Position numbers and translations under genes: made by a program | The notes under the pieces: generated by a model | What the model was told of the DNA's origin: nothing | Databases searched by the model: none | What the model saw: only the letters and a program-made list of their open reading frames with translations | Shown: positions 1 to 64,000 of the stretch, piece after piece | Position numbering within the stretch: position 1 is the first letter of the stretch | Layout: the number at the start of each line of letters is the position of its first letter | Origin: Octopus sinensis | Taxonomy: Eukaryota | Reading direction: 5' to 3' | Length of the DNA stretch: 64,000 bases | Assembly: GCF_006345805.1 (NCBI RefSeq) | Contig: NC_043020.1 | Coordinates: 14,570,001-14,634,000 of the forward strand

Positions 1-822
1 GCACAGATTTTTGTCAGTGAACAGGTCGCGGTCTTAAAGCGACGAAAATATTTTGACAAATTAAACTTAAATGTTGAATTGAATCGAACGGCTTTTGTGT
101 TTCTTAAATGGCTTACAAATACCTTCTACGCTGCAATTGTTTTCGTTTCAGCACACAACCTCAGATCAAATCACTTGCTATGCAAGTACATCTCCGTAAG
201 TCTTTTAATAATTTTTACTATAATCATTATAAATGCCAGTGTCAAAGTAAATGGAAAATTAAGGATGGGAACATATGTATTTTGTAACAGAGGTGACAGA
301 ATACAAGGGTTAATATCACTGCATACTATTACAGTACGTAAAGAGTATAATCATCGTCATCGTCGCTTAACGTCCGCTTTCCATGCTAGTATGGGTTGGA
401 TGATTTGATTGAGGACTGGCGAACCAGATGGCTGCACCAGACTCCAATCTGATCTAGCAGAGTTTCTACAGTTGGATGCCCTTTCTAACGCCAACCACTC
501 TGAGAGTGTAGTGGGTGCTTTTATGTGCCACTGGCACAAGGGCCAGTCAGGTGACGCTGGTAATGATCATGCTTGAATGGTGCTTTTTTTATATGCCACC
601 GGCACGAACACCGGTTAGCTGCTCTGGCAACGATCACGCTCGGATGGTGCTCTTAGTGCTCCACTAGCACGGATGCCATGTTGGAGGGTATTAGGAAACT
701 ACACACACGATGAAATTTGCAATGGAAAAATATGAGAGGTAAGCAACTTAAGTTGGCCCTGTTAAAGCAACAAAACATTTTTTTTTTTAGTATAAAACAA
801 GTGAAATGATTGTAAGAACAAT

Positions 823-1036
823 GGGATGCTGAAAAGTCCTGGCTTTAAGGGTATCACGAAAGTCCTCGTTGGAGACCCAACCTGACAAGTTCTTTTACAG
901 GGCTTAGAAAAAATGAAGAACTGCTGCAACAAGTGTGTGAATCTGAGAGGGGAATATGTTGAATAGAATCATAATTAACTGATCCCCCTGTATTTTCTTT
1001 TACTCAAAGCCAGGAACTTTTCCTCATCCCCTCATA
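823..1036. mobile_element. Mariner-derived MITE
   Basis: Inverted ends gctgaaaagtcctggct / agccaggaacttt. Related copies at about 39012-39380 and 39440-39655. Confidence 0.55.
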
Positions 1037-2004
1037 GTTTTACTAAGTGAAATCATTGGAAAATTATTCTGATCATTCACTGAAGGCATTTTTATCATAG
1101 ATTGACAATCCTTTGCGCTGAGAAAAAGAAATCTTTTTTAACATATGAGCTTGTCAGCAAGTACTGCTGAAAGCCACATCAATGACTTAGTAAGCATTTC
1201 ATAGCAGAAAACAACTTCCACCTGTGAAAGGTCTTGAGAAAATTTTCTATTGCACTTAATGATAGCACAGGTGTTGAATAAAAAAAAAATATTATTTTGT
1301 ATTTTTATTGGAAGAACTGACAAAAACCATAAAGTTATTGAAGAAGTACAAGATTTACTACCAATGAAGGTAAGATGTGGTTAGCAGGCTAGAAATGTAC
1401 ATTAAACATGAAGGATAGGATTAATCAAAACTTGTGGCAGTGGCAATGTATTTTGAATGGGTGGGCCTGGTTGAACTCCTCTCAAAAATAAAATGAACAA
1501 CTTCACTGTGATTTGAAGCCAAATATAGATTTTATGTCACTGCAAAACATTGAATGGTATCAAAAAGACTTTACTATAAAGACAATAAAAACTATATTTA
1601 ACATTGGTTTGCAAATTTGGCTTTCAATAAAAATAGATTTGATTACATTATCCACTTTGCTGTAAAATATGACTGCTTCTAATTATAAGCCATTCCTTCT
1701 CCACATCACATCCTCATTCTTGGCCTGTCGGGCCTTTCCTTCAGCATGTAACAGCCTTTTTTCTTGGAGTTTGAAACCCCTTTACTTCTTTGGCTCAAGT
1801 GATACAAATTCAGACAGAGATGAATGGCTTGCCCAATATACCCTTGAGATGTTATTGCTCTACAAAGTAACCTTAAGCCAACTCAGTGGACCTTAATAGT
1901 TCTTAGCAGGAGAAATATCTAAGATTTATTAGGTAATTAACTAAACTATTAGTTCAGAGTTTTAACTGACTGAATCAGCCTGCAACTCAAAATTATTAAG
2001 CATC

Positions 2005-2395
2005 TTACTAACAATAACTCTGAGCACCTTTTCAGACTCCACCCGTCTAACACCCGTGGACATATTTACAAAGTCAGAAAACAGCACAGCTGCCATGACT
2101 TTCAGAAACATTGTTTCACGCTGAGAGTTGCTGAAGCATGGAACAAACTGCTGGCATCAGTTGTTAGTTGTCGGAGCACTGCATCCTTCAAAACTTCCAT
2201 GCTTCCTGAGATTCGCCAACACTACACCTGATTTTCTCCCCTCCAAACACACACAAGCATGTATCTGACTCATACACTGTTCACTTCCCAGACATTTGAA
2301 CATTCCTGCATATGCTTTATACGCACTTTCTGACAAGTTGTGGTGCACCTGAGCACTGTATACAATAATTTCATTATTATATTATTTTTTATTAT
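2005..2395 (+). mobile_element. 3' fragment of a related CR1/L2-type LINE
   Basis: Shares acaaagtcagaaaaca...agagttgctgaagcatgg...gtgcacctgagcactgta and a tta tail with 20588-20848. Confidence 0.85.
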
Positions 2396-2479
2396 AACTC
2401 CTAATTAGATCTCACCATCACAATGTACTGAAAGAGCTTGCTTTGTCCCATGCTCAAATCAACATTGATGTGTTCTTAA

Positions 2480-3012
2480 ATATAAACAGTACTCAACTAG
2501 ATCTCATACAGTTGCTTCAAATGTTAAGCTTCACTATCACTCCTTTTTTAAAGCATGTTCTTAATATAAATAGGACAGTACTCTTTTTGGGTAGCCGTGT
2601 GTCAGGCATTCAAAGAATGTGGCCTATCCACCTGACCTGTGCAATCCTCAGCAGAGTGGAAATGCTTGGCAGACGAGCTTGAGAGAGGACCTCTGTGTCT
2701 GGGACCTTCAAAGATACACTCAAAGCCTCACCGAAGTGCTTTCAGAACCACCCTGACACCTGGGAAATGCAGGTACAGGACTGCCCTGCCTGGCGTAACT
2801 GCACTAGCAGAGGTGCCATCTCCTACAAACAAAAAAGGATCACAGGAGCACAAAGAAACACAAGCTGTCCTTGCCTTCATTCCCACAGAGCACCAGTATC
2901 TGACCTGTGGCAGAACCTTTCGAGCATGCACAGGCCACATCTGGATGCACTTGACCCATCTTCTTCCATGTCATGTCCTGGTCATCATTGATGACAGACA
3001 AGCATTATTATC
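2480..3012 (+). mobile_element. Degenerate RTE-clade LINE 3' end
   Basis: Frameshifted FKDTLKAS...DTWE...AWR and CGRTFRA motifs, typical of an RTE ORF C-terminus. Confidence 0.7.
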
Positions 3013-4032
3013 AGGATAGTAGCCAAAGACCTCCTTTCTTGTCAGGGCTACATAATCATCATCATCATTTAGCGTCTGCTTTCCATGCTAGCATGGGTTG
3101 GACGGTTCAACTGGGGTCTGGGAAGCCAGAAGGCTGCACCAGGCCCAGTCTGATCTGGCAATGTTTCTACGGCTGGATGCCCTTCCTAATGCCAACCACT
3201 TCGTGAGTGTAGTGGGTGCTTTTTACGTGCCAGATGGGGCTGGCAAACGGCCACGGTAAAAAATTCAGTCTTCTGATCATTTGTCAATAAGCTTGTACTG
3301 AAAGAAGGTTGTCATTCAGTAATAAAATTTGAAGAGCTGAAGCATTCTAGAATTAATGGTTTAGCATTTAAACTGGCCATATCTGGTCCATATATTCTAC
3401 CTCTTTTATGTTCAAACTGGTTATATCCAGCCTTTCACACCAGTCTTGCAATGTCATTCTAAAAATAAATAATCACATTATCAAAATCTCACAACTACGA
3501 GATAATACACGATGAATTGAAAACACTGTGAATAAATAAGCATTACATTTGACAAAGTAATCTGAATTCCATCCAATGTTATGTTTTGGAAGAAGAAGGA
3601 TTTAGTCAGACCAATTGATCAGGATATACGACATGCAGATGAAATCAATAATCCAGTATGCTCTGAGATTCAAACATTATTCTAAATAAATCCATGGTTT
3701 ACTAATTATTGTAAATGCTTTAAAGGCAGGACTGTTAGCATACCAAACAGGGTGGCATTTCGTCTGTGTTCAAATTCAGCTGAGGTCGACTTTGTCTTTC
3801 ATCCTTTTGGGGTTCAATGAAATAAGTACCAGTTACACACTGGAGTCGATGTTGCTGACTATCAACCTCCTGCCCTCAAACATTCAGGTCTTGTGCCTAG
3901 AGCAGAAAGGATTACAAGAAATGTTTTACATACATCAACAATGGTGGATTTGGTTTTTGTTTGCTAATTAACTAAAATGAAGCCAAACTGTGGCTGATTA
4001 GCTGTGAAGATTACTTGCAGGATGAGTAATTA

Positions 4033-4356
4033 GTTAAGTTAAGTTAATTTTTTGGCTCAAAAAGCAAAAAGCAAGGCCATGTAGGGGGACATGGAGTTAT
4101 GTACAGGGAGGGTGTTCATGCAAAGAGTTCAGGCCATTTCTGGTCAAGAGAGACTTTGAACCAAGCGGTCGTCGGCATCTTTACTATCTCGTCCGGCAGC
4201 TTATTCCACAGATCCGCAACCTGGACAGAGAAAGCCCCTCTCCTTCGATTGAGATGAAATTGTCGCAGATAGAGCTTTGCGGAGTGACCCCGCAGCCGAC
4301 GATCTGGAGCAGGAGTGAAGAACAGCTCTTTCGAGAGGTTACACTTTCCGCTTATA
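4033..4356 (-). mobile_element. 3' fragment of a second CR1/L2-type LINE with (TTAAC)n tail
   Basis: Minus strand encodes FFTPAPDRRLRGHSAKL...FSVQVADLWNKLP. Tail at 4033-4047. Confidence 0.75.
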
Positions 4357-4554
4357 ATTAGAGTGTGAGAAACTGATGAGAGAAGGTCAAGTAATTAGCA
4401 ACAGAAACATAACAGGATTTGCCTTTATTTGCTGACAATAGGGGAGTCAATGGAACTCAGGGCTCGTAATTCTAACCTTTCTAAACATTTTTTGCAGTTT
4501 GCATAACCAGACAATTCTATCATTTAAACATATGGCACACACATCTATCTAGAT

Positions 4555-5257
4555 CAGTGTTCACCAACCTGCTTTCTCTTAGGCCCTACAATAACTTTCC
4601 AGAAAAATGTATGCCCCAGTTGATGGAAAAAAAAAAATTAATTTTAATATTTTATCACAATTAGGCGCAGGAGTGGCTGTGTGGTAAGTAGCTTGTTTAC
4701 CAACCACATGGTACCGGGTTCAGTCCCACTGCGTGGCACCTTGGGCAAGTGTCTTCTACTATAGCCTCGGGCTGACCAAAGCCTTATGAGTGGACTTGGT
4801 AGGCGGAAACTGAAAGAAGCCCATCGTATATATGTATGTGTGTGTGTTTGTGTGTCTGTGTTTGTCCCCCTAGCATTGCTTGACAACCGATGCTGGTGTG
4901 TTTACGTTCCCGTCACTTAGCGGTTCGGCAAAAAGAGACCAACAGAATAAGTACTGGGCTTACAAAGAATAAGTCCCGGGGTCGATTTGCTCGATTAAAG
5001 GCGGTGTTCCAGCATGGCCGCAGTCAAATGACTGAAACAAGTAAAAGAGTAAAAGAGTAATTATTTAATACAAAAGAATCTACCCAGTAATTCTTTTATT
5101 AAGTATTGAGTACAAAATAAGTACATCATTGACTAAGAAAATAAAAAATTAAATGACTTTAATGAGAACCATGTGCCTGGCGACTACAGCATCACACCTG
5201 ACCGCAATTTTTCTGGGTCTCACCAGCGAGGTGTATGCCCCATGCTGGGATAAACTG
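4555..5257. mobile_element. Old hAT-type MITE interrupted by a SINE
   Basis: Ends cagtgttcaccaac / gctgggataaactg; SINE inserted at 4664-5058. Confidence 0.5.
4664..5058 (+). mobile_element. tRNA-derived CORE-type SINE (representative). Other copies: 5545-5966(-), 7172-7622, 9485-9900, 22353-22755, 29800-30191(-), 34308-34702, 47039-47439, 52141-52541, 54938-55341, 59245-59623(-), 63476-63910, plus partial copies
   Basis: A-box tggctgtgtgg, B-box ggttcagtccc, CORE-like accttgggcaagtg, internal (TA)n(TG)n and (aagagta)n tail. Confidence 0.9.
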
Positions 5258-5775
5258 ATCTAAGCAGATAGATAGACAGACAGATAGATAGATAGAATGT
5301 AATATTGAAGCTTAATCTTTAGTAGATCTAGTTTCAGTTCCCTATTTTTCTCTGATGTTGCCTCAGTGTACTTGCTCAACCTGCTAGAAATAACAGCAAG
5401 ATTATACCCCATCATTTTAAATAAAAAAACGGAAAGATACACTGAATAATGGATTCATAGGGAATGAGTGCAGAAAAATACTAAAATTGTCACAGCTGGA
5501 GCAATTTTGATCAGAAAGATTTATGGCAACTAAGAAACCCTGACATCTGGAGAGTGATATATTTCTCTTTTACTTGTTTCAGTCATTTCGACTGCGGCCA
5601 TGCTGGAGCACCGCCTTTAATCGAGCAACTTGACCCTGGGACTCATTCTTTGTAAGCCCAGTACTTTTTCTATCGGCCTCTTTTGCCGAACCGCTAAGTT
5701 ACGGGGACATAAACACACCAGCATCAGTTGTCAAGCAATGCTAGGGGGACAAACACAGACACACAAACATATACG

Positions 5776-5811
<36 letters not shown>

Positions 5812-7336
5812 CATATATACGACGGGCTTTTTTCAGTTTCCGTCTTACAAATCCACTCACAAGGCTTTGGTCAGCCCGAGGCTATAGTAGAAGACACTTG
5901 CCCAAGGTGCCACGCAGTGGGACTGAACCCGCAACCATGTGGTTGGTAAACAAGCTACTTACCACACTTCTGTCTGTCTAATATTTAAACTTTAAACAAC
6001 TTAAATTAAGAGAGAGCTTCTGCAGAAATAAGTCACCCACCATGTGGCATACACCAATAATAATGAAGATAAATTGGTCCAGTGATGGGGAATGGGGCCA
6101 CATGATAATTATTTCTACTCTAAGCACAAGGCCTTGAAAATTTTTGGCGAAGTGGGATAGCCAATTACATCGACCCCAGTGTATAACTGGTATTTAATTT
6201 ATTGACACTGAAAAGATGAAAGGCAAAGTTGACCTCAGCGGAATTTGAACTAAGAACATAGAGGCAGACAAAATACTCATTTCTTTACTACCCACAAGGG
6301 GCTAAACACAGAGGGGACAGACAAATGGATTAAGTCGATTACATTGATCCCAGTGCGTAACTGGTACTTACTTAATCGACCCCAAAAGGATGAAAGGCAA
6401 AGTCGACCTCGGCGGAATTTGAACTCAGAACGTAGCGGCAGACGAAATACGTCTAAAAATTTCGCCTGATGTGCTAATGTTTCTGCCAGCACACCGCAGA
6501 CAAAATACTATTAAGCTTTTCGTCTGGCGTACTAACAATTTTGCCAGCTTGCAGTCGGGGGGGGGGGGGGCACATGGTAATGACACAAAAAAGGTAATGA
6601 ACCAGTATTGAAGTGTCTGATCAAACTCTATCATGGTTTCACATCTTAATGAGTTGGTTCAAATCCTTTCACAAATAACTGACACTCTGCTGGTTACAAT
6701 GATGAGAGTTTCAGTTGGTCTGATCAATGGAACAGCCTGCTTGTGAAATTAACATGCAGGTGGTTGAGCACTCCACAGACATGTGTACTCCTCACGTAGT
6801 TCTTAGAGAGATTCAGTGTGACACAGAATATAAAAACGATGGTGCTTTGAATTACTTCTACAACTCATTTTTGCCAGCTGAGTGGACTGAAGCAACATGA
6901 AATAAAGTGTCTTGCTCAAGGACACAACACTCTGCTGGGAATTGAACTTATGACCTTATGATTGTGAACTGAACACTCTAATCACTAAGCCATGCGTCTT
7001 CACCCTTTCACAATCATAAAAGACTTAACCCATTAGTGTTTAAACTGACCATATTTTGCTCAAATATTTTACCTGCTACTAAGTTAAAACTGGCCAGAAC
7101 TGTACTCTTACAAGGATCCTACAATGTAATTCTAAAAATAAGGAATCACATCACCAAAATTGCAAAGATATGGCGCAGGAGTGGCTGTGTGGTAAGTAGC
7201 TTGCTTACCAACCACATGGTTCCGGGTTCATTCCCACTGCGTGGCACCTTGGGCAAGTGTCTTCTACTATAGCCTCGGGCCGACCAAAGCCTTGTGAGTG
7301 GATTTGGTAGACGGAAACTGAAAGAAGCCCGTCATA

Positions 7337-7404
<68 letters not shown>

Positions 7405-7821
7405 TGTTTGTGTGTCTGTGTTTGTCCCCCTAGCATTGCTTGACAACCGATGCTGGTGTGTTTATGTCCCCGTAACTTAGTGGTTCGGCAAAAGAGACCG
7501 ATAGAATAAGTACTGGGCTTACAAAGAATAAGTCCCGGGGTCGAGTTGCTAGACTAAAGGTGCTGCTCCTGGATGGCCGCAGTCAAATGACTGAAACAAG
7601 TAAAAGAGTAAGAGTAAAGAGTATATGAGATAATTCGTGATTAATTTGAAATAATGGGAATAAACAAGGATTACATTTGACAGAGAAATTTGAATGCCAA
7701 ACAGAATTGAACATAACCAGCACACTGAAATAACAGAATGAAAGGTGAACAAGGCAAAGTCAGCCTCTTCAAGTGGTAAAAAGATGCAGGTGCAAGCATG
7801 GCTATATGGTAACGTTTCTGG

Positions 7822-9135
7822 TGGCGAGCTGGCAGAAACATTAGCACGCCGGGCGAAATGCTTAGTGGTATTTCGTCTGCCGCTACGTTCTGAGTTCAAA
7901 TTCCGCCGTGGTCGACTTTGCCTTTCATCCTTTCGGGGTCGATAAATTAAGTACCAGTTACACACTGGGATCGATGTAATCGACTTAATCCGTTTATCTG
8001 TCCTTGTTTGTCCTCTCTGTGTTTAGCCACTTTTGGGTAGTAAAGAAATAGGTATTTCGTCTGCCGTTACGTTCTGAGTTCAAATTCCGCCGTGGTCAAC
8101 TTTGCCTTTCATCCTTTCGGGGTCGATAAATTAAGTACCAGTTACACACTGGGATCGATGTAATCGACTTAATCCGTTTATCTGTCCCTGTTTGTCCCCT
8201 CTGTGTTTAGCCACTTTTGGGTAGTAAAGAAATAGGTATTTCGTCTGCCGTTACGTTCTGAGTTCAAATTCCGCCAAGGTCAACTTTGCCTTTCATCCTT
8301 TCGGGGTCGATAAATTAAGTACCAGTTACACACTGGGATCGATGTAATCGACTTAATCCGTTTATCTGTCCCTGTTTGTCCCCTCTGTGTTTAGCCACTT
8401 TTGGGTAGTAAAGAAATAGGTATTTCGTCTGCCGTTACGTTCTGAGTTCAAATTCCGCCGTGGTCGACTTTGCCTTTCATCCTTTCGGGGTCGATAAATT
8501 AAGTACCAGTTACACACTGGGATCGATGTAATCGACTTAATCCGTTTATCTGTCCTTGTTTGTCCCCTCTGTGTTTAGCCACTTTTGGGTAGTAAAGAAA
8601 TAGGTATTTCGTCTGCCGTTACGTTCTGAGTTCAAATTCCGCCGAGGTCAACTTTGCCTTTCATCCTTTCGGGGTCGATAAATTAAGTACCAGTTACACA
8701 CTGGGATCGATGTAATCGACTTAATCCGTTTATCTGTCCCTGTTTGTCCCCTCTGTGTTTAGCCACTTTTGGGTAGTAAAGAAATAGGTATTTCGTCTGC
8801 CGTTACGTTCTGAGTTCAAATTCCGCCGTGGTCGACTTTGCCTTTCATCCTTTCGGGGTCGATAAATTAAGTACCAGTTACACACTGGGATCGATGTAAT
8901 CGACTTAATCCGTTTATCTGTCCTTGTTTGTCCCCTCTGTGTTTAGCCACTTTTGGGTAGTAAAGAAATAGGTATTTCGTCTGCCGTTACGTTCTGAGTT
9001 CAAATTCCGCCGAGGTCGACTTTGCCTTTCATCCTTTCGGGGTCGATAAATTAAGTACCAGTTACACACTGGGATCGATGTAATTGTCTGTCCTTGTTTG
9101 TCCCCTCTATGTTTAGCCCCTTGTGGGCAATAAAA
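7822..9135 (+). repeat. Tandem array: one SINE head plus 7 x 184-bp SINE bodies
   Basis: ggtatttcgtctgccg recurs at 7867, 8051, 8235, 8419, 8603, 8787 and 8971. Confidence 0.95.
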
Positions 9136-9484
9136 AGAAATAAGAAGCTTACTTCTCAACCACATGGTTCCAGGTTCAGTCCCACTGTGTGGTTGACCAA
9201 AAGCCTTGTGAGTGGATTTGGTAGATAGAAACTGAAAGAAGCCTGTCATGTGCGTGCGTGTGTGTGTTTGGTTGTTTGTCCCCCACCACTGTTTGGTAAT
9301 CGGTGTTGTGTTTACATCCCTGTAACTTAGCAGTTTGGCAAAAGACACTGATAAAATAAGTACCAGGTTTAAAGAAAAAGAAAGTACTTGGGTTTATTCA
9401 TTTGACTAAAACTTCTTCAAGGCGATGCCCCAGCATGGCCGTAATCTAATGACTGAAACAAGGTAAAGATAACAGTGACGCCAT

Positions 9485-9900
9485 AGGCGCAGGAGTGGCT
9501 GTGTGGTAAGTAGCTTGCTAACCAACCACATGGTTCCGGGTTCAGTCCCACTGCGTGGCATCTTGGGCAAGTGTCTTCTGCTATAGCCCCGGGCCGACCA
9601 ATGCCTTGTGAGTGGATTTGGTAGACGGAAACTGAAAGAAGCCTGTCATATATATGTATATATATATATATATGTGTGTGTATGTGTTTGTGTGTCTGTG
9701 TTTGTCCCCCTAGCATTGCTTGACAACCGATGCTGGTGTGTTTACATCCCCATCACTTAGCGGTTCGGCAAAAGAGACCGATAGAATAAGTACTGGGCTT
9801 ACAAAGAATAAGTCCCGGGGTCGATTTGCTCGACTAAAAGGCGGTGCTCCAGCATGGCCGCAGTCAAATGACTGAAACAAGTAAAAGAGTAAAAAGAGTA
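9485..9900 (+). mobile_element. CORE-type SINE copy
   Basis: Full-length match to 4664-5058. Confidence 0.9.
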
Positions 9901-11304
9901 ACCATTTGTAATTTTGTCAGCAATGGTTCTTTGATTCCGATATTTGGGAATGTAGTAGAAGAGTAAACAAGGATGTCTGACAATGGAATTTGGGGGTCAA
10001 TGGGTGCAGGTGAGGAGTTAATGTTGAGATGGATGCCTTTCTTTTTTTTTTTTTGCTATTGGTCAGTGAAGGAATGACAATATTTATACACTTTGGAGTC
10101 CTTCCACTCCATATCAATGAGACCAATGTAGGTGATATTCAGTTTGAACATCCTGTAGGGGGTACGGTCTGTGGAAAAAGTGGGAGATGAAAGAGGTGAA
10201 AGGGTGTTTAACCCTTTCGTTACTGTATTTATTTTGAGATACTCTGTGTTTCTTCCAATTAATTTTAAATATAACAAAGAATTTAGTAAAATAACCTAGT
10301 TATCATTAAGCTTGTATTAGGAACATAAATTGTGACTAAGTTTTTGGTAGAAGATTTTAATTCAAAAATTCTGAAAACAAGACATATGTACTACAGAGCC
10401 AGAGCCGGTTTCAGCCAGGTTGGTAACAAAAGGGTTAATGATATGGAATCTGGGGTACAGTGCAGAATGAGGATGATGGAAGGAGAGTGAAGTGGAGGAG
10501 GAGATGATGAAGAAGAAGAAGACAAAGAGGAAGGGGAGGAGTAGGAGGCAAGAGAAGGAATGGTGCATACATGAGTCAATAGCTAGAGCATGTTGGTGAA
10601 AGAGTCTTTGGCAATCAGTTGAATGGTCTTCATTTGGGTGCTATTTAAGGTGTCTGTCTTGTATGTCTATCCAATATTGTTGGGGACAGTCAAGAGCAGT
10701 CAGTGGATTTAATGGGGTGAAGGAACTCATGATGTTATTTCAGAAGAGTTAATAGACAGAATCCTTAGAATGTTGCTCTAAGTGAATTTGCTCCATGTCT
10801 TTACATTTTGAGTTATGTAAAACCTGGCAACAATGTCTCTTCTTTCTGATACAATTTCTTTCGGCCAAATAATGGGTTTTTCATGAAACACTTGAAATAT
10901 GTTAGGCATGTGAGTTTTTAACCTGAGTTTTGTCCCTAAGGAGTTTAGCAATGTGTTGCAACGGCCATCCGATCGTGGCCGTTGCCAGCCTCGTCTGGCA
11001 CCTGTGTCGGTGGCACGTAAAAGCACCCACTACACTCACGGAGTGGTTGGCGTTAGGAAGGGCATCCAGCTGTAGAAACATTGCCAGATCAGACTGGGCC
11101 TGGTGCAGCCTCCTGGCTTCCCAGACCCCAGTTGAACCGTCCAACCCATGCTAGCATGGAAAGCGGACGCTAAACGATGATGATGATGTTGCAGTGAGGA
11201 TAAAAATATGGTTGAATAGAGGTTTATTGTATGGCAGAGATAGCTCAGATCTTCGACTCCTGATAGAATCATACAGTGGAAGGGGAAGCATCATTCTGAC
11301 ATAC

Positions 11305-11660
11305 AACAAATGGAAATTGTAGTTAAGATACCTGTGCTGGTGACACGTAAAAAGCACCGTCCGAACTTGGCAGATGCCAGCGCCGCCTGACTGGCATCTG
11401 CGTCGGTGAAACGTAAAAAGCACCAACCGATCATGGCCGTTTGCCAGCCTCCTCTGGCCCCTGTGCTGGTGGCATTTAAAAAGCACCCACTACACTCATG
11501 GAGTCGTTGGCGTTAGGAAGGGCACCCAGCTGTAGAAACACTGCCAGATCAAACTGGAGCCTAGTGCAGCCTCCTGGCTTCCCAGACCCCAGTCGAACCG
11601 TCCAACCCATGCTAGCATGGAAAACAGACGTTAAACGATGATGATGATGATGATGATGAA
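11305..11660 (+). mobile_element. (GAT)n-tailed RTE-associated non-autonomous element (representative). Other copies at about 351-680(-), 3053-3256(-), 10962-11188, 28090-28350(-), 31480-31866, 40289-40520(-), 46338-46642, 48675-49160(-), 56266-56520(-)
   Basis: Shared ggttggcgttaggaagggcatccagc...acccatgctagcatggaaa...(gat)n 3' part, with a variable number of internal about 63-bp units. Confidence 0.8.
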
Positions 11661-14600
11661 CAAGACTTGTACATCTAAACTTAGGGCAGTCTATTCCCCT
11701 CTGTGTCTGATAACAATCAGGAGAGACCGTTACTCACTTTTTTTTTTCCAAAAGAGAAGAAACAATGCCAGTATTAAGTTGGCCTAGAAATGGTGAGAGA
11801 ATGAGAACATGCATGAGAGAATGTGAAGAAATTGCAGAGGGTGTTTTATCCAATGTTCTGACATATTTACCAATATGGTGCAGAGATGTAATGACATGTA
11901 ATGCCATATCATTATATATAATGATGAGTAATTAGTGGAAATGAAATAAGTCACTAATTAACGAGGTGGAAAAATAGGCTTGATATAATGGATGCAAAGC
12001 AAAAAGTCATATACCAATGAAGATAATTATAAAATTAAACTAAAATACTTGAAATGATTTGGTTTAATATTTAATTATTAAATATATTCTGTGATTTATA
12101 TAACATTTATGTTGGAATATTTATCACCATTTAAGTTATTAAAATTGTTTTTTTGGGGGAAGGTTTTTTTTTAATATTTTAAAAATAAAAACACACAAAT
12201 GAAAAATAAAATAAAATAAAAAAATCCATCTACAAAAGGAATCCATATGACAATGTTTTAACACAATGTTTATGAAAAAAAAAAATAAGGGGAGAAAGAC
12301 ATGAATATGGTTTAGAAAAGAGATATAAAATAACTTACAAATAAGAGATATAAAATAAGTTACAACCATCAATGCTTATTTTTCACAAATGTATGACAAA
12401 ATATAAACAAAAATAAATAACATCAAAATCAACAAACATCACCAACATTGCTTTTTTTACATCGATTTGTCAAAGTTGCAACTGGATACTCAGCTGTGCA
12501 AAAATGCATTTATCTAGCTTGTTCCATTTTTGTTTTACTCATTTATAAACTTTATAAGATTGATATTTTCCAGACAGTAACTTTTTCTAACCATCTTCTA
12601 ACTGAGCCATTACAAACAACTACACAACTAACTTCATTTTTCTAATTGTATCAAAACAATTTAAAATTGCCCTTTCCAGCATCTACCACAAGAAATTTAT
12701 GTATTAGCCTTAACCTCAAAATATTACATTTCTTTCTCCTCTCCAACCAACTATAGTTAATTTTTCCCTAGATAACCATAAGTATTGGCTTCAAATTTTG
12801 GCACAAGGCTAGCAGGTTTGGGGGGGGGGGGCAAATCAATTAAATTGACCCCAGTGTTCAACTGGTACTTATTTTATTGACACCCCCGAAAGAGATGAAA
12901 GGCAAAGTCGACCTCGGTGAAATTTTGAACCCAGAACATAATGATGGACAAAATGCTAGTAAGCCTGGCGTATTCGCGATTCTGCTAGCTTACCTATTTC
13001 TTTACTACCCACAAGGAGCCAAACACAGAGAGGACAAACACACGGATTAAGTCGATTATATCGACCCCAGTGCGTAACTGGTACTTATTTAATCAACCCC
13101 GAAAGGATGAAAGGCAAAGTCAACCTCGGCAGAATTTGAACTCAGAATGTAACGGCAGACGAAATATGGCTACGCATTTCGCCCGGTGTGTTAACGTTTC
13201 TTATTTCATTATTGCCCACAAGGGGCTAAACACAGAGGGGACAAACATGGACAGACATAGGGATTGAGTCGATTACATCGACCCCAGTGCGTAACTGGTA
13301 CTTATTTAATCAACCCCGAAAGGATGAAAGGCAAAGTCAACCTCGGCAGAATTTGAACTCAGAACGTAACAGCAGACAAAATACGGCTATGCATTTCGCC
13401 CGGTGTGCTAATGTTTCTGCCAGCTCGCCACCTTTTACTAACCATCAATACTAACCCCAATCTACCATTTGCTCAGTTAACTCACCTCTGCCTCAACCAC
13501 CCCTCCCAACTACTAATCTACTTCTGCTACTCGTGGCTGTCACTCAAAGCCTATTACTACTACTATTACTGTTATACTGCTGTGATATCTACACTGACTT
13601 GGTGGAGAAACTACAGAACAACTTCCTAGTTCTGCTAGTGATACACAAGAATCTAGTGATAGAACCTGCCCTGATTAAATCAATAAACAAGATTCAGCTG
13701 AACTCGATGGACAGCATAAATATTCTCCTTGTAATTAGGTGTTACTTTAACAAGAAAATAAGTTTCATCAGTAGAGCTAACATTTATTCGGGGTCTATTT
13801 TTTTCCCTTCATCTACCATTTCCAATCGCATCCATGACAATACGGTCATCTGCTTCCCTTGCAAACATTAATCAATATTTTTTTTTATAAATTGCTCCAG
13901 TAAATTAATATAATTAGTGTTCCTAATACTAAATTCAAAGTTGTTTTTATTCCTACACCCTGACCCCTCACACCATACCACCCATTGCATGGCTGTATTA
14001 CAAAATTAAATTTCAGTTTTCTATTTATTCCAACTTGCACAAATCTCAGGCTGCTGTAAAGTCTTTGACTCAAATAGTTGTTGTTGCTTTAGTCCCAGGT
14101 CAGCTCCGAGCAAAGGCGCTCCAGCCGTGACCAGCCCCTCTTCATCTTGGCACAGTGCACCTAAGAGTGCATTATCCAATGTGTGCTTTTCTAAGACACT
14201 AGAGTGTGATGTGATGATATGCGGGAGATTTGGCTGCAATTTTCAGCAGGACAAGCAACTGCATAGCAGCTACCTCCCATGTGAAAAGTAAATAGCATAT
14301 GTAAATCACTAAACTAGTGTTGCAATAATTTTCATAGGTTAATGAGTGCAGAAGCAAGAGTTAATGAAGTCAGTGATAGGAGTTTGTAGTTGTTCAAAGA
14401 ATAAAATTATTTTAAATAATTGAGTTTTAAAAAAAATCCTATTCATCTTTGCACTGAAAAGATTTTGTTTCATAGAAAAAAATGTTTGTCAAGGGTGATA
14501 TATGTCAGCTTATTTGTAGCAAAAGTGTGCTGTAAATATAAAAAACTTGCTTGCAAAAGAGAGGAAAATTAAAGAGTTTTACAAAGAGGACAGCAAGTGG

Positions 14601-15260
14601 TGATTGGATGGATCAATACAACTTGAAAATGAAACAGCTTTTCCCAGTCACAAGTTAACATCAATTTGATGACCAGCTTCAATCATTCAAATGGAAGAAA
14701 TGTAGAAGAAAAGAGGATTTTAAAAAGTTGGCTTTATCATTTTGTTTTCTTTCTTTTTTTTTCTTTATTTAATTGATGTTATATTCTTGCAAACTTTTAT
14801 TGCACAAAATAAAATAGCTTAGCTATTCCAAATTACTGTGTTCAAATTGCTTTCCAAAGAATTTTTCATTTTTCACCCATGAAATGTTTAGAGAGAGAGG
14901 AGATGGTAATATTGTTGAAAATGTTTAGTCTCAGTAGAGTTCAGAGGATAGCAGCATATTAGTATTTCGAAACAACAAAATGGAATTGAATAAATTGTCC
15001 TGGCTCCTGCTTATTGGTTCATGTAGTTGGTAGTAAACTAGAAATAAATATTAGCCCCCAGTTTGTCTATCAATTGTTGCCTGTTGTTGTTGCAGAGAGA
15101 GAGAGAGATCTGTTGAAAAACTGGCTTTATTGTCAACAGACTATTATTGATATCTTCTACAGCAGTTGCCACAAACAGACCACCTCAACAGATTTCCAGG
15201 AGCAAGAACTCTAGACACAAACAATACATACGACAAGAAAAAAGGACAAGGTTTAACAAC

Positions 15261-17549
15261 TCATAGAGAATTTTCCATTTGTGGCCAATTCTGAATAGAA
15301 ATCCTTTCCAACATTCCCTCAATAATTTTATCTAACCAGTTTTCCAAACCTTTCAGATCATCTACAACATTTTCAGTTTCACCAGCTTCATCTGAATCAG
15401 AGTCAAATATGGAACATTTCTTACCAATGTTTGCATTTTCTGCCCGTTTAGAGGCAGTCTTTGAATGAAAAATGTAATAGTACTTCCGATAAGCATTAAA
15501 AGCAATTACCGTTCCAGTGCAATCAGTTTCAGAGAGCTGCCCAAAGTAAACATTGCTGTCTCTCAATAATCGTTGATACCAATTCAAATAATGATCTAAT
15601 TGAAGAAATGCAAATTTTGATATTTTTGACCATGAATATCGTGTAACAATTTGCAAGAATTTGGCCAATAATTTATCCTTGCTTTCTTTGTTAACTAATA
15701 ATGTAATTGTTAAGCAAGAATCCTCATTTAGCATCAACTTACTGAAGGTCTGGCTGCAAAGTTCATGCAGATGTATTTTCGAATTTTTATATATTGATGC
15801 TTCTGCAGTAGTTGTGGACTGACGTTGCCTTCTCTCTGACTGTCGATTTTTCATCTCTTTAATTAAAAGCTTTCTTTGGAATAATACTCCAATAATTAAA
15901 ATAGCTAACCAAATGGTAAGCCACATAGCGCTATCAAAGTTACTTACACCTGCTGAAATATATTCGTAGAAATCATAGCAACCATTAGACAGTTTTGTTA
16001 AAATGTTCATAAACATTCCAGAAGAATGTTCATTATAAAATGAAGTATATGTGGCAGTGTAATGAAGCTGATTGGAACCAACAAGTAATTCTTGCAAGTG
16101 CTTTTCCATATTTTGACAAACGACTTGGTTTTCATGAAGTTCTTTTGACCAGCCAGGTTCAATCCATTCATAATTTATATAGTTTTTGTTCATTCGCCAT
16201 AAAACAGCTATCTTCAGCCTGTCTTCAGTCTCGTCTGAGTGACGGCCATCTAACAGAGAATCAACAAACCGATATTGAACATCTTTGAATATGTATGAAA
16301 ATCTCACTCGATTCTGAAAGGATGGTGCCTGCTGAACATAATTTCGAAATAATGTTCGATGAGTGTCATGTTCTTCAGTTTTCAAAGTCAAAAGAACAAC
16401 ACACAGCTTTCTCTGTTTAACTTTGCCCTCAATGGGGCAGAGTTCATCGAAAAATAGTTCAGAAGATAATCGTGGTAAAGTCAGAAACTGAAATCTATTC
16501 ATAAATTCCACGACGTTATTTTTGGATAATGAAGGCATGGATACGACTCCCAGAGTACTGTTGATATTCTCCCCTACAATGATAAGTGTGTCTTTAGCAT
16601 TGTTATTAATATTATATTTCTGTAAGCTATTGGCCACAGCAGACGCCTCCTTCATGTTGATGAAACCAGATGCTATTTTCTCTTTAAATCTGAATGCAGG
16701 TACAAGAAACCTACCTGGAATCTTGTCTTTTGAAGAAAAAAACAGTGCTCGGACTCGATTGTCGGGCCAGCCGAGCAAAAAGTCTTTGATATTTTTGTCA
16801 TTTAAACGTTGAATGGTATTGGTTGGGAAAAGGTTGCGGATAAAATCCCTGAGAATCTGCAGCGATATTTGTTTTTTCAAATAGTGAACATGACCGTTGA
16901 TGACGCCCATGATTTGGGGCACTTCGTGAAGCCGAAGTTTACTTGCAAGGGGTCGACTAGAAGCCACATGAACGGTTGCTACACCAATACCAACTTCTTC
17001 AAGTTCCTTGATCATTTTTTCAATCAAAGATTCATAGTGCATGCAGGCAAAACAAAAGTCTGTATACGCATATAAAAAATAGGGGGTTAAATAACTGTTG
17101 GGAAGAACATGGTTCTCGTAAAATCTTAAAGAAATAGTATATTTATCAAGGATAGATTCACTGTTTCCAAAGTTGAAATTAAATGAGCCGAAGGGCCCGT
17201 GCCTAAAAAACGAGGGGAATTCGCCGAAGCCTCCCCCTCTTTGACTCCCAGGAGGCGGCTCATGTGCAGAGCTATAACCATGTCTGTCATACATAGAGCG
17301 TTTATCATTGTCGGCCAAAGTTTCATAAGCTTCGTTAATTTTCATAAATTTGTCTGTGGCATCAGGATCATGATTTTTATCAGGATGCCATATTTTGGCT
17401 AAGTTTTTATAGGCTTTTTTAATTTCCTGGGACGAGGCGAACCTGCTCACACCTAGGACATCATACAAGTCCTCTGTGCTACTAACGACACGAATATTCA
17501 AAGTAGCAAAACAGCTGACGAGCAAAATGAACATATAGTTCGTGTTCAT
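15261..17549 (-). CDS. DNAJC16: DnaJ homolog subfamily C member 16 (ERdj8)-like, single coding exon, 762 aa
   Basis: Uninterrupted ORF with N-terminal signal peptide, J-domain (DLYDVLGV...WHPDKN...INEAYETL), Gly/Phe-rich linker, thioredoxin fold with CFAC (CxxC) and a hydrophobic TM segment (MWLTIWLAILIIGVLF). This matches the DNAJC16 architecture. Confidence 0.93.
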   Translation of the reverse strand: MNTNYMFILLVSCFATLNIRVVSSTEDLYDVLGVSRFASSQEIKKAYKNLAKIWHPDKNHDPDATDKFMKINEAYETLADNDKRSMYDRHGYSSAHEPPPGSQRGGGFGEFPSFFRHGPFGSFNFNFGNSESILDKYTISLRFYENHVLPNSYLTPYFLYAYTDFCFACMHYESLIEKMIKELEEVGIGVATVHVASSRPLASKLRLHEVPQIMGVINGHVHYLKKQISLQILRDFIRNLFPTNTIQRLNDKNIKDFLLGWPDNRVRALFFSSKDKIPGRFLVPAFRFKEKIASGFINMKEASAVANSLQKYNINNNAKDTLIIVGENINSTLGVVSMPSLSKNNVVEFMNRFQFLTLPRLSSELFFDELCPIEGKVKQRKLCVVLLTLKTEEHDTHRTLFRNYVQQAPSFQNRVRFSYIFKDVQYRFVDSLLDGRHSDETEDRLKIAVLWRMNKNYINYEWIEPGWSKELHENQVVCQNMEKHLQELLVGSNQLHYTATYTSFYNEHSSGMFMNILTKLSNGCYDFYEYISAGVSNFDSAMWLTIWLAILIIGVLFQRKLLIKEMKNRQSERRQRQSTTTAEASIYKNSKIHLHELCSQTFSKLMLNEDSCLTITLLVNKESKDKLLAKFLQIVTRYSWSKISKFAFLQLDHYLNWYQRLLRDSNVYFGQLSETDCTGTVIAFNAYRKYYYIFHSKTASKRAENANIGKKCSIFDSDSDEAGETENVVDDLKGLENWLDKIIEGMLERISIQNWPQMENSL

Positions 17550-17865
17550 TTGTGTATTGTATGGAATGGGATAGAAATTAGGACTAGAGCCTAACCTCCC
17601 GTGCCATGAAAGAGTGACAGAGAACTATCGATGAGCTTTACGTATCGAGATAAATACCTGCGTAAACGACGATGACAAACCACAAGGTATTCCACTGGTA
17701 CCAAGTTATTTCACAAAAAGACCCGATCACCACTTTGTTATAAACGATTGATGTTTTGGCTTATGTCGGATTCAGTCCAGCGACACACAATGTAGAACAT
17801 AGTAAATGGCCTATTTACTTATAAATCCAAGAATTTTCAGCTGAAGAAAGAAGTAATCAATAGAA

Positions 17866-17874
17866 ACCGGAAGT
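17866..17874. promoter_or_regulatory. ETS/GABP-type motif ACCGGAAGT in the DNAJC16 promoter region
   Basis: Exact housekeeping-promoter ETS consensus about 320 nt upstream of the DNAJC16 ATG, in unique CpG-retaining DNA. Confidence 0.45.
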
Positions 17875-18102
17875 ATATTGTAGAAGTAACGGTGACATAG
17901 CAAAGAGTATCTTCTTTCATTCTGACTCCCGCCCGTCGAGACCAACTTGACTGAAAAGTAGTCAGATATTGAAATTATTGGTTAAAAAATAACAAGGGTT
18001 TATAAGATAAAGCGTTAGAATTAATGAGGAAGGCATTATGATTGATTTCCATATTTTTCCGATGTTGGATATAATTTTAAAGCCTCGAATAACTATTTTT
18101 CT

Positions 18103-18612
18103 GGTAAAATTACAGATTAACAGCCGCACGATTTTCACTAAGAAAAAAAAAATCGGAGTTTTTTGCGTGGAATCAAGTACCCTGACCTAATATGCTGCAA
18201 ATCCCATATTTTGGTTCGGAATTGGTCCGGGGGAGGGGGTTCTCCCCCCCCAGCCCGGAATTTTCACACACAAAAAAAATTTTGCGTGGAATCAAGTACT
18301 GTGACCTCGTAATATGCTGTAACTCCCATATTTGGGATTATCAAGCCCCCCCCCCCTTCAGAACCCAAATATGGCATTTACAGCATATTACGAGATTAGA
18401 GTACTTGATTCCACGCATAAAATCAGAGTTCTTTTTTGTGTGAAAATTCCGGGCGGGGGGGGGGGGGGTTACCCCCCCCTCCGGACCAATTCCGAACCAA
18501 AATATGGGATTTGCAGCATATTAGGAGGTCAGGGTACTTGATTCCACGCAAAAAATCCGAGTTTTTTTTTTTCTTAGTGAAAATCTTGCGGGTGTTAATC
18601 TGTAATTTTACC
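18103..18612. mobile_element. Foldback-type palindromic element (about 510 bp)
   Basis: The two halves are near-perfect reverse complements. Each arm has two copies of a tgcgtggaatcaagtac...aatatgctg...ccatattt module. Confidence 0.85.
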
Positions 18613-19054
18613 CTATTTCTTTACTACCCACAAAGGGCTAAACACACAGAGGACAGACAAACAGATTAAGTCGATTATATCGACCCTAGTGCGTAACTGG
18701 TACTTATTTAATCAACCCCGAAAGGATGAAAAGCAAAGTCGACCTCGGCGGAATTTGAACTCAGAACGTAACGACAGACGAAATACGGCTACGCATTTCA
18801 CCCGGCTTCTTCTACATGATTCCTCGTTTTAGAAATGTACAGATAAATGTTTTCTAAGCAGTCTATTTATTGAAATTCAGTTTTTCTATTTTAATTCTAC
18901 ATAATAAACAAATAACAGTTTGTTTTGCTTCTAGAATTACTTTAACCAGTGTCTCTTTTTGTTAAAAGACAGTTTCTTGAGTTTCGATTAGTTTGTTAGT
19001 TGTGGAGAGAAACCGTTTCCAGTTTTTGTCTGAGAGAGAAAGAAAAGACATCAT

Positions 19055-20850
19055 CAGCAAGGTTTTCTGGAAATATGTGCATTCGAAGCTGAGACCTCAC
19101 TCTCCAGTGAGGCCTCTTCGCAACCCTCACACAAACCAGATCACTGATGATCCCAAGGAATGCGCAGAACTCATTGCCGAGTGCTATGCAAACATATTCA
19201 CTGTTGAAAATCAAAATGTACCATCTTCACCATCTCTAATAGCAAATTCCATAACAACTATGGAATTTACACCTGCAATGCTGCGACGTCACCTTCAAAA
19301 TAAGCGCAACTATGCCTCCCCTGGTCTTGATGGAGTTACATACCTGCTTCTCAAACGTGGCAGGTACTTCCTTTTACACCAGCTTTCTATTTTTTTCCAG
19401 TACTGTCTCAACAATGGTGCTACTCCGGAGCAGTGGAAAACTGCCAGTGTCATTCCTCTGTTCAAAAAGGGCGACCGCAATCACCTGTCAACTATCGCCC
19501 AGTCAGTCTCACTAGCTGTATTGCAAAACTGATGGAATCGTGTGTCAGAGAAACACTTTGGAACTTCTGGAGCTCTCACAGTCTCATCCGACCCTCACAA
19601 TATGGATTTGTCCCTAACTCCAGCTGCAGTGATCAGCTTGTCGAGTTCCTTGAGGACATTACTCAGATCACTGACAGTGGCTCATGGGTGGATGTTGTCT
19701 ACCTTGACTTTGCTAAGGCTTTCAACTCTGTGCCACACAAAAGGCTTATGGTGAAACTCTCTGCAATGGGTGTGAGGGATGATCTTTTTAACTGGTTGAA
19801 ATCCTTCATTCTCAGCCGAAAGGAGGTAGTCACAGTTCTAGGACAGCATTCTACACCATATGAGATGTCATCGGGTGTACCACAGGGATTTGTTCTTGGT
19901 CCCCTCTTGTTTGTGGCATACATTAATGACATAGATGTCAATTTAAAGAATGCCACAGTATTGAAATATGCAGACGACATCAAGCTGTACATTGAAATCA
20001 AGAGGACAGATCCTGTTGTCTACAGCTCTTTCCTGCAATCAGACCTGGACACAATGCAGCAATGGATCACAGACTGGCAACTGAAACTGGCTGTGGACAA
20101 GTGTACCATCATGCATTTTGGGAGAAAAAACCCTGCGTCCACATATTCCCTCCACAACACTGAGCGTGACCTAGGCATCACTGTCGACAGTGATTTGCGT
20201 TGGACAAAGCATATCTCTAAAATTATCAAGAAGGCCGAGGGTGTCTTGGCATCACTCAGCAAGACTTTTGTTAGCCGCTCTCCAGCCATCTATTTAAAGC
20301 TGTATACAGCTATGGTACGACCACACTTGGAATTCGCATCATCAGTTTGGAAACCCTATCTTGCTCAGAACATTGACCTCCTGGAATCTGTTCAGAGACG
20401 TGCCACCAAACGCATACCCTCCATCAGACACCTACCATACTCCGAGCGCCTTGTTTCCCTGGGCATGGATCCACTGAAGCTCCGGCGTTTGGCGATGGAC
20501 TTGGTAAACACTCACAAAGTTATCAACCATCTCACCAACAACAACACTGAACACCTTTTTGATCTCCAACACACGTGGACATGCCTACAAAGTCAGAAAA
20601 CAACACAGCTCCCATGACTTTCGGAAACATTTTTTCACGCTCAGAGTTGCTGAAGCATGGAATAAACTGCCTGCGTCAGTTGTTGACTGCCATGACACTG
20701 CATCCTTTAAGGCCCTCATGCTTTCCGAAATCCGCCGAAACTACACCTGATTATACATACACTTTAGATGAGTTGTAGTGCACCTGAGCACTGTACACAA
20801 TGTTTTTATTATTATTATTATTATATTATTATTATCATTATTATTATTTT
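19055..20850 (+). mobile_element. 5'-truncated CR1/L2-type LINE, frameshifted reverse transcriptase pseudo-ORF with (TTA)n tail
   Basis: RT motifs NYRPVSLTS, QYGF, YLDFAKAFNSVPH, SGVPQGxVLGP, YADD and C-terminal TRGH...WNKLP. Frameshifts near 19490 and 20565. No endonuclease domain. (tta)n tail at 20806-20848. Confidence 0.9.
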
Positions 20851-20851
20851 T

Positions 20852-21014
20852 GGCGATCCTTCGGTATAAGTACACACGTGACTTTGTTTACATTTCTGAA
20901 GATAACAGAAACCCTTTTCTCCCACCACTAACCCTAACACAAAACCAAACCCCCCATATATAAAAAAAAACCCACTTTCTTGAAATGTATCCGGTACTTA
21001 TACCGAAGTTACGC
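20852..21014. mobile_element. Short MITE with internal CTAACC motif
   Basis: Inverted ends cttcggtataagtac / gtacttataccgaag; internal ctaaccctaac. Confidence 0.6.
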
Positions 21015-21355
21015 TTTTTTTTTCCAAACAGATTTCTCTCTGTCTTAGATAGAGTTGGTAATTCAACCTATTAGAAACAGCAGCTAAATCACCATCAAAT
21101 CAGACTGTGTCATCTTAAAACATAAAGGACACATAAAATAATGTAGTCCTACAAACACCGTATAAAAGACGAGTTGGATACTGTTGGACTGCCTTTAATT
21201 ATAGGTTAGCTCAATGACCAATAACCAGGAGTCAAGCAACAACATCTTGATTTAAAATATCTAATGTCTATAAATTGTATTCCTCTTCTTACTAATTTTA
21301 AGTTAAACTTTTCAAAATATTTTGAAATGTATTAACTGAGGAAGATATTGCCTAA

Positions 21356-21751
21356 TCTATATATATAAAAGAGAGGTTGTGTGCTGTCTGTCTCCTACGA
21401 TTTAGATTCCTAACTACTCCCACATTTTGCGGTGCAGTGTAACCAAAAGCGGGTATCTTATAGTCGTGATTCATATCGAGCCCTTCTTGGTATTAGCGCG
21501 CGTCTACGATGAGTCTACGATTAAAAAAAAAATTTACCATAATTTTTCCGCATTTTTAATGCATTTTCGCTCGGTTTACATAAGGGAAGTAACTCTAAAA
21601 ATGTATTATTAAATCTCAGAACGTAAAAAGCTACAGTAACACCCCCTTTGTGGTTAGCCATATTGAGATGGCTATTATACTTTACATCTCTAAAAATGCT
21701 TATATAGTTATTTCCCTTACAAACCCGAGCAACGCCGGGCGATACTGCTAG
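21356..21751 (+). mobile_element. Non-autonomous Helitron-type element
   Basis: 5' TC(TA)n start, 3' hairpin cccgagcaacgccggg then CTAG, inserted between A and T with no TSD. Confidence 0.8.
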
Positions 21752-22352
21752 TGGGATATATTTCCTATTTTATATTACGCAAATCTAGAACGTACATAAT
21801 AAATACTTTCAAAATATTCTTATTTGGCTTGACTTCATCATTATAATACACACACACACACGCTTTATTATTATCCTTTTCAATAATTGCTTCAAATCTT
21901 GGTCCAAAGCCAGCATATATTTTTGTGGTGGTGGAGGGTCTTAGTCGATTATGCTGATCCCAAAATTTGACTGTTATTTTATTTTATTGGTCCCGAAAAG
22001 ACGACAGACAGAATTGGCCTCGGAGGGATTTGAACACGGAACGTAATACCACTAATCATTTTGTCTGATGCGTTATCGATTCTACTAGCTCGACACTTTT
22101 AATAATTCTTTCCACTGTAGGTACAAGGCCAGTAATTTGGGGAGATGGGGCAAGTTAATTACATCGACCACCCCGTGCTCAACTGGTACTTATTACATCG
22201 ACCCCCCCCCCCGAAAGGATAAAAGGCAAATCAATCTCAGCGGAATTTGAATTCAGAATGTAAAAACGAACGGAATGCCGCTAAGTATTTTGTCCTGACA
22301 CGCTTCCGATTCTGCCAAATCGCTGTCTTTAATAATAATAAAAAAGTTTGAT

Positions 22353-22755
22353 AGGCGCAGGAGTGGCTGTGTTGTAAGTAGCTTGCTAACCAACCACATG
22401 GTTCCGGGTTCGGTCCCACTGCGTGGCATCTTGGGCAAGTGTCTTCTGCTGTAGCCCCGGGCCGACCAATGCCTTGTGAGTGGATTTGGTAGACGGAAAC
22501 TGAAAGAAGCCTGTCGTATATATGTATATATATATATGTATGTGTGTGTTTGTGTGTCTGTGTTTGTCCCCCTAGCATTGCTTGACAACCGATGCTGGTG
22601 TGTTTATGTCCCCGTTACTTAGCGGTTCGGCAAAAGAGACCGATAGAATAAGTACTGGGCTTACAAAGAATAAGTCCCGGGGTCGATTTGCTCGACTAAA
22701 GGCGGTGCTCCAGCATGGCCGCAGTCAAATGACTGAAACAAGTAAATGAGTAAAA
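22353..22755 (+). mobile_element. CORE-type SINE copy
   Basis: Full-length match to 4664-5058. Confidence 0.9.
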
Positions 22756-23076
22756 GGGTCATAACTATTTCTTTACTACCCACAAGGGGCTAAACACAGA
22801 GAGGACAAACAAGGACAGACAAACGGATTAAGTCGATTACATCGACCCCAGTGCGCAACTGGTATTTAATTTATCGACCCCGAAAAGATGAAAGGCAAAG
22901 TCGACCTCGGCGGAATTTGAACTCAGAACGTAACGGCAGACGAAATACTGCTACGTATTTCGCCCGGTGTGCTAACGTTTCTGCCAGCTCCGTCGCCTAA
23001 GTTTGATTAGTGTCATAACACGAAACTGTTAGTCGTTGACTGATAAATGATCGACCTCAGTCAGCTGATCAATCAG

Positions 23077-23092
23077 GTCACGTGATATAAAG
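23077..23092 (+). promoter_or_regulatory. Candidate C18orf32 core promoter: E-box GTCACGTGA abutting TATAAA
   Basis: GTCACGTGA at 23077-85 is directly followed by TATAAAG at 23086-92, about 135 nt upstream of the ATG. Confidence 0.5.
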
Positions 23093-23225
23093 GGAGGTAA
23101 TTGTCGAGGTATATTTTGTTGACAAAATAAAAACGAAGTACAAACAATTTTTGTACTCGAAACTGAAAAGAAGAACAATACAAAAATAACAATACAAGAA
23201 TAACAATTTATACCCACCTCGAAGC

Positions 23226-23396
23226 ATGGTGTGTATACCTTGTATTGTAATACCGTTTTTCCTATGGATATTCCACAGATTCCTTCGACCGTTCATTCTA
23301 AAATTCTGGGACCCATGGAAGAAACCCATCAGTTGTGCAGCTGACACGACAACTTCATCTTCTAATTCCACAAAAACTAGCACACCACCTTCAAAA
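23226..23396 (+). CDS. C18orf32: UPF0729/C18orf32 homolog, coding exon 1 (57 codons)
   Basis: Starts [22 protein letters not shown], the UPF0729 signature (human [22 protein letters not shown]). Ends at a phase-0 donor AAA|gtaagt. Confidence 0.92.
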
Positions 23397-25120
23397 GTAA
23401 GTCCCTCGCTCTTCTCAGCATTTTAAACTATCGTGAATTTATTTGTTTATTTTATAAACCGAATTGTGTGAACAATATCATGGTAGGTTATTAACCACTA
23501 GTTTACATTTCCTGATAGTCCAGAATGAAAACAGTGACTGTGCAAATTGTGATGGTATATTTCGGTATTGTTTGAATGCACCGATTCACCTCGTATAATA
23601 ATAGGATGTAAACTAGAACCTGCTTGTGAATTGAACCCACCAGCCGATGGCTGTATAAACCATCAACTGATCCATTTTATTTTTATTTTCTGTTCGGCGG
23701 AGTTTCAGATCAGGACGCACATCTAAGTTGGATGTTTTTTCCGTTTTGACAGGGATTTTTACCAATTTTCCATCCAACATCCTACAGTATTCACTCCAAC
23801 CAGTGAAGATTTTCTCGCTTTAAACTTCCACTTTGCTCTCAATGGCATCAAATCGGGAGTTGACATTCTGAGGAAATCTTGGCTGTTCGACATTTCCGTA
23901 TTTAACTCCGAGAGAACCCTGTTTGAGCAGACCCACTGTCAAAAACAGCTAGACATTCCCACCCGTCCCATTTTTTTTGTTCTGGGTTTAGTGCACTTCC
24001 AAACTACACTATCCACTGTTTTTTTTTTTAAAGACACGAGGTTATTATTGGAGGGAGATTTGCTGCTATTTCTAACAAACCGAGCGATCATTTATAGGTC
24101 TTCCTCATTGACTCATTTACAATAGATAGTTTCTTATAATTGATAATCGATTAACATCGAAAAAATATTTTAAAATCAAAGGACTTCTAGAAGGGTCAAG
24201 GAAAAGTGAAACTAGCGGAAATCAAGTTTTTAATTGTAATTTTTTTATTCGCGACGGGGATGGGTTGTGTAGTTGCCGAAAGATGTTTTTCCTGAGTCGC
24301 TGTTGTCGCCATTTAATTCATAGAGGATACGCAATTACGATTTATTACTAACATCAGTCTGTGTGTGATTGTAACATCACTGCCAAGGATTCCATACGGT
24401 CTGATAACAGAGTTGGTGACAACATGAATTACTCAATTCATACCAACCCTGATCACGTTACTGAACAAGATAAGTTTGTATTTATGTGTGCGTGTGTGTC
24501 ATTATCTAACACTAAATATTTAGTGTCACGGATGAGTTGATTCTAAAAGGTAACTATTATCATTAATCACATTCAAATTAGGTCAGTCACTTCGGAAGTA
24601 ATCGAAATAATGATGATTGCTTTGGTTGATGTTCTGTTTTTCTTGTGTAATGATTAATAAAAAAAGTAAATACTAGCAGTATTACCAATATCAGGATGAA
24701 TAGATATATAATAGATGCGTGTAGATAAGAAAAAAAGTTTTCTTTCGTTAACACCTACTAGAATATTCCTTAACACGCACCATTTACTGAGATTACATAC
24801 ATAATACAAAATCACGTTAAAGTACAAATCTAAAACCGAAGAAACGTAAATACGAGCGAAGAAAACAGACATTGACCATTAAAATATATTTATGTAATAA
24901 ACTAACGTCCCAGTTGAATGATGAATATCAACAAGTTGTTACTAAATAAACCAATGACCAGATCAAGAGATCTACCCCTGGTAGCAATAAACTTAAATTG
25001 GCAATGTCTAACAGGTGTGTCAAATCAAAAGATAATTTTTATTTTAAATTAAAAGAAAAACGTGTAAAAATATATTAGTGAAGAAAAGCTTATAGTAAGT
25101 AGTTAAATTTATTTTCTCTA

Positions 25121-25181
25121 ACTTTCATTTGAAGGTGGTGTGCTAGTTTTTGTGGAATTAGAAGATGAATTGGTAGTGTCA
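25121..25181 (-). repeat. Inverted copy of the C18orf32 exon 1 end and donor (23342-23402)
   Basis: 56/61 complementary; 25128-25169 is a perfect 42-nt reverse complement of 23354-23395. Confidence 0.95.
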
Positions 25182-25246
25182 TAACTCGAGTCTGTTTGAC
25201 AGTAAAGTTTACGTCAGCCGTCTTTGAGGAATGTAGAGAGAGGTGA

Positions 25247-25319
25247 CAGTTCCCAAAATATGACTTCTATTACATAATATGACTTCTATTATGTAATAGA
25301 AGTCATATTTTGGGAACTG
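25247..25319. repeat. Perfect hairpin, 33-bp stem with 7-nt loop
   Basis: cagttcccaaaatatgacttctattacataata-tgacttc-tattatgtaatagaagtcatattttgggaactg. Confidence 0.95.
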
Positions 25320-25471
25320 AAAATTTCCCTTCCTGTATTTCCTTGGATGTTATATAATTTACCGGAAGTTCGTTACCACCTACCCCAATATTTTCTAAAA
25401 AGAAACCTACCATTTGTATTTTTTTCCAGTATATTATATAAATTAAAAGGATGCGAGATAATGAGGTCTGG

Positions 25472-25665
25472 GGATCTTTTCGGTTTGAACGGCAGTTTTT
25501 TCTAGCGGTGTCATATGGAATTGTCACCCATAATTATGACCCTAGAATCGATCTATTGCATTTCAATCTGTTTTAGGGTTAGGGGTGGGGGGAAGGGTAT
25601 CTTTTTTTCTTCACAAATGTAAATAAACCCACTTTGTTTCTTAAACGAGGAACATATTCATACAC
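25472..25665 (+). mobile_element. Truncated copy of the GGATC MITE
   Basis: Matches 44655-44845. Confidence 0.75.
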
Positions 25666-26105
25666 CTGAAATTTGGTGTGAGTGAGCTAGTTGAATACAT
25701 CGACCCCAGTACCCAACTTGTACTTATTTTATCGACCCTGAAAGGATGAAAGGCAAAGTCGACCTCAGTAGAATTTGAACTCAAGTGGTAGCGATGGGTG
25801 AATACTGCTAAGGATTTAGCCTGGCATGCTAATGATTCTGCTAGCTCGCCACCTTGGGAAAATAACATTAACAAGAAAAGCACTGAGAGAGTGCAAACCT
25901 TCACCAAGGTAACACCAACATCCTCTAAATGATTAGCTAGAGATGATTTTTAAAATGAGAATATCTGAAGCAGATCCCATGATCAAAAGCACTCCAGCTA
26001 GGACCATACTGGTTTATAAAATTTTTTTTTTCAGGCATGCTATTCTTTGGACTAAATTATCCAACGTGTCTTTGGATATGGTTTGAGTGAGAGTTAGCTG
26101 CTATT

Positions 26106-26258
26106 TGGCTCATCTTAGCTAAGGTAAATTATCTGATAATCCATGGCTCATCTTAGCTAAGGTAAATTATCTGATAATCCATGGCTCATCTTAGCTAAGG
26201 TAAATTATCTGGTAATCCATGACTCATCTTAACAAAGGTAAATTATCTGGTAATCCAT
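26106..26258. repeat. Tandem repeat, 4 x 38 bp
   Basis: Unit tggctcatcttagctaaggtaaattatctgataatcca. Confidence 0.9.
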
Positions 26259-26518
26259 TTGTTTTATTGTCAAATTGGGTCATAGAAGGAAAGTGCATTT
26301 CAAGTTCATGGATATAACAACATGATACACATAGCACCACAAAATGGTAATTTGCTTCTGTCATTGATTTGTTCAACATCAACATCAACCCTTGCCAGCA
26401 TGGAAAATGGATGTTGAAGATGATTTTTAAAGTATGAACATTAAACTGATGTATTTAAATCAAGTGAAACAGTTATTGTTAAAATTTTTTTAAAAAGATC
26501 CTATTTCTTTTATTGCAG

Positions 26519-26581
26519 GATGCACCTGTTTCTGCTGCCGAAACAACTCCACAACCGGTTTCCAATAAGAAGGACGATTGA
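26519..26581 (+). CDS. C18orf32: UPF0729/C18orf32 homolog, coding exon 2 (DAPVSAAETTPQPVSNKKDD*)
   Basis: Acceptor tttcttttattgcag|GAT in phase 0. Gives a 77-aa protein ending KKDD, similar to the family's KKD terminus. AATAAA at 26720 and 26731. Confidence 0.85.
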   Translation, partial: DAPVSAAETTPQPVSNKKDD

Positions 26582-27104
26582 CCTCAAAATTCATGAAACT
26601 CATTTTGTTTCCATCTGACTTTTCTGAATTTTGGTAAATCATTTGCTAAAGGGATGAAGTGATTTATTAGTTTATTCAATAAGATTTTGTTGAAAATGAC
26701 TAACATTTTATTTTTTAGAAATAAATTTTCAATAAAAAAAAATTATTATTAATTTTAATATGTCAGTCTTTTTTTACTGTAAAACTGAACACTCAGTTGT
26801 TTAGTTTTGTTTATGAGAAATGGTTATGTTGATAAATAGTTGACGTTGTATATTTTAGTTGCAGTAAGCTGTTTAAAAAAAATACTATGAACCTGTGGAA
26901 GAATTAGGCCCAGGAAGATGTGGGATCAGGTAGTGAAATATGATCTTTGGATGTGAGTTTCACACAGGCAACAACAAGTGACTGTGACTTTTGGAAATTT
27001 GTTGTGCTTGAGAAGGCATGACAAGCTAAGTGAAATCACAATGGCCAGTACTGGCAACATATGAAAGGCACCCATGCCGGCAACATGTAAAAGGCACACA
27101 TGCT

Positions 27105-27697
27105 GATGACATGTGAAAGGCAACTGTGCTGGTGACATGTGAAAGGCAACTGTGCTGGTGACATGTGAAAGGCAACTGTGCTGGTGACATGTGAAAGACA
27201 TCTGTGCTAGTGACATGTGAAAGGCAACTGTGCTGGTGACATGTGAAAGACATCTGTGCTGGTGACATGTGAAAGGCACCTGTGCTGGTGACATGTGAAA
27301 GGCATCTGTGCTAGTGACATGTGAAAGACATCTGTGCTGGTGACATGTGAAAGGCAACTGTGCTGGTGACATGTGAAAGACATCTGTGCTGGTGACATGT
27401 GAAAGGCACCTGTGCTGGTGACATGTGAAAGGCACCTGTGCTGGTGACATGTGAAAGGCATCTGTGCTGGTGACATGTGAAAGGCACCTGTGCTGGTGAC
27501 ATGTGAAAGGCATCTGTGCTAGTGACATGTGAAAGACATCTGTGCTGGTGACATGTGAAAGGCACCTGTGCTAGTGACATGTGAAAGGCAACTGTGCTGG
27601 TGACATGTGAAAGGCACCTGTGCTAGTGACATGTGAAAGGCAACTGTGCTGGTGACATGTGAAAGGCACCTGTGCTGGTGACATGTGAAAGGCACCC
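27105..27697. repeat. Minisatellite, about 22 x 26 bp, inside a (GAT)n-tailed element
   Basis: Unit gtgacatgtgaaaggcacctgtgctg, followed by the element's 3' part (27695-27855). Confidence 0.95.
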
Positions 27698-30517
27698 ACT
27701 ATACTCTGGAAATGGTTGGCATTAGGAAGGCATCCAGCTGTAGAAACCAAGCCAAAACAGACGAGCCTGGTGCAGCTCTCTGACTTACCAATTCAAGTAA
27801 AACCAGCTAACCCATGCCAGCATGGCAAACGGATGCTAAATGATCATGATGATGAAGTTGAGCATATTGATCAGAGACTGGAGAAAGGAGTTGACTGAAC
27901 GAGCTTAGGACATTTTAAACTGCTACCTCCAAATGAAGTGAAAAATAGAAGTTGTTATTGTGTGGGAAAATCCAACACACATTTCATGAATGCTGGAGGA
28001 AATGAATTGGTAGGATGTGTGAAGTACAATAGGCCTGATGTGTAGTATGGCAGTGAGAGTACATTCCATCTAGTTTCTTTGTTCTGGTACATCATCGTCA
28101 TCGTTTAACGTCCGTTTTCCATGCTAGCACGGGTTGGACGGTTCGACCAGGGTCTGGGAAGCCAGGCGGCTGCGCCAGGCTCCAGTCTGATCTGGCAGTG
28201 TTTCTACAGCTGGATTCCCTTCCTAACACCAACCACTCCGTGAGTGTAGTGGGTGCTTTTTACGTGCCACCGGTACAGGTGCTGGGGGAGTCTGGCAGCG
28301 GCCACGATCGGTTGGTGCTTTTTACGTGCCACCGGCACAGAAGCCAGTCCAGAGAGATAAATGGATCTCTGTCTATTCCACAGGATACCTTAATGTAATT
28401 CTTGGGCAGAATCAGCATGACAAACACTGGAGCTTTGAATTCCAGGTAGGGTAGAAACCACTCAACAGGATTCCTCACAGTTTCTACAGTTGTTGAATGA
28501 CCAAATAATTAAGAGGGCTCACTTTGCAATCACAAGGTACTGGATTTATCCCCACTGCATGGCATGTGGGGTGGGGAAGGATTTTTTTGCTTCCATAATT
28601 TCACATCCAAACCTTACAAATAGGAGTGAGTCAATGGAAACCATTCAGTTCATCAGATGGATTGTTCCTGGAATTTAAAGATAAACCTCACACTGTGTCA
28701 AGCTAATTGTCTCAGAATCCCCTCAAGGGTTCATGCTTAATCAAAGAGCAGGAAGTTTAGTTGATTCAATCATTGAATGTTCATCATCAAAATCAACAGA
28801 TCTGTTTACTAAAGAGAATGGACATTAAACAATGATGATTATGTAATGATTCTGTGGGAACCTTAGACATAACACCCACCATCTACCATGTCATAATCCT
28901 GCTCTGTAAATACTAAGTAGTTGGATATAATCTTAAGTAAAATCAATCGTTATTAGTAGAAAATCTTGTACCTCAACCAGAGAAACAGCTCTTTATCTTT
29001 TCTTTATTGAGGTTAGAAACTCAAGGGGGGACAAACACAAACACATATATATACGACGGGCTTCTTTCAGTTTCCGTCTACCAAATCCACTCACAAGGCT
29101 TTGGTTGGCCCGAGGCTATAGTAGAAGACACTTGCCCAAGGTGCCATGCAGTGGAACTGAGCCCGGAACCATGTGGTTGGTAAGCAAGCTACTTACCACA
29201 CAGCCACTCCTATGCCTACATATGGACGTAAAATAAATGAAACCGGAAGACTACCATATTGACTATGTGGAAAATTGATGTGATGAGAGGAGTATTAAAA
29301 AATTCTGAAATTGTTGTTAAATTGAGTTTTGAGAAGGAAACTGATGAAAAAGACTTGGTGACACTAGAGATGAGACTGTACTGCAATTGCACTAAATTGT
29401 TCAGAATGAGTGACTCCTGATGTGGTTTACTGACAAAATGATTAGTTTGATGGGCAAATACCTTTGTGGTAGCAGTTCCAATTCTTTGATTTTGAGTCCA
29501 GATCCTGCCACGGTCCACTTCACCATTACATTCTTCTGAGACCAATAAAGTACCTGTCATGTACTGGGGGTTGATGTTCCTCTCGTTCTTGCTCTTAGAA
29601 GCAGCTGTGCTGTTAGAAAGATCACTCTGCACCTCTTTCTTTCAAGCGAGCCACTTTCATTCTACATCACGGTAATACAGCTATGATAGTTTGGTACATG
29701 AAGCCGAGATGGCCAGCTAGATCTGGCCTTTCACACCTACCTTACAATATTATTCTAAAAATAACAAATCACATCACTAAAATATTGAGGCTATGAGTTA
29801 CTCTTTTACTTGTTTCAGTCATTTGACTGTGGCCATGCTGTAGCACCACCTTTAGTCGAGCAAATCAACCCCAGAACTTATTCTTTGGAAGCCTAGTACT
29901 TATTCTATCGGTCTCTTTTGCCGAACCGCTAAGTTACGGGGACGTAAACACACCAGCATCGGTTGTCAAACGATGTTGGGGGCACAAACACAGACACACA
30001 CATAAATATATATATATATACATATATACAACGGGCTTCTTTCAGTTTCTGTCTACCAAATCCACTCACAAGGCTTTGGTCGACCCGAGGCTATAGTAGA
30101 AGACACTTGCCCAAGGTGTCACGTCGTGGGACTGAACCCTGAACCATGTGGTCGGTAAGCAAGCTACTTACCACACAGCCACCTCTATGCATAATTAATT
30201 CAAACCAATGTGAATAAATAAGCATTAGATTTGACAGAGTAAACTGGATACAACAGGATTAAAAGTACTTTTGATAGATTGCTCACAAAATACTAAACAT
30301 AGAGAGTGAGATAAATTATAAGACAAGAACAATCACAACTAATATATTGTATGTTATGGTGAAGAGAGGGAGAGAGAGCAAGGAAATGTTAATAAATTTA
30401 TGTAAAGTACCAGAAAGTATAGTTTGTAGAAGAATGTTAAAAATATGAGAACTCTTTGATGAACAATTAGAACATTTAAATTAATGTTAAGAAGTTGTTA
30501 CAGAAGTAAAGAGTAAA

Positions 30518-30810
30518 GGCACATGGCCTAGTGGTTAGAGCAGCGGACTCACGGTCAAGGGATCGCAGGTTTGAATCTCAGACTGAGCAATGTGTGTGTT
30601 TATGATTGAAACACCTAAGCTCCATGCGGCTCCAGCAGAAGGTAGTAGCAAACTTCTGCTGACTCTTTTGCCACAACTTTCTCTCATTCTTTCCTCCTGC
30701 ATCTTGCAGCTCACCTGCGATGGACCGGTGTCCCGTCCAGGTGGGGAACCTATATGCCAAGGAAACCGGCCCTAATGAGCCAGGTGTAGCTCGAGAAGGA
30801 ACAAACAAAA
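30518..30810 (+). mobile_element. Third tRNA-derived SINE family (second copy at 57009-57312)
   Basis: tRNA-like head tggcctagtggttagagcagcggactc...ggttcgaatctc; two highly similar copies with (aaca)n tails. Confidence 0.8.
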
Positions 30811-32110
30811 CACGAGTATAGAACGCAGGAATGGCTGTGTGTTAAGAAGCTTGCTTCCCAATCACATGGTTCTGGGTTCAGTCCCACTGCGTGGCACCTT
30901 AAACAAGTGTCTTCTACTACAGCCTCAGGCCATCCAAAGCCTTGTGAGTGGATTTGATAGATGGAAATTGAAAGAAGCAACATCATCATCATTATATGGA
31001 TGTGTGTGTTTGTCCCTTACCATCGCTTGACTACCAGTGTTGGTGTGTTTATGTCCTTGTAACTTAGCAGTTCAGCAAAGGAGACCAATAGAATAAGTAC
31101 TGGGGCTGATTCATTTGACTAAAAGTTTTTAAGGTGATGCCCTAGCATGGCCATAGTCTGATGATTGAAACAAGTAAAAGATAAGAGAAGTAGCAACTTA
31201 AAACTAAGTAAGGTTTAGTCCTCATAATCTGATTGCATTTCTCTCATTATTCATTATGTTAATTGACAGACATGACAAAAATAAAAAGAACCTAATTAGC
31301 CTGTCTATCTTGATACCATTTGGTAGGTCAATGTAGTAAAACTAAACAGACATTTAAGTCACCATTATGCCTTTTCTGGGTGTAAATCTGAAATAATTTT
31401 TACTTCAGTTGCTTGGCAAACAGCAGAGCACATATATTGAGCCAAAAGTTGAAAACTGCACTGGATTTGAATGAAAATTGGAAATTATAGCTGAGATACC
31501 AGTGCCAGTGGCACGTAAGAGAACCGTCTGAACGTGGCCATTGCCAGCTCCGCCCCGACTGGCTCCGTGCCGGTGGCACGTAAAAAGCACCATCCGATTG
31601 TGGGCGTTGCCAGCCTCAACTGGCACCTGTGCCAGTGGCACGTAAAAAGCATCACCCGATCGTGGCTGTTTGCCAGCCTCATCTGGCACCTGTGCAGGTG
31701 GCACATAAAAAGCACCCACTACACTCTCGGAGTGGTTGGCGTTAGGAAGGGCATCCAGCCATAGAAACACTGCCAGATCAGACTGGGCCTGGCTTCCCAG
31801 ACCCCAGTTGAACCATCCAACCCATGCTAGCATGGAAAGCGGATGCTAAACGAAGATGATGATGATACTTGACATAACATAAAGCCTGGTTGTGTTGGAT
31901 CTAAAACTTAGAAACATCTCTGTTCTATTTCAGTCTGGATAGGCAGAACTGCGAGCTGATTTCAGGTGTATTCACACTAGCGATCCCCAAACATTTTCAG
32001 TACACACTTGACACTCAGACCACATTCCTAGTACCCACCCACCATTCACCATCACAAACATAGACCATTTTCAGTGGCAAATTCAAAATGACTATATTTC
32101 ATTAATAAGA

Positions 32111-32342
32111 AGGCGGTGAGCTGGCAGAAACGTTAGCACGCTGGGCGAAATGCTTAGCGGTATTTCGTCTGTCGTTACGTTCTGAGTTCAAATTCCGCCA
32201 AGGTTAACTCTGCCTTTCATCCTTTCGGGATCGATAAATAAAGTACCAGTTTCGCACTGGGGTCGATGTAATCAACTTAATCCGTTTGTCTGTCCTTGTT
32301 TGTCCCCTCTATGTTTAGCCCCTTGTGGGTAGTAAAGAAATA
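32111..32342 (+). mobile_element. Second tRNA-derived SINE family (representative monomer). Other copies: about 6110-6490(-), 12790-13430(-), 18613-18806(-), 22763-22998(-), 25670-25855(-), 51222-51450, 57490-57970(-), 62888-63170
   Basis: Head ggcggtgagctggcagaa, B-box gagttcaaattcc, central gcctttcatcctttcggggtcgataaa...gtacc domain (resembles the Meta/Sauria-type SINE central domain; not verified). Confidence 0.85.
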
Positions 32343-32643
32343 TATATTTCATTAATAAACTTCATCTATTATTTTGTTGTTTTTACATCTATTGTCCCCA
32401 CTTTTGGCCAATCCACTTGTGGTGGTAGTGATAGTAATAGAAGTGTAGTAGTAGACAAATACAACCAAAAGCCTACAGGACACGAGCAAAATTAATAAAT
32501 AAATATTACCTGATTTAAGATATGAAGCTGGAACTCAAGCAATGGCTAAAGTAGTAGTTCTTATATGAATGGAGAGAATGATAAAATGATGTTGACACTG
32601 GTTCACTATGTGCATGTGTGTATTATGATATATACATATATAT

Positions 32644-32870
32644 AACTTAATACACAACTGAAAGAGCTACTAATAATAGTTCCACGCTTTTATGATACAT
32701 CATCAGAATCGGTTGAAAGCCATGGTCAGGGCGAGGGTACAACCTGACAGACGACTTGCCTTTTATATAGATATATATATATCTTTTATGATTTATATAA
32801 TATGCTATGTAGCTTGAAGTATCATAAAAACGTGAAACTATTGGTAGCTCTTTCAATTGTGTATTAAGTT
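32644..32870. mobile_element. MITE-like element with about 55-bp imperfect inverted arms
   Basis: aacttaatacacaactgaaagagctac...ttttatgatac / gtatcataaaa...gtagctctttcaattgtgtattaagtt. Confidence 0.65.
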
Positions 32871-32921
32871 GATATTTATCTCTCACTGGATGAAATACTT
32901 TTATTTATTGATTGCAGCTAT

Positions 32922-33240
32922 ATTACTACTTGTACTTGTGACATTCACCCTGGGCGGGTTGAGTCAGCTTCTTCTACCACCCTCGAGGCATCTCGAACCA
33001 TGGCAGTCCTGCGCCAGTCACGGTTCCATCAGTGCAGGCCGACCACCTGTGGTCCTGTGAGCACGGAGAGGTCCTCCTTGATCGTCGTAACCCAAGTCTT
33101 CAGCTGCCCGCCCGTGCGTTTCCGCCAGTTGGGAAGTGGAGTTGGGAGGAGGACATCACGGCTCAGTTCACCCACCGGACGCCAACATGCATGGTTATGA
33201 ATTCTCAATGGCGAATTCTCACTCGACAAGCTATATTGGA
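32922..33240 (-). mobile_element. RTE-type LINE 3' fragment
   Basis: WRKRTGGQLKTWVTTIKEDL on the minus strand, with a (caagta)n tail. Confidence 0.65.
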
Positions 33241-33436
33241 TCTATATATATATATATTCCAAGAAAGTTAGAGGTTGCGAATCCAACCAACTAAGGGATA
33301 ATATGTAAAGCATAATATGTTATACATGTATGTATATTCGTGTAATTGTCATTTTAGTAAATAAATAAATAAGTTGACATAATATAATGTCTAAAAGTTA
33401 ATGAACCACCTATTGATCCCCTCCATTTTCTTATTG

Positions 33437-33473
<37 letters not shown>

Positions 33474-35389
33474 TTATATTTTATATTTTAGATATTTCAA
33501 TTAACCTGAAGATTGACTGTAACCATAACTCGAATTATTACGAATTGTACAGCCATGAAACGATCGTAGTGTTTTACTCTTTATCTTTTATTAAACTTTT
33601 AATACTTTTGATATACATTTAAAATAATATAAATTAATAATTTTATGTATTGGCTTATGTTTTTCATTGTTTCATTTGCTTAATAGTGGTTTTATCTCTA
33701 ATTTAATATAATATATATATATATATACATAATTATAAAGAGAGAGAGAGGCCCATAGTCATGACCTGTATATCTTACTGTTATATATTGTCAGCATTTA
33801 ACATTTATGTTCCATTGTGGCATAGATTGAACTGTTATTGTCATTACCTAAGCAGAAAGGGCTCTTTGCTTCTGCTGCAACCCACGTCTCTAGTGCCGGT
33901 GACATGATAAAATACACCCAGACTACACAGGAATGTGGTTAGTCACAGGAGGAGCATTCAACTATAAAAACCATATCTCACAAAAGAAAGGTGGAAATGA
34001 AGGCACACTGCTGGTCAAATATCTTAGGAGAACAGTAACTCTGAATAGAAATTGAAAGTGGAGAGGATATTTTGTTCCTGTCACAGGCCTGTGGCCAGAC
34101 TTTGGTGCCTGGGGGTGGGCACTAATTTGTATTGTAGGAAGATTTTTGTAAACAGCATTTTCTCATTCCGAGAGTGCATAACTGAACAGTGAAGGGGCAG
34201 TGCCATCTAGTGCCCCACTCTCCTCCTTAGTGGTAGGCATGTCCTGGCAGTTCATCCATGCTGTAAAGTGATTAATGATATGAAGGACATCCAGTAATAA
34301 AAACCAAGGCGCAGGGGTGGCTGTGTGGTAAGTAGCTTGCTTAGCAGCCACATGGTTCCGGGTTCAGTCCCGCTGCGTTGGCATCTTGGGTAAGTGTCTT
34401 CTATCACAGCCCCGGGCCGACCAATGCCTCGTGAGTGGATTTGGTAGATGGAAACTGAAAGAAGCCTGTCGTATATATATGTATGTGCATGTATGTTTGT
34501 GTGTCTGTGTTTGTCCCCCTAGTATTGCTTGACAACCGATGCTGGTGTGTTTACGTCTCAGTCACTTAGCAGTTCGGCAAAAGAGACCGATAGAATAAGT
34601 ACTGGGCTTACAAAGAATAAGTCCAGGGGTCGATTTGCTTGACTAAAGGCGGTGCTCCAGCATGGCCTCAGTCAAATGACTGAAACAAGTGAAAGAGTAA
34701 AGATATACAACAACAAACAGTTGCCAGGAGGTGAGACTTGTCCGAACTGATGAAAAATGATGATGATGATAAAGCTAATAAAACAAATTATTTACAACAA
34801 AACAAAAACAATACAGTAAGTTTAATTGAGTTTCTTGAAGGATATCAAAAATACAAGTTTGACCTCTTTGAAGCCAGTTAGTTTCTGTAGGATGAGCAGA
34901 AAGTTCTCTATGGTGGACAAAGAACTAACATAGTTTCTGCAATCTTCCAGTGTATAGTTCTTAGAGTGACAGTCAACCAACTGAAGAACAAGACAATTAC
35001 ATGATATGTCTTCAGTTACCATTTTGAGATTTGGTGTTTTGATTTCAGAATCAACCCAGTTCCCAAAATGGTACAATTTCTGAATGGTGTTATTCATTTC
35101 GTAAAATGGGCAAGTTCTTAAAGTCAGATACCTACTAAAGAAACAGAATTCATGTTAACTCTTTTGTATTTAAACCGGCTGTATCCGGCCAAAATATTGT
35201 TTCTGTTTTATGTTCAAACTGGATAGATCCAACCTATCGCACCTGCCCAACAATGTCATTCTAAAAATACACAATTGTATCATTGTAATTCCAAATCTAT
35301 GAAATAATACAAGATTAATTCAGAGAAATGTGAATAAATAAGTCTTACATTTAACAGAATAATCTGAATGCTAAAGGGTTAATGAAATC

Positions 35390-35995
35390 CTAAGACCAGA
35401 ACCCATCCATAGAATCCTTGATGTCGAATTTCATGTCTTGCCTTTTCTTATTAATATAAAAGTTCTCTCCCGTCTTTCTGATATTGCTAGAAGCTTGTTT
35501 GGTTATTTTCTTATGAACCTCTCTTTTGATTTTCTCTTTCACAAATCTGGGGTCAAACGTGGAACTCGTTATGCTTGTAGCCCTCATGCTTCGACTCTCA
35601 GTTAGTTGCTCCTCTCTGTCGAACGGACAACTTGTTGCTTCTTCACATTTTTCATCTGGCTTAACGCCTTCCGACTGTACTTCTTCAGCTTCTTTGACAG
35701 AATTACTCAGAGTATTTTCTCCATCTTTTTCATCGGTAGATTCTGCAGTGTTAGGAGCTTGGTTTCCTTCAACAAAATCTGCTGCGCAATAATAAATATC
35801 ATCATCATCAACTTCTTGGATGGTATCGCAATCTTTTAGCCAAGCTTCGATAGATTTAGATTTGGAATTTGTCTGTTGTTTCTCTTTTGGACTATCCTTA
35901 CTCTGTTCTTTAACACTTTCACAATCAGATTCTTCTTCTTCTTCGTCTTCTTTAGTTTCATCAAAATCTTCCAAAACACCAATATCTTTCAAGGC
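35390..35995 (-). CDS. RIOK2: RIOK2 exon 10, terminal (acidic linker and basic C-terminal helix); full CDS 1551 nt, 516 aa
   Basis: Poly-T tract plus ctag acceptor in phase 0. Acidic region, then STFDPRFVKEKIKRE...DIKDSMDGFWS*, typical of the RIOK2 C-terminus. Confidence 0.88.
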   Translation of the reverse strand, partial: ALKDIGVLEDFDETKEDEEEEESDCESVKEQSKDSPKEKQQTNSKSKSIEAWLKDCDTIQEVDDDDIYYCAADFVEGNQAPNTAESTDEKDGENTLSNSVKEAEEVQSEGVKPDEKCEEATSCPFDREEQLTESRSMRATSITSSTFDPRFVKEKIKREVHKKITKQASSNIRKTGENFYINKKRQDMKFDIKDSMDGFWS

Positions 35996-36640
35996 CTAGA
36001 AAAAAAAAACATATATATTAAACTTTTTAATACTTTTTGATAGTTTATATATATTTAATTTTAAAAAAATATATATATATATATATATATTAATAAAATA
36101 TAAAAATTTATAAATATAAATTAATAATTTTAATTTTAAATTTAAATAATTTAAATTTTTATATTTTATATATTTTGTATATTATATTAATTATTTTTAT
36201 TTTTATGTTTATGTTTTTCACTGTTTGATTTGCCTAATAGTGGTTTTATCTCTAATTTAATTTATATATACATACATATATATATATATATATATATCAG
36301 GATCCTTTACACATGTGCTTGGCAAGAACATAATAAACCATGCAAAACTGAGGCAAGTTTAAGCTAAAATGATCCTCAAAAAATAATTAACCATTTCAGA
36401 AAGATAATAATTTGCCATGAGTCAGAAATTATTAAGAAAAAGAATTATTTTATGCAAAACATAAATAATGACAATGATGATGATACAACACAGACATTTA
36501 AATTAATTATATAAAACCTAAATCAAAATCGAAGTCGATCAAAACAATGGAAATTGCAGCTGTGATACCAGTGCCGGTGGTACGTAAGAGAACCATCTGA
36601 ACGTGGGCATTGCCAGCGCCGCCCCGACTGGCCTCATGCC

Positions 36641-38410
36641 AGTGGCACGTAAAATGCACCATCCGATTGTGGCCGTTTGCCAGCCTCGCCTGGCCCCTGT
36701 GCCAGTGGCATGTAAAATGCACCATCCGATTGTGGCTGTTTGCCAGCCTCGCCTGGCCCCTGTGCAGTGGCACGTAAAATGCACCATCCGATTGTGGCTG
36801 TTTGCCAGCCTCGCCTGGCCCCTGTGCCAGTGGCACGTAAAATGCACCATCCGATTGTGGCCGTTTGCCAGCCTCGCCTGGCCCCTGTGCCAGTGGCACG
36901 TAAAATGCACCATCCGATTGTGGCCGTTTGCCAGCCTCGCCTGCTGGCCCTGTGCCAGTGGCACGTAAAATGCACCATCCGATTGTGGCCGTTTGCCAGC
37001 CTCGCCTGGCCCCTGTGCCAGTGGCACGTAAAATGCACCATCCGATTGTGGCCGTTTGCCAGCCTCGCCTGGCCCCTGTGCCAGTGGCACGTAAAATGCA
37101 CCATCAGATTGTGGCCATTTGCCAGCCTCGCCTGGCCCCTGTGCCAGTGGCACGTAAAATGCACCATCCGATTGTGGCCGTTTGCCAGCCTCGCCTGGCC
37201 CCTGTGCCAGTGGCACGTAAAATGCACCATCCGATTGTGGCCGTTTGCCAGCCTCGCCTGGCCCCTGTGCCAGTGGCACGTAAAATGCACCAATCCGATT
37301 GTGGCCGTTTGCCAGCCTCGCCTGGCCCCTGTGCCAGTGGCACGTAAAATGCACCATCCGATTGTGGCCGTTTGCCAGCCTCGCCTGGCCCCTGTGCCAG
37401 TGGCACGTAAAATGCACCATCCGATTGTGCCGTTTGCCAGCCTCGCCTGGCCCCTGTGCCAGAGGGCACGTAAAATGCACCATCCGATTGTGGCCGTTTG
37501 CCAGCCGCCTGGCCCCTGTGCCAGTGGCACGTAAAATGCACCATCCGATTGTGGCCGTTTGCCAGCCTCGCCTGGCCCCTGTGCCAGTGGCACGTTAAAA
37601 TGCACCATCCGATTGTGGCTGTTGCCAGCCTCGCCTGGCCCCTGTGCCAGTGGCACGTAAAATGCACCATCCGATCGTGGCCGTTTGCCAGCCTCGCCTG
37701 GCCCCTGTGCCAGTGGCACGTAAAATGCACCATCCGATTGTGGCCGTTTGCCAGCCTCGCCTGGCCCCTGTGCCAGTGGCACGTAAAATGCACCATCCGA
37801 TTGTGGCCGTTTGCCAGCCTCACCTGGCCCCTGTGCCAGTGGCACGTAAAATGCACCATCCGATTGTGGCCGTTTGCCAGCCTCGCCTGGCCCCTGTGCC
37901 AGTGGCACGTAAAATGCACCATCGATTGTGGCCGTTTGCCAGCCTCGCCTGGCCCCTGTGCCAGTGGCACGTAAAATGCACCATCCGATTGTGGCCGTTT
38001 GCCAGCCTCGCCTGGCCCCTGTGCCAGTGGCACGTAAAATGCACCATCCGATTGTGGCTGTTTGCCAGCCTCGCCTGGCCCCTGTGCCAGTGGCACTAAA
38101 ATGCACCATCCGATCGTGGCCGTGCGTTTGCCAGCCTCGCCTGGCCCCTGTGCCAGTGGCACGTAAAATGCACCATCCGATTGTGGCCGTTTGCCAGCCT
38201 CGCCTGGCCCCTGTGCCAGTGGCACGTAAAATGCACCATCCGATCGTGGCCGTTTGCCAGCCTCGCCTGGCCCCTGTGCCAGTGGCACGTAAAATGCACC
38301 ATCCGATTGTGGCCGTTTGCCAGCCTCGCCTGGCCCCTGTGCCAGTGGCACGTAAAATGCACCATCCGATCGTGGCCGTTTGCCAGCCTCGTCTGGCACC
38401 TGTGCCGGTG
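36641..38410. repeat. Minisatellite, about 28 x 63 bp, in RIOK2 intron 9
   Basis: Unit gtggcacgtaaaatgcaccatccgattgtggccgtttgccagcctcgcctggcccctgtgcca, which is the internal unit of the (GAT)n-tailed element. Confidence 0.97.
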
Positions 38411-38443
38411 GCATGTAAAGAGCACCCACTACAATACTTAGCT

Positions 38444-38699
38444 CAGTGGTTCCCAGTGGGTGATGGAAAAATTCAGAGGGGACATTGAAGAAAAGTGGGG
38501 TGATAATGGGGTGGCTAAAAGGGAGCAATGGATGTAAAAGCAAACAAAATAATGGGTTAATTAATTTAAGTTTAATTTGTGAAATACATTTTTAAAAAAA
38601 TTGCTGCAGAAAATGGTCTATGTTTGTGGCGGTGAAGGGGGCGAGGCGACGTTAGGAATGTGGTCTTGGTGCCAGCCAGAAAAAGTTGGGGAACCACTG
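38444..38699. mobile_element. hAT-type MITE
   Basis: TIR cagtggttccc / gggaaccactg; degenerate 8-bp TSD acttagct / gcttagat. Confidence 0.7.
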
Positions 38700-38742
38700 G
38701 CTTAGATAGTTGTGGAAATGATGTGAAGATTGAAAATGTTAC

Positions 38743-38815
38743 CTCATCAAATGGCTCTGCAATGTCTTTAGTAAAACCACTGGCAGCAATTTCAACATCC
38801 ATTGAGTCAGTTCGG
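38743..38815 (-). CDS. RIOK2: RIOK2 exon 9 (RTDSMDVEIAASGFTKDIAEPFDE)
   Basis: Conserved DVEVxASG(F/Y)TK motif. ttgcag acceptor, gtaaca donor, 73 nt. Confidence 0.9.
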
Positions 38816-39011
38816 CTGCAAAGAATTGAACACAGAGTTGGACTATTTTGTCTACTTCAAAAAAACACAAGAATATTTTGAAAATAGTTATCAACAGATT
38901 ATTATAGGTACTGTAACCTATCAAGTTGCTGGGGCATCAGTAAACAGACTAACACATTAAGTCACCCAACCAAGGATCATCCCACTTTAAACTGGATGGA
39001 AATCAGCCATT

Positions 39012-39405
39012 ATACGAGAGGTGCTGAAAAGTCCTTGGCTTTTGGTAAAAGAAAAAACAGGAAGATCAGTTAATTATGATTTTATTCAACATATTCCCCT
39101 CTCAGATTCACACACCTTCCTAACACCAATCACTTCTGCTGGGTGGTTGGCATTGGGAAGGGCATCCAGCCATAATAACCCTGCTAAAACAGATACAGAA
39201 GTCTGGTGCAGGCTCTTGTCAAACCATCTAATCCATGCCAGCATAGAAGGCAGGTGTTAAACGATGATGATGATGATAATTGCAGTGGTCCTTCAGTTTT
39301 TCAGCAAAAGACCTTCAAAGATTGGCCCCTCAACCAAGCCTTTCACAATACCCTTAAAGCCATGAACTTTTCAGCACCGCCTTGTGTGTGTATACATACA
39401 TACAT

Positions 39406-39442
<37 letters not shown>

Positions 39443-39655
39443 GGGTAGTGAAAAGTTCATGGCTTTGGGTAAAAGAAAATACATGAAGATCAGTTTATTA
39501 TGATCTTATTCACCATATTCTCCTCATAGATTCACACACTTCTTACAGTGGCCCTTCAGTTTTTCTAAGCTCTGTAAAAGAATTCCAAAGGTTGAGCCTC
39601 CAACCAGGTTTTTCGTGATACCCTAAAGTGAGGAACTTTTCAGCACCTGCCCATA
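39012..39655. mobile_element. Two tandem mariner-derived MITE copies, the first interrupted
   Basis: tacgagaggtgctgaaaagt...aacttttcagcacc termini; internal attcacacac shared between copies. Confidence 0.6.
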
Positions 39656-41359
39656 AGGTGACATCATTTGTCAGTTACAAAACTCTCCAGCTATACACAG
39701 CAGAATGGGAATCTGTTAACAATGGTATGGACTTGGTTGACAAATGTTACCTTGGCAACAGAAGAAATACTGACCTTATGGTTAGAAATCTACTAATCGA
39801 TTTGATCAGCTGTAATTGCTCTCATTAAACACTTGAAACCAGATTGATGCTAGAATTTTGTTAGTTTTAAAACTTAGTTCACATAAAAGTTACTTCTTTT
39901 CCTTCAGTCATTTACTCCTACATGTAAGACAAGGCACTTGTTCTGCTTTCTTCAGTCCATCAGATAAAACAATACACACAGAAAATCCACTTGTATTTCT
40001 AGATGAAGAGTTAAGCAAACTATATGAGTCACCATGATAGATCGTTAGCCACTACACACATTTTTTTCTCTCCTTGTTTCTTCTGTGTACCTTTCTGTAG
40101 AAGAGCATAGGCTCGAAACGTAAAAGACTTTTTCTATTCCTGAGCGTTATACTAATACATCTGTTTGTTTTGTACACCACCTGTCTTTGTCTTTTGTTTA
40201 TTTTCGTAAACTCTCTCTATAAGAAGACTAAGACAGAAATCTGTGGCAATAAACAAAAAACCCTTCTCATGTGTGTGAAAGTTTATCTTCATCATCATCG
40301 TTTAACGTCCGCTTTCCGCGCTAGCACGGGTTGGACGGTTTGACCGGGTCTGGGAAGCCAGGGGCCGCACCAGGCTCCAGTCTGAATCTGGCAGAGTTTC
40401 TACGGCTGGATGCCCTTCCTAACGCCAACCACTCCGTGAGTGGATTGGGTGCTTTTTACGTGCCACCTGCACAGGGCCGGAGGGTCCGGCATCGTCACGA
40501 TCGGTTCGAGCATTTTAACGTGTCAGCGGCACATGGGCAACGAGGTCCGGGGTACTTTGGGATCCAGGGTACTTTGGGGATCCGGGGTACTTAGAATGAG
40601 TAGGGGGTATGTGGAATTGCTGCAGAAAAAGCAGCCCGGGTCTTTGTAGTCACAGCATTTATCATCACTGAGTAACGTATTAGGTAGAGGAAAGAAATAC
40701 AGATATTCTAGAGTTGAGTTGGGGAGGGGGAGGTCCAGTTGAGGCGGGTAATATAGGAGGGCAACCAGTGGGGAGGTTGGGGTAAGGAGGAACGATGGCA
40801 GGAAGGGTTGGTGTAGGTTCCTAAGAAATAAAGACATTCGTTATCGTCACTGAGTAACGTTATTAGGTAGAGGAAAGAATACAGATATTCGAGAGTTGAG
40901 TTGGGGAGAGAGGGGGGGTCCAGTTGAGGCGGGTAATATAGGGGAGCAACCAGTGGGGAAGGTTGGGGTAAGGAGGAACGATGGCAGGAAGGGTTGGTGT
41001 AGGTTCCTAAGAAATAAAAACATAGGATATTACGAGGCGGGAGGGTGCTAAAGGGGATAGTCGGAATGAGGCAGTGTCAGGAGGAAGCATAAGATCGGTG
41101 GGCAGTTGATGAGCTATGGCGCTAGCAGCTTGTCTTTTCACAGTGAAAGCATATGAGGAGAAGGGGTAGTGGGGGGAGGAGGAGGGAGTAGGGCGTACCC
41201 GGTGTAGATGAGTAAGGCGTATCCGGTGTAGATGGTGAGGACAGGGTATACTGGTATTGGTGGTGGGAGGTGAGGAACAGTGTTCACCGGTATTGGTGGT
41301 GGGGGTGAGAACAGTGTTCATCGGTATCGGTATTGGTGGTGGGGGTGGGGGGCGGGCGC

Positions 41360-42101
41360 ACCGCCAATGGCTGAAAGATGGGAAGAGATGGGAAGAGATA
41401 GGATTACGGCTTGAGGTAGCCTGGCCTAAGGTTAAATTTTGTAGAGAGAGAGATAGAAAGATAAATCAAGTTATGGCGAAGGCTTGAAAGTAGCCTAAAA
41501 GGTTAAATTTTCGTAACAATGTATGAAGAAACGTAGTAACAACGAATAAAATAGTAAGATAAATTTTTAAGAACTTGCTGCGGACATCGAACGGGAGTTG
41601 AAATTGAATTGGGAATTTAAATTATAGAATCGTAATGGTGAGAGGAGGAAAAAAGACCGCCAATGGCTGAAAGATGGGAAGAGATGGAAGAGATAGGATT
41701 ACGGCTTGAGGTAGCCTGGCCTAAGGTTAAATTTTGTAGAGAGAGAGATAGAAAGATAAATCAAGTTATGGCGAAGGCTTGAAAGTAGCCTAAAAGGTTA
41801 AATTTTCGTAACAATGTATGAAGAAACGTAGTAACAACGAATAAAATAGTAAGATAAATTTTTAAGAACTTGCTGCGGACATCGAACGGGAGTTGAAATT
41901 GAATTGGGAATTTAAATTATAGAATCGTAATGGTTGAGGAGGAAAAAAGACCGCCAATGGCTGAAAGATGGGAAGAGATGGGAAGAGATAGGATTACGGC
42001 TTGAGGTAGCCTGGCCTAAGGTTAAATTTTGTAGAGAGAGAGATAGAAAGATAAATCAAGTTATGGCGAAGGCTTGAAAGTAGCCTAAAAGGTTAAATTT
42101 T
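41360..42101. repeat. Tandem repeat, about 2.5 x 295 bp
   Basis: accgccaatggctgaaag recurs at 41360, 41656 and 41950. Confidence 0.9.
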
Positions 42102-42666
42102 AATTAAAATCACAATGATTCACCATTGTTATTGTTGTTGTTTTCCCCTAGATCTATGTCATTTGGCATCCAAGGATAGTGATGTACAAATTATGTTCAC
42201 ACAAAACTTGAGTGTCTGAACCACTGAATCAGAAGTTAGTGGACCATAAATTCATAACACTACTAACCCTAACTTTCAAACAAGTCATTGAACACACCCC
42301 TAATCCTGCTTCAGAAAACATTCTCTATAATGGCTTGCTGTCCTAAAAATAAGATATATTTTCTCTTTTAACCCTTTAGTATTCAGATTATTCAGCTAAA
42401 GAATATGATGCTTATTTATTCAATGTTTTGAATTAGTCATGCATTATCTTATAGCTTCAAGATTTCAATGAGGAGACTGTATATTTTTAGAATGATATTG
42501 TAGGGTAGGTGTGAAAGGTTAAATCTTGCCAGTCTGGTTGAATATTTGGGCCAATTACAGCCAGATTAAATGTTAAAGGGTTAAACAGCCTTGTATGGAG
42601 CCCTGACAATCATGAAAACATTAAAAAATAACATAACATTTTAAGAGAGATTTCCTGATATCCTTA

Positions 42667-42795
<129 letters not shown>

Positions 42796-43271
42796 TCATT
42801 AAAACAGACATGACACACACATTTTCCTCAAAGCTTCAACTTTATTATAGATACTAAATTTCCACTATGGATATATATATGAGCAAAACGCACCCTCCCC
42901 ATCCAATGGATGGTGCTGAGTTGTCAAACATTTAAACCAAATTTTCTCAAAACAACTTGTCTGACCGTCCCATAGGCCTCCCCCCTTTGAGAAACACTGA
43001 TTTAACCTAAATTTGAGACATCGTGCATTTTTTACACATACACATAGTATCAATCGCAACAGCTGATGTACTTGCATGTACAAATGCACATTCCCACGGC
43101 TTTATTGATCGCATTCTCACCTGGAATCGATTTTTGTAATTTTTTCAAGACTTATACACACCCTGATAGTGTCGGTATCTACATATCAAATTTGAGCACA
43201 ATTGGATGGAGGATGCCTGAGATCCTAGAAGACACACACACACAGATAGACAATGGATTTTATATATATAT

Positions 43272-43305
<34 letters not shown>

Positions 43306-43357
43306 CAGCATGGAGAACGGACGTTAAATGATGATGATGATGATAATGATATATATA

Positions 43358-43455
43358 TTATAATTGTCTGTGTGAATGCATGTGCTATATCCTGTTATAT
43401 ATATATATATATATATAACAGGATATAGCACATGCATTCACACAGACAATTATAA
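43358..43455. repeat. Perfect 98-bp spacerless palindrome centred on (AT)10
   Basis: ttataattgtctgtgtgaatgcatgtgctatatcctgtt(at)10aacaggatatagcacatgcattcacacagacaattataa. Confidence 0.95.
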
Positions 43456-44654
43456 CAATCTAATATCAATTTTACTAATACACAAACAAACATAGAAGTA
43501 CACACATGTACAAACAAACACAGACAGAGACCAACAATAAAGTCTTTATATGGCTGCTTGATCTGTAAGAAAAAGCAGCTAAAATTTCTGACAAATCACA
43601 CCATCACTCCGCTAAAATCAAATTTGACATCAACATATAAACCAATATAAAGCAATAAAACATATAAACCAATAAAAAACCCCATAAAAAACACAAACAT
43701 ACATATATACATACACACACACTTCATAGGTCACTGACTCTGTTGTGTTCCTTTTCCTGTTTTTGCAATAATTATTAATCATCACAGACCAATTAGACCA
43801 CCACTATCAACAATAACAGCTGATAATCACTCTACTTCCAAATTGCTTGTTCACACACATCTATTTATATCCAAAGTTTCCAGTGACTCATACAGGTAAT
43901 CAGATTGAAAATCTGATTACCTGTACACAATCATCTTTTGTTTCACCTTCAAAGGAAGTATCGGTCATAGGACATGTCATTCAATTTATTGTGCCAAAAT
44001 ATATTGTAAAGTCAATGGCTGAAGTGAAAGACTATAATAGTTGCAGTATGAAAATAATTTGTAAGTTTTAAATGCTGTCAACTCATCCATGACAGTCCCT
44101 ACATTCACTGTTCTATAGAAAAACAAAGTTTTCGCAACAGTGCCTCATTGATTCTGCTGACTACACCAGTATTCAATAATTCAGCGATTCCCAACATGGA
44201 GCATGCACCCCACTAGTGGGGCCTGGGAAAATTGTGGTGGGGCATGAGATCCAACATTTTTTTTTGTTTTTAGTGGGACATGGAATTATGAAAATTGTTT
44301 TCTTCACAACAAACATACCACATATATATTCAGCCAAGCCAAACCAATCTCTCCAGCCAAGTATACTGTGTGAAGACTGTTTGTTACAGTATAGTGCTAT
44401 TATAATGCCCAAGTGTGGATATTTCTTTACAGAAAGTATATAATTATGAAAAATTAATAAATTATCAATCTTTTCATGTATTTCATACAAATGGCACAAC
44501 AATTTGCTGTAAAAAAAATTGAATGTGGTTGGAAAAATGAGTTTATTCTAAGCTCATCGTGATTTTTTTTTGTGTACTCAGTACTTTAATAAAAGAGTTA
44601 CTATTAGATTCATTTAGATTCAATAATTGTGATAAAAATATTATAAAGTATTTT

Positions 44655-45065
44655 GGATCTTTTCGGTTTGAACGGCAGTTTTTTCTAGCGGTGTCATATG
44701 AAATTGTCACCCATAATTATGGCCCTAGTATCGATCTACTGCATTTCAATCTGTTTTAGGGTTAGGGTTGGGGGGAAGAGTAACTTTTTTTCTTCAGAAA
44801 TGTAAATAAACCCAATCTGTTTCTTAAACGAGGGATATATTCATACGGTACAGAATGTTGTCACCTCAATAGACATCCATTGATTGGTTGAAATTGCAGA
44901 ATTGAAGAAAAAAAACAACAAATATCTTACAAACTATAGAATTTTCTCAATAAAGCCAAGAGAAAAAGATGTTTTATAAACACATTCTACCAGTATACGA
45001 AGTTTAAAAGTGTTTAGTTACGTGAAAATTAATTTAAAAAACTGCTGTTCAAACTGAAAAGATCC
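44655..45065 (+). mobile_element. MITE with GGATC termini, 8-bp TSD (agtatttt) and internal TTAGGG motifs
   Basis: TIR ggatcttttcggtttgaacggcagttttt / aaaaactgctgttcaaactgaaaagatcc, with a perfect 8-bp TSD. Confidence 0.85.
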
Positions 45066-45912
45066 AGTATTTTTACAACCACTGGTGGGACATACATTTT
45101 ACTGGAAAATAGGTTGGAAAACACTGCACTAATTGCTGCACATCATAATACATGACAGCATGCCCACAATAAAACCAGGATAGCCTAATTAAAAATGCTT
45201 TGGTCAATCAACTTTTTTTGTCCTGAACTGGTTTGAGCAGAGTTGACCAGAGCAGGCAGTCACTCTATATTTTGGAGTGTATGGACATGTTAAACATAAT
45301 TGTACGTACTTATATTTCAATCATTGCTGCTTTGTGTATCTCTAGTTAAATAAATTTAATTCCAGCTTGACAAAACTTTGCACACACCAGCAAATGTTTA
45401 ATTTGCTGTTTAACAATTCTTAATGGGTCGTGAATGACAGATTGAGTGCACCTAGCTGATGATGTGTAATGATGCTGAAACATGTCCTATGATCCAATGA
45501 CATCATTCATGGCCTAGTGCTGTGTTTTTCACACACATTGTCTACAAGAAGAATTTCTCTCCAGAGATGGTTTTCACATGGAGTTTTTTTCCATGTTTTA
45601 ATGTATGTGGACATGTTAAATGTGATTGTACACAGTGCTGGCACCACATAAAAAGCATCAAGTATACCTTGTGGAGTGGCTGGAGTTTGGAAGTGCATCC
45701 AATTGTAGAAACCATGCCATAACAGACAATGGAGCCTGGTGAGGCTCCTGGCCATACCAGCGCCGCTCAAACCACCCAATCCATGCCAACATGAAAAATA
45801 GATTTTAAATGATGATGATTTATAAGAAAATGAACATTTTAATTCAAATTCAAGTCAGTGAAACAAGAATTTAGACATAAAAAACAAAACAAAAATAAAA
45901 CAAGATGACCTA

Positions 45913-46134
<222 letters not shown>

Positions 46135-46754
46135 TCAGCAGTCACATAATGACCAATTATTTAATCCTTTAGCATTTAAACACCGGTCAGATCCGGCCCA
46201 AATATTGTCCTTGTTTTATGTTCAAGCCAACCAGATCTGGCTTCTCATACCTACCTGACAAAGTCATTCTAAAAATAAACACTCACATCATCAAAAGCTC
46301 GAAGCTACAAAATATGCATGATTAATCTAAAACAATGTGCTGCCCTGACTGGCCTCCGGGCCAGTGGCACGTAAAATGCACCATCCGAATGTGGCTGGTG
46401 GCACGTAAAAAGCACCATCCGATCGTGGCCGTTTGCCAGACTCGTCTGGCACCTGTGCAGGTGGCACGTAAAAAGCACCCACTACACTCACGGAGTGGTT
46501 GGCGTTAGGAAGGGCATCCAGCTGTAGAAACACTGCCAGATCAGACTGGGCCTGGCGCAGCCTTCTGGCTTCCCAGACCCCAGTTGAACCGTCCAACCCA
46601 TGCTAGCATGGAAAACAGACGTTAAACGATGATGATGATGATGAATGTGAATGAATAAGTATTATATTATAGAGTGATCTGAATGTTACAGGGATAATGA
46701 TTAAATTTTTTTTTATTTTGACTAGGCACAGTTGTGTGTGTGTATGAATGAATG

Positions 46755-47941
46755 ATCCCCTTTTTGATAGCAAGGACATCATCTACATCCACTGGGTTCC
46801 CTCTGGCCAGATGATCAACAAAGAGTACTTTGTGGAGATTTTGAGGGTGTTCAGGAAAAGATTTTGTCTCAAAAGGCCAGAGTTCTTCCGCTCGGGTTGG
46901 TGGCACCTGTACCAGGACAATTCCATCCTGGTAGCCAACTACGTGACAAAGATGGGCATCAAAACTGTCCCTCATCCTCCCTACAGTCCAGACCTTGCTC
47001 CCTGTTTTGACACAAACTTGACAGACACATGTCTCATAGGTGCAGGAGTGGCTGTGTGGTAAGTAGCTTGCTAACCAACCACATGATTCCGGGTTCAGTC
47101 CCACTGCGTGGCATCTTGGGCAAGTGTCTTCTGCTATAGCCCCAGGCCGACCAATGCCTTGTGAGTGGATTTGGTAGACAGAAACTGAAAGAAGCCTGTC
47201 GTATATATGTATGTGTGTGTGTGAGTTTGTGTGTCTGTGTTTGTCCCCCTAGCATTGCTTGACAACCGATGCTGGTGTGTTTACGTCCCCATCACTTAGC
47301 GGTTCGGCAAAAGAGACCGATAGAATAAGTACTGGGCTTACAAAGAATAAGTCCCGGGGTCGATTTGCTCGACTAAAGGTGGTGCTCCAGCATGGCCGCA
47401 GTCAAATGACTGAAACAAGTAAAAGAGTAAAAGAGAGAGTACCCAAGTCTTCAGTGATAATGGACTGAACTGAACTGTAACTAATTTTCACATCCTCTGA
47501 TAACGCAGAGACGGTAATTCGACAATTTTCCTCTCACAGCTGCATACACATCTCTGAAGTTTCTCTCAGTTCTGCCTGTTGTAGGTCTCCCAGAACATTC
47601 ATCGATATTGACATTTTTTCAGCCATCTTGGAAATGTCTGAACCACTCGTACACTTTGTGCGGCTGATACACTTCTCTCCATACACTTTCTGCAACTTTG
47701 TGTAGGCCTCTGAGCACGTATCACCATGACAACTTTCTCAGTCATGGTCAATGCGATGATCACATGCTACACACGTTCTTTCCAAGCACTGCTGTAAACA
47801 GCAGAAGTGAGCTAGAATGTTAAAATTTAGTGCACATACACAGCAGAGTTCAAGGTCAATCTGTGTCAAGCGGCTTCACTATGTGTGTTTTAGCATTGTT
47901 ACTATGGCAACAGTCCGGATACTTATTGATCAGATCTCGTA
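46755..47941. mobile_element. Mariner (Tc1/mariner) transposase remnant, internally inverted and interrupted by a SINE
   Basis: Minus strand 47941-47006 has a TA-flanked end, HTH (KVYEWFRHF...SGRP) and LG|MRHVSVKFV split by the SINE at 47039-47439. Plus strand 46755-47005 has the catalytic region ...YQDN...PHPPYSPDLAPC. Confidence 0.85.
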
Positions 47942-48044
47942 TATATATATATATAATTATTATTTGAGAGAATAAAATCCAAACTTACAAGGAAATAAAT
48001 TCAATTTAGAAATACTAAATCAAATTTCATACAATATAATATAT

Positions 48045-48405
48045 ATATATATATAAAAAATTAGAAAAAACCACCTTTTATCAATTCAAAATGAACAATT
48101 AAATTACACCATCTAGAAAATTACATATAATAGAAAAATTAAAATTAAAATAACAATAAAATGTCAAATATTAAGTAAATTGCAAAAAATAATAATAAAA
48201 CATATATAATAGTTTTTCTACCTATTAATATACGTTTTTATTATTTTTTTATTATTATTTTTTTGCAATTTACTTAATATTTGACATTTTATTGCTATTT
48301 TAATTTTAATTTTTCTATTATATGTAATTTTCTAGATGGTGTAATTTAATTGTTCATTTTGAATTGATAAAAGGTGGGTTTTTTTCTAATTTTATATATA
48401 TATAT
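48045..48405. repeat. AT-rich long inverted repeat with about 150-bp arms
   Basis: 48055-48200 is the near-perfect reverse complement of 48247-48393. Confidence 0.9.
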
Positions 48406-48497
48406 GAGACATAGGAAAATGTTCCAAGCATTTATGCCCAAGAGGCTACAGAAATTTTGGCAGTGTACACTGAAAGAGCAACAGGTCAAAATGTTTA

Positions 48498-48647
<150 letters not shown>

Positions 48648-49594
48648 TTAAATTTTATTTATTTGGTCAACATTCATCATCATCATCATCATCATCATCG
48701 TTTAGCGTCCGCTTTTTATGCTAGCATGGGTTGGACAGTTCAACTGGGGTCTGGGAAGCCAGAAGGCTGCACCAGGCCCAGTTTGATCTGGCAATGTTGT
48801 TACGGCTGGATGCCCTTCCTAACACCAACCACTCCGAGAGTGTAGTGGGTGCTTTTTACGTGCCAGATGAGGCTGGCAAACGGCCACGATCGGATGGTGC
48901 TTTTTATGTGCCACCGGCACGGGGGCCAGGTGAGGCTGGCAATGGCCACGAATGGATGGTGCTTTTTACGTGCCACCGACACGGGGGCCAGGCGAGGCTG
49001 GCAATGGCCACGAACAGATGTTGCCTTTTACATGCCACCGGCACGGGGGCCAGGCGAGGCTGGCAACGGCCACGAACGGATGGTGCCTTTTACGTGCCAC
49101 CGGCACGAGACCAGTCGGGGCGGCGCTGGCAACAGCCATGAACAGATGGTGGTGCCAGACGGTTCAAAAAATATTTTTCTGTACGTGTGTGTGTGTGAGT
49201 ATGTATAATATATAATCATCATCATCATTTAATGTCCATCTTCTATGTTGGCATGGTTTGAACAGTTTGACAGGAGATGGAGATTCAAAGGATGCCAAGC
49301 TCAACAGTCTTCTCTGGCATGGTTTCTACAGCTGGGCATCTTTCCTAAAACCAACCACTCTACAAAGTGTAATAGGTACTTTTTACGTGGTACTAGCAAT
49401 AGTAGTAAGGTTGGCAAATCTGCCTTTCACCCTGGCAGAGAGTCCCTTTGTTACCAAGAAAAGTAATAGCTCTCTGAACAGCATAGAAAGTGAAGGTTAA
49501 ATGATGATACATATAATAAATAAAAACATGGACACTGGTCAGATAAGAATCTTTTTGGTTTCCTGTTTGTGTCTGTTCAATGTGATCTTTATTT

Positions 49595-50003
49595 GGATCT
49601 TTTCGGTTGACTGGCAGTTTTTAAAATAATTTCCACGTAACTAAACACTTTTAAACTTCGTACACTGGAAGAATGTGTTTATAAAATATCTTTTTCTGTT
49701 GGCTTTATTGAGAAAATTCTATGGTTTGTAAGATATTTGTTGTTTTTTTTCTTCAATTTCTGAAATTTCAACTAATCAATGACGCCCATTGAGGTGAAAA
49801 CATTCAGTGCCGTATAAATATGTCCCTCGTTTAAGAAACAGATTGGGTTTATTTACATTTCTGAAGAAAAAAAGATACCCTTCCCCCCACCCCTAACCCT
49901 AAAACAGATTGAAATGCAATAGATCGATACTAAGGTCATAATTATGGGTGACAATTTCATATGACACTGCTAGAAAAAATTGCCATTCAAACAGAAAAGA
50001 TCC
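49595..50003 (-). mobile_element. Same MITE family in the opposite orientation, 8-bp TSD (ctttattt)
   Basis: Reverse complement of 44655-45065, with a perfect TSD. Confidence 0.85.
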
Positions 50004-50226
50004 CTTTATTTCACATCCATCTTTTCATGCTAGTATGGCTTTGACAAGTCTCATAACTTGTTGAGATCCTTCATCATCCAGTGCACACAGTTATAAGAAA
50101 ATGGCTAATATTTGGTATTAAAACAGATTTTATTATTTTTTATTTTCATTAATTTTCTTCCCCCGACAATGTCAGAAAACTCCTGATGAAAGTTAGTCTA
50201 AGAAGCCAGTGAAATCCACCAATTCA

Positions 50227-50382
<156 letters not shown>

Positions 50383-51378
50383 TCATCCAATATATCACAT
50401 TATTTTGTTGGAGTCATGAGAGCAAAATATAACACATTATAATTGTCAAATGGCCATTAGGAAATTATTTCTTCAGCTCACACAGTTGATTCCAAATCTG
50501 TTAATTTGTTGTCTTCCTCCAACCAACCCTATCAACTGAAAATGTTGGCTCAAACTGGGTTACTTGCATTAAGTTACAAACTAAACCAAGTTCCATGCTG
50601 ATCCTCCTCCTCCTCTACATTGTCATCATCATTTAACATCTGCTTTCCATGATGGCTTGGGTTGGATGGTTTGACAGGAGCTGGCTAGACAGAAGACTGC
50701 ACCAGGCTTCACTCTGTTTTGGATTGGTTCGTATGGCTGGATACCTTTCCTAATACCAAACACCCCACAGATAAGACTGAGAGATTTTTACGTGGCACCA
50801 ACACAGGCAAGGGTCTGTTTTGGCGTGCTTTTTACAGCTGGATGCTTTTCCAAATGCCAAACACTTTACAATGTGGACTGGATGCTTTTTATGTGGTACC
50901 AGAACCGGCAAGTTCACCAAATGACTTGCAAGACAAAGATCCTTTTAGAGTTTGGGGGTATTGGAGGCGGAGCCTTGTGCTGGGTGATGAGAGGTTAGAG
51001 TGTGACAGAGGGACAGAAACAGCTGTCTTGCTATAGAGGAGATACAAGATGTGTGAGAGAGAGAGAGAAAGAGAGAGAGTGGGGTACAGAAACAGATTAC
51101 CCTATTAAATTTTTCTGAAGATGAGACATCCTCCTTCTTGCCACACACACACATGCGCTTAAGGATGGTGCTGTAATAAAATACACTCAGCATATACTGT
51201 CAAACGGTTGGTGTTAGGTAAGGCGGCGAGCTGGCAGAAACGTTAGCACGTCGGGCGAAATGCTTAGCGTTATTTCATCTGCCGCTACGTTCTGAGTTCA
51301 AATTCCGCCGAGGTCGACTTTGCCTTTCATCCTTTCGGGGTCGATAAATCAAGTACCAGTTACGCACTGGGGTCGATG

Positions 51379-51830
51379 TAATCGACTTAATCCGTTTGTC
51401 TGTCCTAGTTTGTCCCCTCTGTGTTTAGCCCCTTGTGGGTAGTAAAGAAATATATAATCGACTTAATCCGTTTGTCTGTCCTAGTTTGTCCCCTCTGTGT
51501 TTAGCCCCTTGTGGGTAGTAAAGAAATATATAATCGACTTAATCCGTTTGTCTGTCCTAGTTTGTCCCCTCTGTGTTTAGCCCCTTGTGGGTAGTAAAGA
51601 AATATATAATCGACTTAATCCGTTTGTCTGTCCTAGTTTGTCCCCTCTGTGTTTAGCCCCTTGTGGGTAGTAAAGAAATATATAATCGACTTAATCCGTT
51701 TGTCTGTCCTAGTTTGTCCCCTGTGTTTAGCCCCTTGTGGGTAGTAAAGAAATATATAATCGACTTAATCCGTTTGTCTGTCCTAGTTTGTCCCCTCTGT
51801 GTGTAGCCCCTTGTGGGCAGTAAAGAAAGA
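51379..51830 (+). repeat. Tandem array of 6 x about 76-bp SINE tails
   Basis: taatcgacttaatccg recurs at 51379, 51455, 51531, 51607, 51683 and 51757. Confidence 0.95.
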
Positions 51831-53514
51831 GGTTAGGTAATGCACACAGAGTTACTACATCTGATATCTCTTATACTCGATTTTTCTCTCAACACACACT
51901 TTGTCGTACATGCATACTGACATTGCACACCTAGTGAAGCATCCTGGCTAATTTCTTTTAAGCTTTTGCACGTCCTCTGCAGTTACATTTCACTACTATG
52001 TATCATAGCCATTTGTACACAAGCTTTGTACAATCTGCCTTTCACTCAGAGGGGAGGCCTATTGTGACCAAGAAAGGTAACAGCTCTTTGAACAGGATGG
52101 AAAGCAGATGTTAAATGGTCAATAAAGAAACAATAACATTGAGTGGCTGTGTGGTAAGTAGCTTGCTTACCAACCACATGGTTCCGGGTTCAGTCCCACA
52201 GCATGGCACCTTGGGCAAATGTCTTCTACTATAGCCTCGGGCCGACGAAAGCCTTGTGAGTGGATTTGGTAGACGGAAACTGAAAGAAGCCCGTCATATA
52301 TATGTATATATATATATATGTATGTGTGTGTATATGTTTGTGTGTCTGTGTTTGTCCCCCTAGCATTGCTTGACAACCGATGCTGGTGTGTTTACGTCCC
52401 CGTCACTTAGCGGTTCGGCAAAAGAGACCGATAGAATACGTACTAGGCTTACAAAGAATAAGTCCCGGGGTCGATTTGCTCGACTAAAGGTGGTGCTCCA
52501 GCATGGCCGCAGTCAAAGGACTGAAACAAGTAAAAGAGAGTATACAAACAATATGTTAGCTCCATCATGAATTATGCTATGTTCACTGAAGCCACCAATC
52601 TCTTTATTGTGTGCTACCATAATCTAGAAAATAGCACCACGTTATCATAGGTCACATATAAATCAACAGGAAGCATGAGGTCAAGAGTTTGTTGTTGGCA
52701 CAGAAAGTATCAACCCGGACAATCTGTATCACAGATAGGTTAACTCTTTTAAACCAACCTGTCTGAAACTGCAACTGGTTCTATTATACAAATTGCTGTT
52801 TTAACCCTTTAGCATTCAAACCGGCCATATCCGGCCAGAATACTTAACCTGTTTTATATTGAAACTGACCAGAGCTTGCCTCTTAACTCAGCCTACCATG
52901 TCATTCTAAAACTAAAAAAACCACATCACTGAAATCTCTAAACTGCAAGATAATGCATGACTAATTCAATCCATTTTAAATAAACAAACATCACATTTGA
53001 GAGAATAATCTGAACACTAAAGGGTTAAATGTAATTTAAATTAAAACTTTCCGCTGAAATTTCATGTTAATTTTTGTTCCAAACACTAGCTTAATAATGG
53101 TTTCAAATTCTGGCACATGTCCAGCAAGTTCAGGAGAGGGGGAGTGGGGCGCGTGGATTACATCAACTCCAGTATTTGACTGGGACTTATTTTATTGACC
53201 TCAAAAGGATGAAAAGCAAAGTTGACCTCAACAGAATTTGAACTCAGAACACAAAGACAGATGAATGCCACTAAGCATTTTGCTTGGCATTTCATTCATT
53301 TTCATTTTATCTAGTTTCAGCTCACAAGCTGTGGCCATGCTGGGGCATCGCCATGCTGACGTTTCTACCAGTTCTCTGCTTACACCAGTTTAATCATGAC
53401 AAAGTAATCTTACTAAATTCTTTATTGTTTTCAAAATTAATTGAAACAAGGGCAGGGTATTTCAACAAAAATATCATAACAAAAAAAAAATATCATATAA
53501 TAAATTTCTTGTAC

Positions 53515-53569
53515 CTTTGTAATTTTAAGACATACTGTATTCCAGATTCTGTAGCAACAATATAGACAT
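53515..53569 (-). CDS. RIOK2: RIOK2 exon 4 (DVYIVATESGIQYVLKLQR)
   Basis: Contains the ATP-binding Lys. ttccag acceptor, gtacaa donor, 55 nt, phases fit the neighbouring exons. Confidence 0.9.
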
Positions 53570-53603
53570 CTGGAAAGAAAATTTAACAGAAAATATATAA
53601 ATA

Positions 53604-53909
53604 CTAGCAGTATCGCCTGGCGTTGCTCGGGTTTGTAAGGGAAATAACTATATAAGCACTTTTAGAGAGTTACTTCCCTTATATAAACCGAGCGAAAATG
53701 CATTAAAAATGAGGAAAAATTATGGTAATTTTTTTTTAAATCATAGACTCATCGTAGATGCGCGCTAATACCCAGAAGGGCTTGATATGAATCACGACTA
53801 TAAGATACTCGCTTTTGGTTAAACTGCACCGCAAAATGTGCACCGCAAATTTAGGAATCTAAATCGGTGTAGACAGACACACACACAACTACATTTTTAT
53901 ATATAAAGA
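53604..53909 (-). mobile_element. Helitron-type element, same family, internally deleted
   Basis: Reverse complement of both ends of 21356-21751. Confidence 0.8.
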
Positions 53910-54409
53910 TTATAACATTCCATAGAATTGAGTGCTGTTTGTCCTATTCAAGAAAGAGTATCTTATGCAAATGTGCTTTTGTGAAACTGAAGACGAATAA
54001 ATTTATTAAGTATGAAAACTTCCAGAGAAACTAGGGTGCCCCCCCACTACACCAACCACCATCCTTTCTGGATTCTTCTGGAAACATTTCACAGGAAAAA
54101 TATAAATTGGATAAAAGCTGAAATCTGCTACCCCACCACACACATACATACACCAGCTAGCAATTGTAAGGAAAAACAATTCACTCATTTTGATATTATG
54201 ATTGAAGAAGTGTGGGGCTGTGTCCAGTTTTTTTTTGTTTTTTCCCATGTTATTAAAAAATGTTATATTACTTTGAAGAAATTATAAATGAATATTAAAA
54301 AAATTCTTAAGGTATAAAGTTTATTTGTATAGTAAACATAAATTATAATGCTTAATATTACAAGATTTGCTTCTGTTTTAAATGTCAACTTCTGTTTGAA
54401 TTCCATATA

Positions 54410-54810
54410 TAAACAAATAGTTTTTCTTCGCGTTCGGAAGATATTTGTAAGCCACTCAAGAACACACAAAAACCATTGGTTTTGTTTCAACATTTAAATT
54501 TCATTTGTGTCAAAATATTTTTGTCACTTTGAAACCGTGACCTGTTCACTGTTGTGTCGAAATATTTTCATTGCTTTGAAACTGAGACCTGCACACTGAC
54601 AAAACTTCACCAAATTTTGTCAGTGAGCAGGTTGCAGTTTCAAAGCAATGAAAATATTTTGACACAAATGAGATTTAAATGTTGAAGCGAAACTAATGGC
54701 TTTTGTGTGCTCTTGAATGGCTTACAAATATCTTCCACACTACAATTGTTTTTGTTTCAGCACATGATCTCACACGAAGTCACTTGCTATGCAAATACAT
54801 CTCCATAAAG
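54410..54810. repeat. Long imperfect palindrome; right arm also present at window positions 1-200
   Basis: gacctgcacactgacaaaa / ttttgtcagtgagcagg centre. The right arm matches 8-198. Confidence 0.7.
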
Positions 54811-55100
54811 AGTGTAATAAAATGAGAAAAAAAAACAAAACAAAACCAATCTTTCTATAATATAATAATTGAAGAAGTGTAGGACTGTGTCCAGTTTTTT
54901 GGTTTTTTTTCTTCATGTTTTAAAAAAAAGTTACATAGGTGAAGGAATGGCTGTGTGGTAAGTAGCTTGTTTACCAACCACATGGCTCCGGGCTCATTCC
55001 CACTGCATGGCACCTTGGGCAAGTGTCTTCTACTACAGCCTTGGGCCGACCAAAGCCTTGTGAGTGGATTTGGTAGACAGAAACTGAAAGAAGCCCATCG

Positions 55101-55139
<39 letters not shown>

Positions 55140-55469
55140 TTGTGTGTCAGTGTTTGTCCTCCCAACATCGCTTGACAACCGATGCTGGTGTGTTTACGTC
55201 ACCGTAACTTAGCGGTTCGGCAAAAGAGGCCGATAGAATAAATACTAGGCTTACAAAGAATAAGTCCTGGGGTCAATTTGCTCAACTAAAGGCAGTGCTC
55301 CAGCATGGCCACAGTCAAATGACTGAAACAAGTAAAAGAGTATATCACTTTGAATAAATTATAAATGAATATTAATCTTGGATTATTTTACTGATTACAG
55401 AATAAACTAGAACAGAGTCTTTCTCCAATTCATGTGCAAATTGTCAATTTACTTTATAATTTATATATC

Positions 55470-55865
55470 ACAAGCAGTATCGCCCGGCGTTGCTTGGGTT
55501 TGTAAGGGAAATAACTATATAAGCATTTTTAGAGATGTAAAGAATAATAGCCATCTCAATATGGCTAACCACAAAGGGGGGGGTGTTACTGTAGCTTTTT
55601 ACGTTCTGAGATTAAATAATAAATTTTTAGAGAGTTACTTCCCTTATATATGCCAAAAGTGCATTAAAAATGAGAAAAATTGATGGTAAATATTTTTTAA
55701 ATTGTAGACTCATTGTAGACGCGCGCTAATACCCAGAAGGGCTCGATATGAATCACGACTATAAGATACCCGGTTTTGGTTAAACTGCACCGCAAAATGT
55801 GGGAGTCGTTTGGAATCTAATCATAGGAGACAGACAGCACACAACCTCACTTTTATATATAAAGA
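55470..55865 (-). mobile_element. Helitron-type element, same family
   Basis: Near full-length reverse-complement copy of 21356-21751. Confidence 0.8.
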
Positions 55866-55984
55866 TATCTATATGTATATATAATATCAATATGCGCAAT
55901 ACATATGCTAGCAGAAAACTGCATGGAGGGCAGTTTTTCTGCTAGTATCCTTGAATTATCTTTTATCACTTCATCAGTAAACTA

Positions 55985-56188
<204 letters not shown>

Positions 56189-58028
56189 TTAAAACTATAA
56201 ACAAACTAGGATGTGTAGAGCTAATTACAAGAAAGACTTGGCACCTCTGTAACAAATCCTTTTATATCATCATCATCATCATCATCGTTTAGCGTCTGCT
56301 TTCCATGCTAGCATGGGTTGGACGGTTCAGTTGGGGGCTGGGAAGCCAGAAGGCTGCACCAGGCCCAGTTTGATCTGGCAGTGTTTCTACAGCTGGATGC
56401 TCTTCCTAACGCCAACCACTCCATGAGTGTAGTGGGTGCTTTTTATGTGCCCCGGCACAGGTGCCAGACGAGGCTGGCAAACAGCCATGATCGGATGGTG
56501 CTTTTTACGTGCCACCGGCAAGGAGTGCCAAACATATTGCTGTCCTGGGTATGACTAAACTACATTTAGTAGTGAGGTCTTGGGATGGGAGTTCTAGGGT
56601 TTTGAAAAATGAGGAACCACCTCTTAGTGCCTATTGTTTCCAGGTCTACTCTGACCTGGAGTAGCAGCACCTGACGGGGTTCCAGCCTTGGAGTGCTTTG
56701 GGAAAGGAAAAGGCAAGGGAAGTCACCCTTTTCAGTAATTCAAAGAATGAAGTCCCTCAAGTGGTCCAGTGTCATCTTTGACACCCTCCCAGCAACTCCA
56801 GAGTAGATGGAGAACCCAAGCCCTGTAAGGCAATTCACCTAGGAGAAAGCTACTCCAGTGTAAAACCTACAGCTTGCTGGTCACTACAGCTGTCTTAGCT
56901 CACTGAGCCATTGTAGTCAGACCTCAAAGTTTAAAGAGTGAGAATGGATTGAGCAAAGTGACTCTCACTTTAAAGATACTAAGTGCAATCAAGAAGACAA
57001 GTGTGTGGAGGCACATGGTCTAGTGGTTAGAGCAGCGGACTCGCGGTCGAGGGATTGTGGGTTCGAATCTCAGACCGGACGATGTGTGTGTTTATGAGCG
57101 AAACACCTAAGCTCCATGCGGCTCCAGCAGAAGGTAATGACGAAACTTCTGCTGACTCTTCCGTCACAACTTTCTCTCACTCTTTCCTCCTGCATCTTGC
57201 AGCTCACCTGCGACGGACTGGTGTCCCATCCAGGTGGGGAACCTATATGCCAAGAAACCGGGAAACCGGCCCTTATGAGCCAGGCATGGCTTGAGAAGGA
57301 ACAAACAAAAAGAAGACAAGTCCTACAGCCTCAAAGATCAGTTTACATAGCCATTTGAAGGCATGCTGCTCTTTTTCATGACCTTCAGACACAAAGAAAA
57401 TGCCATCCTCAGAAGTTACACAATCATAGATCAAGCATATTTAAGGAATATGTTTACTTGTAGAAAACTTTCAACATAGAAATATAGGCTTCAAATTTTG
57501 GCACAAGGTCAACAATTTCAGAGGAGGAGGTAAGTTGATTACATCAACCCCAGTGTTTAACCCTTTAGCATTCATATTAATTTGGCAAAATTTATCTGAT
57601 ATTATTTTGTAGCTTCAAAACAGGAAAGATGTAATTGCTTATTTTAAGAAAGACATTGCAGGGTAGGTGCGAGAATTTGAACTCAGAACATAAAGACAGA
57701 CAAAATGTCACTAAGCATTTTTCCCAGCACGGTAATGATTCTGCCAGCTCACCACCTTCTTTCGACACAGAAATATGGGTTTTAAATTCTGGCATAAGGA
57801 CGGCAAGTTCAGGAGATCGGGTTAGTTCGATTACATTAACCAAAGTGCTCAACTGGTACTTATCTTATTGACCCCAAAGGGATGAAAGGCAAAGTCGACC
57901 TCAGTGGAATTTGAACTCAGAAGATAAAGATAGACGAAATGCCACTAAGCATGGTAACGGTTCTGCCAGTTGGTTGAATTTTTCAACATAGAAATATTGC
58001 TAAAAATATTTAAACTCATTCTCTATAC

Positions 58029-58229
58029 CAGTGCTTTTCAACCTTTTTGCTGGAGCGGAACCCCAAGGAAACATTCCACTGGCTCGAGGAACCCCTGTGC
58101 AATAATTTAATAGTCTTATGCACACATATCTGCACAGGTGAATTAAAAATTACTGCCAATTTTAGCAGTTTTGTAACTTCTTGCGGAACCCCTGGACTGT
58201 ACTGGCGGAACCCTGGTTGAAAACCACTG
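58029..58229. mobile_element. hAT-type MITE
   Basis: TIR cagtgcttttcaacc / ggttgaaaaccactg; internal ggaaccc repeats. Confidence 0.7.
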
Positions 58230-58599
58230 TTGTAGACTAATGAACTTCACGTCAACTTCCAGTTAGTTTGATGCTCCACAAATAAGTTGGTCTTTATTAA
58301 TTTTTCAATTCTGTCAGATAAATAAAGTAGAGGATGCTTACTGCTCTTCAATATTTTACTAAAAGTAGAATCCAGAATTAGTTACTGGACATCCTGGAAT
58401 CACAAACTTTCTATCATAATCCCACAGATAAGATTCTTCATTATTTAACCCATTGAGCAACTCATTATCCTTACTGTATCAAACCAACAGGAAAGGCTGG
58501 GTCGAAGAAGGAACTTCAAATTCAACATTCCCTCAGCTTGTTAGAAATAGCAGCCAAATCTCCTTCAAACCACACTTTACTGTGTTAAAAATAAAGACA

Positions 58600-58905
58600 T
58601 ATTGGACAACAGATAGGCATCCGTTGGTCTTCAGAGACCATGGATCTGTGATTAGAGAATTTGTGTCAGATACTGATGATGGTAGTGTCTACTGTGGCTG
58701 TACAAGCCCGCATGCAATGACTGCATCTGACGAAGTGCTCCACTGGCACTACTGACTTCTTTTCTTTGAGTGCACTTTTCATTGGTGGCAAATTCCAATT
58801 TCTCTTCCCCTTAGGTAATATTTGTCTCCAGCATGGGCAATCATTTGTGACCTCCTCCAGTCCCAGGATGTCCAGATCTACTGACTTCATATCTCTCTTG
58901 CATTT
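58600..58905 (-). mobile_element. Degenerate RTE-type LINE 3' fragment
   Basis: Minus-strand translation resembles an RTE C-terminus (DxxxWR followed by a CxxC remnant). Confidence 0.45.
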
Positions 58906-59033
58906 AATGATCTAGTCATAAATATCACTACAGGATGTTCCAAGCTGGAATCCTTTGATCATAAATTTGCTTGACGAGGCTGACCTGGGGCTATACAAAA
59001 ACAACATAAAAACAAAAAAAGGAAGAAATTTTA

Positions 59034-59216
<183 letters not shown>

Positions 59217-60831
59217 TTATCTATATAAAGAATTTCATTGGATCTTTACTCTTTTACTTGTTTCAGCCATTTGACTGCGGCCATGCTGGAGCACCGCCTT
59301 TAGTCGAGCAACTCGACCCCGGGACTTATTCTTTTTGTAAGCCCAGTACTTATTCTATCGGTCTCTTTTTGCCGAACCGCTAAGTGACGGGGACGTAAAC
59401 ACACCAGCATCGGTTGTCAAGCAATGCTAGGGGAACAAACACAGACGCACAAACACACACACATACATACGACAGGCTTCTTTCAGTTTCCGTCTACCAA
59501 ATCCATTCACAAGGCATTGGTTGGCCCGGGGCTATAGCAGAAGACACTTGCCCAAGATGCCACGCAGTGGGACTGAACCCGGAACCATGTGGTTGGTTAG
59601 CAAGCTACTTACCACACAGCCACATTCTGCAGATTCTACCATTGCCCTTTCAGTACCGCCAGTCATCACTCCCTCTTACCAGACAATTTACCATTGACAT
59701 TCATTAATCCCTCTCACCAGACAATTTACCATTGACATTCACCAATCCTTCTTACCACAGTCCACTTTTATTTCTATCCATCTCTTTCACCCAAATCTAA
59801 CAACATACTGTACATGAGAAGACCTGTCCATCTCAGCAGAATTGAGGTTCTGTCAAGCCCTTCCCCCACAACTAACACCCATTCTTTCATCAATCTTCTA
59901 CGTTACCCTATTTCCTTCCTTCACTTCCCCCTCATTGCACTGATATTCTCTGTATCCAACTCATTCTCTATCACTAATAATGTCACACACTTTTCACTCT
60001 AGCACATCCACTCACCTTTTATGCTCTTCTATCATATTCTGTCTCTCGTATTTACCTTGTACTTTGACCTCACATCTCTTTTCCTCTTTCCTAGTAAGCA
60101 AGCCATGTATCCACCTCTTCAGCAAGACACCAGCTCCTGTCCTTCTATCCTAGTTTATTTGCCCTGGACACCATGCCAAACCTTCACTGACACCAACAAC
60201 GTCCTTCAAATGGTTCATATCAGTTTTGTCTTCTTCAATAGCACAAGACACAATCACTCTATATATCAGGAAAACAATACCCTAACCCACAATTCAAGAA
60301 CACAATGCAACTAAAACTCTCAAGGTCAGCACAAATATTTGGTCACACCATTACTATCTCGTCTCTCTCTGTCTTTTATATCAGACATACATCGATCTTT
60401 GATCTTTAAAGATGTCTGGTCTCATGTACCTTAACTCAGGTATTCCAAACTTCTTTCTTTCCCCTCATCACCTGTATTGTGCCACCCACCATCCAGAGTC
60501 ATACTAACTTTCACATCCAGTTCTTTCCCATGATGTCAGCCCTCAGGAATTCACTATCTGCCCACATTTTACCAGCAGTCAATTTGAAGACAAACATTAA
60601 TCACGTAGATCTTGGAGAAACTGAGGTCATGAACACAATTCATTCCTGAGACCAAACTTATATAAAACACCAGCACGATTTTTGGTTGTTGGCCTTCAGG
60701 CTAAGTTAATCACGTAGTATTCCTGCGTTTCTTACAACACAAATAACGACTGTGACAAAAAAAAAAAATCCCAAAATTTCGATTATTTTTACACCAACCC
60801 CGCCTACACACACATATACTTTCTGTACCTC

Positions 60832-61029
60832 TACTATTTAAGAAGAGTGGTCCCAGTGCAGGCACTCGTGCATCCGCGCTAGCTAGTCGTGACTAGTCGA
60901 TCCTACGACTACCTAGCAAAGTAAATAAAACACAAAATAAATAATTTGGATTTATAAATAAAACACAAAGGATCGACTAGTCACGATTAGCTAACGAGTA
61001 TGCGCACCAGGATCACTCTTCTTAAATAG
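60832..61029. mobile_element. MITE-like inverted repeat in RIOK2 intron 1
   Basis: Arms tactatttaagaagagtg...tagctagtcgtgactagtcgatcct and their reverse complement. Confidence 0.7.
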
Positions 61030-61944
61030 TACCGTGTCTCTTTCTTTTCTCATGGGGCATCGAAAGACAGTTATTCCAAACTGTGCTTTTTGATCTACAT
61101 TGTCCATTATATATCTCCTTCGTAAATCGTGATTTAGGAGAAAATTTACTGCTATTTCTAGCAGGTTGACCAATCACCAGGAAGCTTCCTTGTGCCTAGG
61201 GCCGACTTAACAGCAACATAAGCCTCCCCCCGATCAATGCAGTCGGGTTTCTATATACATAACCGTAGCATTTGGGTAAGGGATCGAAGCTGTCAAGTGT
61301 GCGCATATCTCAAGCCCTTCATGCCCGCGGCACCTAAAGATTATCAGCTGAGTGATGTGTTAGGAAATGAAAGAATAAATAAACTCGACCAGTATTTGTT
61401 TACGTTTGCAGTATTCACTTCTCATTCACAAAAACCATCGGAACCAATATCTTTGGAAAAAGACGAACTTTTCTCATACTTCCCTATATTCTAACATATG
61501 GATGTCGATGCATATAACTTTACAATTATACACACCCATCTAACATAGTTCTCAAAATCTACTTTCACATTTAACAGACAAATTTCAACAGTTTTTCTTA
61601 GTTCCTACATAATATATTTTCATAAATGGAAAATTACAAATACGTTGTTGGTGTTAAGATCATTACTGGGTCAAAACGACAATGATTTTTATTGAGGAAA
61701 GCAATACATGAAATGAAGATTTCACTTTTAAAACCTCTAAAACGTAGAATTAGTTTTCAACACAAAGCAAGGAAGATACTGTCAAAATAAAATTGAATTA
61801 AAATAAAATAAAATACACTGTTTTATGTGAAAGAAAGTATATACTATCAAAGTGTAAAAATATTATTATTAGAGACACGTGTGTGAGCTGAAGTCTCGAT
61901 CCTTACAAAAAATAGTTGATCACTAAAAATAACCATATACTCAC

Positions 61945-62010
61945 TGAGGTGATAACCCGGAAATCTTCCTGAGTTAAATAACGAAGTAATGTTGCATTCA
62001 GTTTACCCAT
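61945..62010 (-). CDS. RIOK2: RIO kinase 2 exon 1 (MGKLNATLLRYLTQEDFRVITS)
   Basis: Matches the RIOK2 N-terminus (human [22 protein letters not shown]). Donor gtgagt, phase 0. Confidence 0.92.
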
Positions 62011-63475
62011 TTTTAGTGGAGTTTATTAAATATACCAAATAATTGAAATAATTTTCATGTGGAACGTTATAAAATAGACAAGTTCGGGTTGTTGCCGGTG
62101 CTAACTAATAAAACGTCCCTCCTACGTAAATGATCTCAGCTGCTTTCTAAGTTACTTTAAAAGTTTAATTCCAAATGTTACTAACTAGAATCCTTAAACA
62201 CTGTACATATTGAATAATAATTCTCTAATCATGGTGTCTTAGCTAATCAATGATACTGAGTGATACCTGTAACATGTAGGGAGCCTCTAGTGGTCGCTCA
62301 AACTGCTAAAAATAATAGCCAAATATCCTTGAAATAACCTACCAACTTTAAAATAGGATACGTTAGGATACATAGTCCTAAAAAGACGGACCTGTCACTG
62401 CTGATATGTCATACATTATAGGTATGCCCAATAAGGGCCGTTCTTAGACTAAGCAACAACATTAAGGTTCTCTAAGAGATGTTTCAGAAACTCTTAAACC
62501 CTGTTGGTTATAGCAATTTACTTCATAAGTTGTATCATATGTTTAGTATATCATAAGTATCATTCATCAGTATCATAATTCAACGTCCGCGTTCCATGCT
62601 GGCTTGAGTTGGATGGTTTGACTGGAGCTGGCTAGGTAGAAGGCTGTACCAGGCTTCAGTGTCTGTTCTGGCATGTTTTTTTTTATGGCTGGATGCCTTT
62701 CCTAAGACTGACCACCCAAAAGAGTGGACTACTCAACAAAGGGATTATTTTCGGTTTTTCAGCGAAATTACCAGCTCATATCAATGAAACAACTATTTCC
62801 TCTTATAAGTAACGTTTTATTTTATCTTTCATACGTACTTGGCAGGGTCATAGAATGCTGAACAGTGTTGCACAATTTGTGCTAGTTAAGGCAGCAAGCT
62901 GGCAGGAATTTTTAGCATGCCAGGCAAAATGACTAGTGGCATTTGCTCTGTCTTTGCATTCCAAGTTCAAATTCTGCCATGGTTGACCTTGTCTTTCATC
63001 TTTTTGGGGTTGGGGGGTCAATAAAATAAGTACCAGTTAGAACACAGGGGTTAGCCTTGTGCCAAAATTTGAAATTAATATTTGTGCTAATACAATGTGG
63101 TGAGCTGGCTGAATTGCTAGCATGCTGGATAAAATACTTTGTAGCATTTTGTCCATCTTTATGTTCTGTGACTGGAAGGGAGAGGGAGGGATGTCATGAA
63201 GGGACTGGAAGAGGGACGAGATGATATCATGTCAGCGAGCAACAGGAAAAGACGGCCTCTTCCTTATAGGGTCTACAGGCATGGCAAGTCATGAGCTGCT
63301 AGCAGTCATGGTCTAGTGGTCCTAGCAGGCAAGGAATTGACTGAGTTGACATATGATTACAACTGTGAGATCTGTTTGGTTTTTCCCATGATGTGACATT
63401 TGGAGTGATTATCGCCGATTGCAACTCCAGGTAAGAGCAACTTTCATGCTTTTCAACAACACATGGAAAAGTGAA

Positions 63476-63646
63476 TGCGCAGGAGTGGCTGTGTGGTAAG
63501 TAGCTTGCTAACCAACCACATGGTTCCGGGTTCAGTCCCACTGCGTGGCATCTTGGGCAAGTGTCTTCTGCTATAGCCCCGGGCCGACCAATGCCTTGTG
63601 AGTGGATTTGGTTGACGGAAACTGAAAGAAGCCTGTCGTATATATT

Positions 63647-63679
<33 letters not shown>

Positions 63680-63910
63680 TTGTTTGTGTGTTTGTGTTTG
63701 TCCCCCTAGCATTGCTTGACAACCGATGCTGGTGTGTTTACGTCCCCGTCACTTAGCGGTTCAGCAAAAAGAGACCGATAGAATAAGTACTGGGCTTACA
63801 AAAAAAGAATAAGTCCCGGGGTCGAGTTGCTCGACTAAATGCGGTGCTCCAGCATGGCCGCAGTCAAATGACTGAAACAAGTAAAAGAGTAAAAAGAGTA
63901 AAAGAGAGAG
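63476..63910 (+). mobile_element. CORE-type SINE copy
   Basis: Full-length match to 4664-5058. Confidence 0.9.
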
Positions 63911-64000
63911 TTAAAATGATGATAAAGCTGGATCACTGTTGTGCTGATAACACCTTCTGAGGCAGAAACATATGTCCCAGCTGTCCATTTACCTCCAGAC

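What the first reader, a model, noticed from the sequence alone, without database searches (positions are those of the whole stretch)
23342..25181. Intron carries an inverted copy of its own coding exon end and 5' splice site (candidate ADAR exon-complementary sequence or splice switch in C18orf32)
Seen in sequence: 25128-25169 is a perfect 42-nt reverse complement of exon 1 positions 23354-23395. Pairing extends to 61 nt with 5 mismatches (25121-25181 against 23342-23402) and covers the GTAAGT donor. This is unique coding sequence, not a transposon, so the pre-mRNA can fold into a long duplex over the codons for DTTTSSSNSTKTSTPPSK. Established knowledge: intronic exon-complementary sequences direct ADAR recoding (for example the GRIA2 Q/R site), and coleoid cephalopods recode extensively. 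Inference: A-to-I editing of ACA, AAT and AAA codons (Thr>Ala, Asn>Asp/Ser, Lys>Glu/Arg) and/or masking of the U1 site. Intron retention would give the 66-aa read-through form ending ...KVSPSLFSAF*, which lacks the KKDD tail. The 42-nt identity implies either a recent origin or maintenance by selection.
Basis: partly seen in the sequence, partly recalled or inferred. Interest (0 to 1): 0.8.

Follow-up and report, generated by a model that had tools for sequence, protein, structure and literature searches.

The report
Backwards exon scrap in octopus intron
A 42-base piece of a coding exon is copied backwards into the first intron of a small octopus lipid-droplet gene, most likely as a DNA-repair scar; the RNA is predicted to fold on itself there, but the assembled mRNAs examined are spliced normally and show no majority editing, so no function is shown.

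Summary
In detail: 25128-25169 is the exact reverse complement of exon-1 bases 23354-23395 (61 nt, 5 mismatches), with no other genomic match found, and it is present in DNA contigs of three other organism labels that are about 99.5% identical. The donor is paired imperfectly (mismatches at -1 and +2). RNA-like contigs from 4 runs (3 studies) splice at the normal donor and list no A>G in the exon arm; contigs cannot show minority editing. The 5 mismatches sit at the ends (P=0.013) and are all transversions (P=0.005 against other local duplicates), with no G-U or A-C pair. That fits a 42-nt template-switch insertion flanked by imperfect microhomology better than decay or a tuned editing guide. 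A fold-back hairpin lies 65 nt away, and three other low-copy local inverted duplicates occur within 464 kb. The paired codons encode a non-conserved linker. Open points: low-level editing, a minor cryptic donor at 24549/24550 (0.3-1.1% by contig depth), and an Asn shared by the copy and O. bimaculoides. The scan found similar intronic exon copies on other DNA, mostly read as debris. Verdict: probably an ordinary repair scar.

The parts
23226..23396 (+). Coding part of exon 1 of the UPF0729/C18orf32 homologue (57 codons)
   Evidence: RNA contigs leave the genome after 23396/23397 into exon 2
23342..23402 (+). Exon arm with donor; perfect core 23354-23395, imperfect flanks 23342-23353 and 23396-23402
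23397..26518 (+). Intron 1, 3122 nt, GT..AG
24549..24555 (+). Minor cryptic donor (exon side ends 24549) spliced to exon 2; lies in the loop between the arms
   Evidence: loose ends at 24550 in X9, X10, X11 (3 of 4 runs, 2 studies), depth 4.6-12.5
25121..25181 (-). Inverted copy of the exon-1 end; perfect core 25128-25169
25247..25319 (.). Perfect 33-bp fold-back hairpin with 7-nt loop and an internal 16-nt direct re-copy; likely a second template-switch scar, 65 nt from the copy
   Evidence: Rfam gives only hairpin-shape matches far below gathering scores
26519..26581 (+). Coding part of exon 2 (ends KKDD-stop)

Best explanation
A 42-nt backwards copy of the end of coding exon 1 lies 1.7 kb downstream in intron 1 and is likely a scar of microhomology-mediated template switching during germline DNA repair, whose predicted RNA duplex has no shown function. 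Inferred mechanism: a stalled or broken 3' end in the intron annealed imperfectly to the exon-1 donor region on the other strand, copied 42 nt, and returned at a second imperfect match, which would leave a perfect core between two mismatched flanks. The fold-back hairpin 65 nt away would be a second step of the same or a similar event. Once the arm is transcribed the pre-mRNA would form a 42-bp perfect duplex that ADAR may edit promiscuously in some molecules, but splicing at the normal donor dominates and the paired codons encode a free-evolving linker, so the insertion is likely tolerated rather than used.
For: Shown: mismatches confined to the ends (P=0.013 under uniform decay; of the 14 other local duplicates only one was as clustered). 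5 of 5 mismatches are transversions, against 27 of 78 in the 14 other duplicates (P=0.005; Fisher 0.007) and 1 of 17 in locus polymorphisms (Fisher 0.0002; 4 repeat-derived rows were dropped, with them 4 of 21); unrelated sequence gives 69% transversions (P(5/5)=0.15). Flanks are more alike than random intron (1/300 and 13/300), with nothing beyond 61 nt. The copy includes intronic donor bases, so its template was genomic DNA or pre-mRNA, not mRNA. Adjacent hairpin with direct and inverted re-copy. Three other low-copy local inverted duplicates in 464 kb. Normal splicing and unedited majority path in 4 of 4 RNA-like runs. Linker not conserved; no inverted exon copy of comparable length in 28 distant homologous loci, many short. 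Literature: germline templated insertions of 25 bp or more with microhomeology, even a mismatched 3' base, about 100 per human individual (PMC8421209); short template switches create perfect inverted repeats, enriched in introns (PMC7954356).
Against: The copy reads Asn at the last exon codon, as O. bimaculoides P0002 does, where this exon has Lys (chance about 0.07), and 3 of 4 exonic mismatches are third-position (chance 0.11): a hint of an older copy. The 5' flank match (9 of 12) is long for microhomeology. The distance (1.7 kb) exceeds the short-range events of PMC7954356. The pre-insertion allele was never seen. Contigs hide minority editing, the tissues are unknown and RNA status is the tool's guess (though spliced joints show RNA). 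One unlisted difference near a piece end in X9, X11 and X19 could not be placed. The statistics were chosen after seeing the data.
Confidence: 0.62

Rival explanations
1. The copy is a working editing-complementary sequence: the duplex, helped by the 33-bp hairpin as an ADAR-recruiting inducer, recodes Thr, Asn, Ser and Lys codons of the linker in neural tissue at sub-majority levels and is kept by selection.
For: Stable predicted duplex with 16 or more adenosines. Octopus has very high hyper-editing and long near-perfect duplexes are ADAR targets (PMC5625713). A nearby intronic stem can induce editing (Gabra-3, PMC3479170). The human C-terminal region binds SEC22B (PMC12797721). No polymorphism listed in either arm in 4 DNA runs, though under one was expected.
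Against: No majority A>G; no A-C mismatch or wobble; perfect duplexes give non-selective editing (PMC3479170); linker not conserved; most squid recoding sites are edited under 1% (54% neural, 94% non-neural; PMC9068888).
Confidence: 0.15
2. The copy is an older 61-nt duplication that keeps an ancestral exon state at its ends, and its core has since been homogenised with the exon by gene conversion or quasi-palindrome correction, possibly writing sequence back into the exon (the left edge of the core lies 2 nt from the 12-nt indel against O. bimaculoides).
For: Shared Asn with P0002 and third-position bias; clustering of mismatches at the ends; conversion of near-perfect to perfect inverted repeats is a known process (PMC7954356).
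Against: Accumulated point changes should be mostly transitions here, yet 5 of 5 are transversions. No cephalopod outgroup protein was found to polarise the changes.
Confidence: 0.14
3. The duplex is a splice switch: it masks the normal donor so that the cryptic donor at 24549/24550 is used, giving a transcript that would encode the 66-aa form and be a nonsense-mediated-decay target (stop 1123 nt before the junction), or the arm is first spliced out from the cryptic donor and the rest of the intron removed second.
For: Cryptic junction in 3 of 4 runs from 2 studies; freeing the donor costs 4.6 kcal/mol with the arm against 1.9 without; donor pair probabilities 0.66-0.91 at equilibrium.
Against: Cryptic form is 0.3-1.1% of the main contig depth; its 5' end is not connected to exon 1 in any contig; donor mismatches lower the terminal duplex from -24.0 to -15.1 kcal/mol; U1 can bind long before an arm 1.7 kb downstream is made (own knowledge); complementary regions are depleted at active splice sites in human (PMC8052449).
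Confidence: 0.07
4. The copy is an assembly artefact.
For: None found.
Against: Independent DNA contigs from 3 studies break at the repeat and one spans the copy and its right junction.
Confidence: 0.02

Closest known systems
Microhomology-mediated templated insertions (MMB-TI / MMBIR-like; PMC8421209, passages and first part of section 10 read) and short-range template switches (PMC7954356, passages read)
   Same: Short copy from a nearby template on the opposite strand, perfect core, imperfect microhomology at both junctions, a neighbouring multi-step fold-back, location in an intron.
   Different: Template 1.7 kb away and coding; pre-event allele not available, so junctions are inferred; described in humans and apes, not octopus.
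Intronic editing-complementary sequences of ADAR recoding sites (GRIA2 Q/R recalled; Gabra-3 with intronic inducer stem, PMC3479170, passages read)
   Same: Downstream intronic sequence complementary to coding exon sequence near a donor; a second long stem close by.
   Different: Known ones are imperfect duplexes with bulges and mismatches, conserved across species, with shown editing; this one is a perfect 42-bp duplex with no A-C mismatch, no shown editing and no shown conservation.
Inverted-repeat dsRNA hyper-editing substrates (PMC5625713, passages and section 8 read)
   Same: Near-perfect duplex within 2 kb in a pre-mRNA of an animal with high ADAR activity.
   Different: One arm is unique coding sequence rather than a transposon; hyper-editing is rare in coding regions in that study.

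Membership tests
ADAR editing-complementary sequence | Intronic sequence able to pair with the exon in the pre-mRNA | tested here: met
   -84.9 kcal/mol, core pair probability about 1.0; prediction only
ADAR editing-complementary sequence | A-to-I editing in the paired exon | tested here: inconclusive
   No listed A>G in 4 of 4 majority contigs; minority edits are invisible; no raw reads offered; no usable published table
ADAR editing-complementary sequence | Selective architecture (A-C mismatch, bulges, wobble pairs) | tested here: not met
   0 A-C, 0 G-U in register; 42 bp uninterrupted
ADAR editing-complementary sequence | Conservation or compensatory change across species | tested here: inconclusive
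   Only relatives about 99.4-99.7% identical were reached; 28 distant homologous loci show no comparable copy; no O. bimaculoides DNA
ADAR editing-complementary sequence | Editing depends on the element | not testable with these tools
   needs minigene or natural allele without the copy
Microhomology-mediated templated insertion | Insert identical to a nearby template | tested here: met
   42 of 42, only other match found in the genome
Microhomology-mediated templated insertion | Micro(homeo)logy at both junctions | tested here: met
   9 of 12 and 5 of 7 flank matches, above random intron 1/300 and 13/300; transversion-only mismatches
Microhomology-mediated templated insertion | Ancestral allele without the insert | not testable with these tools
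   all laid DNA runs carry the repeat signature; no outgroup DNA
Splice-site-masking long-range structure | Donor sequestered in the duplex | tested here: inconclusive
   mismatches at -1 and +2; extra cost about 2.7 kcal/mol
Splice-site-masking long-range structure | Substantial alternative isoform | tested here: not met
   cryptic-donor contigs at 0.3-1.1% of main depth; none bridging the exon-intron boundary; contig depth is a rough measure
UPF0729 / C18orf32 (host gene) | PF14975 domain | tested here: met
   45.3 bits against cut-off 27

The most novel reading that the evidence does not exclude
A newborn ADAR recoding cassette caught at birth: one repair event gave an octopus housekeeping gene both an exon-complementary arm and an adjacent inducer hairpin, which together drive clustered neural recoding of the linker or divert splicing to a cryptic donor. 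If common (a rough extrapolation suggests a few hundred exon-derived copies in this genome), templated insertions would be a source of new coleoid recoding sites through long-range exon-intron duplexes, which transcriptome-only studies ignore.
Probability: 0.13. Interest if true: 0.62.

Novelty: new member of a known kind. Interest (0 to 1): 0.25.

Why it matters
As it stands it is one more small inverted duplication. It would matter if editing were shown: the cis structures behind coleoid recoding are poorly mapped and intron partners are largely ignored (stated as a limitation in PMC8891338, passage read). A single-copy 42-bp exon-intron duplex in a well-expressed two-exon gene is a clean natural test of whether a perfect long-range duplex alone is enough to recode an octopus exon; a negative result would also be informative.

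Tried and rejected
No RNA holder on record and no raw reads were listed; RNA status of X9, X10, X11, X19 is the tool's guess, supported by spliced joints. No RNA contig covers 25101-25341 or 23398-23517 (0 of 4): rejected as evidence, because intron depth is 3-12, graph cleaning next to a 1000-fold path explains it, and DNA runs X2 and X6 also have a hole there. 8 of 24 listed runs were laid; the likely source run X1 was not. The 12-nt match between 25174-25185 and the promoter (23008) was rejected as chance: another 12-nt match occurs at 28002. mRNA (retro) origin rejected: the copy follows the intron donor, not exon 2. Transposon origin rejected. miRNA family for the hairpin: all Rfam scores far below gathering. 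One background candidate (contig 14714335) proved a high-copy repeat and was dropped; one (14602636) was not checked genome-wide. Gapped extension beyond 61 nt: none. No cephalopod outgroup protein among 268 proteins held. Published editing tables: none of four gene names in the 64,827 readable characters of the PMC8382921 supplement; the PMC9699675 data archive gave only 100 characters; the PMC9068888 spreadsheet was too large; PMC7703385 holds only a PDF, not read; PMC5499236 is not held. These unseen tables may list sites in this gene. A search for C18orf32/UPF0729 with octopus and RNA editing found 0 papers.

Full report
Observation. The match is as described: an exact 42-nt reverse complement (23354-23395 / 25128-25169) inside a 61-nt match with 5 mismatches. 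Searches of the 2.72-Gb genome with the exon and with the intron region returned only these two places. The host is a single-copy two-exon UPF0729/C18orf32 gene of 77 aa, identical to a protein its source names Octopus sinensis. The perfect core ends at exon position -2; positions -1 and +2 of the donor are mismatched.

It is in other animals' DNA. Of 24 runs listed (all contigs, none on record as RNA) I laid 8. Four DNA-like runs of organism labels B, C and D (3 studies) have contigs ending or starting 30 nt inside an arm, and X8 has one contig holding the whole copy and 110 nt past its right junction. These contigs differ from the window by only 3 in 1042 to 10 in 1792 letters, so they exclude an artefact but say nothing on conservation. 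No difference was listed within either arm, where fewer than one was expected.

RNA. In 4 of 4 RNA-like runs (3 studies) the dominant contig leaves the genome at the normal donor and continues into exon 2, at depth 1518, 1107, 781 and 78. The only listed exon difference is 23333 T>C, synonymous, in label B. No A>G is listed in the arm. X9, X11 and X19 each carry one unlisted difference near a piece end; DNA contigs starting at 23150 do too, so a variant near 23150 is the simplest reading for X11 and X19, but the last exon bases cannot be excluded, least for X9; X10 has none. Contigs keep majority paths only, so editing under about half is untested. A cryptic donor at 24549/24550 is joined to exon 2 in X9, X10 and X11 at depth 4.6-12.5, or 0.3-1.1% of the main contig; the piece reaches back to 23854 and is never linked to exon 1.

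Structure. The duplex is predicted at -84.9 kcal/mol with core pair probabilities near 1 in a 2.2-kb fold. It has no A-C mismatch and no wobble in register. Freeing the donor costs 4.6 kcal/mol with the arm and 1.9 without. Perfect duplexes are non-selective ADAR substrates, whereas selective sites sit in interrupted, conserved stems (PMC3479170, passages). The paired codons (40-57) lie outside the conserved N-terminal part; none of 266 other proteins held aligns to this linker convincingly. In human the C-terminal half is disordered but binds SEC22B (PMC12797721, passages), so recoding there is not necessarily inert.

Origin. The five mismatches lie at the two ends (P=0.013 for so long a run under uniform decay) and all are transversions, against 27 of 78 in 14 other local duplicates (P=0.005) and 1 of 17 in locus polymorphisms (four repeat-derived rows dropped, 4 of 21 with them). 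Unrelated sequence gives 69% transversions. The flanks are still more alike than random intron (1/300, 13/300) and similarity stops at 61 nt. This is what imperfect microhomology around a templated insert would leave; such germline insertions with microhomeology, including mismatched 3' ends and multi-template events, are documented in humans (PMC8421209), and template switches create perfect inverted repeats, mostly in introns (PMC7954356). A perfect 33-bp hairpin with an internal 16-nt re-copy lies 65 nt away. These tests were chosen after seeing the data, and the pre-insertion allele was not seen. Against a young origin, the copy has Asn at the last exon codon as O. bimaculoides does (chance 0.07) and 3 of 4 exonic mismatches are third-position (0.11); that species split from O. 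vulgaris about 50 million years ago (PMC9699675, passage).

Background. In 464 kb around the gene, 3.2% of bases have an inverted partner of 40 nt or more at 90% or more within 2 kb, and 6 inverted pairs are two-copy locally, the finding included. Of the other five (four source regions) three regions were checked genome-wide: two are two-copy and one has only two weak distant matches. Three events in 464 kb extrapolate to roughly 17,000 in the genome and, with 1-2% coding sequence (recalled, not measured), a few hundred with an exonic source. This rests on one region. Among 28 distant homologous loci, many short, none has a comparable inverted exon copy; one has a 19-nt match. Earlier notes of this scan list seven similar cases in other genomes: four read as debris or without shown function, one more as young without shown function, one as a likely functional guide and one as possible editing; these are unchecked.

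Verdict. Shown: the copy, its uniqueness, its presence in very close relatives, normal majority splicing, no majority editing in the libraries seen. Predicted: the duplex. Inferred: template-switch origin and neutrality (0.62). Incidental low-level editing is compatible with this and about as likely as not given octopus ADAR activity (PMC5625713; PMC9068888). Rivals: selected editing guide 0.15, older copy with conversion 0.14, splice switch 0.07, artefact 0.02. A search for the gene with octopus and editing found no paper; large published editing tables could not be read.

Noticed in passing
window 24549-24555: Cryptic donor spliced to exon 2 in 3 of 4 RNA-like runs at about 0.3-1.1% of main depth; the junction recreates an AG just before exon 2, so two-step intron removal is possible.
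   Followed up: partly
window 25247-25319: Perfect 33-bp hairpin with an internal 16-nt direct re-copy, no other genomic match found; no Rfam family reached.
   Followed up: partly
window 23352-23363: 12-nt indel against O. bimaculoides P0002 begins 2 nt from the left edge of the perfect core; direction of change unknown.
   Followed up: partly
window 23751: A>G in one RNA contig (X10, depth 4.7), not in X9's contig nor listed in the DNA runs; edit, allele or error.
   Followed up: no
window 23333: Synonymous T>C in RNA contigs of label B (3 runs), absent in label A.
   Followed up: yes
window 26106-26257 and 27048-27711: Tandem arrays: about 4 x 38 nt in intron 1 and about 24 x 26 nt downstream of the gene.
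   Followed up: no
L019:4738-8166, L021:5192-5650, L032:4050-5578: Three other low-copy local inverted duplications; the L032 source is copied in two pieces to two nearby places.
   Followed up: partly
L046, L048: In two metagenome contigs the UPF0729 frame runs on into a glutaredoxin-like sequence (CxYC motif; family recalled, not tested), a possible fusion in another animal group.
   Followed up: no
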